A DNA stretch of 55,462 bases from a virus (lineage: Duplodnaviria; Heunggongvirae; Uroviricota; Caudoviricetes): positions 90,755 through 146,216 of IMG/VR virus record IMGVR_UViG_3300035182_000695; one strand, given 5' to 3'. Numbering within the stretch: the stretch's first letter is position 1; the number at the start of each line of letters is the position of its first letter. Shown here piece by piece: positions 1 through 55,462 of the stretch. Position numbers and translations under genes: made by a program. The notes beneath the pieces were generated by a model. That model worked only from the letters and a program-made list of their open reading frames with translations, made no database searches and was not told the DNA's origin.

Positions 1-23
1 ATTACTTTCATTTTAAATATTTT

Positions 24-176
24 TTATTGTTTAACTCCTTTAATTTGATTGTCGTTATTATTAACGCCAGACGGATTGTGTGGCACATTCTTATTTTTTA
101 AATAATATAAATACGCAATAGATATTCCTATCCCTATAATTACGCCTAATCCTAATGATTTTTTGTCAACGTCCAT
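24..176 (-). CDS. Small membrane protein (50 aa, one TM)
   Basis: Hand-translated, below the ORF-track cutoff: MDVDKKSLGLGVIIGIGISIAYLYYFKNK...; tightly packed with neighbours. Confidence 0.7.
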   Translation of the reverse strand: MDVDKKSLGLGVIIGIGISIAYLYYLKNKNVPHNPSGVNNNDNQIKGVKQ

Positions 177-178
177 GA

Positions 179-367
179 TTATTTTTTTATACTATCAGTT
201 ATTTTACTTCTTTTCAATAATTCTAACGCCCAACCTGCGCCAAATAATCCTAATGCTAAATAGCGTCTGTTTACAGCTCTGTTTGAATCTCTAACAAAGA
301 AACTACTTGCAAATACTGGTAAAGATATTGCGAATAATATTACACTTGCTTTATTTGCTTTTTCCAT
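179..367 (-). CDS. Small two-TM membrane protein
   Basis: 62 aa ORF with two hydrophobic segments, inside the structural operon. Confidence 0.7.
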   Translation of the reverse strand: MEKANKASVILFAISLPVFASSFFVRDSNRAVNRRYLALGLFGAGWALELLKRSKITDSIKK

Positions 368-368
368 T

Positions 369-890
369 TTATTTATTTTTAATTCTGTAAACTACATATA
401 AAGCAGCTAACGCTCCACCTACTGCGCCGTAAACTTTGTTCTTATTATCTACGCTCGTAATCCAATTTTGTTTCTCTGCAAGATAAACACCTGCAAATCC
501 AACGATACCACCAATAACAATAGCATCAATGTATTTAACTTTAGATGTTGCTGATGCGATAGTTATTTTACCTGATGTTTCTTTTCCGTCTTTCTTTACA
601 GCGTCCCCTTCTTTTTTAGGCGCACCTTCCGCTGAGCTAGTAACAGTTTCATCTACCGGATTTACAACATCTTTAGTTACAAGTTCTTTTATAACACTCA
701 AAGGAACAGCTAATGTGCCTTTAACTAATACGAAAGCAGGCTTGTTATTATCGTGCTTTAATTCGCCATTAATAACCTCTCCTTTTTTGAAGTTTTTAAA
801 ACAAATTTGTTGTGGCTTCTCAGGTCTGCCTGTAACTCTAACGTACGGTGATTTGAAGTCTTGAGTTAATATGTAACTTTTTAATGCCAT
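369..890 (-). CDS. Putative virion membrane protein with C-terminal TM hairpin
   Basis: Two Gly-rich hydrophobic helices at the C-terminus; SSAEG motif; architecture like 3898..4368. Confidence 0.7.
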   Translation of the reverse strand: MALKSYILTQDFKSPYVRVTGRPEKPQQICFKNFKKGEVINGELKHDNNKPAFVLVKGTLAVPLSVIKELVTKDVVNPVDETVTSSAEGAPKKEGDAVKKDGKETSGKITIASATSKVKYIDAIVIGGIVGFAGVYLAEKQNWITSVDNKNKVYGAVGGALAALYVVYRIKNK

Positions 891-895
891 TGAAT

Positions 896-1000
896 TTATT
901 TTTTAATGTTTACAGTTTTGTTTTTTGTAGATTGCTTGTATTGAGAATAAAGTAAGGCTCCAATTCCAACAAGTGCTACTATTCCTAATATTTTTCTCAT
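896..1000 (-). CDS. Small membrane protein (34 aa)
   Basis: Hand-translated MRKILGIVALVGIGALLYSQYKQSTKNKTVNIKK; fills the gap between ORFs. Confidence 0.7.
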   Translation of the reverse strand: MRKILGIVALVGIGALLYSQYKQSTKNKTVNIKK

Positions 1001-1012
1001 TGTGAAATATTT

Positions 1013-1795
1013 TTATCTTGCTGGCGCAGCTCCAGGAGCGGCAGAACCAGCTTTTGATTTACTTGACTTATAAATTATAAAAGCTACAATCGCAACTCCA
1101 ATAACTATACCGCCAACAATAAGTGTTGTTTTCATTCCGCTACTCATTCCAGGCTTTTCAGCATCAACAGCATCTTTATCAATAACATCTTCTTTTTTGT
1201 AAACTACTGGCTCTCCACCGTTGTCGCCATCAATAGCTTCTGTTTGTTCAGGAGTGTATGTTTTAGATAAATCAACTTCTCCTGTTGTAGGATTTACTTG
1301 TTTTACAACTTCTCCTGATGTAGCTACATCTTTTTTATCATAAAGTGTTGGCTCAACGCCAGGTTTAGACGAAGGAACTGTATGAATTTGGTCTAAAGGA
1401 ATTTCTTTTTTAGAGCCATCAGGCATTGTTTTTTCTCCAACAGTTGTTCCGTCAGCTTTTTTCTTTTTTCTGATTTTCGGAAGAGCATCTTTAAATTTAT
1501 GCACTCCGTTTACAATCATTTTTTTCAATGGTCTTGCTCCGTATTTAGCTTTTCTTTCAGAGCGACGGGTTTCTCTTTTAGCTTTACGAGCATCCATTTT
1601 TTCTTTACTAAAAAATCCGTGATGTTCTTTTGGAGCTTTTGTATCTGTCGTAGCAGCCTTTACATCTTTACCTGTTTTAGGAGGCGTAGAAGTTGTTGAA
1701 TCTTTTTTAGATTTTGTGCTTCCTGATGCGTTTGAATATGATAATTGACCTGATTCGTTTTGAAACAAAATTGGTGCAGTTGTAGTTACTTTCAT
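1013..1795 (-). CDS. Tail-anchored putative virion membrane protein
   Basis: Basic soluble region, C-terminal TM (LIVGGIVIGVAIVAFIIY) followed by Lys; YSNASG motif. Confidence 0.7.
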   Translation of the reverse strand: MKVTTTAPILFQNESGQLSYSNASGSTKSKKDSTTSTPPKTGKDVKAATTDTKAPKEHHGFFSKEKMDARKAKRETRRSERKAKYGARPLKKMIVNGVHKFKDALPKIRKKKKADGTTVGEKTMPDGSKKEIPLDQIHTVPSSKPGVEPTLYDKKDVATSGEVVKQVNPTTGEVDLSKTYTPEQTEAIDGDNGGEPVVYKKEDVIDKDAVDAEKPGMSSGMKTTLIVGGIVIGVAIVAFIIYKSSKSKAGSAAPGAAPAR

Positions 1796-2508
1796 TTTCC
1801 TTTAGATTTTTTAATTTTATAAACAACAAATCCTAATATCGCTAATCCTACAACAATTCCACTAACTATTAATACAGTTCTTGTTGTTTTTGCTGACGCT
1901 TCTTTATCTTTTGCTTGCGCTTCTTGTTTAGCTCTTTGTTGAGCAAGTAACGCTTGTTGCATTTGCGCTTTAGCTTCTTGTTTTTTCTGAGCCATGTTAG
2001 TAGCTCCGTTCTTTTTATTACTTTGATTATCCATTGCTTTTCCGGCAACGTCTCCTCCAGTTTTAATAATACCGCTAATAGCATTCATCATTCCGCCATT
2101 GCCGAACTCAGATTGCTCTTCATAATCTTCATCTCCTTCTGCATTTTCAAACTCTTCATCATCTCCTGAGAAATGACTTTCTAATATAGAGTATGAGCTT
2201 TTAACGCCCGCATCACTAATTTCATCTTCGCCATCAAAGCCGACAGATTTATTGTGCATATTAACTAATAGCGCACTACCTAAGCGTAGTTTTTCGTTAA
2301 TGTCAATATTATCTACAAATAAATTAACAAGCTCTTGATTGCTCATTTTTTCATTTGCATAAACACTTGATTCATTAAGCAAGTCAACGAAGTCTTGTTT
2401 CGACTTAGACAAAATAGTGCCTAATTCATACATCAATAATCTACTAGCATTTTTCGTGCTATTATCATTAACGAATGAAGCTAACTTATTATGAAAATCG
2501 TTATTCAT
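1792..2508 (-). CDS. Tail-anchored coiled-coil putative virion membrane protein
   Basis: Q/A-rich helix, C-terminal TM then KIKKSKGK; VGFDG and ENAEG motifs. Confidence 0.7.
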   Translation of the reverse strand: MNNDFHNKLASFVNDNSTKNASRLLMYELGTILSKSKQDFVDLLNESSVYANEKMSNQELVNLFVDNIDINEKLRLGSALLVNMHNKSVGFDGEDEISDAGVKSSYSILESHFSGDDEEFENAEGDEDYEEQSEFGNGGMMNAISGIIKTGGDVAGKAMDNQSNKKNGATNMAQKKQEAKAQMQQALLAQQRAKQEAQAKDKEASAKTTRTVLIVSGIVVGLAILGFVVYKIKKSKGK

Positions 2509-2634
2509 TTATTTCGTGCTTTTGTATAGATGATTGTACTTAAACAAAAATAAGATGGCGTATGCTACTGCGATGCCGCCGTATGCAATCATCACCATCT
2601 TATCTTCGTTTGATATTTTACTGTTTGAAGGCAT
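2509..2634 (-). CDS. Small membrane protein (41 aa)
   Basis: Hand-translated MPSNSKISNEDKMVMIAYGGIAVAYAILFLFKY...; TAATG overlap with the upstream stop. Confidence 0.7.
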   Translation of the reverse strand: MPSNSKISNEDKMVMIAYGGIAVAYAILFLFKYNHLYKSTK

Positions 2635-3875
2635 TATTTCGCTTCAAAAACTTTGTATTTTTTTATTGCCCAAATAGCAACAGCAGCTACGCCTACACCG
2701 ATTGCAACAGCAGTCCAGTTGATTTTTTTACCAACTTTTGTAGAAGCAGCGCCGTCAGCGTTAGATGACAATTCAATTGTTCTTACAGCAGGAGCGTCAT
2801 AATCTTCAACTAAATCAAGACCGTTTAATCCTGTGCCTGTTGCATTTGAATTATCCTCTGCCGGAACTTCTATTCGTTGTTCTGACATTTGTGGATTTAA
2901 TTCATTTTCAACTGGAGTTTCAGAACCACCGTCTTCCGGATTTTTTCTTTCTTGACGATTTTCTTTTCTTAAAGAACGTCTTTCTTGACGAGCAGCACGC
3001 TTAGCTTTTCTAACTTCACGACGACGACCACCGCCTCCACCACCTCTGCGACCACCTCTGAATTCAGAGAACTCGCCGTCAGCGCCAGAAAATTCACCTT
3101 CAAAGTTAGCGTACTTTTCAAGTTGCCCTTCAAGTTCTTTAACTCTGTCGATTCGTTTATTTACTTGCGCTTTAATCTCAGCAACTTCACGCATCATTTG
3201 CGCCTTTGTTGTTTGATTAACTTCTGCTGCAATATTAGCTTCTCTTGCAATAACTTTTTGTTTCAATCTTGAAATCAATTCTTTATTCCATTCGATTTTT
3301 TTAGCAACGTCTTGTACCGCTGGCTGAACACGAACTTTACTTTCGTCATTCATTTCACTAAAGCGGTCTTCCGCTCCCATAACGCCATCAAAACCTGAAT
3401 CATCAGATTCTTGGTCATCAGAGCCTTGGTCGTCTTGAGATTGCTCGTCATAACCGCCTTGGTCATCAGAACCTTGCTCATCTTGCGACTGCTCATCATA
3501 ACCGCCTTGGTCTTGCGACTGGTCATCTCCTTGAGAAGATGCGTCATCAGAACCTTGGTCTTGAGATTGGTCGTCATCAGAACCATCATTACCCATTTCT
3601 TTTCTTGAAAGTCTGCGTCTCTTGCGGGTATCTTTTCTTGACTGTCTCGCTTCTTGCTGTTCAGAACGCATATCTTGACGAGATTTTTTTCTTGCTCTAC
3701 GTCTTGCGATTCTGTTTTGCTGACGTTCCATTCTTCTTTTGTGTCGTCTTGCACGACCACGACCTCTGAATTCAGAGAACTCGCCAAAAGCTTCCTCGAA
3801 AGTTGCTGATGAAACAGAAGTTATTCCCTTATCGCCATCCTTAATAGGAGAAAGCGTTATAATTGTTGCTTCCAT
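2634..3875 (-). CDS. Arg-rich/acidic tail-anchored protein, candidate DNA-condensing core polyprotein
   Basis: Two Arg-rich blocks each preceded by GEFSEFRG, a D/Q-rich repeat, a coiled coil and a C-terminal TM. Confidence 0.65.
   Translation of the reverse strand: MEATIITLSPIKDGDKGITSVSSATFEEAFGEFSEFRGRGRARRHKRRMERQQNRIARRRARKKSRQDMRSEQQEARQSRKDTRKRRRLSRKEMGNDGSDDDQSQDQGSDDASSQGDDQSQDQGGYDEQSQDEQGSDDQGGYDEQSQDDQGSDDQESDDSGFDGVMGAEDRFSEMNDESKVRVQPAVQDVAKKIEWNKELISRLKQKVIAREANIAAEVNQTTKAQMMREVAEIKAQVNKRIDRVKELEGQLEKYANFEGEFSGADGEFSEFRGGRRGGGGGGRRREVRKAKRAARQERRSLRKENRQERKNPEDGGSETPVENELNPQMSEQRIEVPAEDNSNATGTGLNGLDLVEDYDAPAVRTIELSSNADGAASTKVGKKINWTAVAIGVGVAAVAIWAIKKYKVFEAK
3400..3590 (-). repeat. 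Imperfect in-frame tandem repeat encoding DDQSQDQG / QGSDDQGGYDE units
   Basis: Repeated ccttggtc / gaaccttg / tcataaccgccttggtc blocks; boundaries approximate. Confidence 0.8.
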
Positions 3876-3897
3876 ATTTTTTCTTTTTTGAAATTAA

Positions 3898-4368
3898 TTA
3901 TTTACTTGCTTTGATTGTAACTTTTGAACGCTTGTCAATAAGCATTCCTGCTACATAACCTGCTACTGCACCAATTGCAATAAACATAGCTTGTTTTTTA
4001 ACATCGTGTTTTTTGTATTTAGCAAAAGCAAAACCTGCGATGCCACCTACAACTGTACCGATAAATTTATTTTTGTTTGAAATCTCGGCAGGTTTCATAT
4101 CTACTTTTGTAGCTGATACGTTTGCGTCTGCGCCTAATGTTACTTCTGTCGTTTCCATTGTTTTTATTTTATTTAGATGAATTAATTGATTTTTATCTGT
4201 AACGAAAAGTTTGTAGGTGAAAGGTTTCCCTTTTCTCAAACCCTCTATGTTTTTTGCATTTCCATTAACGATTGTGTTTTCTTCAATGACTTCTCCGCTG
4301 TCTGTAAAATTCTTATGCTCTAAGTTTGGAATAAGAATCGGTGCGTCTGATGTAGTTATCGCTTTCAT
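3898..4368 (-). CDS. Putative virion membrane protein with C-terminal TM hairpin
   Basis: VVGGIAGFAFA...IAIGAVAGYVAGMLI hairpin; architecture like 369..890. Confidence 0.7.
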   Translation of the reverse strand: MKAITTSDAPILIPNLEHKNFTDSGEVIEENTIVNGNAKNIEGLRKGKPFTYKLFVTDKNQLIHLNKIKTMETTEVTLGADANVSATKVDMKPAEISNKNKFIGTVVGGIAGFAFAKYKKHDVKKQAMFIAIGAVAGYVAGMLIDKRSKVTIKASK

Positions 4369-4370
4369 AT

Positions 4371-4955
4371 TTATTTATTTTGTTTATTCATTGTCATTGC
4401 TAAAACTGCTACTATTCCTAAAACGCCTAATACAGCAACTAGCGTATTAGAGTTTAATTGATGTTTCTCGCTAAAGCTGTTTAAGCTCGACTGAGCATCA
4501 AAAGAACTAGAGTCTGAACTCATTCTCATTCTTGCGTGTTCGTTCTCGTGATACGGGCAATTAGCGCCGTGTTGAGGGCAATCTCCGTGAGCGTTAGATT
4601 TAATTTCTGAAACTTTAACTGTCTCAGGAACTTTAATTTCTTCTACTGCTTTTACTTCAATTTTTGGTTCTTCCTTTTTTGTTTCCAATTTAGGAATTTC
4701 ATATTTTAATATCCAAGCTCTGTGAGGATGAATCTGAACCATTTCTTTTTCTAATTGTATTTTGTCAGGAGAACTGAAATACAAATCAGCTAATTTTTTT
4801 TCTAAATCAGCGTAATCCTTACTGTCTTCTTTGCCGTATTTTTTAAGTAATTTTCTTGAATCAGCGGTACTTTCATTAGCCAACAAAGTCAATAACGAAA
4901 TTTCTTGCTTCGTACTGACTTTTTTTTGATTTTTGCTTTGATTATTGTTGTTCAT
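4371..4955 (-). CDS. Tail-anchored putative virion membrane protein
   Basis: C-terminal LVAVLGVLGIVAVLAM; SNAHG and SSFDA motifs. Confidence 0.7.
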   Translation of the reverse strand: MNNNNQSKNQKKVSTKQEISLLTLLANESTADSRKLLKKYGKEDSKDYADLEKKLADLYFSSPDKIQLEKEMVQIHPHRAWILKYEIPKLETKKEEPKIEVKAVEEIKVPETVKVSEIKSNAHGDCPQHGANCPYHENEHARMRMSSDSSSFDAQSSLNSFSEKHQLNSNTLVAVLGVLGIVAVLAMTMNKQNK

Positions 4956-4967
4956 TACTTATTTTTT

Positions 4968-5498
4968 TTATACAGAAGCTCTGCTTAATTCTTGAAACGA
5001 TGGCATTGGAATCATTTTATTCAAAATAGGTATAATCACATTCGATAACCCATTTAATTTTCTTCTCATAACACTATGCGAAGCTGGAGCTATTCTTCCT
5101 TGTCCGCTGTGCCAATTAGCGCCATTTCCGAATCTATGATTTATATTTTCTGTTCCTGTACACCACTCTAAATTTTCAACCCTATTGTCAGCCCTATTTT
5201 TATTTATGTGATTTACTTCTTTTTTATTTTCAGGATTTTGTATGAACGCTTCTGCAACTAATCTATGCACTCTAAATCCAACTCTTTTTATGTTTTTTTC
5301 TTTATCTCCAAGTGGACAAACAACATAACCTGTATATTTATGCGCTTTAGAGCTTAGTATTCTCTTGCAAACTAAACTGTAAACCCTACCTAAATTTGAA
5401 ATTTTATAATTACCGTCAAAATTCGGCAAATCTTTCCAAATTTCATTTGGCAAAGTTATATCTGATAATTCAAATCTTTTTGGAATATACTTGCTCAT
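4968..5498 (-). CDS. NUMOD4-HNH homing endonuclease
   Basis: EIWKDLPNFDGNYKISNLGRV (NUMOD4) plus HRLVAEAF...VNHINKNRADNRVENLEW (HNH). Confidence 0.9.
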   Translation of the reverse strand: MSKYIPKRFELSDITLPNEIWKDLPNFDGNYKISNLGRVYSLVCKRILSSKAHKYTGYVVCPLGDKEKNIKRVGFRVHRLVAEAFIQNPENKKEVNHINKNRADNRVENLEWCTGTENINHRFGNGANWHSGQGRIAPASHSVMRRKLNGLSNVIIPILNKMIPMPSFQELSRASV

Positions 5499-5515
5499 AC
5501 TTTCTAATTTTATTT

Positions 5516-5552
5516 AAAAAAGCCTATCTCATTTTATTGAGATAGGCTTTTT
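5516..5552. terminator. Intrinsic terminator (bidirectional-type) downstream of the capsid candidate
   Basis: AAAAAGCCTATCTCA-TTTTAT-TGAGATAGGCTTTTT perfect hairpin. Confidence 0.85.
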
Positions 5553-5582
5553 AATTTGAATAATTTCCAAATATATTAAAGA

Positions 5583-6341
5583 CTATCCTTTTGTGATACC
5601 TTTAACGTCCTGAGTCGTTTGGATTATAACCGGCGCCACGTTTTTACCAGATAAGCGAGGGGCTCTAGCTTGGTTAAGAGTGATACCACCGTTAAGTTTC
5701 GCTTTACCACTTAATACACTTGTAGGGAACATAGAGATAACTAAAGTAGCAGCACCTTTCAATATGAAATTGATATAAGTGTTACCATCAACAGTTACTG
5801 GTTTTGTTACGTCCAAGATGTCAGATTGTTGCTGATAAGCATCACGCATAATCGACAAGTTTAAAGGCGTAGTATAAGACTTACCGTTACCGTCAACGTG
5901 TACTAATTGCAATGTTTGTTGCAATTGAGACGAGTTGGCAGATTGGAAACGCCATTTACCAATTTTAAAGTTTTTGTTATTCGATTGAGCTAACAAACGA
6001 CCATAACCAGTACCAGGACCAGTATTAGCTTGTAAGTTAGTAATCTGAACACCAACAGGGTTACCGTAGTTAGTAGCTCCGTAGTAATCGTTATATCCGA
6101 ATAATACGGCTGTAACGTCACCTACGTTTGTGTTTTGGTATTCAATAACGTATGGGTCAGATACCGGAGAACTACCGTTAGGCGTTCCACCTGCGTAAGA
6201 CATTTCGTCATTATCGAAGTAAGACATTTGGTCACCGTCAAAGTAATCCATGTCTCCCTCAGCAGAATCGTATCCGTCATAACCTGACATACGCTCTGTT
6301 CCGGCAATGTAACCGTGAAGTTCTTTTTCAACTAAGTTCAT
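5583..6341 (-). CDS. Candidate major capsid protein (predicted single jelly-roll) with acidic motif-bearing N-terminal extension
   Basis: About 170 aa of alternating beta-strand pattern; strong terminator directly after it; heads the membrane-protein block; two paralogs in the window. The fold is inferred, not shown. Confidence 0.6.
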   Translation of the reverse strand: MNLVEKELHGYIAGTERMSGYDGYDSAEGDMDYFDGDQMSYFDNDEMSYAGGTPNGSSPVSDPYVIEYQNTNVGDVTAVLFGYNDYYGATNYGNPVGVQITNLQANTGPGTGYGRLLAQSNNKNFKIGKWRFQSANSSQLQQTLQLVHVDGNGKSYTTPLNLSIMRDAYQQQSDILDVTKPVTVDGNTYINFILKGAATLVISMFPTSVLSGKAKLNGGITLNQARAPRLSGKNVAPVIIQTTQDVKGITKG

Positions 6342-6493
6342 TTTTTTTAGAGTTTAATTTGTTAATAATTTATTTAATTTTTTTCGAGTTTTAATAACTT
6401 TACACAGACATATCGTCAATGAAAATGTTAAATTTGATTTTCTTCTATTACTCCTTAGCGAGATTCACATTTAGCGAACAGCTTAGTTTCTGT

Positions 6494-6528
6494 AAAAAAA
6501 AATCGCAAGGATATCGAATACCCCTACG
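6494..6528 (-). terminator. Weak terminator/attenuator-like hairpin upstream of the capsid candidate
   Basis: Minus strand CGTAGGGGTAT-TCG-ATATCCTTGCG then a T9 run; several G-U pairs. Confidence 0.45.
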
Positions 6529-6541
6529 CTTAAAAATTTAC

Positions 6542-6658
6542 TTACTTAACTTTCGGTGAAAGTCTTTTAGCAATGACAACTTGATGTAAAGCTAATGCAC
6601 CTAAAGAGATGCCAGCAATAATTAAGAAATCTGTTAAGTTCAAAGATGGCTTTTTCAT
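6542..6658 (-). CDS. Small membrane protein (38 aa)
   Basis: Hand-translated MKKPSLNLTDFLIIAGISLGALALHQVVIAKRLSPKVK; promoter box just upstream. Confidence 0.7.
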   Translation of the reverse strand: MKKPSLNLTDFLIIAGISLGALALHQVVIAKRLSPKVK

Positions 6659-6692
6659 TTTATAACTGTTTATGTTTGTTAATAATTGAAAA

Positions 6693-6738
6693 CAAATTTA
6701 AACTAATTAACCTTTACCTTTTAATATTTAAGTTAAAC
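6693..6738 (-). promoter_or_regulatory. Bacteroidota-type promoter (-7 TAAATTTG) with upstream GTTTAACTTA box
   Basis: TAnnTTTG at 6700-6693; 10-mer 28 nt upstream; extra 10-mer copies at 6788-6797 and 6799-6808. Confidence 0.65.
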
Positions 6739-6828
6739 AAAAGGTGTTTTGTGAACGTCTAAACATTGATTTTATTGAGATATTTATGTTTAACTTACGT
6801 TTAACTTATTTATCCTAAAAAGCATAAA

Positions 6829-6864
6829 AAAAGCCCACTAGATTAATTTTCTAGTAGGCTTTTT
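6829..6864. terminator. Intrinsic terminator
   Basis: AAAAGCCCACTAGA-N7-TCTAGTAGGCTTTT hairpin (one mismatch) after ORF 6883..7332. Confidence 0.75.
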
Positions 6865-6882
6865 AAATTTAAAGTTTATTTT

Positions 6883-7332
6883 TTACTTCACTTCACTCTC
6901 CGAATCTGTTGATTTAACAGTATTCTCCGTTGATTCACTTTCGCTTTTAGAATCCGTTGCCGTTTCATTTACTGTTGTAGTTTCGCTTTCAGTTGCTCCG
7001 TTAGCAGTTGCTACATCTGTTGCCTCGTTTGAAACGCTAGTAGATTCTTCTTTTAAAATCTCATCTGCCGTTTCTACATAACCTTCTTCGCCTGGTTTTG
7101 GAGATTCCAATTTGATGTCTCCAATGTGCGTAGGAGTCTCAGTATCGCTTTCTCCTGCGATAGCTTTAGCAAGCGTTTCATTTGTATCAGGAGTGTGTTT
7201 ACTTTCTTCTGATTCTTCTACCGCTTCGATTGTTTTTCCTTGCTCATCTACTTTACCTGCGATTCTATCAGCTAAGTGTTGGTTTGCTACTGGAGCTTTG
7301 TTTTCTTCTGGTGTACTGTTTTCTGTTGACAT
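6883..7332 (-). CDS. Acidic, E/T/S-rich disordered protein
   Basis: 149 aa ORF, low complexity. Confidence 0.65.
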   Translation of the reverse strand: MSTENSTPEENKAPVANQHLADRIAGKVDEQGKTIEAVEESEESKHTPDTNETLAKAIAGESDTETPTHIGDIKLESPKPGEEGYVETADEILKEESTSVSNEATDVATANGATESETTTVNETATDSKSESESTENTVKSTDSESEVK

Positions 7333-7362
7333 TTTGTTTTTGTTTTTATGGTTTATAATTAA

Positions 7363-7632
7363 TTATCCTATGTCGCTTCTTAAAGCGTTTGACTCAAGAA
7401 AAGAATAGTTGTCTATTGGTTGTGGGTTTTTTTCTATTTCAGTTAAGAAATCAAAAACATCTTTTAATGTCGCTTTAAAAAAAACATTCTCTCTTATAGG
7501 AATATAATTCCCTTTTTGAGGCGTTTTAGCTTTTTCAACATCGAAGTTGTTTTCTTCGTTTTCGTATGAAGGTACTATTACATTGTACCCGTTTGCAATT
7601 CGCTGAATAGCGATACTGTTTCCAAATCTCAT
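7363..7632 (-). CDS. Hypothetical protein
   Basis: Fits the operon packing. Confidence 0.6.
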   Translation of the reverse strand: MRFGNSIAIQRIANGYNVIVPSYENEENNFDVEKAKTPQKGNYIPIRENVFFKATLKDVFDFLTEIEKNPQPIDNYSFLESNALRSDIG

Positions 7633-7657
7633 TTATTTTATTTTTTATGGGTTTATA

Positions 7658-7888
7658 CTAACTGGCTTGTTCCTCACTAGGCTGACTATTCTTAAACTCT
7701 ACAAGCGTAGCCATATCGCTTTCAGCTTGCGCAATATCTTCTTGAATATCTTTCTTCTCATCAAACAATTTCTGTCTCGCTGAGCTTTCTGTACAATCTT
7801 TAATGGAGTTGCAGCAATCTACAAGTTCTTTTTTTAAAGAGTCAATTTCTGTTTGTTGTTCTTTTATTTGGTCGTCTATCTGTGCCAT
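7658..7888 (-). CDS. Hypothetical coiled-coil protein
   Basis: Heptad-like helical pattern. Confidence 0.6.
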   Translation of the reverse strand: MAQIDDQIKEQQTEIDSLKKELVDCCNSIKDCTESSARQKLFDEKKDIQEDIAQAESDMATLVEFKNSQPSEEQAS

Positions 7889-7892
7889 GGTT

Positions 7893-8273
7893 TTATTTTT
7901 TAAAAAATTTTACGAAAATTATTTGTTTTGCTTTTATTGTTATTGAGCATTCTGATATTTTACAATCTGTTGACATATCGAATATGTCTTTCTGATTTTG
8001 ATTTTGTGCGACTTCATCAAAATACGTTTTATTGTACTTAACATTGGCTTGTTTGATGTAAGCATCAACAGAAGACAAGCAATTTAAAATATCAACGGCT
8101 TGAACTCTTATTAAGATTATCTCAGAGTCTTCTAGCTTAGGCATAAACTCTTCTGCGTTGTTAACTATAAATTCGTCTTTCAACAATTCATCATCTTTAT
8201 CGAATAATCTTTTTAATTCAATGGTTGAATCAGAATCTTTTTTGTTTGTTATTGTTATTGTTTGTGTTTCCAT
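7893..8273 (-). CDS. Hypothetical protein
   Basis: Fits the operon packing. Confidence 0.6.
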   Translation of the reverse strand: METQTITITNKKDSDSTIELKRLFDKDDELLKDEFIVNNAEEFMPKLEDSEIILIRVQAVDILNCLSSVDAYIKQANVKYNKTYFDEVAQNQNQKDIFDMSTDCKISECSITIKAKQIIFVKFFKK

Positions 8274-8277
8274 TTTT

Positions 8278-8679
8278 TTATTTATTATATTTTTTAGTTC
8301 TCCATTCTTGGAATTTTTTGTTGTTATCTTCGCTGTAAATCAAATCAAATCCAACATACTCAGAAAATTCAAACCAATCTTTTGATAAATCCAGCTGCCA
8401 CCAATTACTAGCTATTCTGTGCTTTTTACAAGTTGGAGTTGTTGTTGTTTTAGCAAAAGAATCAATGTCATCTTGAGCTAAATCACACTCGCATATTGCG
8501 CATTTTTTCCACTTGTCATTATATTCTTTAACAATTCCAAGTTCTATTTTACACAATTGTAAATTTGCGTAATCTCTATACTTATTATGCTCTTTACAAG
8601 TTAAAACTAAATCAGTTGCTTGAATCGAATTGATTTCTTCTAATGATAATTGCTTATTACAAATATGGCAGCCTTTCAT
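8278..8679 (-). CDS. Protein with duplicated Zn-finger-like motif
   Basis: CHIC...TCKEH and CAIC...TCKKH, a repeated CxxC...CxxH. Confidence 0.65.
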   Translation of the reverse strand: MKGCHICNKQLSLEEINSIQATDLVLTCKEHNKYRDYANLQLCKIELGIVKEYNDKWKKCAICECDLAQDDIDSFAKTTTTPTCKKHRIASNWWQLDLSKDWFEFSEYVGFDLIYSEDNNKKFQEWRTKKYNK

Positions 8680-8684
8680 TTGTT

Positions 8685-8900
8685 TTATTTTTTACAAAGT
8701 AAGTTTAAAAAGTATTCTGCGGCGTTGTTAGCGATGATGTGTCTATCTTCTGCATTCATAACTTTTTTACCAGTCTTCTTAGCATACCAAGTCCAATTGT
8801 CTTTGTAAGCCATTGCGATATTTGCAGACCAAGCTTGTCTTAATTCTTTATCTTCTTCCAACTGTTTAAATAGTTCGCTGCTTTTTACATCTTTTGCCAT
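8685..8900 (-). CDS. Small phage-type hypothetical protein
   Basis: W.ANIAMA..D...AAEYFL pattern reminiscent of small phage proteins. Confidence 0.6.
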   Translation of the reverse strand: MAKDVKSSELFKQLEEDKELRQAWSANIAMAYKDNWTWYAKKTGKKVMNAEDRHIIANNAAEYFLNLLCKK

Positions 8901-8917
8901 TTTATCAATTTTAAAAA

Positions 8918-9226
8918 TTAATGTTTGTTTTTTTTATTTTTCTTTTTCGATTTACGGAATTCAAATTCACATTTCTGTCTATCAAGTTTTCTCTTCATAG
9001 ATTTAATTTCAGTTTGCATTGCTCTAATCTTAGAATTGTTTTTAAAACGATTCTCTTCGAGATGTTCGATTCTCTCATTAAGCTGCTCATCTCTTGCAAT
9101 CTGCTTTCTTTTAAAGAATCTTAATAAATTGTGTAATTCATTTCTGAAAATTTTAATTAGAATTAAGATTATTGCTCCAATTATTGTATAACAAGTTAAT
9201 TGTCCAAGCGTAGTTATTTCTAGCAT
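8918..9226 (-). CDS. Membrane protein with N-terminal TM and coiled coil
   Basis: TIIGAIILILIKIF then a basic coiled coil. Confidence 0.6.
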   Translation of the reverse strand: MLEITTLGQLTCYTIIGAIILILIKIFRNELHNLLRFFKRKQIARDEQLNERIEHLEENRFKNNSKIRAMQTEIKSMKRKLDRQKCEFEFRKSKKKNKKNKH

Positions 9227-9229
9227 AGT

Positions 9230-9595
9230 TTATTTTTTATAGTGTTTGAAAACGAACATCAAAATAACATCAATAACATTTTTTGAAGTGTGTATTTCCG
9301 TATCGTATTTTATGGTGTAAAAACCATCGATTTCAGAAAGCTCAATATCTTTAAATTTATCGGGAGGTATATTTGTGTGTTCTAAATATCCCATTGCTAA
9401 CGGTAAACTAAATGCAGGATACATTTTTGCTCCTGTAATTTTCTCAAGCCATCCGCCATCTCCAAGCTCGCCTTGCTCATCGTAAGAGTAGAATGTGTTT
9501 TCGCAATTGAATCCATTAGCCTTCGCTTGCTTTGCAATTTCAAAAGAGCATACGCTTGATTTGAATAGTTCTTGTAAGTCAATAATTTTTTTCAT
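9230..9595 (-). CDS. Hypothetical protein
   Basis: Fits the operon packing. Confidence 0.6.
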   Translation of the reverse strand: MKKIIDLQELFKSSVCSFEIAKQAKANGFNCENTFYSYDEQGELGDGGWLEKITGAKMYPAFSLPLAMGYLEHTNIPPDKFKDIELSEIDGFYTIKYDTEIHTSKNVIDVILMFVFKHYKK

Positions 9596-9606
9596 ACTTA
9601 TTTATT

Positions 9607-10413
9607 TTACATTAATTGTTTTATGAATTTAGGTAACTTGTTTTTTGGTTTTTTGTTTTTTGCAATTGCTTTCGCTATATCTAATCTATATTGCGGGTGT
9701 TGAGCAATATCTTTTTTAGGATGAAATACATTTTCAGGCAGTAATAAAAATTCATCTATGTTCCATTCTCCCATCCAAACTATACTCTTCAACTCGAAAG
9801 GCTCGCATACAATTAAATCGCTTTGCATAGCAATTGTATTAAGCATAACTTCAACATAAAATAATTTCTTATGCTCGTTTGCGTATTTACTAATTGACTC
9901 AAGCATTTGTTTAGACATACCGATACCGCAAGCCATAGAGTAGTAGTAAGGTGCGCCTATCTTAGCTTCTTTGTAAACATTTCTCCAATGCCAATCTAAT
10001 AAGTCATCGTCCTTTAATGTATTGTTTGATGTTATTAAATCGTACTGAGAATATTTGTTATGTAAGTTTTTTATTACATCAATGTTTGGAATAAAAACAT
10101 CGTCCTCAAAAATCCAAACGAAATCGTATGATTTATCTACTTCGCAAAAGTGATGAAGCATTTTATCAAAAGCAATTGTGTCTTTTTTAATGTGCGTAGC
10201 ATCGCTATTAATGTTAGTGCCTGTATATCCTTTTGATGCGCACTCTTTATCATCTATTTGTATTAAAGATAAATTAGAGCTAACATTTGTTATTTTATCA
10301 TTTGAGTCAGCAACTATAAAAACATCGAACTCAGACTCACTTTTAAGCAAGCTGGCAAACGCAATCGTCTCATTGAATGGTTTTACCGTTAAGAATATTA
10401 CCGCTGTCTTCAT
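9607..10413 (-). CDS. Glycosyltransferase-like protein (GT-A fold)
   Basis: YDFVWIFEDDVF acidic motif after a beta-strand; start moved to ATG (MKTAV) because an upstream small ORF ends at 10418. Confidence 0.55.
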   Translation of the reverse strand: MKTAVIFLTVKPFNETIAFASLLKSESEFDVFIVADSNDKITNVSSNLSLIQIDDKECASKGYTGTNINSDATHIKKDTIAFDKMLHHFCEVDKSYDFVWIFEDDVFIPNIDVIKNLHNKYSQYDLITSNNTLKDDDLLDWHWRNVYKEAKIGAPYYYSMACGIGMSKQMLESISKYANEHKKLFYVEVMLNTIAMQSDLIVCEPFELKSIVWMGEWNIDEFLLLPENVFHPKKDIAQHPQYRLDIAKAIAKNKKPKNKLPKFIKQLM

Positions 10414-10417
10414 TCGT

Positions 10418-10588
10418 CTATTTGTCTTTGATATAGAATTCAATATTTTTTCTGGCTTCGCTCACGTCAGCTAAATCTTTTTTCGCTTTTTGAGTTGGCC
10501 AAGCAATTGCGGCTTCTTGTAAATTTTTTTCGTATTTAAGAAGCTGCTTATTTGCTTTTTCTAATACTGATAGTGGAACTTTATACAT
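10418..10588 (-). CDS. Hypothetical protein (56 aa)
   Basis: Hand-translated MYKVPLSVLEKANKQLLKYE...FYIKDK. Confidence 0.55.
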   Translation of the reverse strand: MYKVPLSVLEKANKQLLKYEKNLQEAAIAWPTQKAKKDLADVSEARKNIEFYIKDK

Positions 10589-10598
10589 ACTTATTTTT

Positions 10599-10757
10599 TT
10601 ATTTTGGTTTGACGAAAATTAACAACAGCATTATTAAAAATACAGATAGTGCTAAGAACACATACATTGATTTTTCTCTCATTGTAAATGCTGTTTTATA
10701 TCTCATAAAAGACGTGTATAAAAACACTAAGCATAATAATATCAAAGTTAATTTCAT
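10599..10757 (-). CDS. Small two-TM membrane protein (52 aa)
   Basis: Hand-translated MKLTLILLCLVFLY...YVFLALSVFLIMLLLIFVKPK. Confidence 0.55.
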   Translation of the reverse strand: MKLTLILLCLVFLYTSFMRYKTAFTMREKSMYVFLALSVFLIMLLLIFVKPK

Positions 10758-11228
10758 TTACTTTTTAATTTGCTGTTTTTGTTTCTCGTACTCTTCGATA
10801 ACTAATTTACCGTATTCTAAGAACATAACAATTTTTGTTTGCTCTGATAGATTGGCATCAACAGCCATTAAGTCAACGCATCTGAACAAATGTTTATTAC
10901 TACTCATCTCACTAGCTCTGCCTAAATTTACATCTAACGCATCGCTCTCAAGCTTTTGATTTTCTGTTAACTGAAACTGCTTTGTGTTTAACTTCTCCAT
11001 ACCAAGAGATAGTTGACATTGCATATTAAATTCTCTTACGAATTCGTGCGGTTGTTTATTGAATAAACGAACAGTATCTACTTGAGCTGTTTCGACTCTA
11101 CCACTCTGGTATGTATCAATTAAGTTAACAATGTTGTCGCCAACTTTCTCTGCCGATTTTACGCAACCGTGAGTTTGGATTTGTATTCTTTTACCGAATA
11201 CGTTTATTGTTTTAATTTCTAATTCCAT
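10758..11228 (-). CDS. Hypothetical protein
   Basis: 156 aa ORF in the operon. Confidence 0.6.
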   Translation of the reverse strand: MELEIKTINVFGKRIQIQTHGCVKSAEKVGDNIVNLIDTYQSGRVETAQVDTVRLFNKQPHEFVREFNMQCQLSLGMEKLNTKQFQLTENQKLESDALDVNLGRASEMSSNKHLFRCVDLMAVDANLSEQTKIVMFLEYGKLVIEEYEKQKQQIKK

Positions 11229-11248
11229 CCTTATTTGTTTTTTACAAG

Positions 11249-11320
11249 TTTTCTCTCAGAGACTCGAACTCCAATTTTGATAACCAAAATATCACGTCCT
11301 GCCAATTAGACGAAGAGAAA
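11249..11320 (-). tRNA. trnQ: tRNA-Gln (anticodon TTG), no encoded CCA
   Basis: Acceptor TTTCTCT/AGAGAAA; D arm GTCT-AATTGGC-AGGAC; anticodon arm TGATA-TTTTGGT-TATCA; T arm TGGAG-TTCGAGT-CTCTG. Confidence 0.8.
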
Positions 11321-11328
11321 ATTTAATT

Positions 11329-11643
11329 TTAAAATCTTATCGTTTTGCAACTGCTAAACGTGTTTACGAAGATACTAATTATTGGAGTAATAATCAATAT
11401 CAAAATCTTCAACACAATACTGAACTTATCAACAAAATAGAATGGAACTCCTATCATAGTCGAAACTAATTCAAGCTTATCGTCATCTATTTTGTAAGTA
11501 GTAAAGTTATGATACATAAAATTGTTTATCAATGTGAAAACTCCAATTAGCGTGTACATAAGCAAACACATTGGGATTAAAATTATTGACGCAACAATAA
11601 ATGAAAGTGTTCTGAAAAAATATTGAATTACTATCATAATCAT
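11329..11643 (-). CDS. Membrane protein (2-3 TM)
   Basis: Highly hydrophobic ORF. Confidence 0.55.
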   Translation of the reverse strand: MIMIVIQYFFRTLSFIVASIILIPMCLLMYTLIGVFTLINNFMYHNFTTYKIDDDKLELVSTMIGVPFYFVDKFSIVLKILILIITPIISIFVNTFSSCKTIRF

Positions 11644-11644
11644 T

Positions 11645-11875
11645 TTATCCTTTTGTTAATACTAAAATTGTTTTTCCGTCTTTCAGATAATTCTCTCTCA
11701 ATTCATAAATCATACGCTGAGCATTAATTAAATTGTCTCCAATACATTTTACTGAAATAAAAAAAGTGTCTTTAATTACTGAAATATCATCTTCATTAAA
11801 CATACGCAAAAGGTCCGACTTTAAATCGGACGCATTTGCATTTATGTTTTTTATATTGATTTTCATTACAGTCAT
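11645..11875 (-). CDS. Hypothetical protein
   Basis: Fits the operon packing. Confidence 0.55.
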   Translation of the reverse strand: MTVMKINIKNINANASDLKSDLLRMFNEDDISVIKDTFFISVKCIGDNLINAQRMIYELRENYLKDGKTILVLTKG

Positions 11876-11877
11876 AA

Positions 11878-12438
11878 TTACTTCATTTGAATAATTTTAC
11901 CTTCCGATTGAACAACTTCTACTGCGTCTGTTGCTGATGCAGAAATAGCTTCGTCTTTAGTTTTCGGCTCGATTTTATTTTTGTTTACAAAAACTTTAGT
12001 AGTTTTTAGTTTAGCAACCGAATCTTCCACTTTTTTAATATCAATTAAAGTATCTCTGATGAAATTTTTATCAACGTGATATTTAGCGTTCTCTCCTACA
12101 AATACAATGTATTTTGATTTAGCTTTGTCTTTCAACCATTGAATTTTTTCCTCTTCTGTTTTACCGTCTGTGTCGATATAGTAAAGAATACGAACTCTAT
12201 GTTTAGCTGTTCTAATACTTAATTGCCCTTGTAAATCGACAAGCATTTTATTCATCTTAGCCTTGTCCTTTTCTACGCAATGAGTAAGTATCTCTAGCAG
12301 AACTCTCGGAACGCTTTTCTCTACTATTTTAACGCCGCTCATATCAGGCGCTTTTACTTCTGCGTTTACTGATACGGAATCTGTATTAGACATTCCGTCG
12401 TTTTCTTCTGTTGACATTCCGTCGTTTTCTGTTGTCAT
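11878..12438 (-). CDS. Hypothetical protein
   Basis: Short N-terminal tandem duplication (ENDGMS x2). Confidence 0.6.
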   Translation of the reverse strand: MTTENDGMSTEENDGMSNTDSVSVNAEVKAPDMSGVKIVEKSVPRVLLEILTHCVEKDKAKMNKMLVDLQGQLSIRTAKHRVRILYYIDTDGKTEEEKIQWLKDKAKSKYIVFVGENAKYHVDKNFIRDTLIDIKKVEDSVAKLKTTKVFVNKNKIEPKTKDEAISASATDAVEVVQSEGKIIQMK

Positions 12439-12462
12439 AAATCTATTTTTTTTAGTGTTTAA

Positions 12463-12801
12463 TTATTTGTTGTAAGTTCCTTGTACATCTCTTAATTTTC
12501 TGTCTTCTGAACGCTTATTCATCCACATTAAAGCTTCATCAAGCTTTGTGATTACCATTGATGTATCCCTTGATGCTAACGGACCAACATTTACGGTCTC
12601 AAGATATGTTTTAACTGATTGTATTAATGTTTCAGAGAAAACACCTTCTTGTCTAAGCATAGAAGCATCTTCTTTGTTTCCTTTACAGAATACAATTTCT
12701 ATTCCTTCTCCGTCTTCAATTCCTGCGTCTGTGATTTTGAAAGTTGGCACTTTATATGTAGCGCCTTCAATTACTGTTTCGATGATTTTTGGATTTTTCA
12801 T
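12463..12801 (-). CDS. tad1: Tad1-like anti-defence sponge protein
   Basis: GP..SR....IT..DEALMWMN.R..DR..R.V.GT C-terminal signature matches Tad1 as I recall it. Confidence 0.7.
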   Translation of the reverse strand: MKNPKIIETVIEGATYKVPTFKITDAGIEDGEGIEIVFCKGNKEDASMLRQEGVFSETLIQSVKTYLETVNVGPLASRDTSMVITKLDEALMWMNKRSEDRKLRDVQGTYNK

Positions 12802-12818
12802 ATTTATTTTTTTAGTTG

Positions 12819-13547
12819 TTATTTGAATTCGTTATTTGTTCTTTTATGAAATCTATCTGATAGCATTCTCATTTTAAACAAATTAATTTTGTGTTTAAAA
12901 TAAAGTTTAAGTAGTTTAAATAATCCGCCATTGAATGTTTGTTCAATAACTACATATTTTCTAAGCTCTGATTTAGCCATCTCTCTTACAAAATCTTTAT
13001 ACGAAACCTTGTAATGTTTTATAGGAAATATAGTAATGAATAATGTAGATTTTGATTTTACGCTAAATGAAATATGTGTTCTTGAATTAACTTCTTTTGT
13101 ATTAAAAGTATTAATGTCTGCGATATTATTCTGTTGTTGATAACAATCAATAGCATTTAGTATTACAGTAGGTTGAGAAAATTCTTTTCCATTAGCATCA
13201 GCTTTATGAAACCTTAGTGAGCTTGGCATATATCTTTCTCTATCAATAGGGTTAAATGAAACCCTTAGGCCACCAATAATAATTTTTGACTCTAACGCAA
13301 TTCTACTATTTATCATTCTCATAGCGCCAAGTCCACCGCCAGGAATGTCTTGATTGTTTAGATAAGTGATTTTTAACCCTTCTTTTTCTTGAACAGATTC
13401 TAGCCCAAATATTGCGTGTTCAATATCTTTATCTGTTGTATTTTCATACATAAAAGCAATAGGCTCTTTTTCGTAAGCGTATAAGTCATACAACTTAAAG
13501 TACTTCGGAAATAAATATTCGAGTAATTTTTTAAATAATGTTTTCAT
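12819..13547 (-). CDS. Paralog of the capsid candidate 5583..6341
   Basis: ADANGK...DCYQQQNNIAD...THISF...TLFITIFP versus VDGNGK...DAYQQQSDILD...TYINF...TLVISMFP. Confidence 0.7.
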   Translation of the reverse strand: MKTLFKKLLEYLFPKYFKLYDLYAYEKEPIAFMYENTTDKDIEHAIFGLESVQEKEGLKITYLNNQDIPGGGLGAMRMINSRIALESKIIIGGLRVSFNPIDRERYMPSSLRFHKADANGKEFSQPTVILNAIDCYQQQNNIADINTFNTKEVNSRTHISFSVKSKSTLFITIFPIKHYKVSYKDFVREMAKSELRKYVVIEQTFNGGLFKLLKLYFKHKINLFKMRMLSDRFHKRTNNEFK

Positions 13548-13558
13548 ACTGTCTTTTT

Positions 13559-14326
13559 TTAGTTTGTTAAAAAATAAAGCTGCCCTCTTTGTTGAATTTT
13601 TTTTGCATTTTCTTCCGCTTCTTTGTAATCGTGTTCGGTGTGCAAGCTCTTAGGAGAATTATTTTTATCTAATTGGTCAGTATAGAATTCTTTTGTTTCG
13701 CTATTCCATATATGCACTAATCTATCAAAAGAAGTTCTCCAAATAATTAATCCTTGAATCATATCAGCACTTGAATCATCTATCGTAAATTTTATATTAG
13801 AATCATTTTCGCACTCAAGTAATGAGTTGTAATATTTATCAGGATATACTTGTACTGTTATTTTACTATTTGCTGGAATTTTAAATACCAAAAATGAGTT
13901 TGAACTTATTTTAAAACCCGCCAATGATTCTAATTCATAAACACTATTATTATTAGATTTTGCTTCGCTTATTTTAATTGGCGATACAATAACTTTACCG
14001 TCTGCATTTATACAACAAAAAGAAATATCTTCTGAAATCATTTTAGATTCTAAATTAGAAGCTTGAATTGCAACTAAGCCAATTCTAAAAGGCTTATGCG
14101 CAGATTGTCTTAGTATGTGACCGTAAGTTGTTTTTGCGCCGTAATTAATATTGCTTGCTTGCAAATTTGCAATTGATATACCAAGTTCGCTACCGTAATT
14201 TACTCTCTCCATAAATAGCGATTCTCCAAAAAGAATACAATCTTTTGTCTCATTGCATTCGTTTGTAATTTCTACAACAAAAGGGTCTTTCAAGTCTTTT
14301 TTATTTTCTAAATTTTCTGTTTTCAT
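13559..14326 (-). CDS. Second paralog of the capsid candidate 5583..6341
   Basis: DPFVVEITN...ILFG...NYG...ISIANLQA...YGHILRQS...FRIG versus DPYVIEYQN...VLFG...NYG...VQITNLQA...YGRLLAQS...FKIG. Confidence 0.75.
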   Translation of the reverse strand: MKTENLENKKDLKDPFVVEITNECNETKDCILFGESLFMERVNYGSELGISIANLQASNINYGAKTTYGHILRQSAHKPFRIGLVAIQASNLESKMISEDISFCCINADGKVIVSPIKISEAKSNNNSVYELESLAGFKISSNSFLVFKIPANSKITVQVYPDKYYNSLLECENDSNIKFTIDDSSADMIQGLIIWRTSFDRLVHIWNSETKEFYTDQLDKNNSPKSLHTEHDYKEAEENAKKIQQRGQLYFLTN

Positions 14327-14336
14327 ACTGATTTGT

Positions 14337-15071
14337 TTATAGTTGTTTTCTGAATATTTTTGATTTCTGCATTTCTTTTATTGAGCTTTCATACATACTA
14401 AACCCATCATCTGTTTTAAAGTCTTCAAAGTTAGTTTCTATACAACTCTGATTTAAAATATATGCGTTGTGATAAGCGTTTGATTTATATCTTATACAAA
14501 GTTCGTCTTTCTCATAACCTGTTCCAAAAAGACTTCTATCGAATCCTCCAATAGTGTGAATTATTTTAGTTTCTATAAAATAGATTCCTTTAATAACATT
14601 ATTTTCAGGTTCGCAAATAGTTTGCATCTGCTCAGTATTGCCATTCAAGAAAGATGTAATTATTGTTTTATCAATTCCTGTTTTTATTGATAGCACGCCA
14701 GCCCAACCAAACATCTCATTATTTGATTTAAGTAAGTCTAAAGCCCAATTCTCATTTACGAAAATGCTAGTGGGGAAAACGCAAATAAAATCTTCTGTTA
14801 CTTCCTTAAACAATTTATTATATGCTTCGTAAATAGAAATTTCTTCGCTCTCTTCAAAGTAATGTTTTTTTACAATTGGATTAAATTGGCTTGGAGAAAA
14901 GCACTCTGTTATTTTTTTAGAGTAGTATTGAATCATTGAGTCTTTACTTGCATTGTTAAGTATGTACAGAACTATATTAGCGCCATTTGATGTAGCTATT
15001 AAGTTTTCTATACATAATCTCATTTGTTTGTAGTTATCTTTAACTACTATGCAAACTGCAATTGATTTCAT
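14337..15071 (-). CDS. GT2-family glycosyltransferase-like protein, DxD apparently lost
   Basis: GT2-like N-terminus (IAVCIVVKDN...LYILNNASKD) and IGGFDRSLFGTGYE.DELC; FPTS sits where DxD is expected. Confidence 0.6.
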   Translation of the reverse strand: MKSIAVCIVVKDNYKQMRLCIENLIATSNGANIVLYILNNASKDSMIQYYSKKITECFSPSQFNPIVKKHYFEESEEISIYEAYNKLFKEVTEDFICVFPTSIFVNENWALDLLKSNNEMFGWAGVLSIKTGIDKTIITSFLNGNTEQMQTICEPENNVIKGIYFIETKIIHTIGGFDRSLFGTGYEKDELCIRYKSNAYHNAYILNQSCIETNFEDFKTDDGFSMYESSIKEMQKSKIFRKQL

Positions 15072-15073
15072 AC

Positions 15074-15277
15074 CTATTTATTTTTTTCAACTAATTTGAC
15101 GCAGCTATTAAAGTCTTCGTACATTTTTTTACTCTCATTCATTCTTCTATCAAGCTCTCTCAGTACCTTACTCGCAACACCTAATTCGATTGATAATTTT
15201 TTTGCTCCTTTCAATCGCTTCACTTCATCGAAATATTTTTTTCTTTGTTTTCTTAAAAGTGCTAGCGATTTTTTCAT
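15074..15277 (-). CDS. Basic helical hypothetical protein
   Basis: Fits the operon packing. Confidence 0.55.
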   Translation of the reverse strand: MKKSLALLRKQRKKYFDEVKRLKGAKKLSIELGVASKVLRELDRRMNESKKMYEDFNSCVKLVEKNK

Positions 15278-15279
15278 TG

Positions 15280-15531
15280 TTACTTATTTAGTACGCTGTA
15301 AAAAACTTTTATAAACTCATCTTCTAACTGATTAATTTTTTCAACTAAAATTCTTATCAATGATTGCGTTTGAAGCTTTACTATTTTTAATTCATTAATG
15401 TCGTACTCACTTTTATTTACTTTGTCCGTGTCAATTAAATGAAGTCTAATTTCGTAGCACTCAAGAAGTTTTTTTTTATCTTCAATCGCTACTTGTAAAA
15501 TTTTCATACTTATTTTTGTGGCTCTATTCAT
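15280..15531 (-). CDS. Helical hypothetical protein
   Basis: Fits the operon packing. Confidence 0.55.
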   Translation of the reverse strand: MNRATKISMKILQVAIEDKKKLLECYEIRLHLIDTDKVNKSEYDINELKIVKLQTQSLIRILVEKINQLEDEFIKVFYSVLNK

Positions 15532-15537
15532 TCAGTA

Positions 15538-16392
15538 TTATTGCAAATCGTTTCCGTAAAGCTCTCTGTAATATTGTTTAATTAATCCAAGTGTAGCTTC
15601 TTCCATTGTTACATTGTGCATCTCTTTGTAATCTTTAATATATTTTTTGTTTGCATTAACATACTTATCACAAGCGTCAAGAAATTCTTTTTTAGTAAAA
15701 TCTCCTTCTATCTTATTTAAGAAGTTATGTATGTAAACGTGAAACCTTTTATCGCCAGCAAAATATCTTGTATCTACTATTATTTGTGCTATTCTAAACA
15801 AAGCGATGTTTGGAATTTTTCCACGAATATCGTTCATGTGGTCAGTTTGACGGAATAATTTTATCCATCTACTGTTTTGAAATATACGAGGCTCAACTGG
15901 TCTCAACGATTGATAAGATATAAGTACATCAACTGCTCTATGTCTAAGATTAATAAGACCGCCAACAATTTCCTCCATGTGAGTTACAGATAAAATAAAG
16001 TTATTAATATCATCAACTGCAAGTCCTGAATTTCTAAGTACTTTAATTATATACTCAACACATTCTTTTTTCTCTTTTATAGAAAGATTTTTAGCGTCTA
16101 TTCTCCTACACTCAACAATTGATGACCTTCCCCACTCTGCAATATCTTTCATTGCAATTTTTCTAACAGGAAATCCAGGAATATCATTTTCTTCAAACTG
16201 TTCTTGAGTGTACTCTCCGTTTGTGTCAAAGATTAAAAATTTACGCCCTTTTACGCCATTGTGGAATTTATCTTTAACGTACTCTTTTATCATGTGCATA
16301 TTGCCATACGTTTTACCAACGCCCTGCAACCCTGCAATGGTCATCATCCCCGCTTCTCTTTCTTTTGACTTTATAGATTTTTTAACTTCCAT
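15538..16392 (-). CDS. A32/P9-like FtsK-HerA genome-packaging ATPase
   Basis: Walker A GLQGVGKT, strand LIFDT, Walker B LAVDD, Arg-finger/Gln sensor NLRHRAVDVLISYQ; single domain, 284 aa, no TM. Confidence 0.75.
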   Translation of the reverse strand: MEVKKSIKSKEREAGMMTIAGLQGVGKTYGNMHMIKEYVKDKFHNGVKGRKFLIFDTNGEYTQEQFEENDIPGFPVRKIAMKDIAEWGRSSIVECRRIDAKNLSIKEKKECVEYIIKVLRNSGLAVDDINNFILSVTHMEEIVGGLINLRHRAVDVLISYQSLRPVEPRIFQNSRWIKLFRQTDHMNDIRGKIPNIALFRIAQIIVDTRYFAGDKRFHVYIHNFLNKIEGDFTKKEFLDACDKYVNANKKYIKDYKEMHNVTMEEATLGLIKQYYRELYGNDLQ

Positions 16393-16430
16393 TATATAAA
16401 CATTTTATTTTCAATTACGCTTTACAATTT

Positions 16431-17789
16431 TTATTCTTTTGTTTCTAAAGGCTCGTCTAATAAACTTTTTTCGTATTCACTCATTTCATCAGAGCCAGTT
16501 GTAGATTCTTCTTTTGTTTCAACTACCGGTTCTTCAACTTTAGCTTTTTCTACTGGAGCCGCATTTTGATTTGACTGACTTGTTTCTTGCCTTGTCGTTC
16601 TATCAGGCTCTCTGTTATCCATTGCTTGCTCACGAGTACGAGTTTGTTTTGCATTTTCATAGAACTCATTGTCGGCTTGCTTCATCGCTCTTAATTGGTC
16701 TAATAAACTATTTGTTTGTGATTTCAAAGCAATTAAATTCAATACTTGACCTCCAAATATTTTTAATCCGACCATCATTAATTCTTGACTTGGAGTAGGC
16801 GCAACACCTTTCTCTAAAAGAACGTCAGCTAATGCGTCAATTAAATCTTCTTTTTCAGATTGGTCAATTTTAGATAACTGCTCAGCTTTAAAACATTGTT
16901 GTTGAAAAAATGTTTTAACCGTTGCTTCTTGCCCGTCTTCTAAAGTAACTAATAATTGTAAATCGATTTCATCTTTTACTTCGTACTCAACTAATTTAGC
17001 TTCATTGATGTCTTTATTTGCATACCAAACAAATCCTTTCTCAGATAGCATACAAACAGTTTCCACGATGTATTTCGCAAACTTCTTAGTGCTTTTTCTT
17101 TTCTTAGCGCCAGTCATGTCATCAAAGTTCGGATTCAACGGTTGTTGACGTGCTTCTGATGAAGTAGAAGATTTGCCTTGTTGATTTTGAGAACCTTGAT
17201 TTAATTGTTTTTGTTTTCCGTCGCCTGAATTATCATCGTCATCACTAGGAATTGTAAAAGCTTCTCCAAAAGAAACAGGCTCATCAAAAGTAGTTCTCTC
17301 CGGACCACTTTTTAATGTCTCACGCTGAGAAGATTGGTCTGTATCTAATACATAACTTCTTACTTTTGGCTCTTCCCTGTTTAAAGGGTCTGTCATTTTT
17401 CGAGCTGTTTTACTTTCTTGAAATTCGGGGTCTTCTTGTATTTTAGCAGAGTTGCTATTGTCATCAGATTTTTTATCGTTCGGATTATCCGAGCCTTCTT
17501 CCTCTTCGTACTCTTCCTCTTCTTCCTCGTCTCCTAAATCAGAGTCATCGTTAACATCATCTTTACGTCCGCCTGAATTATCATTTGTTACTTCCTCAAA
17601 AGCAACGTCTTCAACACAATAAGTTTCGTGTAGTTTTTTCAACTCATCAAAATTTGTAGCTGGCTGAAATCTATTTTCTATTGAAGGGTCGTTCAACATT
17701 TTTTCGTTCATAACTGCCCGAATCTTATCTACCATTTTTCTTTCTTTGTAGTTTAGATTCCCTTTTTTAAGATAAATTTTAATTGCCAT
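16431..17789 (-). CDS. Large acidic protein upstream of the ATPase (candidate scaffold or packaging accessory)
   Basis: 452 aa, long acidic disordered tracts around a helical core; function inferred only from position. Confidence 0.55.
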   Translation of the reverse strand: MAIKIYLKKGNLNYKERKMVDKIRAVMNEKMLNDPSIENRFQPATNFDELKKLHETYCVEDVAFEEVTNDNSGGRKDDVNDDSDLGDEEEEEEYEEEEGSDNPNDKKSDDNSNSAKIQEDPEFQESKTARKMTDPLNREEPKVRSYVLDTDQSSQRETLKSGPERTTFDEPVSFGEAFTIPSDDDDNSGDGKQKQLNQGSQNQQGKSSTSSEARQQPLNPNFDDMTGAKKRKSTKKFAKYIVETVCMLSEKGFVWYANKDINEAKLVEYEVKDEIDLQLLVTLEDGQEATVKTFFQQQCFKAEQLSKIDQSEKEDLIDALADVLLEKGVAPTPSQELMMVGLKIFGGQVLNLIALKSQTNSLLDQLRAMKQADNEFYENAKQTRTREQAMDNREPDRTTRQETSQSNQNAAPVEKAKVEEPVVETKEESTTGSDEMSEYEKSLLDEPLETKE

Positions 17790-17790
17790 C

Positions 17791-18228
17791 CTATTTTATT
17801 TTTTTAATTATTACTTTTTCTATTTTATCAAACTTTTCTTTATACTCTCTGTCAAATTTAATTTCTTCGTTAAGCTCTCTGTGCTGCTTTATCGCTTTAG
17901 AAACAAACAACGTGTGAATTTTACCAAAAACATCAATAGATATTTTCCTTACAGGCATTTTTAAATTAAAATGAAGTAAACAAATTGTAATTCTTCTTGG
18001 TTCCTGTATAGCTTTACTTGTACTGTTTATCAATGAATTTTTAGTTATACTGTACTCTCTGCAAACTTCATCTACAATGTGTTGTGATTTTTTAAAGCAA
18101 TCGCTTTTTTTATTCATTGACTCGATAAGTGCTGCGTTCAAGTCTTTCACGCTATACAGTTTCAGATTTTTCTTTATGTTTTCAAGCATCTCGCTTAAAT
18201 CGTGATTATCTTCTCTGACTTTGCTCAT
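17791..18228 (-). CDS. DnaA C-terminal (domain IV)-like HTH DNA-binding protein
   Basis: IVDEVCREYSITKNSL...EPRRITICLL...KIS..VFGK.HT pattern. Confidence 0.55.
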   Translation of the reverse strand: MSKVREDNHDLSEMLENIKKNLKLYSVKDLNAALIESMNKKSDCFKKSQHIVDEVCREYSITKNSLINSTSKAIQEPRRITICLLHFNLKMPVRKISIDVFGKIHTLFVSKAIKQHRELNEEIKFDREYKEKFDKIEKVIIKKIK

Positions 18229-18256
18229 ACTTATTTTTGAAATATTTATCGACGGC

Positions 18257-18321
18257 TAAGTTAAACAAAAAACCCGTTTAACTTATGATTGTTAATTTCT
18301 TTTTAAAAAGATTTATATTTG
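18257..18321 (+). promoter_or_regulatory. Divergent control region: TAAGTTAAAC-N9-GTTTAACTTA inverted repeat plus -7 box TATATTTG
   Basis: Perfect 10 bp inverted repeat 18257-18285; TATATTTG at 18314-18321. Confidence 0.7.
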
Positions 18322-18359
18322 TAGGACGTCCTAACTCGACGTTATTAAAAAATAATTTT

Positions 18360-18650
18360 ATGAATACAAACGATAACTTCAATAAGAATGATAAACAAAT
18401 ACACTTCAATCAAGTGAAAGGCGTGATATTTGAAATAAACAACGATACTGAATTTTGTAGCTTAACTCTTGAACTAGGTCACGAGAATACACGTTATGCA
18501 AATTTAGTTTGCAAGAAAGGACAATTCAATCCGATGATGGAAGGATTTAAAATCGGCGATAAAGTTTCTGTTCGATATTATATTACTAGCAGAAAAAAAT
18601 TAGATAGATGGTACACCGCAGCTAATATGCTATCTGTACACAAAGATTAA
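18360..18650 (+). CDS. OB-fold-like putative ssDNA-binding protein (DUF3127-like)
   Basis: FKIGDKVSVRYYITSRK...WYT pattern; start moved to MNTND because the promoter lies inside the longer track ORF. Confidence 0.5.
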   Translation: MNTNDNFNKNDKQIHFNQVKGVIFEINNDTEFCSLTLELGHENTRYANLVCKKGQFNPMMEGFKIGDKVSVRYYITSRKKLDRWYTAANMLSVHKD

Positions 18651-18668
18651 TCATTTAAAAAACGCACA

Positions 18669-19175
18669 ATGGCAAAGAAAATATACGGCTTCGTTAAAAA
18701 CGAAATCAATCAACCAGTTGAGTTTGCAGTAGTTTACACGTCTGACAAAAACGGAAAGCCTGTTGGCGGTAAAAGCACTCAATCTGATGAGAAAGGAAGA
18801 TTTTCTATTGATGCGATAAATGATAGTGATTTTCTAACTGCAAGTATGACTGGCTTAAAACCTTCAACAGTTAAAGCGTCTAGTGCAATAAATGTACCGT
18901 CAACTATTGGAGTAATGCCTACTGTTTTGATTAAAATGAATCCGTCAGAGTTTGCGAGCTTGCCAGAAGTAAAAGTTACGCCAAAAGAAACCACTTCTAA
19001 TCCTACTAAACCTAAACAAGTAGCTTTCGCTAAGCCTAACGAACAACAAGCGAAAGAAGAGCCTAAAAAAGAAATGAATAAGTATTTAAAATATTCATTA
19101 ATTGGTGGCGGCATATTGTTAGCGATAATTATTACTGTTGCTGTTGCTAAGAAAATCAAAGAAAAAAATAAATAA
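18669..19175 (+). CDS. Carboxypeptidase-regulatory-like (SusC N-terminal-type) domain with C-terminal TM
   Basis: PVEFAVV...TQSDEKGRFSI...LTASMTG...LPEVKVT followed by the TM LIGGGILLAIIITVAVA. Confidence 0.65.
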   Translation: MAKKIYGFVKNEINQPVEFAVVYTSDKNGKPVGGKSTQSDEKGRFSIDAINDSDFLTASMTGLKPSTVKASSAINVPSTIGVMPTVLIKMNPSEFASLPEVKVTPKETTSNPTKPKQVAFAKPNEQQAKEEPKKEMNKYLKYSLIGGGILLAIIITVAVAKKIKEKNK

Positions 19176-19275
19176 AAAAAGCGTGGTTTTTTTCACAACC
19201 AGTTGAGATTGCTACTTTAACCACACTTTGAAAACAGAATGTAAACTTTACAAAACATTCTTATTTTAAATTAAT

Positions 19276-19536
19276 CTACTCTCCCTCTTTTACGAAATCG
19301 TAGTAATCATCGCCTTCCGAATTTTCTTCGATATATTCAATTAATTTTCTTGTTTGCTTTTGACTAAGCTGAACATCTACTCCATTCTTTTTTATAGATA
19401 GTATTTCTATGCCGCTTTCTTCATCAAACTCAATTATACTGCTCTCTGTTGAGCGATATTTTGGTTTGTGATATTCTACATCAACTGTGTCGTCAACGCC
19501 TCTTAATCGTTCGTAGGTAAATTCTATTGTTCTCAA
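19276..19536 (-). CDS. Hypothetical protein
   Basis: 86 aa ORF. Confidence 0.55.
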   Translation of the reverse strand: MRTIEFTYERLRGVDDTVDVEYHKPKYRSTESSIIEFDEESGIEILSIKKNGVDVQLSQKQTRKLIEYIEENSEGDDYYDFVKEGE

Positions 19537-19540
19537 TTTT

Positions 19541-19978
19541 TTATACTTTTATAGGTCTCTCGAATTGTTTTATTTTTTCCAATTCGATAAATATTTGTTT
19601 TTCAAATCCTCCGTTATTCTTAAAATGCAAAAAGGACCCATTCGTGAGAATGAAGTCCTTTGGTATTAAATACTCACACACGTCGTCTGATAAGCGTATA
19701 TTAGTGAATAGTTTTGCATCTGACAATAGTTTAAAATTAAATCCATAACTTTTGTTTGCTCGAAATAAATGTTTTGCTCTATTTCTTTTTACTTCAAAAA
19801 CTTTTTGTTCTAAGTTAACTATCCCTATTCTTCGTTTCTTTGTTTCAGCAATCAATTTAAGAGATAATAAAAGTCTTTTTCCGTTATTACTTATCGTTAA
19901 TAGATTACCTACTTCATCTGAAATTGTTTTGAATATCTCAGGTTGTTTAGCTTTTTTTACCGTTGCTTTCTTTGCCAT
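19541..19978 (-). CDS. Hypothetical protein
   Basis: 145 aa ORF with a promoter directly upstream. Confidence 0.65.
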   Translation of the reverse strand: MAKKATVKKAKQPEIFKTISDEVGNLLTISNNGKRLLLSLKLIAETKKRRIGIVNLEQKVFEVKRNRAKHLFRANKSYGFNFKLLSDAKLFTNIRLSDDVCEYLIPKDFILTNGSFLHFKNNGGFEKQIFIELEKIKQFERPIKV

Positions 19979-19992
19979 TCTTATTTAATTTG

Positions 19993-20014
19993 ATGTTACA
20001 CAAATATATAACAA
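19993..20014 (-). promoter_or_regulatory. -7 box TATATTTG (20008-20001) inside a degenerate operator-like palindrome
   Basis: ATGTTACA-CAAATA-TATAACAA, 17/22 identical to 45196-45217. Confidence 0.55.
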
Positions 20015-20072
20015 GCGATGGTTAAATTAAAGCTACTGTTAATAAAGTTTTCAACAAAGCTATGTTTAAAAA

Positions 20073-20273
20073 TTATTCTTTATGTTCGCCGTGCGATTCT
20101 TGCTCTTTTTTCTTTTTATCCTGAGCCGGCTTAATCACGAACACATATACTAATCCTACCGCAACGGCAAGACCTAATATAACTACAATTGGACTGATTC
20201 CTCCTGATGCTGATTGACTGCTAGAGCTTCCTGTTGAAGGAGCTGCGCTTGCTGTATTGAATTTTGTTACCAT
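20073..20273 (-). CDS. Small single-TM membrane protein
   Basis: IVVILGLAVAVGLVYVFVIKP. Confidence 0.65.
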   Translation of the reverse strand: MVTKFNTASAAPSTGSSSSQSASGGISPIVVILGLAVAVGLVYVFVIKPAQDKKKKEQESHGEHKE

Positions 20274-20274
20274 T

Positions 20275-20775
20275 TTACTTTGTTTTAATTGTGAATGTTT
20301 CTGCTTCTGTTTCTCTTACTTCGTAGTATGTTGTATCAACACCATTTTCCCCACCGTCTTCGTAGTTTTGGAAAATTATCGAATAAGCCGTTGGCGCTTT
20401 TTCTTTAAGCTCGGCGGCTTTCAATTCTTTAATTCCTTTTTCAACTAAAGCTTTTAACTCTTCATCAATAGCTACTCCTTTTGGGTCAACAGCATCTTGC
20501 TCGATGTCTTTTTTAATCTCCTCTTCTGTGTGAGGAGCTTTTTCAGTTTGTTTGCTATCTTTGTTTTCTAAGAAATCTAAAATCTCTCTAGTAACCCATT
20601 TGTCGTTTGCTGCGATTTTTTTATGAACCTCAGGTCGTATTTTTTTACCTTTAGATTCAGTCAAAGCAATGACTCTGTTCATTTTAGCAATCGTTTCTAT
20701 ACCGATTCTTGCATCCTCAGGAAGCGCAGATAGCTCTAAGCCTTCTTGTTCCATTAATTTTTCGTAATTGTACAT
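20275..20775 (-). CDS. Hypothetical protein
   Basis: 166 aa ORF downstream of a promoter box. Confidence 0.65.
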   Translation of the reverse strand: MYNYEKLMEQEGLELSALPEDARIGIETIAKMNRVIALTESKGKKIRPEVHKKIAANDKWVTREILDFLENKDSKQTEKAPHTEEEIKKDIEQDAVDPKGVAIDEELKALVEKGIKELKAAELKEKAPTAYSIIFQNYEDGGENGVDTTYYEVRETEAETFTIKTK

Positions 20776-20809
20776 ATTGATTTATTTTTTTGGTTGGTTT
20801 TTACTTTTA

Positions 20810-20817
20810 CAAATATA
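20810..20817 (-). promoter_or_regulatory. Bacteroidota -7 promoter box TATATTTG
   Basis: caaatata on the plus strand, 35 nt upstream of the 20775 start. Confidence 0.55.
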
Positions 20818-20821
20818 CTTA

Positions 20822-23170
20822 TTATTTCAACTTAGCCAATAAAGACGTTGCGATTTGTTTCCCGTTATCGTTAAACATATCTAAAGACTTCTCTACTGTG
20901 CTTTTAAGAACGTCTTTATTTCCGTATTTCAGATTACTCGCTTCAATCCAAGGTCCTGCCTTGATTACTTTATTGAACACAGAGCAAGCTAATTCAGTTT
21001 CTTCTTGATTCAATGATGAAGTCCAGTCAGAAGCGTCGCTGTTGCTTGACGTTGTGTGTCTCTTAACAAATTCAATAACTTGGTCGTTTACTTTTTTATG
21101 GTCAGGACTATTGTATGATTCGCTTTCTCTGTTTAATGTTTTAATAAACTCCTCTGCGTTAGTTCTAGTTAAAAGAACTCTATTTATAAATTCCCTAAAC
21201 TCATCTTCTCCTCCCGAATTTTCCATTTGCTCTTCAAACTCATCAGACGCACGTTTAACAACAAGCTCTCCGTTAACACTATTATAGCACATTTCGCCGT
21301 CTTTAGTTATCCAAAAATACCAATTACCAGCGTACCCTAAGTCTTCAAAGTAACCGCCTTCTGGCAATGTCATCTCACTAGATTCAACTGACTCTTCAAC
21401 TTCATTACACTCACAATGAAATACAACTTTCTTGATTGAATCATAAGGCACTTCCGGTATTTCGCTTGTATTCAAACGCTCGTTTACAGCTAGTGCTTTT
21501 AAAGTAACAACCATCTCAGCTTCGCCTTCAAAAATAAGTTTAGAGAATATTTTTTGTTCGCTAAAAACTTGCTGCTCATCTTTATTTTCTTTGAACGAAA
21601 CTATGTAAGCGAAATGCACTCCGTATATTGTTGCGCCGTTCTCATACTCCTCTCCTTTCAAGTCTTTTTTGAAATCGGAAATTCTCTCGTCAAATTGCTC
21701 TTCTGAATAATGAAAATTACCTTCGTCATCAATTACATTGAATTTAATTGCTTTCCCGTTTAGTATAGGATATGTAAAAATTCTTGGAGCTATGTAACTA
21801 TTAAGATGCTGTGGATTAAATTTCGCAACATATTTTTTCTCTAAATCTTTATACTCATTTATTTTTAACTGTATAGCATTTGCGTTAATTGTTGCCCCTT
21901 CTCCAAATGATGAAGTGCTGTGAATTACAGTATCATCGCCTTTAGCTAGTATTACTACTGTTACATCGTAAGATTTTTTAGCTTTAAAAAATACGGCCGC
22001 TTTTACTTGTGCGCTATAAGAACTGTCTGCTCTTAAATCAATTTCTTTTCCTTTATAAAATGCTTTATAAACATTTTTTCCTTCTCCTTGAATAGTCGCT
22101 CCGTGTTCGTATTTCATATTGTATGCGCCGTCAACAATCTCGTAACCTTTCGGCATTCTCCAACCTGCATCAACTTGAACGCCACGCTTGCCTTTAGAAT
22201 AAACTTTATTTTTGTCATTGCCTTTAACTACTTTGTATCCGTGAGGCATTCTATATCCTCTGATTATACGAACTCGCTTATGTGCGTTTCCACCTTTGGC
22301 ATAAGTGTCTTCTTTAATCGATATAGTTACAGTTTTTTCATTTTTTCTACTAAACTTATATCCGTCAATTGAATTTCTGTATTTTTTCTCAAAATCATCC
22401 GCAATTTTTCTTGACATAAAATTTAAGTTAATTACATTTACGCCATTACTATCGAATGTGTTTTCAATGTTTGAAAAACGAAATGAACCAAAATTACCAT
22501 GCTCTTCTTTGAACGAAAATTTAATTTTTGCTTTTGAGAAAAAATCATCAGTAGCTCCCATATTAAAAGAATGTACACCTCCACCTTTAGCATATTCATC
22601 CCAATTTGTAGAATTTTCTAACCAGTCTTCGTATGATTTAGAATTAACGAACTCTAACCAAGAATCAGAAATGTGTTCACTAGCAGCATCAGTAACATCT
22701 AAATCGTGTATGAATGCGTCTTTTTGTGATTGCGATAATTGACTCCAAATTCTAGTTGCTTCGCTATGGTCATCAGGAAAGTTTGCGTAAAGCTCTTCAA
22801 AGTCATCTTGTGAACCCCAACTAGAATCAATAACTCCGCCTTTAGCGAGCTTTACAGTTTCTTTAGCTTGAGCATTTTTGAAAAACAATGGCCATAATTT
22901 TTTAGATAACTTACTTCTCTCTTCGCTAAGTTTGTCAGATAAATATTCTTCTGCTCTGTGCTGTTCAAAAATTTCAATAGCTTTCGCAACGTCTTCTTTA
23001 GAGCCTACTGTTGAAGCATACAATACAACTAACTCAGAATTATAATTATCGTCTTCGTACTCTTCGTAAAGCTCCCAAGTTTTATTTTCTTTTATAGCTT
23101 GTTTTATTTCTGCTAAAACTCGCTTCGAGTGAGAATCTGTTTTTTTAGATGTTCTTTTTTTATTAGGCAT
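20822..23170 (-). CDS. Large multi-module (polyvalent) protein with [YF]xxG[GA] junction motifs
   Basis: LAKGG, YAKGG x2, YEHGA, FGEGA and YENGA separate small modules. Confidence 0.65.
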   Translation of the reverse strand: MPNKKRTSKKTDSHSKRVLAEIKQAIKENKTWELYEEYEDDNYNSELVVLYASTVGSKEDVAKAIEIFEQHRAEEYLSDKLSEERSKLSKKLWPLFFKNAQAKETVKLAKGGVIDSSWGSQDDFEELYANFPDDHSEATRIWSQLSQSQKDAFIHDLDVTDAASEHISDSWLEFVNSKSYEDWLENSTNWDEYAKGGGVHSFNMGATDDFFSKAKIKFSFKEEHGNFGSFRFSNIENTFDSNGVNVINLNFMSRKIADDFEKKYRNSIDGYKFSRKNEKTVTISIKEDTYAKGGNAHKRVRIIRGYRMPHGYKVVKGNDKNKVYSKGKRGVQVDAGWRMPKGYEIVDGAYNMKYEHGATIQGEGKNVYKAFYKGKEIDLRADSSYSAQVKAAVFFKAKKSYDVTVVILAKGDDTVIHSTSSFGEGATINANAIQLKINEYKDLEKKYVAKFNPQHLNSYIAPRIFTYPILNGKAIKFNVIDDEGNFHYSEEQFDERISDFKKDLKGEEYENGATIYGVHFAYIVSFKENKDEQQVFSEQKIFSKLIFEGEAEMVVTLKALAVNERLNTSEIPEVPYDSIKKVVFHCECNEVEESVESSEMTLPEGGYFEDLGYAGNWYFWITKDGEMCYNSVNGELVVKRASDEFEEQMENSGGEDEFREFINRVLLTRTNAEEFIKTLNRESESYNSPDHKKVNDQVIEFVKRHTTSSNSDASDWTSSLNQEETELACSVFNKVIKAGPWIEASNLKYGNKDVLKSTVEKSLDMFNDNGKQIATSLLAKLK

Positions 23171-23189
23171 TGTCTTGTTTTTTAAATTA

Positions 23190-24782
23190 TTATACCGCTG
23201 TTAATTCTTGTGCAATAGTTCTCATTTCGTCTGGATGACTCTGACCTGCTGCGTAAGTAGCTCTGTCTCCATCGAATGAAAATCTTTTTGCAAACCAAGC
23301 GTTTTTATATTTTTGTAACCCGTAATTGATAACAGATTTTAAACTTCTTAATTTTTTCTCACTACGAAGTCCTTTAGATAGCATTGCATACATTGAATCT
23401 CTTTGCTCTTTAGTCAATTCATCTTTTTCTAAAAGTGCGTGTAATGTTCTTTCGTTTATCGGTGTATGTGATTTTTTCTTAATAGCTTCGATAGCGTTAT
23501 TTGCTTTTTGCCAAGGCGCTGTTCCTTTTTCAAAAACATCTCTTTCTTTTTCTAAAGATTCAATTGTAGCTCCTTTAGCGTATTTTTGAATGTACGCAGC
23601 TTCTACTGTTTCGTAACCGTGAGGCAATCTCCAACCAGCATCAACTTTAACTTTCGGTTTTCCTTTCGAGTAGTTTTTATTTTTGTCATCTCCCTTAATC
23701 GCTTTATATCCTTTCGGTAAACGATGTCCTTTAGTTACAGAGACGTGTTTTTGCCCTTGAACATTGGCGCCACGCTTGTACTCTTCTGGCTCTTCATAAT
23801 CATTTATATCAAGACCTATTTGTTCGTAAGCCCACGCTTTGTTTTCGTGAGTAGTTGATGTACCCATAATGTCATCAGCTCCGAAATAAGTAAATATTTC
23901 GCCTAACTTATTAACGAAAGATTTTTTCAACCACTCTTCTTTTGAGCAACCACAAGAATCTAAAAATCCTTTGATGTCTTCTTCTTTAGCCCATTCTTCT
24001 CCGTTAATTAGTTTATCCAAAGATGATTCAAGAACGTAACCATAATTATAAGATTGCTCTCCAACTTTACTAATTACAAAGTGTTCGCCTTCTTCTGTAC
24101 AGTTTTCGTTTACAGTTGCAACAAATCCATACTCTTCAAGCGATGTCATTAGATTTACATCAGTACCCTCCCAATCGCTTTCTATTGTAGCTCCTTTAGC
24201 ATATTGCTCATAGTGATAGGCTTGTAAATATAAATCGAATAAAGAACTAGCTTGGCTCACTTTGCCGCCGCTTCCTGCGTTTCCGCCATAAGTAAATCTA
24301 AATAAGTTTTTAAAGCGATTGCTTTTTATGGCATCACACATTTCAACTAAATACTCTTTAATGAATTTATTTGATATTGTGTTTACTAATGCACAAAACT
24401 TTTCAAAGTTTGCTTTTGAAGCTTCTTTGTGTGCGATTTTTTCCATTTCAACAAATGGTTTTTCGTCAACAACTTCAACACTATTTTCAATTATTCTATC
24501 TAAAATTCCATCACGAATTAAATCGAAATCTTTTTGAGTATTCTTAGGCTCTTGCTTAGCTGTTTTCACAACGGCTCCTTTAGCATACTTTCCTGTTGCT
24601 ATATGTTTTTCAATTGCCGATTTTATATCGCTAGACAATTCATCAAAATCTTTACTTATTGCGCTTGCAATAGCAGATGTTTTTACTTCTGACTTATGGT
24701 CATTTAAAAAATGATTTTTTTGTCTGATTGTCCAAGAATCCCAAATTTCAGATGCCGAACCAGTGTATTTTTCTGTACTCAT
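23190..24782 (-). CDS. Multi-module (polyvalent) protein with [YF]xxG[GA] junction motifs
   Basis: YAKGA x3 and YKRGA; shares the GxRxPxGY module with 20822..23170. Confidence 0.65.
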   Translation of the reverse strand: MSTEKYTGSASEIWDSWTIRQKNHFLNDHKSEVKTSAIASAISKDFDELSSDIKSAIEKHIATGKYAKGAVVKTAKQEPKNTQKDFDLIRDGILDRIIENSVEVVDEKPFVEMEKIAHKEASKANFEKFCALVNTISNKFIKEYLVEMCDAIKSNRFKNLFRFTYGGNAGSGGKVSQASSLFDLYLQAYHYEQYAKGATIESDWEGTDVNLMTSLEEYGFVATVNENCTEEGEHFVISKVGEQSYNYGYVLESSLDKLINGEEWAKEEDIKGFLDSCGCSKEEWLKKSFVNKLGEIFTYFGADDIMGTSTTHENKAWAYEQIGLDINDYEEPEEYKRGANVQGQKHVSVTKGHRLPKGYKAIKGDDKNKNYSKGKPKVKVDAGWRLPHGYETVEAAYIQKYAKGATIESLEKERDVFEKGTAPWQKANNAIEAIKKKSHTPINERTLHALLEKDELTKEQRDSMYAMLSKGLRSEKKLRSLKSVINYGLQKYKNAWFAKRFSFDGDRATYAAGQSHPDEMRTIAQELTAV

Positions 24783-24812
24783 TTTATTTAATTTTAGTTG
24801 TTTATTTTTAAT

Positions 24813-25448
24813 TTACGATAACATAATCTCAGCCATATCAAAAGTGTCCTGCCACTCTTGTCTTTCTTCACTAGACAAGTCATCTGAATCTAGCATAATA
24901 GTTGCCATATCCAATTGGTCTTGCCACTCTTGTCTTTCTTGCTCAGGCGTAGCGTCTTCTACTTTGAATTTATTTGTTACTGCATCAATAACAAATTTAG
25001 GAACTTCATTTTTTAATCCGCCTAACTTAATAGCATTTTCCCATAAAATATCCGCAAGCTCATTGAACTTTTTTGTAGCATTTTCGTCTTTATGAGCGTC
25101 TGAAAAATTGTACCCTATGTACATATCAACCCACTCGAATAAAGTTGTTCCTGCGATTGTTTTCTTGTCTGCGTACAATTCTAAATAGCGTCTAACAATC
25201 CACCATTCTCTTAACTGAGCATCTACAATTATGTCTTTACATAATGCTTTAAATATTGATAAAACTAATCTATCATCTGATAGAGTTACTTTATCTTCTG
25301 CTCCGTTTTCTTTAATGAATTCGTTTAGCTTATTCATTTTAACAAGCCAAGGCTCGCCAAAATACTTTGATGTTATGTTAGGTTGTATCGCATCAACAAT
25401 TTGTGAAAATTTGAAGTCTGCTGAGTTTATTACAATTGCGTTGTTCAT
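24813..25448 (-). CDS. Hypothetical protein with duplicated C-terminal EWQ..(L/F)DMA.IML motif
   Basis: ERQEWQDQLDMATIMLDSDDLSSEERQEWQDTFDMAEIMLS. Confidence 0.65.
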   Translation of the reverse strand: MNNAIVINSADFKFSQIVDAIQPNITSKYFGEPWLVKMNKLNEFIKENGAEDKVTLSDDRLVLSIFKALCKDIIVDAQLREWWIVRRYLELYADKKTIAGTTLFEWVDMYIGYNFSDAHKDENATKKFNELADILWENAIKLGGLKNEVPKFVIDAVTNKFKVEDATPEQERQEWQDQLDMATIMLDSDDLSSEERQEWQDTFDMAEIMLS

Positions 25449-25463
25449 CGTTTTTATATTTTG

Positions 25464-28400
25464 TTATGCTAATAATTTTACTAATTCGTCAATTTTAGAA
25501 TCTAACATTTTTTCTAATTCGCCTTCAATAGATGAATCAAATGTTACTTCCTCTCCTTGTACTTGAGCAACTTCCATTTCGTCAATAAATTGTTCTAACA
25601 CATACATACTAGAAGCTTTAGAGAAGAATTCGCTACCTATCGCAAAAGACGGTCTTGATTTTCTCGCATCAAGGTCTTTGATTATAAGTATGAACTCATC
25701 AAATGTCATAATTACTCTGTTAGTCCATTCAATTGAACTGTTTCTTCCGCTTTGTAAGTCAACTACATTTGTAGGAAATATTTGTTTGAATAATAATCCA
25801 TTTCCAATATAGTATTGTTTTTTGCGGCCGTCGTTTTCAATATTCGGGAATAAATTACTCTTATTTCCTGGTTTGTAATTTTCACTATTTATGTTAACTC
25901 CTTGTTGCTGTAATAGCATTGCGAAGCCATCAGAATAATTAATACTTGTTGTAATCAACTCTACTGTTAAGTTAGAGCAGAATGTGTCGAAATCAATTTC
26001 TTCTAAATGTTTAATTCTCTTCTCGCTAGTAACAATATCTAATGTTTTGTCAAACTCTTCGATTAAATAAGAACTCGGTTTTATAATAACGCCTGAGAAT
26101 CCTATTTGACTAGATATTTGGAATAAGAATTCTATACCGCCATTACTTCTTTGAAGTCTGTGTTCCCACTTATCAACTTCTGTTGAATTTTTATGCAAGT
26201 CGTAAAGCTTGCCAAACATAAACCAATAAACATACTTAGTAATTAAGTTGTTTACATTGTTAGGGTTACCGTCAAAGTAAACAGGATATTGTAATGAGTT
26301 GTTAACAGAATAACGCTCTTCTAAAGAAGTGTAAGTTCCTTTAGTTGGATTGTTAGGGTCTATTTTATTTGTTATCTCAATTCCAATTCTTCCCTTATTG
26401 TCAGATGTAGTGTACTTAGTTATTGTTCCATTAAGTCCATTTTGTTTAGACATAATGAATGTTTTAAGTAATGTACCTGCTATGAACCATTTAGTCTCTT
26501 TGTATGAGTTGTCTTGTTTACCAGCAATATCATTCCAAACATCTTTGTAGTTAGGCGCAAAGTTTGTTAAGCTAATTGTATTTTTATAACCAAGTGCTTT
26601 TTGCTCTTCTCTTATTTTTTTATGCAATTTCGATAAAGGCAATTTGTCTTTTCTTGAAACGAATGTAAAATAAACATCAAAACTAGAAGGGGTTAAATCA
26701 TCTCCATCGTAAGGGAAAGTAACACCAGTTATAACACAAGGCTCGGAAACAACTTCTTGATAAGAAACTTTCTGAACATCAACTTGAAGCTCTCCTGTTT
26801 CGTTTTCATAATGTTTCGTTTCTTTTAATTCAGAATACATAACAACAGAACCAATTCTATTTACATAGTCTTTACAAGTTGCGTTTAGCTCGTTCCATTC
26901 TTGCATAGCTTGAGTGTAAGAAACTATTTTTGTTTTAGCTCTCTCAATATCACTCTCGATTGCTTTTATCGCTCTCGTTGTTAATCTGTGTTTTGTTTTC
27001 TCTTCTGAAATATCGCCGAATGATTCCATTTTTTTCAACAACCCTACTTGCGTTTGTTTCAATGGAGCCATTTCAGTACCGTATTTAATTAATCCGTCTG
27101 TATCTCCCGATGTTGCGCATTCGGTAATTTTATTGTTGATTTCTCTGATTTTCTCAGCGTTCTCATCCATTTGTTTTTCAATTTCAATAGCTTCTAAAAG
27201 ACTACCAAAACCAACAAGTTTTTTTCTCTCTACTGCTAACTCAGCTTCTGATTCCGCAATATCATCATTAACTTTTTTAACTGTTTCAAGTTGAGTTTTT
27301 TGTTTCGCTAAATGTTGTGCATCTAACGCTCTGTTTGCTTCTGCTTGAAACAAAGGAATAGAACTAAAGAATCTTAAATCAGATTTCTTTTTATGGTCTT
27401 CTCCATCATTTTCAGTTGAATCGCTAGCATAATCAGTTAACTTCAAATACAATCTTTCATCTATCGCTTGAGCAATTTGCTTATCGATATTTTTACTTCT
27501 GTATTGAGTTACAATTGACTCTTCAATAAATCCGTGTCTTCCAAATGAAGTTCTAGCATTTTCATCACCAATAAAGAAAGGGTATTTATTAACTAACTCA
27601 GCTTTGTAATCTTTCGATGACATTTTACCGTTATAAAGTCCTTGAGCTGTTAATCGAATAATCTCTGCGTTTAATCGCTTAGAGAATGTTTCGTAAAAAT
27701 TCTTTTGGAAATCAAAATCAGAGAAATACAATCCTTTTGTGTACTCTTTAATGTCGTTAGGATTATCTTTACCGGCTCTATCTCTTTGATTTAAGTCTTT
27801 CATTGTTTCATTGAATGGCTCTATTGCTACTGTGCTATAAAAGTCATCTGATGTAAACATATAAGAAGATTGCGTTTGCTCTGCGCTCACGTTTGCAGAT
27901 AAAGAACGAAGTTTACGTTCCATTAATGCTGTTAATCTAGCTTCTGACGGAATTGCAGATATAATGTAAAAGAACTCAGGTTGATAAACTTGTCCTGTTC
28001 TATTGATACGACCTAATTTTTGAACTTCTTTGCTAATATCCAACTCCATTTGAGTAATAATCATAGCACGCTTTTTAACTTCTGATTTATCTTTCAGAGT
28101 CAATGGCGCATTTTCGATTGTTACTTCTTTTCCGTTTTCATCAACAACTGTTGTAGGCTCGTAAACTTTATGTGCAATAGCGTTCGGTACTGCGTGCATG
28201 GAAATACCAACAGCTCCACTTTGATTGATTAATAAACAATCAATTTTGTTTTCGTTAAACTCCCTTACTAATGTTGTTGTTGGTTTAATATCTCTTTTAG
28301 CAATAACACCTTTAGAGAAATCGTTTCCTGAGAACTCAACACATAACTGTCTTCCAGTAATTTCATTTACGGAATAACCAGCGTCTTTTATTTTACGCTT

Positions 28401-30947
28401 AATCTCATCGATAGGCGCAATAGAAACTCCGGTTGTTGTATCTAATATTTCAGTAAGCAATGCTTTGTATCTAACAAGTAAAGCATCTCTTATTTCTTCC
28501 GATAATGGGTGTTTGTCGCCAAGAACAAAAATTGTTTTTTCAACTTCTGTTTTAGTTCCATCAGATTCTACTTGCTCAACAACTCTGTTCCATCTTAACG
28601 TATAATTTAATAAGTAAGCTATGTATAATTTGAAATCGTTTTCAATTTCATCTCCAACTCTATACTTATCAGTATCATCTTTACCATCACTTAAAAATGT
28701 TTTTGACATATTGTTAAGCGCCGACTCCATTGTATTAGCGACAGTAATAACAGTTTTTTTACCGCTATTCAATTTGTCAAGTGAGAAGCCAACTGTTTGT
28801 TGAACTTTTAAACCAAGTAAGAAAAAGTTGAACATTTGGAATGTCAGAGCTTTAATAGTTCTTGACTTATTAATCTCATCTTTCGAGCCTTCTAATTTAT
28901 CTCCGTTTTCAGCTCTTGTTGGTAAATCTTCTTTATATTCTTTAACAATATCGTGAACAGAAACTTGAAAATCTCTTATTTTAGAAAATAAATCAGCAAC
29001 TTTATTCATTCTTAATCGTTGTTGAACACCAACAGGGTCAGACTCTTCATCTTTAGCATAATAGTACTCAGATTTACCTTCAATTTTTTTCTCACGTCTT
29101 AACAACTGTCCGTTTCTTGTTAATTCAACAGATACAGCTTCTTGTAACGCCGTCTCTCCTTCTAAGAAAGCCATAATCATTTCAACATCAGATAAGCCAG
29201 ACTCACGCATACTCGTTTTCATTGCGTATAAAGGCATATTAGATGCTCTCTTAGCATAAGTAGCTGACAAGTAAGTAGTCATTGCACTACTCTTGATTAT
29301 TTGAGATAAAATGAAGAATGTATTTGATGGTTTTCCAGGTTCGCCGCCACTAGCAGTATGACTTTCATCAAGTATAACAACGCTATTGTTTGCGTATTTT
29401 AAATACAATTTAATTCCTGGTTTCAAGAATTGTTTTCCAGCTTTTTTTGAAGAGTATGGTGATTTTGTTTGACTATAAGGAATAGTAAACAACTTGTATT
29501 TGCTAGGTAAATTTAATGCAGACGGAGAAACTTCCCAATCCGGCTCAAGCTTCATTCCAACTTTTTTGTACGCTAAAATAGTTTTCATTTCAGCGTCAGT
29601 CATTCTACCGTAAAGAATATTACCGTTTATATCAACGATGTCGCCTCTGTTAGGGAAATAAGGCTCGACAATTATTTTACCTTCTGTTTGTGCGTGTAAA
29701 ACTTGCTCAGCGTAATTCATATTTTTCTCGAAAGAATCTTTTGAATAACCCTCTTCTGTAAATTTCATTCTGTACAATTCAATTAACTCATCCATTACGG
29801 TCAAAATTTGCTCGTAATTTTTATCAGCTTCATTGTGTACGTTTCTAAGCCACTCAATCTCGAAGTTATCAGCGAAGTCATACTCCACACGAACATCTCC
29901 GTCGTCTTTGATGTCTTTCAAAATAATTTTCACTAACTCTTCGTCAGTAAATTCAGTTTTGGTTGAAGTTACATTTTTCTTGAATTCTTGAGGAATACCC
30001 GCATCAAATCCAATTGCAATTAAATCTCTGTAAATATCGTTTATTAAATGTTTCTTCTCTGTGAAAAAGAATGGAATAACATTTAATTCTAAATACGCAT
30101 ATCTTATTAATCCGGCTGCTTGTCTACCTTTACCAACGCCTGTTTGGTCAGCAATGATAATCGCATCTCCTTTTTCTTCGTAGTTAAATATGGCCGTTGC
30201 AATTGCATCAATTTGTTCTTGAGCAAAACGAACAATTTGCTTTCTATCTTTTAATAAATTTCTCCAATCTGGACTAGAGTAGTCAACGGTTTCAGGACCG
30301 TAGCATAAATCATCAACTGATTTGTAGTGTAGTTTTTTTGCTACATACTGTTCAACAGTCATTCCGTATTTATCTAATAAGAATGATTTTAAATTTTGAT
30401 TGAATCGTCTTTGCTCATTAGCCATTGAAGACGGAACGTGAGTGTCAAGCGATATGCAAATATCAGAAGATGCTGGATAATATTTCGTTTGGATTTCGCC
30501 ATCCGTATTACCGCCGTCTTCAAATTTCTCAGGCTCGTTAAGATACATATTTAATTTATCAATAACAGCGTCTTGAGTTTTAGCTTTAAAGCGTCTTAAC
30601 TTAGGCAAAGAACCTGCAATTTTTTCAACAGTACCGTTTTTATATAAGCTAATCTTAGCATATCTCGAATTGTTAACGATTCCGTTTTTCCACTCATCTG
30701 GTTTATCCATAGATAAAGTAATAGACACAGAAACATTTTCATTTCCACCTAAAGTAGAAAAGCTACACGAAACATACGGTGCTTTTATTTCAGATTTTAT
30801 TTTTTCAACGAAATCTTTAACGCTATCTATATTGAAAACCTCGCCTACATTTCCGCCGGTCTCTTGTTTATCAATACAGCCACCACCGCAAAACAATTCC
30901 GGTTGTTCTTTGTAAAATTTAGAATCACTATTCTCCATTTTTTTCAT
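25464..30947 (-). CDS. Strawberry-notch-like SF2 helicase, large polyvalent protein
   Basis: IIIADQTGVGKGR (Walker A), VVILDESH (Walker B), YLSATYAKR, LLINQSGAVGISMHA, QKLGRINRTGQ. Confidence 0.8.
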   Translation of the reverse strand: MKKMENSDSKFYKEQPELFCGGGCIDKQETGGNVGEVFNIDSVKDFVEKIKSEIKAPYVSCSFSTLGGNENVSVSITLSMDKPDEWKNGIVNNSRYAKISLYKNGTVEKIAGSLPKLRRFKAKTQDAVIDKLNMYLNEPEKFEDGGNTDGEIQTKYYPASSDICISLDTHVPSSMANEQRRFNQNLKSFLLDKYGMTVEQYVAKKLHYKSVDDLCYGPETVDYSSPDWRNLLKDRKQIVRFAQEQIDAIATAIFNYEEKGDAIIIADQTGVGKGRQAAGLIRYAYLELNVIPFFFTEKKHLINDIYRDLIAIGFDAGIPQEFKKNVTSTKTEFTDEELVKIILKDIKDDGDVRVEYDFADNFEIEWLRNVHNEADKNYEQILTVMDELIELYRMKFTEEGYSKDSFEKNMNYAEQVLHAQTEGKIIVEPYFPNRGDIVDINGNILYGRMTDAEMKTILAYKKVGMKLEPDWEVSPSALNLPSKYKLFTIPYSQTKSPYSSKKAGKQFLKPGIKLYLKYANNSVVILDESHTASGGEPGKPSNTFFILSQIIKSSAMTTYLSATYAKRASNMPLYAMKTSMRESGLSDVEMIMAFLEGETALQEAVSVELTRNGQLLRREKKIEGKSEYYYAKDEESDPVGVQQRLRMNKVADLFSKIRDFQVSVHDIVKEYKEDLPTRAENGDKLEGSKDEINKSRTIKALTFQMFNFFLLGLKVQQTVGFSLDKLNSGKKTVITVANTMESALNNMSKTFLSDGKDDTDKYRVGDEIENDFKLYIAYLLNYTLRWNRVVEQVESDGTKTEVEKTIFVLGDKHPLSEEIRDALLVRYKALLTEILDTTTGVSIAPIDEIKRKIKDAGYSVNEITGRQLCVEFSGNDFSKGVIAKRDIKPTTTLVREFNENKIDCLLINQSGAVGISMHAVPNAIAHKVYEPTTVVDENGKEVTIENAPLTLKDKSEVKKRAMIITQMELDISKEVQKLGRINRTGQVYQPEFFYIISAIPSEARLTALMERKLRSLSANVSAEQTQSSYMFTSDDFYSTVAIEPFNETMKDLNQRDRAGKDNPNDIKEYTKGLYFSDFDFQKNFYETFSKRLNAEIIRLTAQGLYNGKMSSKDYKAELVNKYPFFIGDENARTSFGRHGFIEESIVTQYRSKNIDKQIAQAIDERLYLKLTDYASDSTENDGEDHKKKSDLRFFSSIPLFQAEANRALDAQHLAKQKTQLETVKKVNDDIAESEAELAVERKKLVGFGSLLEAIEIEKQMDENAEKIREINNKITECATSGDTDGLIKYGTEMAPLKQTQVGLLKKMESFGDISEEKTKHRLTTRAIKAIESDIERAKTKIVSYTQAMQEWNELNATCKDYVNRIGSVVMYSELKETKHYENETGELQVDVQKVSYQEVVSEPCVITGVTFPYDGDDLTPSSFDVYFTFVSRKDKLPLSKLHKKIREEQKALGYKNTISLTNFAPNYKDVWNDIAGKQDNSYKETKWFIAGTLLKTFIMSKQNGLNGTITKYTTSDNKGRIGIEITNKIDPNNPTKGTYTSLEERYSVNNSLQYPVYFDGNPNNVNNLITKYVYWFMFGKLYDLHKNSTEVDKWEHRLQRSNGGIEFLFQISSQIGFSGVIIKPSSYLIEEFDKTLDIVTSEKRIKHLEEIDFDTFCSNLTVELITTSINYSDGFAMLLQQQGVNINSENYKPGNKSNLFPNIENDGRKKQYYIGNGLLFKQIFPTNVVDLQSGRNSSIEWTNRVIMTFDEFILIIKDLDARKSRPSFAIGSEFFSKASSMYVLEQFIDEMEVAQVQGEEVTFDSSIEGELEKMLDSKIDELVKLLA

Positions 30948-30957
30948 TTTTAAATTA

Positions 30958-30970
30958 TCCTACAAATATA
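30958..30970 (-). promoter_or_regulatory. Bacteroidota -7 promoter box (TATATTTGTAGGA)
   Basis: 13-mer identical to 18314-18326; just upstream of the helicase start. Confidence 0.6.
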
Positions 30971-31019
30971 ACATAATTACTTTTAATAAATCACTAAAGT
31001 TGAACTTCATCGATTTTTT

Positions 31020-31682
31020 TTATAAGGTGTTTTCAACAATTACGGGTTTATCACATTTCACACATTTTACTGCAAAATTCATAAAATTACCATAGGCTTT
31101 GTGTCCGCAATTAAAGCACTCGTATCTATAATTCTTGAAAGATTCTTTATAATTCGCTCCTTCATAGTATCTTGAGCAACCGCCGGCACTACCTCTGATT
31201 GCTGAGCAAACTAAACCCCAAACTTTACCGTGTCCTTGAGTTGAAAAATGCTCAGAATCTACTGCTTTCAAATCTCTTTGCGAAAACGAATTGCTAGGAC
31301 TAAATATCTCGAAAACTATTGCGTGCGCTATCTCGTGTAGAATAACACCATCCATTTGTTTTTTCCAGTTCTCATCGTGTTTAACAAAATCGATAGATAT
31401 GAATATGTTTTTAGTCTTCGATAGTGCCACTTGGTCTAGCGATGCGTTGCAAAGTCCAGCCCACTCCTTAGAAGTTCCAAATTGAAATCTCCATCCTCGA
31501 TTGTAAAGATTCATTTCTTTTATGTTCTGAATATAAGGCTGTAACGCTTTAATATCTTTTATGCTATCGTAGTAATCAACAGCGATAAGTTTGTGTCCCG
31601 CATCAAATGTTTCTTCGACGTTCTCGGAATCTATTTTTTGTTTTGGCAGCTGAAAGCTTCCCATTAAATCATCAAAACTCAT
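31020..31682 (-). CDS. SprT-like Zn metalloprotease with C-terminal zinc ribbon
   Basis: VILHEIAHA, GHGKVW, CFNC...CVKC. Confidence 0.8.
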   Translation of the reverse strand: MSFDDLMGSFQLPKQKIDSENVEETFDAGHKLIAVDYYDSIKDIKALQPYIQNIKEMNLYNRGWRFQFGTSKEWAGLCNASLDQVALSKTKNIFISIDFVKHDENWKKQMDGVILHEIAHAIVFEIFSPSNSFSQRDLKAVDSEHFSTQGHGKVWGLVCSAIRGSAGGCSRYYEGANYKESFKNYRYECFNCGHKAYGNFMNFAVKCVKCDKPVIVENTL

Positions 31683-31692
31683 TTTTTTTATT

Positions 31693-34206
31693 TTAAATTT
31701 CTAACATCATCTTCGCTGTTTCTAACTGCGACAGCCATTCGCTTTTTTCTTCTGCTGAAATATCTGAATCAAGCATCATTTGCGCCGTTTCAAGAACTTC
31801 TTGCCATTCTTTATTTATTTCTTCTTGAGTTGTTTCTTTTTTCACCTGTGCAACAATTTTGTTTTTTCTAACAACTTGTTTGCTTTCTGATAAAGGAATC
31901 CAAAACTCATTATGCTTTCTTTCATAGCTAACATATATGTCAACTGTATTAGAATTCAATTTGCTTAATCTCTGCTTTAACTTAGTTGCACTTCCGATAT
32001 ATATACCTCTAGTTGTATCAAGTTGCTTAGGCTCGCTTAAATCGTGTATTTTATACATTCCTTTAAGCACTTCTCCGCCTATCATAATTTGATTTCCAAC
32101 TATGTGTATTGTCTTGTTTCCTTTTTTATCAATATTTGTCAAATCGGATAAATAAAACTCGATTATTTTACTTGACATTTTAGGAAGTGTTCCTTCAATG
32201 AATGGATATTTAGATGAAGACTTTGTTACAATCATATCAAACTCGTACCCGCTAATTGAACACATTTCGTTATCTGATTTTATAACTAATGGCTGCTCGT
32301 CAAAAGCTGCTAGAATTTTCGCAACAACTTTAGGACTTTCCATTGTTATAACATATCTCTCAACACTCGACTCTACTGTTATTTCATTCTTATACAAGCA
32401 TTGTGCATCTGTGCCTATAACTTGCATTTTATTTTCGGTAAATGTAAAGTTTGCGCAATTAAACGCAGGTCTGAAATCATCTCTTTCAATGAATAGGTTT
32501 GCATAATTCAATTGATATAAGAAGCTCCCCGAATCTACTACTGCAATTGATTTAGATTCTTTTGATAACGGTTTTATTCTCGGATAGCTATCTACATCAA
32601 CATCTGATTTTCTTAAATAGCCATCTAAATAAAAATAAGTTCCGTTTTCTATTTGTTTTGAAACTGGCATTGATACTTGAACATTATTATCTGTAATGTA
32701 TAAATTACCGTCCTCAATTAATGCGCAGTCTAGTATATAAGAGCCTGTATTTTTCTCAGTAAATATTTTAACTACGCTGATTGTTTTTTCGTTTATGTAC
32801 TCTGGATAAAAATCTTTCGGTTGATATTCTTTAACTATCGAATCATCTGCATTATGTATCTCACTATCTTTTAAATCAAAGTAACAAGAATTACTAACAG
32901 AACCGTCAATCTCTCTAGCGCCAACGAAATCGTCGTATGCCATAACAGGCATTTGAAGAATTAATATGGAATCTTTTTTGTTAAATGCCGTGTGCGGCTT
33001 ATCTGCCACAGCGGCATCAGGCGAAATTATAACCGCTCTGCTTGCGCTATCAGAAAGACCGAAGTAAGCAACAGTTTCATTTAAAGATATTAGCGTCTCG
33101 CAAATGTCAATTAAAAATAATGAATTGAATGCGTAAATTTTATCTCTACCGTATGCTAACTGAACGTGAAAGTTACTTTTATTTACATAGTTTTGACAAG
33201 CTGCTAAATAAGTGTATAGCTTGTTTATGTCTATCTCGCAAACAATATCAGACTTAGTTGGAACGACAGCTTGATAGTTTGGATAATTTCCGTCAATCAA
33301 TCCTTTTTTTGTCTTCTTAATCTCTTCTGTTCTTGCGTGTTTTGACAATGGATAAATACCTCTAATAGAATGCTTGCCTTGCTTAAAAAATAATCTATGA
33401 GCGTCAGTTGCAGTAATACCAAACTCATCAAAATAAGTGCCCGACATTACAGGTCTAAGAGAATCTCCGCCTGTGAATATGTCAGATATTTTTTGAATTG
33501 CTTTGTCTTGCGGATTTAATGAGTGAATTTTTATAGTAGAAATGTTTTTTGTTTTTTTCCATATCTCAGGAATCTCGCTCCACTTTGTAACTATTGCGTT
33601 ATCTAAGTTTGTAGATTTTAATTCTTGCGTTTTAAAATCCCCTCCTTTTGAAAACTGAGGAGTGAACTCATTTAGTTGGCATTTACCTTGAGATAGCTCA
33701 GAATGAGCGGCGCCGTTTAAAAGCCAATTACACTTGCCTTGTTCGTTTTTAGTCCCCCAATGATTCGCTTGTCTTATAACAGAATCGCTTTCATACCAAT
33801 ACTTACTACCTGATTCAGAAACATAGTCAGGCTTCTTTTCAGGAACATTATCAATTGATTTAAAGTTTGCAGATGTGTTTACATGAAAATTATCAAAACT
33901 AATTTTGTCTATCGTTGCACCCTTTTCAAATTGAGGCTCGTGAATGGGCGCTCCGCCGCCAGCACTTTGGTTTATTTCATTTAATTTTCGCCAATGTTTC
34001 TTTGCTGCGTGTTTATTTATAATCACCTCCCCGTTTTCCACTAAAATCGGTCTTTTATCTTCAATCACAATAGCTTTAATTCCACCGCCTTCGTCTGAAT
34101 GAGCTTTTCCAATTAATAACCCGCCGCTACTAGCATCTTTACTAATTTTTAATTGGCTTCCGTTTTTAGATGTGTCTATAACACCATCAGTTTTATAATT
34201 TTCCAT
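31693..34206 (-). CDS. Polyvalent protein containing DnaN/beta-clamp-like repeats
   Basis: LRPVMSG..TATDAHRL..GNYPNY and FRPAFNC..GTDAQCL; N-terminal modules bounded by FEKGA and FSKGG. Confidence 0.65.
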   Translation of the reverse strand: MENYKTDGVIDTSKNGSQLKISKDASSGGLLIGKAHSDEGGGIKAIVIEDKRPILVENGEVIINKHAAKKHWRKLNEINQSAGGGAPIHEPQFEKGATIDKISFDNFHVNTSANFKSIDNVPEKKPDYVSESGSKYWYESDSVIRQANHWGTKNEQGKCNWLLNGAAHSELSQGKCQLNEFTPQFSKGGDFKTQELKSTNLDNAIVTKWSEIPEIWKKTKNISTIKIHSLNPQDKAIQKISDIFTGGDSLRPVMSGTYFDEFGITATDAHRLFFKQGKHSIRGIYPLSKHARTEEIKKTKKGLIDGNYPNYQAVVPTKSDIVCEIDINKLYTYLAACQNYVNKSNFHVQLAYGRDKIYAFNSLFLIDICETLISLNETVAYFGLSDSASRAVIISPDAAVADKPHTAFNKKDSILILQMPVMAYDDFVGAREIDGSVSNSCYFDLKDSEIHNADDSIVKEYQPKDFYPEYINEKTISVVKIFTEKNTGSYILDCALIEDGNLYITDNNVQVSMPVSKQIENGTYFYLDGYLRKSDVDVDSYPRIKPLSKESKSIAVVDSGSFLYQLNYANLFIERDDFRPAFNCANFTFTENKMQVIGTDAQCLYKNEITVESSVERYVITMESPKVVAKILAAFDEQPLVIKSDNEMCSISGYEFDMIVTKSSSKYPFIEGTLPKMSSKIIEFYLSDLTNIDKKGNKTIHIVGNQIMIGGEVLKGMYKIHDLSEPKQLDTTRGIYIGSATKLKQRLSKLNSNTVDIYVSYERKHNEFWIPLSESKQVVRKNKIVAQVKKETTQEEINKEWQEVLETAQMMLDSDISAEEKSEWLSQLETAKMMLEI

Positions 34207-35053
34207 AAATTTCCTTTTCTGTTACTATTCTAAAATCAATCTCCTTATTTTCATAGAATGAATTTGCAGCTTTTGCTTTTATCGGGTTGTTTATTTTTGG
34301 AATCATACAAAAAGGTTTTATTTCTTCAACAACAACAGAACTGTCAAAAAAATCAATTCGCAAATCCGGATTATAATTTCTTAATTTTCCAAATAAATCA
34401 ACGTAAGGAATCATATCCCTGCATCTTGATACCATAAAAATATTTTCATCCTTTTCTAATTGAATTATTCTGTCTCTTTCGTAAGAACTATCATAACTTA
34501 TTCTACCAAATCTACTATCTTCTATCCAACCATAAATACCTTTTGTAAAAGAGCCGTACTTTAAATTATTCATTATTTTTGTAACAGACCTATCTCTCAT
34601 TAAATCTTTTCCAACCCACGCTCCGACAGAATGACTGCTTACATTAAGCGACTTGGATATTTCAACGCAATTTAACTCACCTTTTACATACATATCAACT
34701 GCTTTTTTTCTTAAAGCGTCATCTATACCTAATATAATTAACTGAGTTCTAGGCTCTACTCCAAAACTTTTAGCCCAATCTAAAATAGTTCTTCTATTCA
34801 CATTATATATTTTCGCTAATTCCCTAACATTAAATAACCCTGATTTATAAAATTCAGTAGATTGAATTGCGGTTTCCTTGCAATATTTATGCTCGCCATT
34901 GGTTCTTGGCTTCAAGCCTTTTTTTATAATATAATATCTAATGCTTCCTCCTGATAAATTGTATTTTTTACCAATTTCAATGAGTGATTTCTTTGAAGAG
35001 AAATATTCTCTAACAGCTTCATTAACTATATTAACAGGCACATTTTTTTTCAT
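34193..35053 (-). CDS. HTH-repeat plus TnsA-like PD-(D/E)xK endonuclease (homing-type)
   Basis: Three HTH-like repeats then YDSSYE...IPY...YNPDL...VEEIKP. Confidence 0.7.
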   Translation of the reverse strand: MKKNVPVNIVNEAVREYFSSKKSLIEIGKKYNLSGGSIRYYIIKKGLKPRTNGEHKYCKETAIQSTEFYKSGLFNVRELAKIYNVNRRTILDWAKSFGVEPRTQLIILGIDDALRKKAVDMYVKGELNCVEISKSLNVSSHSVGAWVGKDLMRDRSVTKIMNNLKYGSFTKGIYGWIEDSRFGRISYDSSYERDRIIQLEKDENIFMVSRCRDMIPYVDLFGKLRNYNPDLRIDFFDSSVVVEEIKPFCMIPKINNPIKAKAANSFYENKEIDFRIVTEKEIYGKL

Positions 35054-35098
35054 TACATTTTAGCCGAAATTATTTAATTCCAGTAAATTATTCAATAT

Positions 35099-35106
35099 CA
35101 AATGTA
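35099..35106 (-). promoter_or_regulatory. Bacteroidota -7 promoter box TACATTTG
   Basis: caaatgta in the intergenic region upstream of 35053. Confidence 0.5.
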
Positions 35107-35136
35107 AGAAATATAACCTGATGTAAAAAATTTACA

Positions 35137-35619
35137 TTATTCGTAAATAAGTATAGAGCCTTTATAAGCATATCTTTTTTGTGCATTTACACTCCAAACC
35201 ATGCCATCTTCTTTCAATAAAGAATCCATTAAAAATTTTAAACAATTATCGACATCCGGGCGACTTTTGTTTGGCATTCCATTCATACGTTCTTTTTTCT
35301 TAGACGACCAACTGTCAGGCATAGGCATAAAGAACACGACCTCTAAATGATTGCCTATTTTAAATCCAGTCTTGTTACAAGTTTCTACAACTTTATTCTT
35401 GGCTTCAAAGTACCTGCGCACACTATCTCGTTGGCGCTTTTTTGGGTCTTTGTGGTTTGGGTTTGTTTTCCACTTATCGCTTTGCGTCATTCTTACCGCA
35501 CCCATAGGTACAACATCAATTAGATGATACTTTCTTGAATAATCAACTACATACTTAGATTCATCTAAAATAGTCGTTGTGCCTTCGTTTAATTCGCTAA
35601 CGCCGATACTTTTACTCAT
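35137..35619 (-). CDS. rusA: RusA-like Holliday junction resolvase
   Basis: RPDVDNCLKFLMDSL..ED..V catalytic signature. Confidence 0.8.
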   Translation of the reverse strand: MSKSIGVSELNEGTTTILDESKYVVDYSRKYHLIDVVPMGAVRMTQSDKWKTNPNHKDPKKRQRDSVRRYFEAKNKVVETCNKTGFKIGNHLEVVFFMPMPDSWSSKKKERMNGMPNKSRPDVDNCLKFLMDSLLKEDGMVWSVNAQKRYAYKGSILIYE

Positions 35620-35837
35620 TATTTTCTATTGGAAATTTCCGTTAATAAGTCGTTAATAACTTTATTGTTTTCGGACTCACTTTCATCTAAATTGTGCTTT
35701 AGCATTTCAGAGAAAAAAGCAGAGTAAATTTTATCAGTTAATATGCTTTCGTTATCAACTTTTGAATATCCGTATTCTTTTAGGTTTCTTACGCCTGCTT
35801 GTATTAGTTTGTTTTTTATTGCAACAGAATTACTCAT
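35619..35837 (-). CDS. Hypothetical protein
   Basis: Fits the operon packing. Confidence 0.6.
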   Translation of the reverse strand: MSNSVAIKNKLIQAGVRNLKEYGYSKVDNESILTDKIYSAFFSEMLKHNLDESESENNKVINDLLTEISNRK

Positions 35838-36091
35838 CGTTTTCTTTTATTGTGATGTTGTAGTATGAAAAATATAGCACCTAGTGCAACAACTGCGACT
35901 CCACAATAAATAATTTTCTTAGTTAAATCTTTTCTTTTATCAATCTTAATCTGTCTCTTCTCAATAGAGTCATTAGGATTTTCTTTGAAAATATTTTTTA
36001 GTTTAATTATTTTATGTCTGAGCAACCAAAATATTGGCACTAGAACTAATACAATTATAATAAAAATTAACTTGAGTTTTAAATCTTCCAT
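35834..36091 (-). CDS. Two-TM membrane protein
   Basis: Hydrophobic N- and C-terminal helices. Confidence 0.6.
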   Translation of the reverse strand: MEDLKLKLIFIIIVLVLVPIFWLLRHKIIKLKNIFKENPNDSIEKRQIKIDKRKDLTKKIIYCGVAVVALGAIFFILQHHNKRKR

Positions 36092-36111
36092 TGTTTGATT
36101 TTAAGAGTTTA

Positions 36112-36309
36112 TTAACTTTGACTGAGTTGATTCACTTTAGCGTGAATGCCGATAATATCTCCGGCCGTTGCCCCTTCCGGAATATCTTTTTTAGACTGTA
36201 CTACTATATCCAACTCTTCTAGTAGCGCAAATCCTTTTGCGCTCAAATGTTCGTGAATTATTTTTCTGACATCGCTTTCAGATAAAAATATTTTAGTTGT
36301 TATTTCCAT
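36112..36309 (-). CDS. Hypothetical protein
   Basis: Fits the operon packing. Confidence 0.55.
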   Translation of the reverse strand: MEITTKIFLSESDVRKIIHEHLSAKGFALLEELDIVVQSKKDIPEGATAGDIIGIHAKVNQLSQS

Positions 36310-36312
36310 TTT

Positions 36313-36515
36313 TTAATCGTTATCTTTTTTTAATATTATTGTTGCTGATAAAAGTGTTGCTGTTGCTTCTTTAGGTCCGTAATCATCTCTATAATAACTA
36401 ACACTATTCTAGTCTCAACCACTTGAACAATATCGTATCCGTCTTCAATTAAAGTGTTTAAATAGTTGGCTAGCGAACTTGATTCGTTTTGAGTGTACTG
36501 TTTTATGAATTGCAT
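36313..36515 (-). pseudogene. Small ORF, possibly frameshifted
   Basis: ATG at 36515 reads 59 codons to 36336; a second frame ending at 36313 gives a more natural C-terminus. Confidence 0.3.
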
Positions 36516-36516
36516 A

Positions 36517-37356
36517 CTATGTTTTTTTTGCCTTATATTTTATTATTTTGCCGTTATTTATTTCCTTTGAGTTCATAAATCCAATTTCTCTTGTCTGAGT
36601 AATCGTAATCTCGTAATGTTCATCATCAAAAGATATTTGACTTGTTTGATAAAGATGCAAACAAAACATTGATAGAATTTTTTGGTTTTCATCATTGCTC
36701 AAAACATCAGTTGGTTTTATTTTATTAAGTATAGAAATCCCTTTATTTGTTTTTTCTAAGTACTTAGATTCTGAATTCCTATAATCTCGTAACGTATCCT
36801 CACACTCTTTTATTAATTGTTTAGTTTCTGCATTGAATTGAAGTGAGTGAAGAGGGCAAGTAATTACTCCATCAACAGGCTCAACTTGAGACAAATCCAT
36901 TCCTCTGTGTGGACACTTTCCTTTGTGAATACATTTATGTTTTAGTTTTGAATTTCTTACAAAAATCGTCATCGCTCTACCAATACCAGAAATCTCATTT
37001 AAAACTTCAAGTTCCATATATTCTAGCCTTGAATTAGATAATAATTCTATTCTAAATTTATCTTCTCTGTTTAGAAAAAATTTTCTTGAATCCGTTATTT
37101 TAAAACCACTTGACTCTTCATTTGATTCTTCAATTTTAATAAATCTAAAATCAGTATGATAATGTATCTCATCTTGACCATTTTCCTTATCAGAATGTTT
37201 TGATTCAAGAACAGGAGTTATAGACGTAATATTGCCATCAAAATCTCTTTCTACAACGCAACACACTAAAAATATTTCACCTAATTTAATAGGCCGAGAA
37301 ACATCTTTCAAATAATTATTGGAATGACCCATTGTCTTGTCGCTCATCTGATTCAC
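36517..37356 (-). CDS. Rieske-type [2Fe-2S] domain protein
   Basis: CPHRG...CPLHS ligand boxes; the true start may be the Met at 37332. Confidence 0.7.
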   Translation of the reverse strand: MNQMSDKTMGHSNNYLKDVSRPIKLGEIFLVCCVVERDFDGNITSITPVLESKHSDKENGQDEIHYHTDFRFIKIEESNEESSGFKITDSRKFFLNREDKFRIELLSNSRLEYMELEVLNEISGIGRAMTIFVRNSKLKHKCIHKGKCPHRGMDLSQVEPVDGVITCPLHSLQFNAETKQLIKECEDTLRDYRNSESKYLEKTNKGISILNKIKPTDVLSNDENQKILSMFCLHLYQTSQISFDDEHYEITITQTREIGFMNSKEINNGKIIKYKAKKT

Positions 37357-37609
37357 TTTTATTTACTACCGAATAACCATTGCTTTTATTTTTCATTCCC
37401 AAATCCGCAATTATTTCAAGTGAAACAAGCGTTACGTCTTCTTTTATTTTAAATCTAGCGAGCGCATACTCATCATCTTTCTTTGTATAGACTGTTTTAA
37501 GCGGCTTATCGTACTCTCTAGCTATTACTTGTTGCTTAGCTACTAATGTACCGCCTTTCTTAGTTCTAAACGTGAGATTAGCGTAAACTATTTGTCCAGG
37601 TTTAATCAT
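37316..37609 (-). CDS. Hypothetical protein
   Basis: Fits the operon packing. Confidence 0.55.
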   Translation of the reverse strand: MIKPGQIVYANLTFRTKKGGTLVAKQQVIAREYDKPLKTVYTKKDDEYALARFKIKEDVTLVSLEIIADLGMKNKSNGYSVVNKSESDERQDNGSFQ

Positions 37610-37610
37610 T

Positions 37611-37922
37611 TTATTTGAATGCGTTAGGAAACATAGGAAACATATTGTTTCTGTTTTTAATTAAAGATAGAAGGGTTATTTTACCCATAACGATTTGTCT
37701 TGCGTGTTCTTTACAAGGAATGAATCCTGTAAACTCACCATTAATGCAGCCAGCTGTATACCTTCGCTTATCTTCTTTACTCATCCTTCCTTTCATCTGT
37801 TTGAGAACTATTGGCGGCTGGTCACAAAATTCTTTGATGCAACATTCTGGATAACCTAAATCATTTCCTAAAGGGGCATTTTCATCGAACCAAGCTTTTT
37901 TGTGTTCTTCTATTGTGGCCAT
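37611..37922 (-). CDS. Small Cys-containing protein
   Basis: LGYPECCIKEF...GFIPC..H, possibly metal-binding. Confidence 0.6.
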   Translation of the reverse strand: MATIEEHKKAWFDENAPLGNDLGYPECCIKEFCDQPPIVLKQMKGRMSKEDKRRYTAGCINGEFTGFIPCKEHARQIVMGKITLLSLIKNRNNMFPMFPNAFK

Positions 37923-37941
37923 AATTTTTTATTTTTATTTT

Positions 37942-38535
37942 TTACATTGCTATTAATCTAGGGTCAACATCTTCATCAATTGAATTTAAAATTTCAATCG
38001 ACTTTCGTGTGTCATCTTTTGTTAGTCCAATCATTCCGTCTGTGTGTACGAATGATTTAGATTGACATAAAAGAAAGTCTGTGTCATCATCTAAAATACA
38101 ATACGCATAGTCTTTGAAGTTTTCATTGCTACGCATCTTTTTAAAAGAGCCGTCTTCCCCATACTCTTTATATTGCTCATCCATCTCAGGATTAGCGTGC
38201 CAAGGATATTTTAGATTTCTATCAACCCAAGTTCCAACTTCATTACCTCTTACTATTTTCATTGAAGAGCCGTCTGCTACATAGTGATAACCTCGAATTG
38301 TCTCTCCAACAATTTCATTCATCAAGTCATCAGGAAAACCTCCTTTAGCTAGTGATTCCTTAGTCAGCTCCATACTTCCGGCACGCCAAGAAGATGAGAC
38401 AACAATCTTTGCTTTTGTCTCTTTTATTATTGTGCGTAGATTTTCTAAGCAATCTAAATCGAATGATTCATAGTTATTCTTCGGAATGCAGATTACGCCA
38501 TCGACATCAAGAAATATTATTTTATTATGTTTCAT
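37942..38535 (-). CDS. HAD-superfamily phosphatase (RNA-repair HAD_SAK-like)
   Basis: IIFLDVDGV, VVSSSWR, ILDDDTD. Confidence 0.8.
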   Translation of the reverse strand: MKHNKIIFLDVDGVICIPKNNYESFDLDCLENLRTIIKETKAKIVVSSSWRAGSMELTKESLAKGGFPDDLMNEIVGETIRGYHYVADGSSMKIVRGNEVGTWVDRNLKYPWHANPEMDEQYKEYGEDGSFKKMRSNENFKDYAYCILDDDTDFLLCQSKSFVHTDGMIGLTKDDTRKSIEILNSIDEDVDPRLIAM

Positions 38536-38536
38536 T

Positions 38537-38623
38537 TTAAATAGACATTAAAATCATTACAATTATTGCTATTACAACTACTGCAACAAATTGATATTGT
38601 TTGTTTTGAAGTATTCTTTTCAT
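38537..38623 (-). CDS. Tiny TM peptide (28 aa)
   Basis: Hand-translated MKRILQNKQYQFVAVVVIAIIVMILMSI; fills the gap exactly. Confidence 0.45.
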   Translation of the reverse strand: MKRILQNKQYQFVAVVVIAIIVMILMSI

Positions 38624-38624
38624 C

Positions 38625-38993
38625 CTATCTCTTTGTTTTAACAACAGTATATTCTTCCTCTGTTGAGCCAATCATTTGAATACAAATTCTCGCATACAAC
38701 TCATTCATAAATGCAATTGCTTCGTTTTCAGCATCACAAAATTTAGCGTCTTCTGGCTTAACTAAATAACTTTGTAAGTATTTTTTAGTTTGTATGTTTT
38801 GTAAAACAAAAGCGTCTTTAGGCTCTTGCTTAGCGACGAACTTTTCATCATCACGCAAATATATAGTTTGAATGAATGCGCCGTTGACGTGCAAGATACC
38901 GCCTTTAGGATAGTATCCGTGTTCTATTGCTTCATTTACTAATTCAATTAACTCAGGAAGAGTTGGCTTAATTACTACATCGTATTTTTTCAT
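38625..38993 (-). CDS. Hypothetical protein
   Basis: Fits the operon packing. Confidence 0.6.
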   Translation of the reverse strand: MKKYDVVIKPTLPELIELVNEAIEHGYYPKGGILHVNGAFIQTIYLRDDEKFVAKQEPKDAFVLQNIQTKKYLQSYLVKPEDAKFCDAENEAIAFMNELYARICIQMIGSTEEEYTVVKTKR

Positions 38994-38997
38994 AGTG

Positions 38998-39273
38998 TTA
39001 TGCAGGTTGAGGTCCTGTGTCTCTTATTGGTTTTTCAATTAATCTTTCGCATTGTTTTCCTATTTCATAGAAAACTAATGCAGGTTGTTCTTTTGCCGTT
39101 ATTGTAAATCTGTGAATGTTTCCATTTTTAACACCGTTGCTTAATGTCTTTACTTCATAGCTTGTAATGTTCGTGTATGAAGTTTTTGTTATTTGATTGA
39201 ATACAATTAAATTGTCTAAAATCTCACACATTTTGTTTTTATCGTATTGATAAATAACTAAAGTTCCTTGCAT
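38998..39273 (-). CDS. Hypothetical protein
   Basis: Fits the operon packing. Confidence 0.55.
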   Translation of the reverse strand: MQGTLVIYQYDKNKMCEILDNLIVFNQITKTSYTNITSYEVKTLSNGVKNGNIHRFTITAKEQPALVFYEIGKQCERLIEKPIRDTGPQPA

Positions 39274-39284
39274 AATAATTATTT

Positions 39285-39467
39285 TTAATTTGCGTATCTA
39301 GCTCTTATGCCTTCAACTTTTGACTCACAATCTGTATAAACAGAAAAGCCTTTTCTGATTACAACTTTTATTTTTTTCTCAGGCATTTTCATTTCTTTTT
39401 TAGGAATTACTTGATGCTGTTTTAGATTTCTCCAAGTTTGCAAGTTGTTTTTTTTCGGACTAGGCAT
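39285..39467 (-). CDS. Basic hypothetical protein
   Basis: Fits the operon packing. Confidence 0.5.
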   Translation of the reverse strand: MPSPKKNNLQTWRNLKQHQVIPKKEMKMPEKKIKVVIRKGFSVYTDCESKVEGIRARYAN

Positions 39468-39469
39468 AA

Positions 39470-39724
39470 CTATCTGTTTTTTAAAAATTGTTCGTACATA
39501 TACTGTGCCTGCTCAGGAGTTAAGTTTGGCGGCAAATCAATTGTGTGGTCAACTCCCCAATTGTAATTTACGAAAATTTTAAATGTGTTGCTGCTCGTGC
39601 TATATTCTAATTGAGAATAATTATAAACAGGCTTTTCAACAATTGCAACCTGTATTAATGAAACAATACAGATTGCAACTATTGCACAAACACCTATTAG
39701 TATGTTTTTTAATGTGTAGCTCAT
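39470..39724 (-). CDS. N-terminal TM protein
   Basis: ILIGVCAIVAICIVSLIQVAIV. Confidence 0.55.
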   Translation of the reverse strand: MSYTLKNILIGVCAIVAICIVSLIQVAIVEKPVYNYSQLEYSTSSNTFKIFVNYNWGVDHTIDLPPNLTPEQAQYMYEQFLKNR

Positions 39725-39728
39725 AGTT

Positions 39729-40661
39729 TTAGATTTCTTTAGGTGCTAACATATCAACTTTTATATGTTCGTCAGATGTGTAGCCAATTAATTTAAAGTC
39801 TTTTATTTGGTATGCGTTAAATATTAAATCAATATCTAATTCATCAATACTAACACCTCCAGCTAAATTATTAAAGTCAGGCATTTCAACCTCGCAATTA
39901 CTATGAGTGTCAGGATTTCTTGATAATAATTCTTGAACTGCTTCATACTGGTTATCGTAAAAATGTACGCATTTCAAAGTACCTTCTATTCCCAAAGCCT
40001 TAAAGCCAGTTATCTGTTCAAGCACTTTTGCAAGCAATGCGTATGACGCTATATTTATTGGAACGCCTAAGAATGTGTCTACCGACCTTTGATTCCAATG
40101 AAGTTCAAAACCAAATTTATCATCCTCCAAAGGGACACCTATAATCTGAAATTCTGAATGGCAAGGAGGTAGCGCAGTCATATCAATTTCTGACGGGTTC
40201 CATGCGTTAACCTTTAATCTACTTGACATAATGTCCTTTCGCATCATATCAACTAAATCTTTTATTTGGTCTGTTTTTCCGTTGAAATTTCTCCATTGAA
40301 CAGAATAATTTTGTCCAACAGAACCAATTCCTATTTCATTAAATTGTTGCTCTGAATAAGCATTTTCTCCGTGCGTTTTTTTATGCCAATTATATGCGTC
40401 TTTGTTCCAAAAATTTATTCCATTCTTATTAAGAAACGCAACATCATTATCGCCTCTTAAAAACCAAATCAATTCCCCAACAACACCTTTCCAAAAAATC
40501 TTTTTATTTGTTATTGCAGGAAATCCATCTTCAAAACTATGTCTGAATGTATAACTAGGAATCTGCAAGCGTTTAACGCCACGGTTTTTGTTCTCGTACT
40601 CTTTACCTTCTTTAAGGATTTTATTACAAAGTTCTGCGAACTCAATATCTATTTTTGCCAT
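39729..40661 (-). CDS. thyA: Thymidylate synthase
   Basis: ELIWFLRG, ALPPCH (catalytic Cys), NQRSVDTFLGVPINIASY, HFYDNQ. Confidence 0.92.
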   Translation of the reverse strand: MAKIDIEFAELCNKILKEGKEYENKNRGVKRLQIPSYTFRHSFEDGFPAITNKKIFWKGVVGELIWFLRGDNDVAFLNKNGINFWNKDAYNWHKKTHGENAYSEQQFNEIGIGSVGQNYSVQWRNFNGKTDQIKDLVDMMRKDIMSSRLKVNAWNPSEIDMTALPPCHSEFQIIGVPLEDDKFGFELHWNQRSVDTFLGVPINIASYALLAKVLEQITGFKALGIEGTLKCVHFYDNQYEAVQELLSRNPDTHSNCEVEMPDFNNLAGGVSIDELDIDLIFNAYQIKDFKLIGYTSDEHIKVDMLAPKEI

Positions 40662-40670
40662 ATTTATTTT

Positions 40671-40946
40671 TTAGTTTTTGTTTCTTCTGTTTAATCTTTC
40701 TTGTTTTCGCTCCATTCTCCTTTCTTCCCTTGCGAGTTTAGATAAGGAGAATTTCTTAATAACGGGTTGGTCGTATTCATCTGTATCATCTGCGCAAAAA
40801 TAACTATAACCGTCAGCCGCTTCAAATGTATCGAAAGAACAATCTGCGTTAGACTCTTCCTGGTTCATAACGCCAGAAATTATTTTATGCAGACTGTTGT
40901 TTGCGATTTCAATAGCCTTTTGCTTTATGTAATTTACATCAGACAA
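40671..40946 (-). CDS. Hypothetical protein
   Basis: TTG start; fits the packing. Confidence 0.5.
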   Translation of the reverse strand: MSDVNYIKQKAIEIANNSLHKIISGVMNQEESNADCSFDTFEAADGYSYFCADDTDEYDQPVIKKFSLSKLAREERRMERKQERLNRRNKN

Positions 40947-40955
40947 TTTTTACAT

Positions 40956-41330
40956 TTAGTGTTTATGATATACTTCACGCATAACTTCATCTAATTTTTC
41001 AAACACTTCTTCATTATTGTCTTTTAAAGCGTTATCAGAAGCGTCATAAACTTTAGCGATAGATTCTTTTAATTCTTTGATTTCATTAAATCTTTTCTCA
41101 GAGTAAGATTCTTGTTTAGCTCCTGCTTTATCGTAGGTAACAACGTCAGCAACTTCTAATCTTGCTAATTTCTGTTCAAATTTTTCAATTAATTTTACAG
41201 ATTCCGTTACCATATTTGTTCGTCTTGCGATTTCAATGTTCGCAATTTCATCGATAACAGAGTTTGATACTTGTTCCGATGAGCTGGAGATTCTCTCAGC
41301 AATTTTTGATTTGATGTCTGTTGTTTTCAT
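40956..41330 (-). CDS. Helical hypothetical protein
   Basis: Fits the operon packing. Confidence 0.6.
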   Translation of the reverse strand: MKTTDIKSKIAERISSSSEQVSNSVIDEIANIEIARRTNMVTESVKLIEKFEQKLARLEVADVVTYDKAGAKQESYSEKRFNEIKELKESIAKVYDASDNALKDNNEEVFEKLDEVMREVYHKH

Positions 41331-41347
41331 ACTTATTTATTTGGTTT

Positions 41348-41629
41348 TTAGATTAAATTTCCTTTGTAATATTCGTTCATTATAGAAACGCCTTGTTGTT
41401 CAGAAACTTTGTTGAATAGAATGTTTTTTATTCTATCTGTTATTCCAGTTTTCTTTTCAGCAAGCTCTTGTTTAAGCTCTCTGTAATTGTCTAATAGACT
41501 ATGCTGATGCAATACATCTAAAAGCTTTTCTGCTTCCGTTACAATTAAAGTATCGGTGTCGTATGCGTGAACGAAATCCGCAATTACAACTTGTTGTTCT
41601 TTTGTGAAATCTATGAAATTTTGCGCCAT
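41348..41629 (-). CDS. Hypothetical protein
   Basis: Fits the operon packing. Confidence 0.55.
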   Translation of the reverse strand: MAQNFIDFTKEQQVVIADFVHAYDTDTLIVTEAEKLLDVLHQHSLLDNYRELKQELAEKKTGITDRIKNILFNKVSEQQGVSIMNEYYKGNLI

Positions 41630-41640
41630 GGTTTTTTGTT

Positions 41641-41811
41641 TTACATTTTTTGAAACTTCTCTTGTTGTTTTTCTAATATCTCGTCGAATGTTTTTTTAAC
41701 TAGCTCACGCTCTTCGCCTTTTAAAACTTCAAGGTTAGCTTGCTTTAATTTTTCGATGTCTTCAATGTATTTTCGCTGGTCATTCAGCTCTTGTAATTTT
41801 TCTACTTCCAT
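41641..41811 (-). CDS. Small coiled-coil protein (56 aa)
   Basis: Hand-translated MEVEKLQELNDQRKYIEDIEKLK... Confidence 0.5.
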   Translation of the reverse strand: MEVEKLQELNDQRKYIEDIEKLKQANLEVLKGEERELVKKTFDEILEKQQEKFQKM

Positions 41812-41812
41812 T

Positions 41813-42100
41813 TTATGTGTTTTGTTTTTTAACTATTTCGTAACCAACTTCTGACAATCCTTTGTTCCACATTTCTAAAGACAGCTCACCTATTATTGGC
41901 GCTGCGTGATTTCTTGGGTCAATCATTGTTATAGCAAAAGAAGGTTTGTCGCCTTTAGCTCCATCTTCTTTAAGATACAATTCAATAGGTCTTAACTCGA
42001 ACATAGCTGAATAGTTTATATCAGAGTAATGCCCAACGTCTATTCTGTTTTTTCCAACATTGAATCCTGTAAAAGTGTTTATGTCTTTATTTCTTGCCAT
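41813..42100 (-). CDS. Hypothetical protein
   Basis: Fits the operon packing. Confidence 0.55.
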   Translation of the reverse strand: MARNKDINTFTGFNVGKNRIDVGHYSDINYSAMFELRPIELYLKEDGAKGDKPSFAITMIDPRNHAAPIIGELSLEMWNKGLSEVGYEIVKKQNT

Positions 42101-42105
42101 TGCTT

Positions 42106-42582
42106 TTATTTATTTAAAACATCATTTCCGAATAACTCATTTAATTTTCTTTGCTCTACTAATTCATTTCTACCGCCTTTATTCTTATGGAATTCGTTGT
42201 GGCACGGTATGCAAACTTTTATTAAATTTATTTCGTCGTGTAAATGTATATGATTAGGTTTTTCGCTTCTAAAAATTATGTGGTGTGTTTCTAGTGCTAC
42301 ATCTGATGCGCCACAGTTTTCGCAACAAATGTCTCCGTTAATGTCTTTAAGAGATTCATTCAAGTTATTTCTACTCTTGTTATACTTTTGTGTCTCTATT
42401 TTGTTTTTTGCTGATTGCTTATTGATTGGAGTTCTCTTAGCAAACGAATTTCCGTTTTTAGCTTTCTTAAATGTGATTTCACACAATGGGCTACAAAACT
42501 TTTCAAGCGTACTTCTACGAGGCATAAATGGTTTTTTGCAAGACTCTAAACCACACTTTTTTTCTTTTATCTTACCTATCAT
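42106..42582 (-). CDS. NinG-like HNH endonuclease
   Basis: N-terminal CxxxxC..F...FCS..C; CENC...HHIIFRS...NLIKVCIPCH. Confidence 0.75.
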   Translation of the reverse strand: MIGKIKEKKCGLESCKKPFMPRRSTLEKFCSPLCEITFKKAKNGNSFAKRTPINKQSAKNKIETQKYNKSRNNLNESLKDINGDICCENCGASDVALETHHIIFRSEKPNHIHLHDEINLIKVCIPCHNEFHKNKGGRNELVEQRKLNELFGNDVLNK

Positions 42583-42596
42583 TTATGTAGTTTTTA

Positions 42597-42634
42597 AAAT
42601 CAGAAACAAAACCGAATTGAATTGTTTCTGATTT
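42597..42634. terminator. Terminator-like hairpin
   Basis: AAATCAGAAACAA-N12-TTGTTTCTGATTT, 13 bp perfect stem. Confidence 0.6.
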
Positions 42635-42641
42635 AGTTTAC

Positions 42642-43325
42642 TTAGATTGTTTTTTTTCTGAATTTTAAGTTATTCATTCGCTCGCTAATGGCGTTTTGGT
42701 CTGCTAACTGGTCTTTCTCCACTTTAGTAATTAAAGCGTTTCTAACAAGCTCTAATGCGTCAATAACTTCAATTGCATCGCACTCGCAGTTCATATAATC
42801 ATCAACGCAGTTTCCGATTACTTCTGTCGCTGTTTTTTTAGGCTCTTCAAATTTTGTTTGATTTACGCTTTGTTCAATAACTGGTTGATTATCGCTTTCA
42901 TTCATAGTTCTGTCGCTCATAGCGGCTACTTTTAAATGAGGGTGATTTTTTTCAACAACTTCGGTAATGGCATCTCTGAACTCTTTGCTATTAAAACCGA
43001 ATTTATCTTTTACTTCATTTAACTTTTCGGCGTCGGCTCCTACAACCTCAATTGATTTGAAGCCCGACTCAGCTAACATATTTTTGATAGCTTCTCTTTG
43101 TTTTGTTTTTGCTGACTCAGCGTTTGATTTTAATGGAAATGATTTTTTAACTAAATCCTTTTGCTTAGCAATAGTTTTTTTAACAGCTGGCTGTTTTTTT
43201 ACTGGTGCTTTTTTTGCAGGTTGTTTTTTCGTAACAACTTTTTTAGCTGCTACTTTTTTAGGAGCTGCTTTTTTTGTTGGAGCTTTTTTGGAAGTAGCTT
43301 TCTTCGTTGTTGCTTTACTAGCCAT
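42642..43325 (-). CDS. Histone H1-like (K/A/P-rich) N-terminus protein
   Basis: ASKATTKKATSKKAPTKKAAPKKVAAKK repeats. Confidence 0.7.
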   Translation of the reverse strand: MASKATTKKATSKKAPTKKAAPKKVAAKKVVTKKQPAKKAPVKKQPAVKKTIAKQKDLVKKSFPLKSNAESAKTKQREAIKNMLAESGFKSIEVVGADAEKLNEVKDKFGFNSKEFRDAITEVVEKNHPHLKVAAMSDRTMNESDNQPVIEQSVNQTKFEEPKKTATEVIGNCVDDYMNCECDAIEVIDALELVRNALITKVEKDQLADQNAISERMNNLKFRKKTI

Positions 43326-43492
43326 CTTTATTTGTTTTTATTGTTTGTTTTTATTTTATCTCTTTAAATAAGTGTACGTTTTCTCGTTGGTAGGAAAGTA
43401 TTAAAACCATCCAAGTCTATGAAACTACAACCCCTAATTATGCTGACATACTTCTTCTTCGCTTTTTTTATAGTTAGGCATTGATACACTCA

Positions 43493-43816
43493 CTATTTTT
43501 TTTCGTTTTTGGTTATGTCTTCGCTATCAATGTGAGACTTGCATTTATTGCAGTAAAAGAATTCAACTTCATTTCCATTCATCTTTGCTCTTATTGAATC
43601 TCCGCAGCAATCGCTTTTCATTGTCTTCGCTCCTGTGTTATCGTTTTCGACAACTAAATATTCTGTTTTTCTTTTACCATAAAGGTCATCCATCATTTTA
43701 TCTGAAAAATATAATGAGTGATGTAATATAGCCCTAACCGCTAGAGTTAATGGCGCTAAGCAGAATCCAATAGCTACAAATATATGCTGAATTATAAATC
43801 TAATAATCAAAATCAT
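43493..43816 (-). CDS. Membrane protein with C-terminal zinc ribbon
   Basis: N-terminal TM; SDCC...YCNKC. Confidence 0.55.
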   Translation of the reverse strand: MILIIRFIIQHIFVAIGFCLAPLTLAVRAILHHSLYFSDKMMDDLYGKRKTEYLVVENDNTGAKTMKSDCCGDSIRAKMNGNEVEFFYCNKCKSHIDSEDITKNEKK

Positions 43817-44682
43817 TTTAATAGTGTTATGTGTGGAGAATTATCTTTAATGTTAAAGAAATTATTTAATTGCTCAAGCTCGTAGCATTCTTTTAAAAGC
43901 TCGAATTCATTATAGTTGCACCAGTATTCGTTTTCATAAGACCACTTTAATAAATCTAAAGCCATTCTAAATGTTCTTTTGCCAATTTCGCACATTGCAT
44001 CATCTATTCTGTATAAACTGATTTGATGAGGTTCTGTTTTTTCAACTGCGCAAAAAATATAATCTTCCCTATTCGCAAAGTGTTTATAAAAAGCGTCTGT
44101 GATAGGATAGCCATAAGTAATTGCATCTCGCTTGAATCCTTTAGGGCTTCCGTCTTTCGCTGTCTTGATGTCAATTATTGTTGTTTCATCATCACACATA
44201 ACATCAGGACGAAGTTTTATTTTCAATCCAGTCGGTTCATCAATTGTGTATATGCTCACTTCTCTTGCGCTGTTTTGCATCAAATCGATAAGAGTTTTAT
44301 TTTTGAGCGCAGACTCACACATCTTAACGAGCGAATCCATTTCACTATCCAAAATTATACTCTTGTCTTTGTTTTTGCTATTAAACTCAGCGAACTCAGC
44401 CTTTCCGTCTTTTGTTCTTCTGTTCATTTCTGGAGCAACAACGTAATTTTTAAAGAACTCGTGAGGCTCTAATATACATTCGTGTAACGCTGAACCTAAA
44501 ACAAAATGTCTGCCTACAACTTCTTTTTTTGTTGAAGTTGTTTTTTTAGCAACCTTTCCATACTTCTTATAGTAGTAATACATAGGGCTTCTTGCGAAGT
44601 TCTTAGCATCAGAAGCACTAATGAAGTCTTTCTTACCTAAATAGGTACTGAAACTATCCTTTGTATATTCGATTTCTTGCAT
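43813..44682 (-). CDS. RecE/exonuclease VIII-like PD-(D/E)xK nuclease
   Basis: ISAS, LGSALHECILEP, KLRPD...IIDIKT, Y...AFY. Confidence 0.85.
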   Translation of the reverse strand: MQEIEYTKDSFSTYLGKKDFISASDAKNFARSPMYYYYKKYGKVAKKTTSTKKEVVGRHFVLGSALHECILEPHEFFKNYVVAPEMNRRTKDGKAEFAEFNSKNKDKSIILDSEMDSLVKMCESALKNKTLIDLMQNSAREVSIYTIDEPTGLKIKLRPDVMCDDETTIIDIKTAKDGSPKGFKRDAITYGYPITDAFYKHFANREDYIFCAVEKTEPHQISLYRIDDAMCEIGKRTFRMALDLLKWSYENEYWCNYNEFELLKECYELEQLNNFFNIKDNSPHITLLK

Positions 44683-44688
44683 TTAGTG

Positions 44689-44898
44689 CTATGTGAATTT
44701 TATTTTAAAATTTTTATCGTTCTCTAAATTTACAACTGTTATATATTCATCTTTAATGCTTTCAACCCTTATAATGAAAGAGTTTCTGCTTGAGTGAACT
44801 GAATTTATAATTTTATACTTGTCTCCGTGTTTTTCTATGAAGTCTTTACCAAGCGAATCTTTGCCTTCAAGAATAGCATTGTGCGTTTTGTTACTCAT
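44689..44898 (-). CDS. Hypothetical protein
   Basis: Fits the operon packing. Confidence 0.5.
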   Translation of the reverse strand: MSNKTHNAILEGKDSLGKDFIEKHGDKYKIINSVHSSRNSFIIRVESIKDEYITVVNLENDKNFKIKFT

Positions 44899-44901
44899 AT
44901 A

Positions 44902-45165
44902 TTAATCAGCGTCCTCTTCCACTTTCTTAAAAACCAAATCCCTTTTTAATAACTTGACATACGTTTCTGTGCCAGGATTAAATTGTCTGTGCGTATCGTA
45001 ATGAGATTTATCACACGGTACTATTAAAATTACTGATATTGATTGGTATTTTGTTTTATTCCTTTCAATGAAATTTTCAAAAGGCTCAGAGATTGTTGCT
45101 GTATATGTTATAGCAGAACAACCAAAAGGAATTATATTAAATGCGATTCTGTAATGTGATTTCAT
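44902..45165 (-). CDS. Hypothetical protein
   Basis: Start moved to ATG (MKSH) because the track TTG start is part of the -7 promoter box. Confidence 0.55.
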   Translation of the reverse strand: MKSHYRIAFNIIPFGCSAITYTATISEPFENFIERNKTKYQSISVILIVPCDKSHYDTHRQFNPGTETYVKLLKRDLVFKKVEEDAD

Positions 45166-45183
45166 ACTTATTTTTGTGTCTTG

Positions 45184-45226
45184 CAAATATACTAAATGTT
45201 ACACATACTTGTAACATTATTTTCAA
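45184..45226 (-). promoter_or_regulatory. Promoter (-7 TATATTTG, upstream TTGAA) with operator palindrome AATGTTACA-N6-TGTAACATT
   Basis: Perfect 9 bp inverted repeat at 45195-45218 between the promoter elements, just downstream of an HTH gene. Confidence 0.7.
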
Positions 45227-45270
45227 GTTTATTCATTTAGTTATTAACATTCATTCGTTAATAAATACGG

Positions 45271-45528
45271 CTAAACATTATCTTTATTCTCATCCATTTC
45301 AAAAAGCTTTTCAACCGTAGTTCCTAGAACTTCCGCTATTTTCATAGCGATAGGCAAACTTACTGATGGACTCTTTTGATTTGCTATTTTAGAGATGTGC
45401 GCTCTGTTTGAGCCAATTCTGTCAGCTAACTCTTGTTGAGTCATTTCAGCCTTGTCTAAAAATGATTGCACGTTATTTAATTTAATTGTTGCTTTTGGTT
45501 TTTTAACCTTTTTTGCTTTCGTCGCCAT
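45271..45528 (-). CDS. Cro/C1-type (XRE) HTH transcriptional regulator
   Basis: MTQQELADRIGSNRAHISKIANQK...IAMKIAEVLGTTVEKLF. Confidence 0.9.
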   Translation of the reverse strand: MATKAKKVKKPKATIKLNNVQSFLDKAEMTQQELADRIGSNRAHISKIANQKSPSVSLPIAMKIAEVLGTTVEKLFEMDENKDNV

Positions 45529-45814
45529 TATGTGTTTCTTTTTTTATTTTTAAATAACTCTGTGATTTCAAATACTCTTCATTCGCCACATATACAACTC
45601 CTTCTTTAAGATGCCATTCAACCGCTTTAACAATTGCTGTATCTATAATGTTGAATCTAATATTTCTCTGCGCTCGCTTTATAGATAAAGGTTCGTTTTC
45701 AAACAATTCTATCTCTATATCTGAGTCGTATGCTCTTACGAATGCTTTTGTTCTTATTTTACCATCAAGATTTGTTTCCAGTACTACTACCATTTGCTTG
45801 CTTTCTTGTTTCAA
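45503..45814 (-). CDS. Hypothetical protein
   Basis: Fits the packing; the start is probably the Met at 45793. Confidence 0.55.
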   Translation of the reverse strand: MKQESKQMVVVLETNLDGKIRTKAFVRAYDSDIEIELFENEPLSIKRAQRNIRFNIIDTAIVKAVEWHLKEGVVYVANEEYLKSQSYLKIKKETHNGDESKKG

Positions 45815-46343
45815 AAATGTATAACCCTGTTGATTTATGCTCTACTTCACTCGTTTGTATTCTGTTATTAAACATAAATTCATCAGTTTCTTCTTTTGTG
45901 AAGCCTGACAAAATTACGAATTTTTTTTCATTTATTTTAAAAGATGACACATTATCTAAGTCGAGATAGTAATAATCCTCGCTAGATATTTTTTGATTAA
46001 GTTCAATTGATTTATGTTTTATAATAGCTTGAATCTCAGAGAACTCTTTTATTAAGTCATCATCCCACTCCAAATAACCGGATAGTTTTTTTAATATGTG
46101 TATTACGTTTGCATGATTGTAGCCGAAAAAATTACCAAGCTCAGTTGAGCCTGTTTTAATATTTTTGTTACAGAAATGTACGCAGTAGTGTTTTATTCTC
46201 ATTATCTCTGGCTTTCTAGTTTTAATTTCAAAACTAGATTTGTCAGTCTTGTAATAAGCACATACAACGTCGATAATGAAATTAAACATTCTCTCTCTGT
46301 AAGGCTCATCTCCTGTTAGTTTATTAGTACTTGTCTTTGTCAT
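45765..46343 (-). CDS. DnaA C-terminal (domain IV)-like HTH protein
   Basis: IIDVVCAYY...TRKPEIMRIKH...ELGNFFGYNHANVIH; start moved to MTKTS. Confidence 0.7.
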   Translation of the reverse strand: MTKTSTNKLTGDEPYRERMFNFIIDVVCAYYKTDKSSFEIKTRKPEIMRIKHYCVHFCNKNIKTGSTELGNFFGYNHANVIHILKKLSGYLEWDDDLIKEFSEIQAIIKHKSIELNQKISSEDYYYLDLDNVSSFKINEKKFVILSGFTKEETDEFMFNNRIQTSEVEHKSTGLYIFETRKQANGSSTGNKS

Positions 46344-46353
46344 TCTGTCTTGT

Positions 46354-47925
46354 TTAAAATATAGGGCTTCCGTCAGCATTAGAATTGCTATTTCCAACTA
46401 TTGGCGCATTTGTTGTTTCTGCTATTACAGATTCTGATTTGTCAGTTAAAAAACTTTCGTTATTCTGTATTGATTTTGTTTGAGAAGTAGGAATATCTTC
46501 TGTGTTTTTTCCGCCAGTTGACTCAGCGCCATCCCAATTACTTATTGAAGTTGTAGAACCGTGCCATCTTACAAGTAAATCGCCTATTGAGCCACCTCTC
46601 ATTTTTGCTATCATTTTAACAAGTAATCCGTCGCTAGGAATTTCTGCGCCCTTATGCTCGAATGTTGGAATCTCATAGTATTGCGGTCTATATAAAAATA
46701 TAACCATATCAGCATCTTGCTCAATCGAGCCTGACTCTCTCAAATCGCTTAATTGAGGTATCTTTAATCCAGGTCTTGTTTCTACACTTCTACTCAATTG
46801 TGATAGTGCAATGATTGGTATATCAAGCTCTTTTGATAATTTTTTAATACCCCTAGTTATCTTTGATATTTCTTGTTCTCGATTAGTAAACTCACTTTCT
46901 ACGCCGTCCATTAGCTGCAAGTAATCAATTATGATTAACTTAATACCTTTTTCACGTTTTGCTTTATGCGCCTTACTTCTTAATCTTCCTATTGATAGCG
47001 ATGCTGTATCGTCAATGTGTAACGGTATCTTATCAAAATCAATTGTTTCTTTTTTAACGGTAGATAATTCGTAAGTATCTACTGTATTGTTATGTATTTT
47101 CTGAGAGCTTACGCCGCTGTATTTCGACATTACACGAGCAACAAGTTCCGTTCTTGACATCTCTAAAGAAAAAAACATTACCGGTATGCCTAATGAAGCT
47201 GGATAAACTGCGTAATCTAATGCTACTGCTGTTTTACCCATTCCAGGACGTGCTGCGAGAACAATCATACCTGCCCTCCATCCGTTCGTATGTTTATGTA
47301 ACGAATTAATTGAAATGGGAACTCCTGTGACCGTTCCATTCATTAAAACGTCCATGTTTTGTTCGATAACTTCGTCTTTTATTTCGCCTAGAGTCAAGCA
47401 CTCGTTACTCTCAACTCCATTTTCTAAATTTGAAATACTGCTTGCTGTTGATTCTATCAAGTCAAAACAATCTGTACTATCTTCGTATGCGTCTTTTATA
47501 GCGTGAGTTGAAATACGAATAACTTCCCTCGCAAGAAATTTCTGTATAACAATTCGTGCGTGATATTCAATATTGGCCGTTGATGCAATTCTATTTGTTA
47601 ATGATGACACATAAAACGAACCGCCAACAATTTCTAAATCGCCACTTCTTTTTAACTCTTGCGTTATTGTTAGAATATCAATTGGCTTACCTAATGTTGC
47701 CGTTCTTATTACCGCCGCATATATAATTTGATTTTGCTCCTTATAAAAATGCTCTTCTTTTAAAAATGTTCCAACTGTATCATAAGCTTCTTTCTCTAAA
47801 AGAATGGCGCCTAATACAGCTTCTTCGAGTTCAACGGCCTGTGGCTGCAATTTACCAATCTCGTTTGTTACAAGTGGCTGATACAACTTCTTTCTTGTTT
47901 TATTATTTCCTTCCGCTTTCATCAT
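46354..47925 (-). CDS. dnaB: Replicative DNA helicase DnaB
   Basis: LEEAVLGAIL N-domain, LAARPGMGKT, FFSLEM, IIIDYLQL, LSQLSR, SDLRESGSIEQDAD. Confidence 0.95.
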   Translation of the reverse strand: MMKAEGNNKTRKKLYQPLVTNEIGKLQPQAVELEEAVLGAILLEKEAYDTVGTFLKEEHFYKEQNQIIYAAVIRTATLGKPIDILTITQELKRSGDLEIVGGSFYVSSLTNRIASTANIEYHARIVIQKFLAREVIRISTHAIKDAYEDSTDCFDLIESTASSISNLENGVESNECLTLGEIKDEVIEQNMDVLMNGTVTGVPISINSLHKHTNGWRAGMIVLAARPGMGKTAVALDYAVYPASLGIPVMFFSLEMSRTELVARVMSKYSGVSSQKIHNNTVDTYELSTVKKETIDFDKIPLHIDDTASLSIGRLRSKAHKAKREKGIKLIIIDYLQLMDGVESEFTNREQEISKITRGIKKLSKELDIPIIALSQLSRSVETRPGLKIPQLSDLRESGSIEQDADMVIFLYRPQYYEIPTFEHKGAEIPSDGLLVKMIAKMRGGSIGDLLVRWHGSTTSISNWDGAESTGGKNTEDIPTSQTKSIQNNESFLTDKSESVIAETTNAPIVGNSNSNADGSPIF

Positions 47926-47932
47926 GTTTTTT

Positions 47933-48538
47933 TTAATCTATTGCCGCTCTTTTAGTTCCGCTAGATATTGAAGGGTTTACTTTTGCCGCTTTTCCAATCC
48001 AATTTATACAATGTTTTGCGCACTCTTGTTCGTTAGGATATGTCTTGTTAATTGCTGACTGTTCTTTTACAAAAAGATTAATCAGCTCTTTTACTTTAGA
48101 TATGCTTTTTGCTTTATCAACATCGAACTTGTTTTTCATAGCACAAAGGTCAATTAAAGTTTCATTTGCAAGAAGTTTGTCCTTCAAATCTTTAACCGGA
48201 ATAAAACTATACGTCGTACCTGTGTACGACTCTTTTTCGTCTTTATCAAGTTTTGATTTATCAATGTATTTGCCCCAAGTATTATTAAACAATAATTTAT
48301 TTCCGTTAACACTTATTAAACAAGCTTCTTCGAGTTCTTTTATTTGTTTCTTAAAGCCAGTGAAGTCAATTTCTTCGCTAGTAAACTCGAACGCTACGGA
48401 ATTTACAATTGTAGCTTTCTTGTCTTTAAAATAATACATTAAGCAATTTATGTAAAAGCTTTTTGATGACGAAGACATATCTAAGCCAGTACTTTCAAAT
48501 ATTTTTTGTATTGCTGCTAAGCTAATTAGTTCGAGCAT
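47933..48538 (-). CDS. Putative replication initiator or helicase loader
   Basis: Directly upstream of dnaB; wHTH-like N-terminus; mainly positional inference. Confidence 0.45.
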   Translation of the reverse strand: MLELISLAAIQKIFESTGLDMSSSSKSFYINCLMYYFKDKKATIVNSVAFEFTSEEIDFTGFKKQIKELEEACLISVNGNKLLFNNTWGKYIDKSKLDKDEKESYTGTTYSFIPVKDLKDKLLANETLIDLCAMKNKFDVDKAKSISKVKELINLFVKEQSAINKTYPNEQECAKHCINWIGKAAKVNPSISSGTKRAAID

Positions 48539-48547
48539 TTTTTATTT

Positions 48548-49333
48548 TTAAGGTGCGACATTCCAAAACAAAATATTACCTTCTCTTTCTTTTATATATT
48601 CCCACGCCTTTGCGTCGTATGTTTTTGCACTTTTAAACGGTGGAAGTATTTTCGTTTCTTTTCCAAAATCTAATTTGTGATAAAATACAGTTGCTCTTCC
48701 TAGTTCTCTTTCAGATAATTTATGGCCGACTCCTACTGTAAAAACCTTAGAGTCAGGAAACGACATCTGTAAACATCTCGACAATGTTCCCGAACCTGCA
48801 ACAGACCAAACCTCATCAGGAGTTTCTATTTTAAGTGACTCAATTGTTTTTATTGCGCAAGCAACGATGATTTCATTATCGAATCCAAATGGCGCAAGAA
48901 CAGCTTGTTTGTTTTGTAACACATACTTACTCGACTTTGATTTTAAAACATTACTCATCCCCATTGTAACCCAATGAATAGTCGCTCCAAGCTCTAATGC
49001 TTTTTTTTGATATGCGTGCAATTTATCCATACTTCGTTCCGGCTCGAACAAAACACACTTCTTATTGTATTTAGCACAAGTATAAGCTAACGATATTTGA
49101 GCAAAGCCAGTTGTAGGAGATGCGTAAACTATCTCTTCGTAAGGACACTCTTTAATGTATTTATCGACAAACCTAGCTTTAGAGCCAAAATCAAACAACC
49201 CGTCGTTTACGACTGTAATGTTGTTATATTTTTCAATTACAGGTTTCTCGTTAGGGTCAAACCAATCGTTCACTAATAATGACAACTCATCTTTAGTGAA
49301 CGATTTATTTTCAGGAGATATGTATGTAAGCAT
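48548..49333 (-). CDS. PLP-dependent enzyme (cysteine synthase/threonine dehydratase fold type II)
   Basis: GSKAR (Schiff-base Lys), PTTGFAQISLA, WSVAGSGTL phosphate loop. Confidence 0.7.
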   Translation of the reverse strand: MLTYISPENKSFTKDELSLLVNDWFDPNEKPVIEKYNNITVVNDGLFDFGSKARFVDKYIKECPYEEIVYASPTTGFAQISLAYTCAKYNKKCVLFEPERSMDKLHAYQKKALELGATIHWVTMGMSNVLKSKSSKYVLQNKQAVLAPFGFDNEIIVACAIKTIESLKIETPDEVWSVAGSGTLSRCLQMSFPDSKVFTVGVGHKLSERELGRATVFYHKLDFGKETKILPPFKSAKTYDAKAWEYIKEREGNILFWNVAP

Positions 49334-49334
49334 A

Positions 49335-50168
49335 CTATTTAGCAGGAGCTAATTCTACAATCTCAACTTTTGGATAGTAAAGAACGCCAGCTTTTTCTAC
49401 TGTGAATGTTCCTTTTGTTTTGTGTCTTGATATAACAACACCTGTGATAGTCTTGTTTAATCGTTTGCTATGAAATTGAACTTTAGCTCCAATACTAACA
49501 ACTGCACCAGATTTTGTTTTAACATCAGGTAATGCAGTTTTTTCTTTTTTAGCTGGCGCTGCTTTTTTCACAACTTCTTTTTTCGATGGCGCTGCTTTTT
49601 TAGCCGCAGGAACATCTTTCTTAACAGCAAGTGGCTTTTTAACGGCAGCTGCTTTTTCCGGCTTGTGGTCAGCGATTTCTTTTTTCAAATCAACAATCTT
49701 TTTCTCAAGAGATTTTAATAAGATTGGATTGTTTTTTACGTTGTCTTTTACAACTTGACTCTCAGCTAATGCTAAGTTTTTCTTTAATTCTTCGATTGTT
49801 TTCATTGGTTCTTCTGTTTTTAAATTGTTTGTACTTTCCTCCGTTTTTGGATTATTTGTACTTTCTTCTGTTTTTGGATTGTTTGTTGTTTCTTCTTTTG
49901 TTGTTGTTTCTTCTTTTTTTGGAGCGCTTGTTGTTTCTTCTTTTGACTCTTTAATTTTACTGTTGTTAAATTTACGGTTTAATTCTTTTACTGCATCGTC
50001 TATCGATGGAAATCCGTTCGCAGTAATTCCATCCTTTTCAGCAGAATACTTTCTTGTTATTTTAGCGTCATCTTTGTCTGAATCTGCATACGAATCAATT
50101 TTAATATTAATCGTTTCGTCTTTGCTGTATTTTTCTTCTACAAGCCCTTTGTGAATTTGTTTTGCCAT
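49335..50168 (-). CDS. Basic protein with T/E/N repeats and K/A/P-rich histone-like segment
   Basis: TNNPKTEES repeats; AAAVKKPLAVKK...KKAAPAKK. Confidence 0.65.
   Translation of the reverse strand: MAKQIHKGLVEEKYSKDETINIKIDSYADSDKDDAKITRKYSAEKDGITANGFPSIDDAVKELNRKFNNSKIKESKEETTSAPKKEETTTKEETTNNPKTEESTNNPKTEESTNNLKTEEPMKTIEELKKNLALAESQVVKDNVKNNPILLKSLEKKIVDLKKEIADHKPEKAAAVKKPLAVKKDVPAAKKAAPSKKEVVKKAAPAKKEKTALPDVKTKSGAVVSIGAKVQFHSKRLNKTITGVVISRHKTKGTFTVEKAGVLYYPKVEIVELAPAK
49809..49910 (-). repeat. Imperfect 30-nt in-frame tandem repeat (STNNPKTEE)
   Basis: Repeated ctgtttttggattgtttgt-like units; boundaries approximate. Confidence 0.75.
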
Positions 50169-50176
50169 TTGTTTTT

Positions 50177-51229
50177 TTATTTGATTAGTGATTTATCTTT
50201 TCGTAATACGATTACAGTTTCTGTTGCGTGTTCAATTATTTTAACTCCATCAACCATTTTAGTTCTTGCTTGCATAGGAAATATGTCGTTCTCTATGTGA
50301 ACAAATCCATTCTCGCAGGCAACGTCTATTGTAGGTTGCACTAAAGGAAATGTTTTCGAGTTAATCTTTACATCTTCAATGTTTATAATGCAGGTAGCGC
50401 CATCCTTTAGTACTTTAAATTGCGTGCGAATCATTGGTTTTAAGAAGCCTTCAATCCAAGCATCATAATCACTATATCTGTTACAGGATTGTGTATCTTC
50501 TTTCGAGTAAATTTCTTTTTTGAAGTAAGGCGGCGAAGTAAATGAGAAGTCGCAGGTTTCGAGAATATTATCAACATTTAAGTCTTCTATTGGAGAGTTA
50601 AATAACGTAACTTCTTTATTATTCTTTAAGTCGTTTGCTAATCGAACATTTGCTGCGTATGTCAATGTATTAGGGTCTGTTCCGAAATAAGCTTTACAAT
50701 GGCTTGCTAAAAAGCCTACAAGTCTTCCTCCGTAGCCAGTTGATGAATCAAATACAACTCCGTATTTTGGTGCATATTTGTTATAAAGCATTCTAGCAAA
50801 TCCTGGTCTGAAATTTGAACACGCCTGAGTGCCGTTAACTAAAGACATAAATCCTAAATATCCATATTCAAATGTTTCACTCGACGCATATTGTTTACTC
50901 AACACTTTTTTTAATCTGTCATCGTTGTTAAATGAATCAAAAGGACTATTCATATTTATTGCAGACGAATGAAAACGATGTCTGTTATATGTGTCTGCTA
51001 TTCTATACCCTACACGAGTGTTTAAGCAATCTTTTTGAGATAAGTTCGTTAACTTATTTAATTCCATTTTACATTTGAATAGTGGAAGGTGAGGATAAGG
51101 GAAACCTCTCTCTCTAAAATCGTGAAATGCTGTTTCGAGAATTTCTTCCGGAGAAAATAATTCTTGCTTTACGCCATCTTGCACGATATATGTCTCTCCA
51201 AATAAATCTTCGTTTAAGTGTTCTGCCAT
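50177..51229 (-). CDS. SAM-dependent (amino) DNA methyltransferase-like protein
   Basis: VFDSSTGYGGRL (SAM-binding) and FTSPPYF (motif IV). Confidence 0.75.
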   Translation of the reverse strand: MAEHLNEDLFGETYIVQDGVKQELFSPEEILETAFHDFRERGFPYPHLPLFKCKMELNKLTNLSQKDCLNTRVGYRIADTYNRHRFHSSAINMNSPFDSFNNDDRLKKVLSKQYASSETFEYGYLGFMSLVNGTQACSNFRPGFARMLYNKYAPKYGVVFDSSTGYGGRLVGFLASHCKAYFGTDPNTLTYAANVRLANDLKNNKEVTLFNSPIEDLNVDNILETCDFSFTSPPYFKKEIYSKEDTQSCNRYSDYDAWIEGFLKPMIRTQFKVLKDGATCIINIEDVKINSKTFPLVQPTIDVACENGFVHIENDIFPMQARTKMVDGVKIIEHATETVIVLRKDKSLIK

Positions 51230-51230
51230 A

Positions 51231-51623
51231 CTATTTACTGTTTAAAAAATTAGCAACTTCGTCTAAGTTTGATAAAAAAGTTGCGCCGTTAGATTCAACA
51301 ATACCACAAACTTGTTTTAAACTCTTCAATTGATGTTCTGTGAACTTTTCTTTTCCGTCTTTCTCAAGAACACAAAGAATTGTTTTCTTAGGTCTTTTAT
51401 TACTGTCATCAACAACTTCCGCTATTGAAAAAACGCCTGTCATTTTCGGCGTGATTACATACAAACAAAAATCACAAGATTTTCTTTGTTTAACTTCCTG
51501 TTTCATACACTCAGGAGTCCAGTCTTTTACGACAGGATTAAAGAAGTCAATTTTTAATTTAGCAATCAACTTGTCTCTCCACGTTGATTCATTACAGGTA
51601 CCACCCAAAAACACTCGTTTCAT
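51231..51623 (-). CDS. Nucleoside 2-deoxyribosyltransferase-like protein
   Basis: VFLGGTCNESTWR...FFNPVVKDW...SIAEVVD. Confidence 0.75.
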   Translation of the reverse strand: MKRVFLGGTCNESTWRDKLIAKLKIDFFNPVVKDWTPECMKQEVKQRKSCDFCLYVITPKMTGVFSIAEVVDDSNKRPKKTILCVLEKDGKEKFTEHQLKSLKQVCGIVESNGATFLSNLDEVANFLNSK

Positions 51624-51645
51624 AATTTATTTTTTTTAACTTATT

Positions 51646-52155
51646 TTACATTGTTAACTCAGAATATAAAAACAACTGAGGATTTTTTGATTTGCCATTG
51701 TACATCATAGCTAAAGGATGATACGGCGTCTTATTATTGTTTACGCCAAAGCATTTTGCGTTTGGATAATTAGGTAACACATCTTTAATTCTTTCTCCGG
51801 CTTGTTTGAAACTTCCCCAACAAACTATAACATCGTCGCAAATTGACTCAACTTCTTTTAATTTATTTTCATTGTCACCTAGTGCATCTACGCAAGTTAG
51901 TAAGTCTTCTGGACTTGATGAAATGAATGCGAATAAATTTGTCATATAAAACCCGCCATACCCTAATTTTGAAAGCATCATTCGTAAATAATTTATTGTA
52001 GGGTCGTTCTTGTTTGAATTTGCGGTTGAAGGATTTAATCCTATACACATAGCTTTAGGCAATTCATCGTTCCACACTCTCCATAATTTATAGCGATACT
52101 TGCCACAATTAGAGAACTCAGCGCCATTATTGTTATTATCAAATAAATCAGTCAT
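51646..52155 (-). CDS. DUF1643-family protein
   Basis: YRYKLWRVW, IGLNPSTA...DPT, NLFAF, CWG, PYHPL. Confidence 0.85.
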   Translation of the reverse strand: MTDLFDNNNNGAEFSNCGKYRYKLWRVWNDELPKAMCIGLNPSTANSNKNDPTINYLRMMLSKLGYGGFYMTNLFAFISSSPEDLLTCVDALGDNENKLKEVESICDDVIVCWGSFKQAGERIKDVLPNYPNAKCFGVNNNKTPYHPLAMMYNGKSKNPQLFLYSELTM

Positions 52156-52436
52156 TAGTGATTTTTACAATTTTGTTTGTGAATTATTCCGTATGTATTA
52201 TAAAGTAAATATTCGCAACCCTCAACTTCAACAACTTGTATACCTTCATTATAATTCCTTGCCGATGATACTTCCATTTCTTTTGTTGTTGTTTCTGTAC
52301 CTAAAACCGATTCCAATTTAGCAACAATAGAGTCTGCGCCTCTTCGAGCCTTCTCATTTCTCTCACGAACTTCTTCTAAGCTAGGTCCACAAGATAATAG
52401 CGTTGATATTGATATTGAAATTAATATTTTTTTCAT
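52155..52436 (-). CDS. Putative lipoprotein
   Basis: MKKILISISISTLLSC lipobox; start moved to MKKIL. Confidence 0.65.
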   Translation of the reverse strand: MKKILISISISTLLSCGPSLEEVRERNEKARRGADSIVAKLESVLGTETTTKEMEVSSARNYNEGIQVVEVEGCEYLLYNTYGIIHKQNCKNH

Positions 52437-52438
52437 AC

Positions 52439-52906
52439 TTAGTCGTTTAAAAAAAATGGAACTTCTCTGTTTTTCCATTTGTGTAGATGAGATTTATGTT
52501 TTTTATAATATAATCGATAGCACTCTACCGCATCATCACTTATTCTGCAATCATCTGGCATTGCTAGTGCGTGCTTTGTTATTCCGATTGATTCAATAAA
52601 AGGCAAATCGATATAACACGATTCAATTACTTTTTCGCAAGCGTGCTGCTTACCATATCTAAAAGTATATTCTTTACATAACGATAATCCTAATTCACAC
52701 AACCACATATAATTATCAATCGACTCAAGTAACCACTTTACGCAAGGATGATTTTGATAACAAGGTTTATATTTAGCTTCGCCGCCAGTCATCCAAATAA
52801 CAGTACAAAGCATTTGAGCAGTTTCTACTGGCATTTTTACAATATGACTGTTTGTATGAAAGACGCTAATCTTATCGATGTCGTTATCTAGGACGAAAAT
52901 ATTCAT
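52439..52906 (-). CDS. Pyrimidine-dimer DNA glycosylase (DenV/endonuclease V-like)
   Basis: MNIFVLD...HIVKMPVETAQML...HPC..W...LAMPD...YRLYY. Confidence 0.75.
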   Translation of the reverse strand: MNIFVLDNDIDKISVFHTNSHIVKMPVETAQMLCTVIWMTGGEAKYKPCYQNHPCVKWLLESIDNYMWLCELGLSLCKEYTFRYGKQHACEKVIESCYIDLPFIESIGITKHALAMPDDCRISDDAVECYRLYYKKHKSHLHKWKNREVPFFLND

Positions 52907-52923
52907 TGAAAATCTATGTTATA

Positions 52924-52931
52924 CAAATGTA
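52924..52931 (-). promoter_or_regulatory. Bacteroidota -7 promoter box TACATTTG
   Basis: caaatgta, 18 nt upstream of the 52906 start. Confidence 0.55.
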
Positions 52932-53022
52932 CGACATTCTTTTTTAATAAAAAAATAAATTGTTTAAAAATATTGTAACCTATTGAAAATCAGTTATTGA
53001 ATTTAAACATTAGGTTTTTGAA

Positions 53023-53472
53023 TTATTGTTCAGATTTAGGCTCTTCCTTATTTAAGTCGTCCTTTAGCTTCGACATTCTATCGTAAATTGGAACTGCGAT
53101 TTCTATTAAATCGTCTGATAACTTACCGACTTTTGATGTACAAAGTCCTGCGTCTATTGCAGCAACTAATATATCTTTTGCGTAACTAAATGCTAACCCG
53201 ATAATGTCGGATTGTTTTGTTTGATATACTTTTTTTGTCATCGATTCATTTATTGGTTCAACTTGCTTAACTATCGTTAACTTTAATTTATCATTCATCG
53301 TGTAAGTAAGTTCTTTACCTACCGCAACTTCTGTTGGCATTTTTCTGATGTGATAATAATTTCCTTCCTCGTTATTCTCAAATACTACTTTGTGAATGTA
53401 GAGCGTTGCGTTTTGAGGAGTAACCCACTCTTTCGTGAATTCGCAACTTTTTACTTTACTTGTCTTTTCCAT
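53023..53472 (-). CDS. Putative OB-fold ssDNA-binding protein
   Basis: Beta-rich N-terminus (VKSCEFTKEW...HKVVFEN...VGKELTY) plus C-terminal helices. Confidence 0.4.
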   Translation of the reverse strand: MEKTSKVKSCEFTKEWVTPQNATLYIHKVVFENNEEGNYYHIRKMPTEVAVGKELTYTMNDKLKLTIVKQVEPINESMTKKVYQTKQSDIIGLAFSYAKDILVAAIDAGLCTSKVGKLSDDLIEIAVPIYDRMSKLKDDLNKEEPKSEQ

Positions 53473-53484
53473 ACTTATTTATTT

Positions 53485-54204
53485 TTATTTTATTACTTTT
53501 TTAAATGTTACGTTTTCGTCAGTCAGCATTTTTTCAACTAATTTACAATTTTCAGAGCCAACGAAAGATATACAATCAACATTATAATCTACAAAGTCAT
53601 CGCCTAACTTAAATGCTATTTTATCCATTATCTCATAAGTTCTGTTTCTTATATCGTTATAAATAGATTTATGCACTTGATTTCCAACAATAACTAGCTT
53701 TTTACCTGTTTTTTTTGTCCCGATATATCCATCCAACGTCTTACTATTTCCACGAACACTTAATGCCATGCAATAAAGCTGTTTTAAAGCGTCGTTTTTA
53801 TTTTTAAGCTCTAAACCCTTATTGTATGTATTTTCGCTTATATAGCCGCTTATAAATGCTATTCTCCAGTATGCGTGATTGATGTCGTATGAGTATTTTT
53901 TCTTTTTTGAATCTTTTAGAGTTTTATTTGCCCAATAAGGTCTACATTGTTCTATAAATGTTGGATTTTTATTCTCACTAATCCATTTATCGAAATCTTT
54001 TTTAACCATTCCGAATAAAAACAATCCTTTTTGAAAATCACCTTGCTGTGAAAACGACATAGACTCTCCGCTATAATAAACGTAAGTCGTATTTTCAAGC
54101 TTTTTAAAAAAATATTCTTGATTGTACGTTGATAACTTATTTAAAATCAATTTTGAATCGCTACCGCTGTAATTGAATTTCATTTCTTCGCTCTTGAGTA
54201 TCAT
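53485..54204 (-). CDS. Minimal family-B DNA polymerase-like palm protein
   Basis: SYDINHAY (motif A-like), K.L...L..RG (motif B-like), YNVDCI (motif C-like); no exonuclease domain. Confidence 0.5.
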   Translation of the reverse strand: MILKSEEMKFNYSGSDSKLILNKLSTYNQEYFFKKLENTTYVYYSGESMSFSQQGDFQKGLFLFGMVKKDFDKWISENKNPTFIEQCRPYWANKTLKDSKKKKYSYDINHAYWRIAFISGYISENTYNKGLELKNKNDALKQLYCMALSVRGNSKTLDGYIGTKKTGKKLVIVGNQVHKSIYNDIRNRTYEIMDKIAFKLGDDFVDYNVDCISFVGSENCKLVEKMLTDENVTFKKVIK

Positions 54205-54207
54205 ATC

Positions 54208-55068
54208 CTATTTTATTCCTAAAAGTTTATTTATTTCTTTTTTCGTGTACCCTAGTTTCACTAAATCAGATACCATTTGAATTGTTTCTTTTTTCGCTTT
54301 AATTTCTTCTTGTATCGTTTTCTGTTTTTGTTTCTCTATTTCTATTAATTCCTTTGCGCTATACTTTACGTCTTTTTTTATTTCTGCTCCTTTTGTGTTA
54401 GAAGTAGCCTTTAATTTTTTTTTCTTTTTTCGTGTTTTTATGTTAAAAGAATATTCTTCTTTTGTTATAGCTTTAGGCGGAATACTTCCTGATACGTCTT
54501 TAGCATATTCTCCATCGATATAAAGAACCCAATCAATATAGTAGTCGTTTGGGTCATTAGATTCATACTTTACTTTACCTTTTTTTACTTGTCTAATAAA
54601 CCCACTAAATTGCGGATGCTCACTTGATGGTTTCTCAAAATAATCTTTTCTTATTTCTTCAACTATGTCTCTAACTCCTGAGCTTCCGTAGTCGTAATCT
54701 TTAGTATTAAAATTAACCGTTCCGTATTCGGCAGCACTAATAACAATATTTATTCCTTTTGGCATATCGTTTGTTATTATACCATCAATCATGTAATATG
54801 CTCTTGGTAATAATTGAGTAAACGATACGTTTAATGGATTGCTATAAAAATCAACGACTTCCTTTGTTAGAAATAAATCAAGGTCTTTTGAATCCCAAGA
54901 CGTGCCGTAGCTATGTAATAAAAAACTTTTAGTTAAGTCGTTCAACTCAACTCCGTTGTATTTTCCGCCTTGTTTTTTATTTTCCTTTGAGATGTAGCTA
55001 CGAGCGTCGTTCCACGCCTTTAAAGCCGAATTCAGCTTTCGCTTTTTATTGGTTTTTTTAACAGCCAC
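54208..55068 (-). CDS. Basic hypothetical protein
   Basis: 286 aa, GTG start, Lys-rich termini. Confidence 0.6.
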   Translation of the reverse strand: MAVKKTNKKRKLNSALKAWNDARSYISKENKKQGGKYNGVELNDLTKSFLLHSYGTSWDSKDLDLFLTKEVVDFYSNPLNVSFTQLLPRAYYMIDGIITNDMPKGINIVISAAEYGTVNFNTKDYDYGSSGVRDIVEEIRKDYFEKPSSEHPQFSGFIRQVKKGKVKYESNDPNDYYIDWVLYIDGEYAKDVSGSIPPKAITKEEYSFNIKTRKKKKKLKATSNTKGAEIKKDVKYSAKELIEIEKQKQKTIQEEIKAKKETIQMVSDLVKLGYTKKEINKLLGIK

Positions 55069-55266
55069 AACCTACTTCTCAATAAATTATTGAAGAATAT
55101 CGCTCAAGATACCAAAACCAAATAAAAAACTACTGCTAATGAAAAAGTAGATTGATTTTCGGATGCGGGTGTTAAAATATTTTTTAGTGTTATAATTTAT
55201 AAAAAGGTCTTTTTTCATTTTATTCGATTTTTTTCGGTTAATATAATTTTTAATCTTGAGCTGTTA

Positions 55267-55274
55267 CAAAATTA
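55267..55274 (-). promoter_or_regulatory. Bacteroidota -7 promoter box TAATTTTG
   Basis: caaaatta in the non-coding right end. Confidence 0.45.
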
Positions 55275-55462
55275 AACTATTTTTCAAAGCGAAGTCAAAA
55301 CACCGAGGTATTTAGTTATTCACACGACTTGTTAATAAAAAGTTAAAATTGTTAAAAGTCTTGGAATTGTCGGTTTTTTTAATTAGACGTGCTTCTTACT
55401 AACGCTCTACTAACTAAGTAAGATAAATAAAATAAATAAATAAGATAAATAAATAATTTATT

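Follow-up and report, generated by a model that had tools for sequence, protein, structure and literature searches.

What kind of proteins are encoded by the four large adjacent genes of this viral locus, and what is the short peptide that recurs in them? In the window (the whole stretch of 55,462 nucleotides analysed here), these genes, P0001 to P0004, of a virus record encode proteins built of exchangeable modules, with a single short conserved peptide as the joint between them; each of the four polypeptides combines several unrelated domains. The core of the connector is an aromatic residue, two variable residues and Gly-Gly or Gly-Ala; a fuller form is roughly [ED]-[KE]-[YF]-x-x-G-[GA]-x-[VIM]. 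All copies listed in the original prediction are present on the minus strand in the genes to which they had been assigned, and the remark that GA variants are often followed by TI holds for six of the eight copies. The connectors are densest in the first two genes:

20822..23170, minus strand: P0001, 782 aa, chain of modules with six connectors; conserved domain at the C-terminus (...ATSLLAKLK)
22835..22849, minus strand: connector LAKGG (P0001 108-112), preceding a module also found in L021 and P0013
22580..22594, minus strand: connector YAKGG (P0001 193-197)
22289..22303, minus strand: connector YAKGG (P0001 290-294), upstream flank of module A
22112..22288, minus strand: module A in P0001, ~60 aa, a hairpin-like G[YW]R[LM]PxGY unit in duplicate
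22097..22111, minus strand: connector YEHGA (P0001 354-358), downstream flank of module A
21893..21907, minus strand: connector FGEGA (P0001 422-426), end of a module common to P0013
21632..21646, minus strand: connector YENGA (P0001 509-513)
23190..24782, minus strand: P0002, 530 aa, chain of modules with four unambiguous connectors
24573..24587, minus strand: connector YAKGA (P0002 66-70), at the end of a helical domain modelled with confidence (residues 10-62)
24189..24203, minus strand: connector YAKGA (P0002 194-198)
23766..23780, minus strand: connector YKRGA (YKRGR-type; P0002 335-339), upstream flank of module A
23583..23765, minus strand: module A in P0002
23568..23582, minus strand: connector YAKGA (P0002 401-405), downstream flank of module A

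P0001 has at least six modules and P0002 at least five, with no mutual similarity except for module A. The C-terminal domain of P0001 is common to the protein at the same position in relatives. Two further pattern matches, FNMGA (P0001 202) and FTYGG (P0002 163), are doubtful. AF2 models P0002 with confidence over residues 10-62 and 82-160 and poorly elsewhere (mean pLDDT 52); the motifs at 66 and 163 fall in confidence dips of this overall poor model. Pfam and PHROG scans gave no family match for the individual modules of P0001 and P0002 or for ten large relatives, and the ESM Atlas held no usable match to module A. Searches by tblastn of GenBank phages with P0001, P0002, the P0004 N-terminal module and the ART-PolyVal/DUF3140 region returned zero or three weak matches, so there is no cultured model phage to point to.

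Could so short a pattern recur by accident? Together, P0001 and P0002 carry 11 copies of [YF]xxG[GA] against 1.04 expected from shuffling, and none of 20,000 shuffles reaches 11. The density, 8.4 per 1000 aa, is ~17-fold that of the remaining proteome of the 146-kb record (0.5 per 1000 aa). The enrichment test that had been proposed thus comes out positive for P0001 and P0002, but by count alone not for P0003 (two copies, P=0.27) or P0004 (two copies, P=0.064). The FCGGG/ETGG and FEDGG of P0003 and the FEKGA of P0004 are kept in orthologues. A position matrix derived exclusively from unrelated 'GGL-type' proteins of other contigs finds 11 sites of at least 9 bits in the whole genome, nine of them in P0001-P0003. 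Chance matches are YEDGG in a 166-aa gene and YYEGA in the SprT-like gene, neither of which is kept in orthologues. The same connector is common to more than 1000 related 'polyvalent' phage proteins from many viruses, and it is in use in proteins of other metagenomic viral contigs. Within the window the codons at the motif vary synonymously, and at orthologous sites Y, F and M, as well as G and A, interchange; this points to a connector kept by selection at the protein level.

The other two large genes, and a smaller one, are arranged as follows:

24813..25448, minus strand: 211-aa gene, a separate gene here and in relative L013
25464..30947, minus strand: P0003, 1827 aa, Strawberry-notch-type helicase (Pfam AAA_34 and Helicase_C_4) with N-terminal accessory modules
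30852..30893, minus strand: connectors FCGGG and degenerate QETGG (P0003 28), after a conserved N-terminal leader
30525..30851, minus strand: helicase N-terminal accessory module, matching phrog_3308
30510..30524, minus strand: connector FEDGG (P0003 142-146), just before the helicase core
31693..34206, minus strand: P0004, 837 aa, two N-terminal modules, then a sliding-clamp-like region
33931..34206, minus strand: P0004 N-terminal module, which also opens a short 151-aa two-module gene in relative L016
33916..33930, minus strand: connector FEKGA (P0004 93-97); FKRGG, FKKGG, FASGG, FEKGG or FKSGG in relatives
33640..33654, minus strand: connector FSKGG (P0004 185-189), before the clamp-like region

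In P0003 the phrog_3308 profile spans only 88 positions, i.e. it is module-sized. L013 has FSEGG and YENGA at the positions of FCGGG and QETGG, and the FEDGG site reads YEDGG, YEEGA or MAEGA in orthologues. A connector precedes the helicase core in all orthologues examined but one (L031), and the modules upstream differ. In every related locus, the gene that lies upstream of the SprT-like gene begins with the N-terminal module of P0004. In P0004 the stretch PDYVSESGSKYWY...NHWG is bracketed by FEKGA and FSKGG.

Do the connectors mark real module borders? The original prediction placed them at module edges in four genes, and breakpoints, gene fusions and Pfam domain borders in a relative agree. 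In 77-85% of cases a homology breakpoint has a motif within 12 aa, compared with 20-22% for random placement, and the motif-delimited modules occur in a different order in homologues. In relative L003, motifs stand between Pfam ART-PolyVal (198-354), DUF3140 (378-472) and a domain like that of the 211-aa gene; the latter is fused behind a connector in L003 (YEQGA) and L004 (YEDGA). DUF3140 ends with ...IWGHNPEK and a stop codon in L027 and L031, and YEQGA stands there instead where a module follows. A census of DUF3140 ends in 120 metagenomic ART-PolyVal/DUF3140 proteins gives the same pattern: a motif lies within 14 aa downstream of 69 of the 77 internal ends (baseline 6.8%) and of none of the ten terminal ends, all of which run directly to the stop codon. 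Copies of module A that are N-terminal lack the upstream motif. The connector is a junction element: it is found only ahead of a further module, and it is here that modules are acquired, lost, exchanged or separated into genes of their own.

Leaders of 4-23 residues stand ahead of the first connector, and in relatives a connector lies 4 residues from the N-terminus or 1 residue from the C-terminus. In the 'GGL-type' relatives, whose genes lie inside the structural block, every protein ends in a conserved Y-[ESQT]-I-G-G-L tail. An IMG/VR scan for a back-translated CYEIGGL-stop tail found none.

To what class do these genes belong? They had been called cargo-like, and several features bear this out: ART-PolyVal and DUF3140, encoded by syntenic genes of relatives, sit between the same motifs, the helicase is of the Strawberry-notch type that polyvalent proteins are known to contain, and modules are shuffled between genomes. 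Domain architecture changes quickly between related elements. Hallmark polyvalent families in the window are the Strawberry-notch helicase domains only, the modules of P0001 and P0002 being without a Pfam match. The motif at module edges, and the junction-only pattern in ART-PolyVal/DUF3140 proteins, indicate that P0001-P0004 are polyvalent-type modular proteins, a group described from phages and conjugative elements (Iyer, Burroughs, Anand, de Souza and Aravind, 2017; PMC5512222).

What might the connector do? It may quite possibly be a recognition site for limited proteolysis, a tentative reading held at somewhat less than even confidence. The four genes encode polyvalent-type proteins in which self-contained modules of ~50-200 residues are strung together by one connector, two of the chains also holding a large core (the Strawberry-notch helicase and the clamp-like region). 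Cutting at the connector would separate the modules from one another and release them from their constant carrier domains. The proteins would be packaged into the particle and delivered with the genome, as suggested by the known biology of the family and by relatives with such genes in the structural block; in every relative, the packaging-ATPase module lies next to the gene block described here. The cutting enzyme would act in trans. Candidates are a syntenic SprT-like zincin and a conserved M48-like zincin (P0023) in the structural module, the only candidate proteases seen:

31020..31682, minus strand: SprT-like zincin with zinc ribbon, candidate processing enzyme, immediately upstream of the helicase at all related loci seen

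P0023 has an invariant HExxH...NExGAD. Its match to BepA/M48 (Z 8.0 over 116 residues) comes from the VIA search only, and Foldseek, run with the P0023 model, found no PDB match at E<=0.001. When the SprT-like protein was modelled in complex with module A and both of its connectors, the score was 0.01 ('no answer'), which is uninformative either way. No SprT-like gene lies within 10 kb of two connector-using proteins of other viruses (two neighbourhoods), so no single protease emerges for all connector users.

Viral processing sites typically have small residues at the place taken here by Gly-Gly/Ala. Together with the short leaders, the synteny of the SprT-like gene and the proposal that processing frees the domains of polyvalent proteins (PMC5512222), this favours cleavage. 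Against it stand the Pfam results, with a peptidase domain in none of the 120 connector-using ART-PolyVal/DUF3140 proteins and no match in the 146-kb record (~74% complete) to adenain C5, Ulp1 C48, poxvirus C57, C39, M23 or MPTase-PolyVal; for C5, C48 and C57 this means no match at E<=1, a limit that divergent enzymes could escape. Some polyvalent proteins, moreover, stay intact, e.g. N4 vRNAP and ArdC (cited in PMC5512222). The connectors very near the termini in relatives are also awkward for a pure module-release site. An extension of the proteolytic reading, and an unlikely one, is a dedicated Gly-Gly-directed system common to tailed phages and this lineage, which would cut effector arrays after delivery and leave GGL-type modules with a ubiquitin-like free ...Gly-Gly end, the final Leu being trimmed as in ubiquitin-like precursors.

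Could the chains instead act intact? Nearly as likely as cleavage is a connector that is never cut, a short structured turn that insulates modules and doubles as an in-frame recombination site at which cassettes are exchanged. It is precisely at the motif that modules are acquired, lost and rearranged, one connector serves more than 1000 proteins of many viruses with no common protease found, and unprocessed polyvalent proteins provide precedents (cited in PMC5512222). In relative L001 the codons at the motif are strongly biased (TAC 21/28 against a background of 0.32, GGT 33/35 against 0.42), a hint of a DNA-level or translational role. The motif codons vary, however, in the window and in L003, L010 and L032, so retention of the motif here cannot be put down to homology-driven exchange. 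A DNA-level repeat in this window was considered in its own right and is ruled out, as the motif codons vary. A plain flexible linker, moreover, would not need the fixed aromatic-x-x-G-G-x-aliphatic pattern, and a hinge gives the 4-23-residue leaders before a connector no obvious use.

Such sequence-specific conservation at the protein level would equally suit a docking tag, a short linear motif recognised by a partner of viral or host origin, e.g. for particle loading, whose repeats would raise avidity. The Y-[ESQT]-I-G-G-L tail on every GGL-type relative and the position of those genes within the structural block fit this idea, which nevertheless seems improbable: proteins of the window type lack the motif at free module ends, a loading tag needs no downstream neighbour, and no partner for the connector was found. 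Least credible, and very improbable indeed, is that the motif is simply the conserved end of one repeated domain, or an effect of chance or composition. Module A is indeed repeated, once in P0001 and once in P0002, and each copy is flanked by motifs, but most modules lack detectable similarity to one another and they include different Pfam families and a helicase core. Chance is countered by the shuffles, none of which reaches the count, and by the independent matrix, which picks the same sites.

The connector makes module borders readable directly from sequence, even in 'dark' proteins without a family match, and marks where viruses exchange modules. Viruses and plasmids are believed to use polyvalent proteins as multi-tool kits, brought into the cell to disarm it. 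The connector now offers a concrete peptide with which cleavage, binding or hinge function can be tested.

How does this arrangement compare with known systems? The proteins resemble the polyvalent proteins of PMC5512222 in being multi-module viral mosaics with a Strawberry-notch-type SWI2/SNF2 helicase and a zincin peptidase nearby; here, however, the zincin is a separate SprT-like gene, whereas there it is an in-chain MPTase-PolyVal domain. A text search of PMC5512222 found no mention of the connector motif. Nor was it described in the literature searched: the pentapeptides led only to unrelated papers, and a search for polyvalent linkers or cleavage sites to no motif.

Gly-Gly-directed processing is known from adenain, which cuts at (M/L/I)-x-G-G|x, from the African swine fever virus polyproteins (G-G|x) and from poxvirus I7 (A-G|x), all in viruses with jelly-roll capsids and A32-type packaging ATPases. 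These sites, like the connector, have a hydrophobic residue followed by Gly-Gly or Gly-Ala and are repeated in viral precursors. The aromatic residue here is, however, one position further from the Gly-Gly than in adenain-type sites, Pfam shows no clan CE cysteine protease match, and the connector spans other metagenomic viral contigs. The cargo of head proteases (T4 internal proteins with their capsid-targeting leader, the phiKZ inner body, P1 Dar) likewise has a short site common to several proteins and short N-terminal leaders, and these internal or cargo proteins travel with the genome. Their sites end in Glu or other residues, unlike the connector, and are cut by a known prohead protease, an enzyme that this virus is not known to have. 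A likeness to polyubiquitin and ubiquitin-like precursors applies only to the GGL-type relatives, with head-to-tail modules ending in Gly-Gly and one extra residue on the last. It is an analogy only, the modules being unrelated to one another and to ubiquitin, with no conjugation or deubiquitinase genes seen. The junctions of polymorphic toxins (VENN of CdiA, PxxxxDPxGL of Rhs) are also short peptides that separate swappable cassettes from a constant carrier, and they serve recombination and, in Rhs, cleavage as well. In this locus, unlike in CdiA and Rhs, each chain holds many cassettes, its constant domains are mostly C-terminal and the setting is viral.

A short peptide, [YF]xxG[GA], lies between the modules of the large neighbouring proteins P0001 to P0004. 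This connector is conserved and delimits exchangeable modules in proteins of the polyvalent type. All genes of the region are on the minus strand.

Genes of the connector region in order of transcription (window coordinates)
First gene, minus, 286-aa HTH plus TnsA-N-like protein
31693-34206, minus, P0004, 837 aa
31020-31682, minus, SprT-like zincin, 220 aa
25464-30947, minus, P0003, 1827 aa
24813-25448, minus, 211-aa gene
23190-24782, minus, P0002, 530 aa
20822-23170, minus, P0001, 782 aa
Last gene, minus, 166-aa gene

The window is the final 55 kb of one virus record of 146,216 bp, whose completeness is estimated at 74%. Pfam scans show AAA_34 and Helicase_C_4 in P0003, which is the Strawberry-notch helicase type, and a SprT-like match in the 220-aa protein. 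Residues 537-677 of P0004 match PHROG profiles of DNA polymerase processivity factor, and no family was matched by P0001 or P0002 in Pfam and PHROG scans. Tandem E-W-x-x-x-L-x-x-A-x-x-M-L tags are found at the C-termini of the 211-aa gene (24813-25448) and P0004 (31693-31800), and fused relatives of the former in loci L003 and L004 end in the same tags (...EKWQGL..FAEMMME...LYEFCELMLEK).

All motifs named in the original prediction are present in the genes to which it assigned them, and its nucleotide coordinates are correct. Enrichment is evident in P0001 and P0002, with 11 copies of [YF]xxG[GA] vs 1.04 expected (0 of 20,000 shuffles reach 11), but by count alone it does not extend to P0003 and P0004, which have two copies each (P=0.27 and 0.064, respectively). 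Motif density is 8.4 per 1000 aa in P0001 and P0002 combined vs 0.5 in the proteome without P0001-P0004; the whole genome has 36 matches in 46,125 residues. A position matrix trained solely on the GGL-type proteins of other contigs (described below) gives, at a threshold of 9 bits, 11 sites in the whole proteome, nine of them in P0001-P0003, including FEDGG, QETGG and LAKGG. The logo is [ED]-[KE]-[YF]-[AEK]-x-G-[GA]-x-[VIM], at times with Met for the aromatic residue and Ser or Thr in the fifth place; GA is followed by TI, as had been proposed, in six of eight copies. Orthologues do not preserve the YEDGG of the 166-aa gene or the YYEGA of the SprT-like gene, and both were rejected as chance matches. 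In the structural block, a membrane-anchored protein (window 1792-2508) carries a candidate site of 19 bits (..EFGNGGMM..), with MALGA at a comparable place in its L001 orthologue. Motif codons vary freely in the window, and at orthologous junctions Y/F/M and G/A are exchanged with the pattern kept; selection therefore acts on the peptide.

Do the motifs mark module edges? Homology breakpoints, gene fissions and fusions, and Pfam boundaries agree that they do, as originally claimed. Homologues of P0002 are mosaics, in which the segments cut at motifs form families in varying order (C|F|J|B|K|A|L vs C|J|F|A|A). Internal breakpoints fall within 12 residues of a motif in 77% of cases in P0001 and 85% in P0002, where random placement gives 20-22% (P=0.006 and 0.002, respectively, with endpoints that are not independent and are dominated by module A, a unit of about 60 aa present in both proteins). 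The 211-aa gene is separate in the window and in L013, and forms the C-terminal part of a 409-aa protein in L004 and a 717-aa protein in L003, joined via YEDGA and YEQGA, respectively. In the 717-aa protein, motifs at 363 and 483 lie between ART-PolyVal (198-354), DUF3140 (378-472) and the 211-aa-like domain (498-715). The P0004 N-terminal module recurs at the start of a 151-aa gene of two modules in L016 and, in seven of seven further loci, at the start of the gene that lies upstream of the SprT-like one; each time F-x-x-G-G and then variable modules follow. FEDGG, YEDGG, YEEGA or MAEGA precedes the helicase core in the window and six orthologues, and the part upstream of the core ranges from 23 to about 400 residues. 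The helicase orthologue at L031:10642-16098 has the same N-terminal accessory module, and a pattern scan shows no canonical connector there; it could serve as a natural 'connector-less' control. The AF2 model of P0002 agrees in part: motifs 66 and 163 sit in confidence dips at the ends of two confident domains (10-62 and 82-160), but the model is poor overall (mean pLDDT 52).

The connector is found only if a module follows. A search of a 5.8-billion-protein collection with the ART-PolyVal/DUF3140 region gave 1152 proteins; many Pfam families (GNAT, Zeta toxin, methylases, NUDIX, ParB and others) are combined in the best 120, which are thus classical polyvalent proteins. These 120 carry 682 copies of the motif vs 113 expected. 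Internal DUF3140 ends among them have a motif within 14 residues in 69 of 77 cases (baseline 6.8%), with another x-x-G-G after five more, and all 10 terminal ends reach a stop codon in a few residues. The domain ends ...IWGHNPEK and stop in L027 and L031, and ...IWGHNP-x-K-YEQGA where a module lies downstream. Module A, when N-terminal, likewise has no upstream motif. The modules themselves thus do not include the connector.

Two classes of relative use the connector. Window-type loci (L003, L004, L010, L012, L013, L015, L016 and L025-L031) share the order N-module gene, SprT-like gene, helicase, 211-aa-like domain, modular protein, 166-aa gene and packaging-ATPase block, the modular protein sharing its C-terminal ...ATS..KLK domain with P0001. 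GGL-type contigs (L001, L002, L005, L008, L009, L011 and L021) have one to four genes with 4-16 connectors per gene, and all products end in Y-[ESQT]-I-G-G-L, in the longer form ...[CF]-Y-[ESQT]-I-G-G-L and stop in L001:5307-15705, L005, L008, L009, L011 and L021; many begin with a leader of 4-15 residues and a connector directly after. In L001 these genes lie within the structural block, flanked by the homologue of window 369-890 and by a conserved 262-aa protein; no GGL-ended protein was found in the 146-kb genome. Another virus has a five-gene polyvalent array followed by a 1672-aa AAA_34/Helicase_C_4 helicase, so such arrays and this helicase type are repeatedly paired. One relative has a 525-aa protein (L023:6532-8109) whose N-terminal half is rich in Arg and Lys, with about 12 YDDGG repeats in tandem and a membrane helix at the C-terminus. 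A similar protein in the window is the protamine-like membrane protein at 2634-3875. The YDDGG run of the L023 protein was rejected as a connector, being a low-complexity acidic tract. Module A (window 22112-22288 and 23583-23765) is a basic unit of 60-65 aa in which G-[YW]-R-[LM]-P-x-G-Y is doubled. Its copies in otherwise unrelated proteins are 60-70% identical, but only 43 clusters among 1.84 billion representatives contain it. That it binds nucleic acid is only a guess.

What does the connector do? Our preferred reading, held tentatively, is that it would be a site of limited proteolysis, where a cut frees the modules; the sequence-specific conservation, the small central residues, the short leaders that precede the first connector, and precedent, all point this way. 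The main rival, itself a serious possibility, is a non-cleaved hinge that doubles as a junction for cassette exchange: no protease common to the many viruses that use the connector was found, and unprocessed polyvalent proteins are known (PMC5512222). Codon usage in L001 also favours a hinge. TAC encodes 21 of 28 connector Tyr residues (background 0.32) and GGT encodes 33 of 35 first Gly residues (background 0.42), a bias that is little or absent in L003, L010 and L032 and could stem from gene conversion, cassette exchange or selection for translating critical residues accurately. Across L001:5307-15705 the preferred codons of Tyr, Gly-Gly and a third Gly are TAC, GGT GGT and GGG, respectively. 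A docking tag would fit the terminal GGL tail but is improbable, as the motif is missing at free module ends.

If proteolysis is the role, which protease might cut? Synteny between the SprT-like gene and the helicase holds in all window-type loci, and no SprT-like gene was found within 10 kb of the connector-rich proteins in two other viruses examined. A second candidate lies in the structural block:

Genome 89536-90333 (L020:11537-12334), minus, P0023, 265-aa M48-like candidate, 421 bases before the window start

P0023 matches no Pfam family and has 1174 relatives, all of about 262 aa, in which HExxH and NExGAD are invariant. Its confident model (pLDDT 89.7) has an N-terminal beta-sandwich and a helical domain, and the latter aligns to the M48 peptidase BepA (Z 8.0, 116 residues, 15% identity); because this Z is near the level the tool calls 'common', the invariant residues carry most of the weight in the peptidase assignment. 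As a core gene of the lineage, P0023 is present also where no large connector-rich gene adjoins, and thus is not specifically tied to the motif; it may serve the lineage as maturation protease. Pfam models for adenain, Ulp1, poxvirus I7, C39, M23 and MPTase-PolyVal gave no match in the 146-kb record, which is about 74% complete.

The concept of polyvalent proteins (Iyer et al., 2017) fits the modular proteins of the window. Searches of the text of that paper (PMC5512222) turned up no such connector, and no description was found in the literature searched beyond it. Added here are the GA-TI variant, the rule that a connector occurs only if a module follows, the cases of gene fission and fusion, and the GGL-ended class in the structural block.
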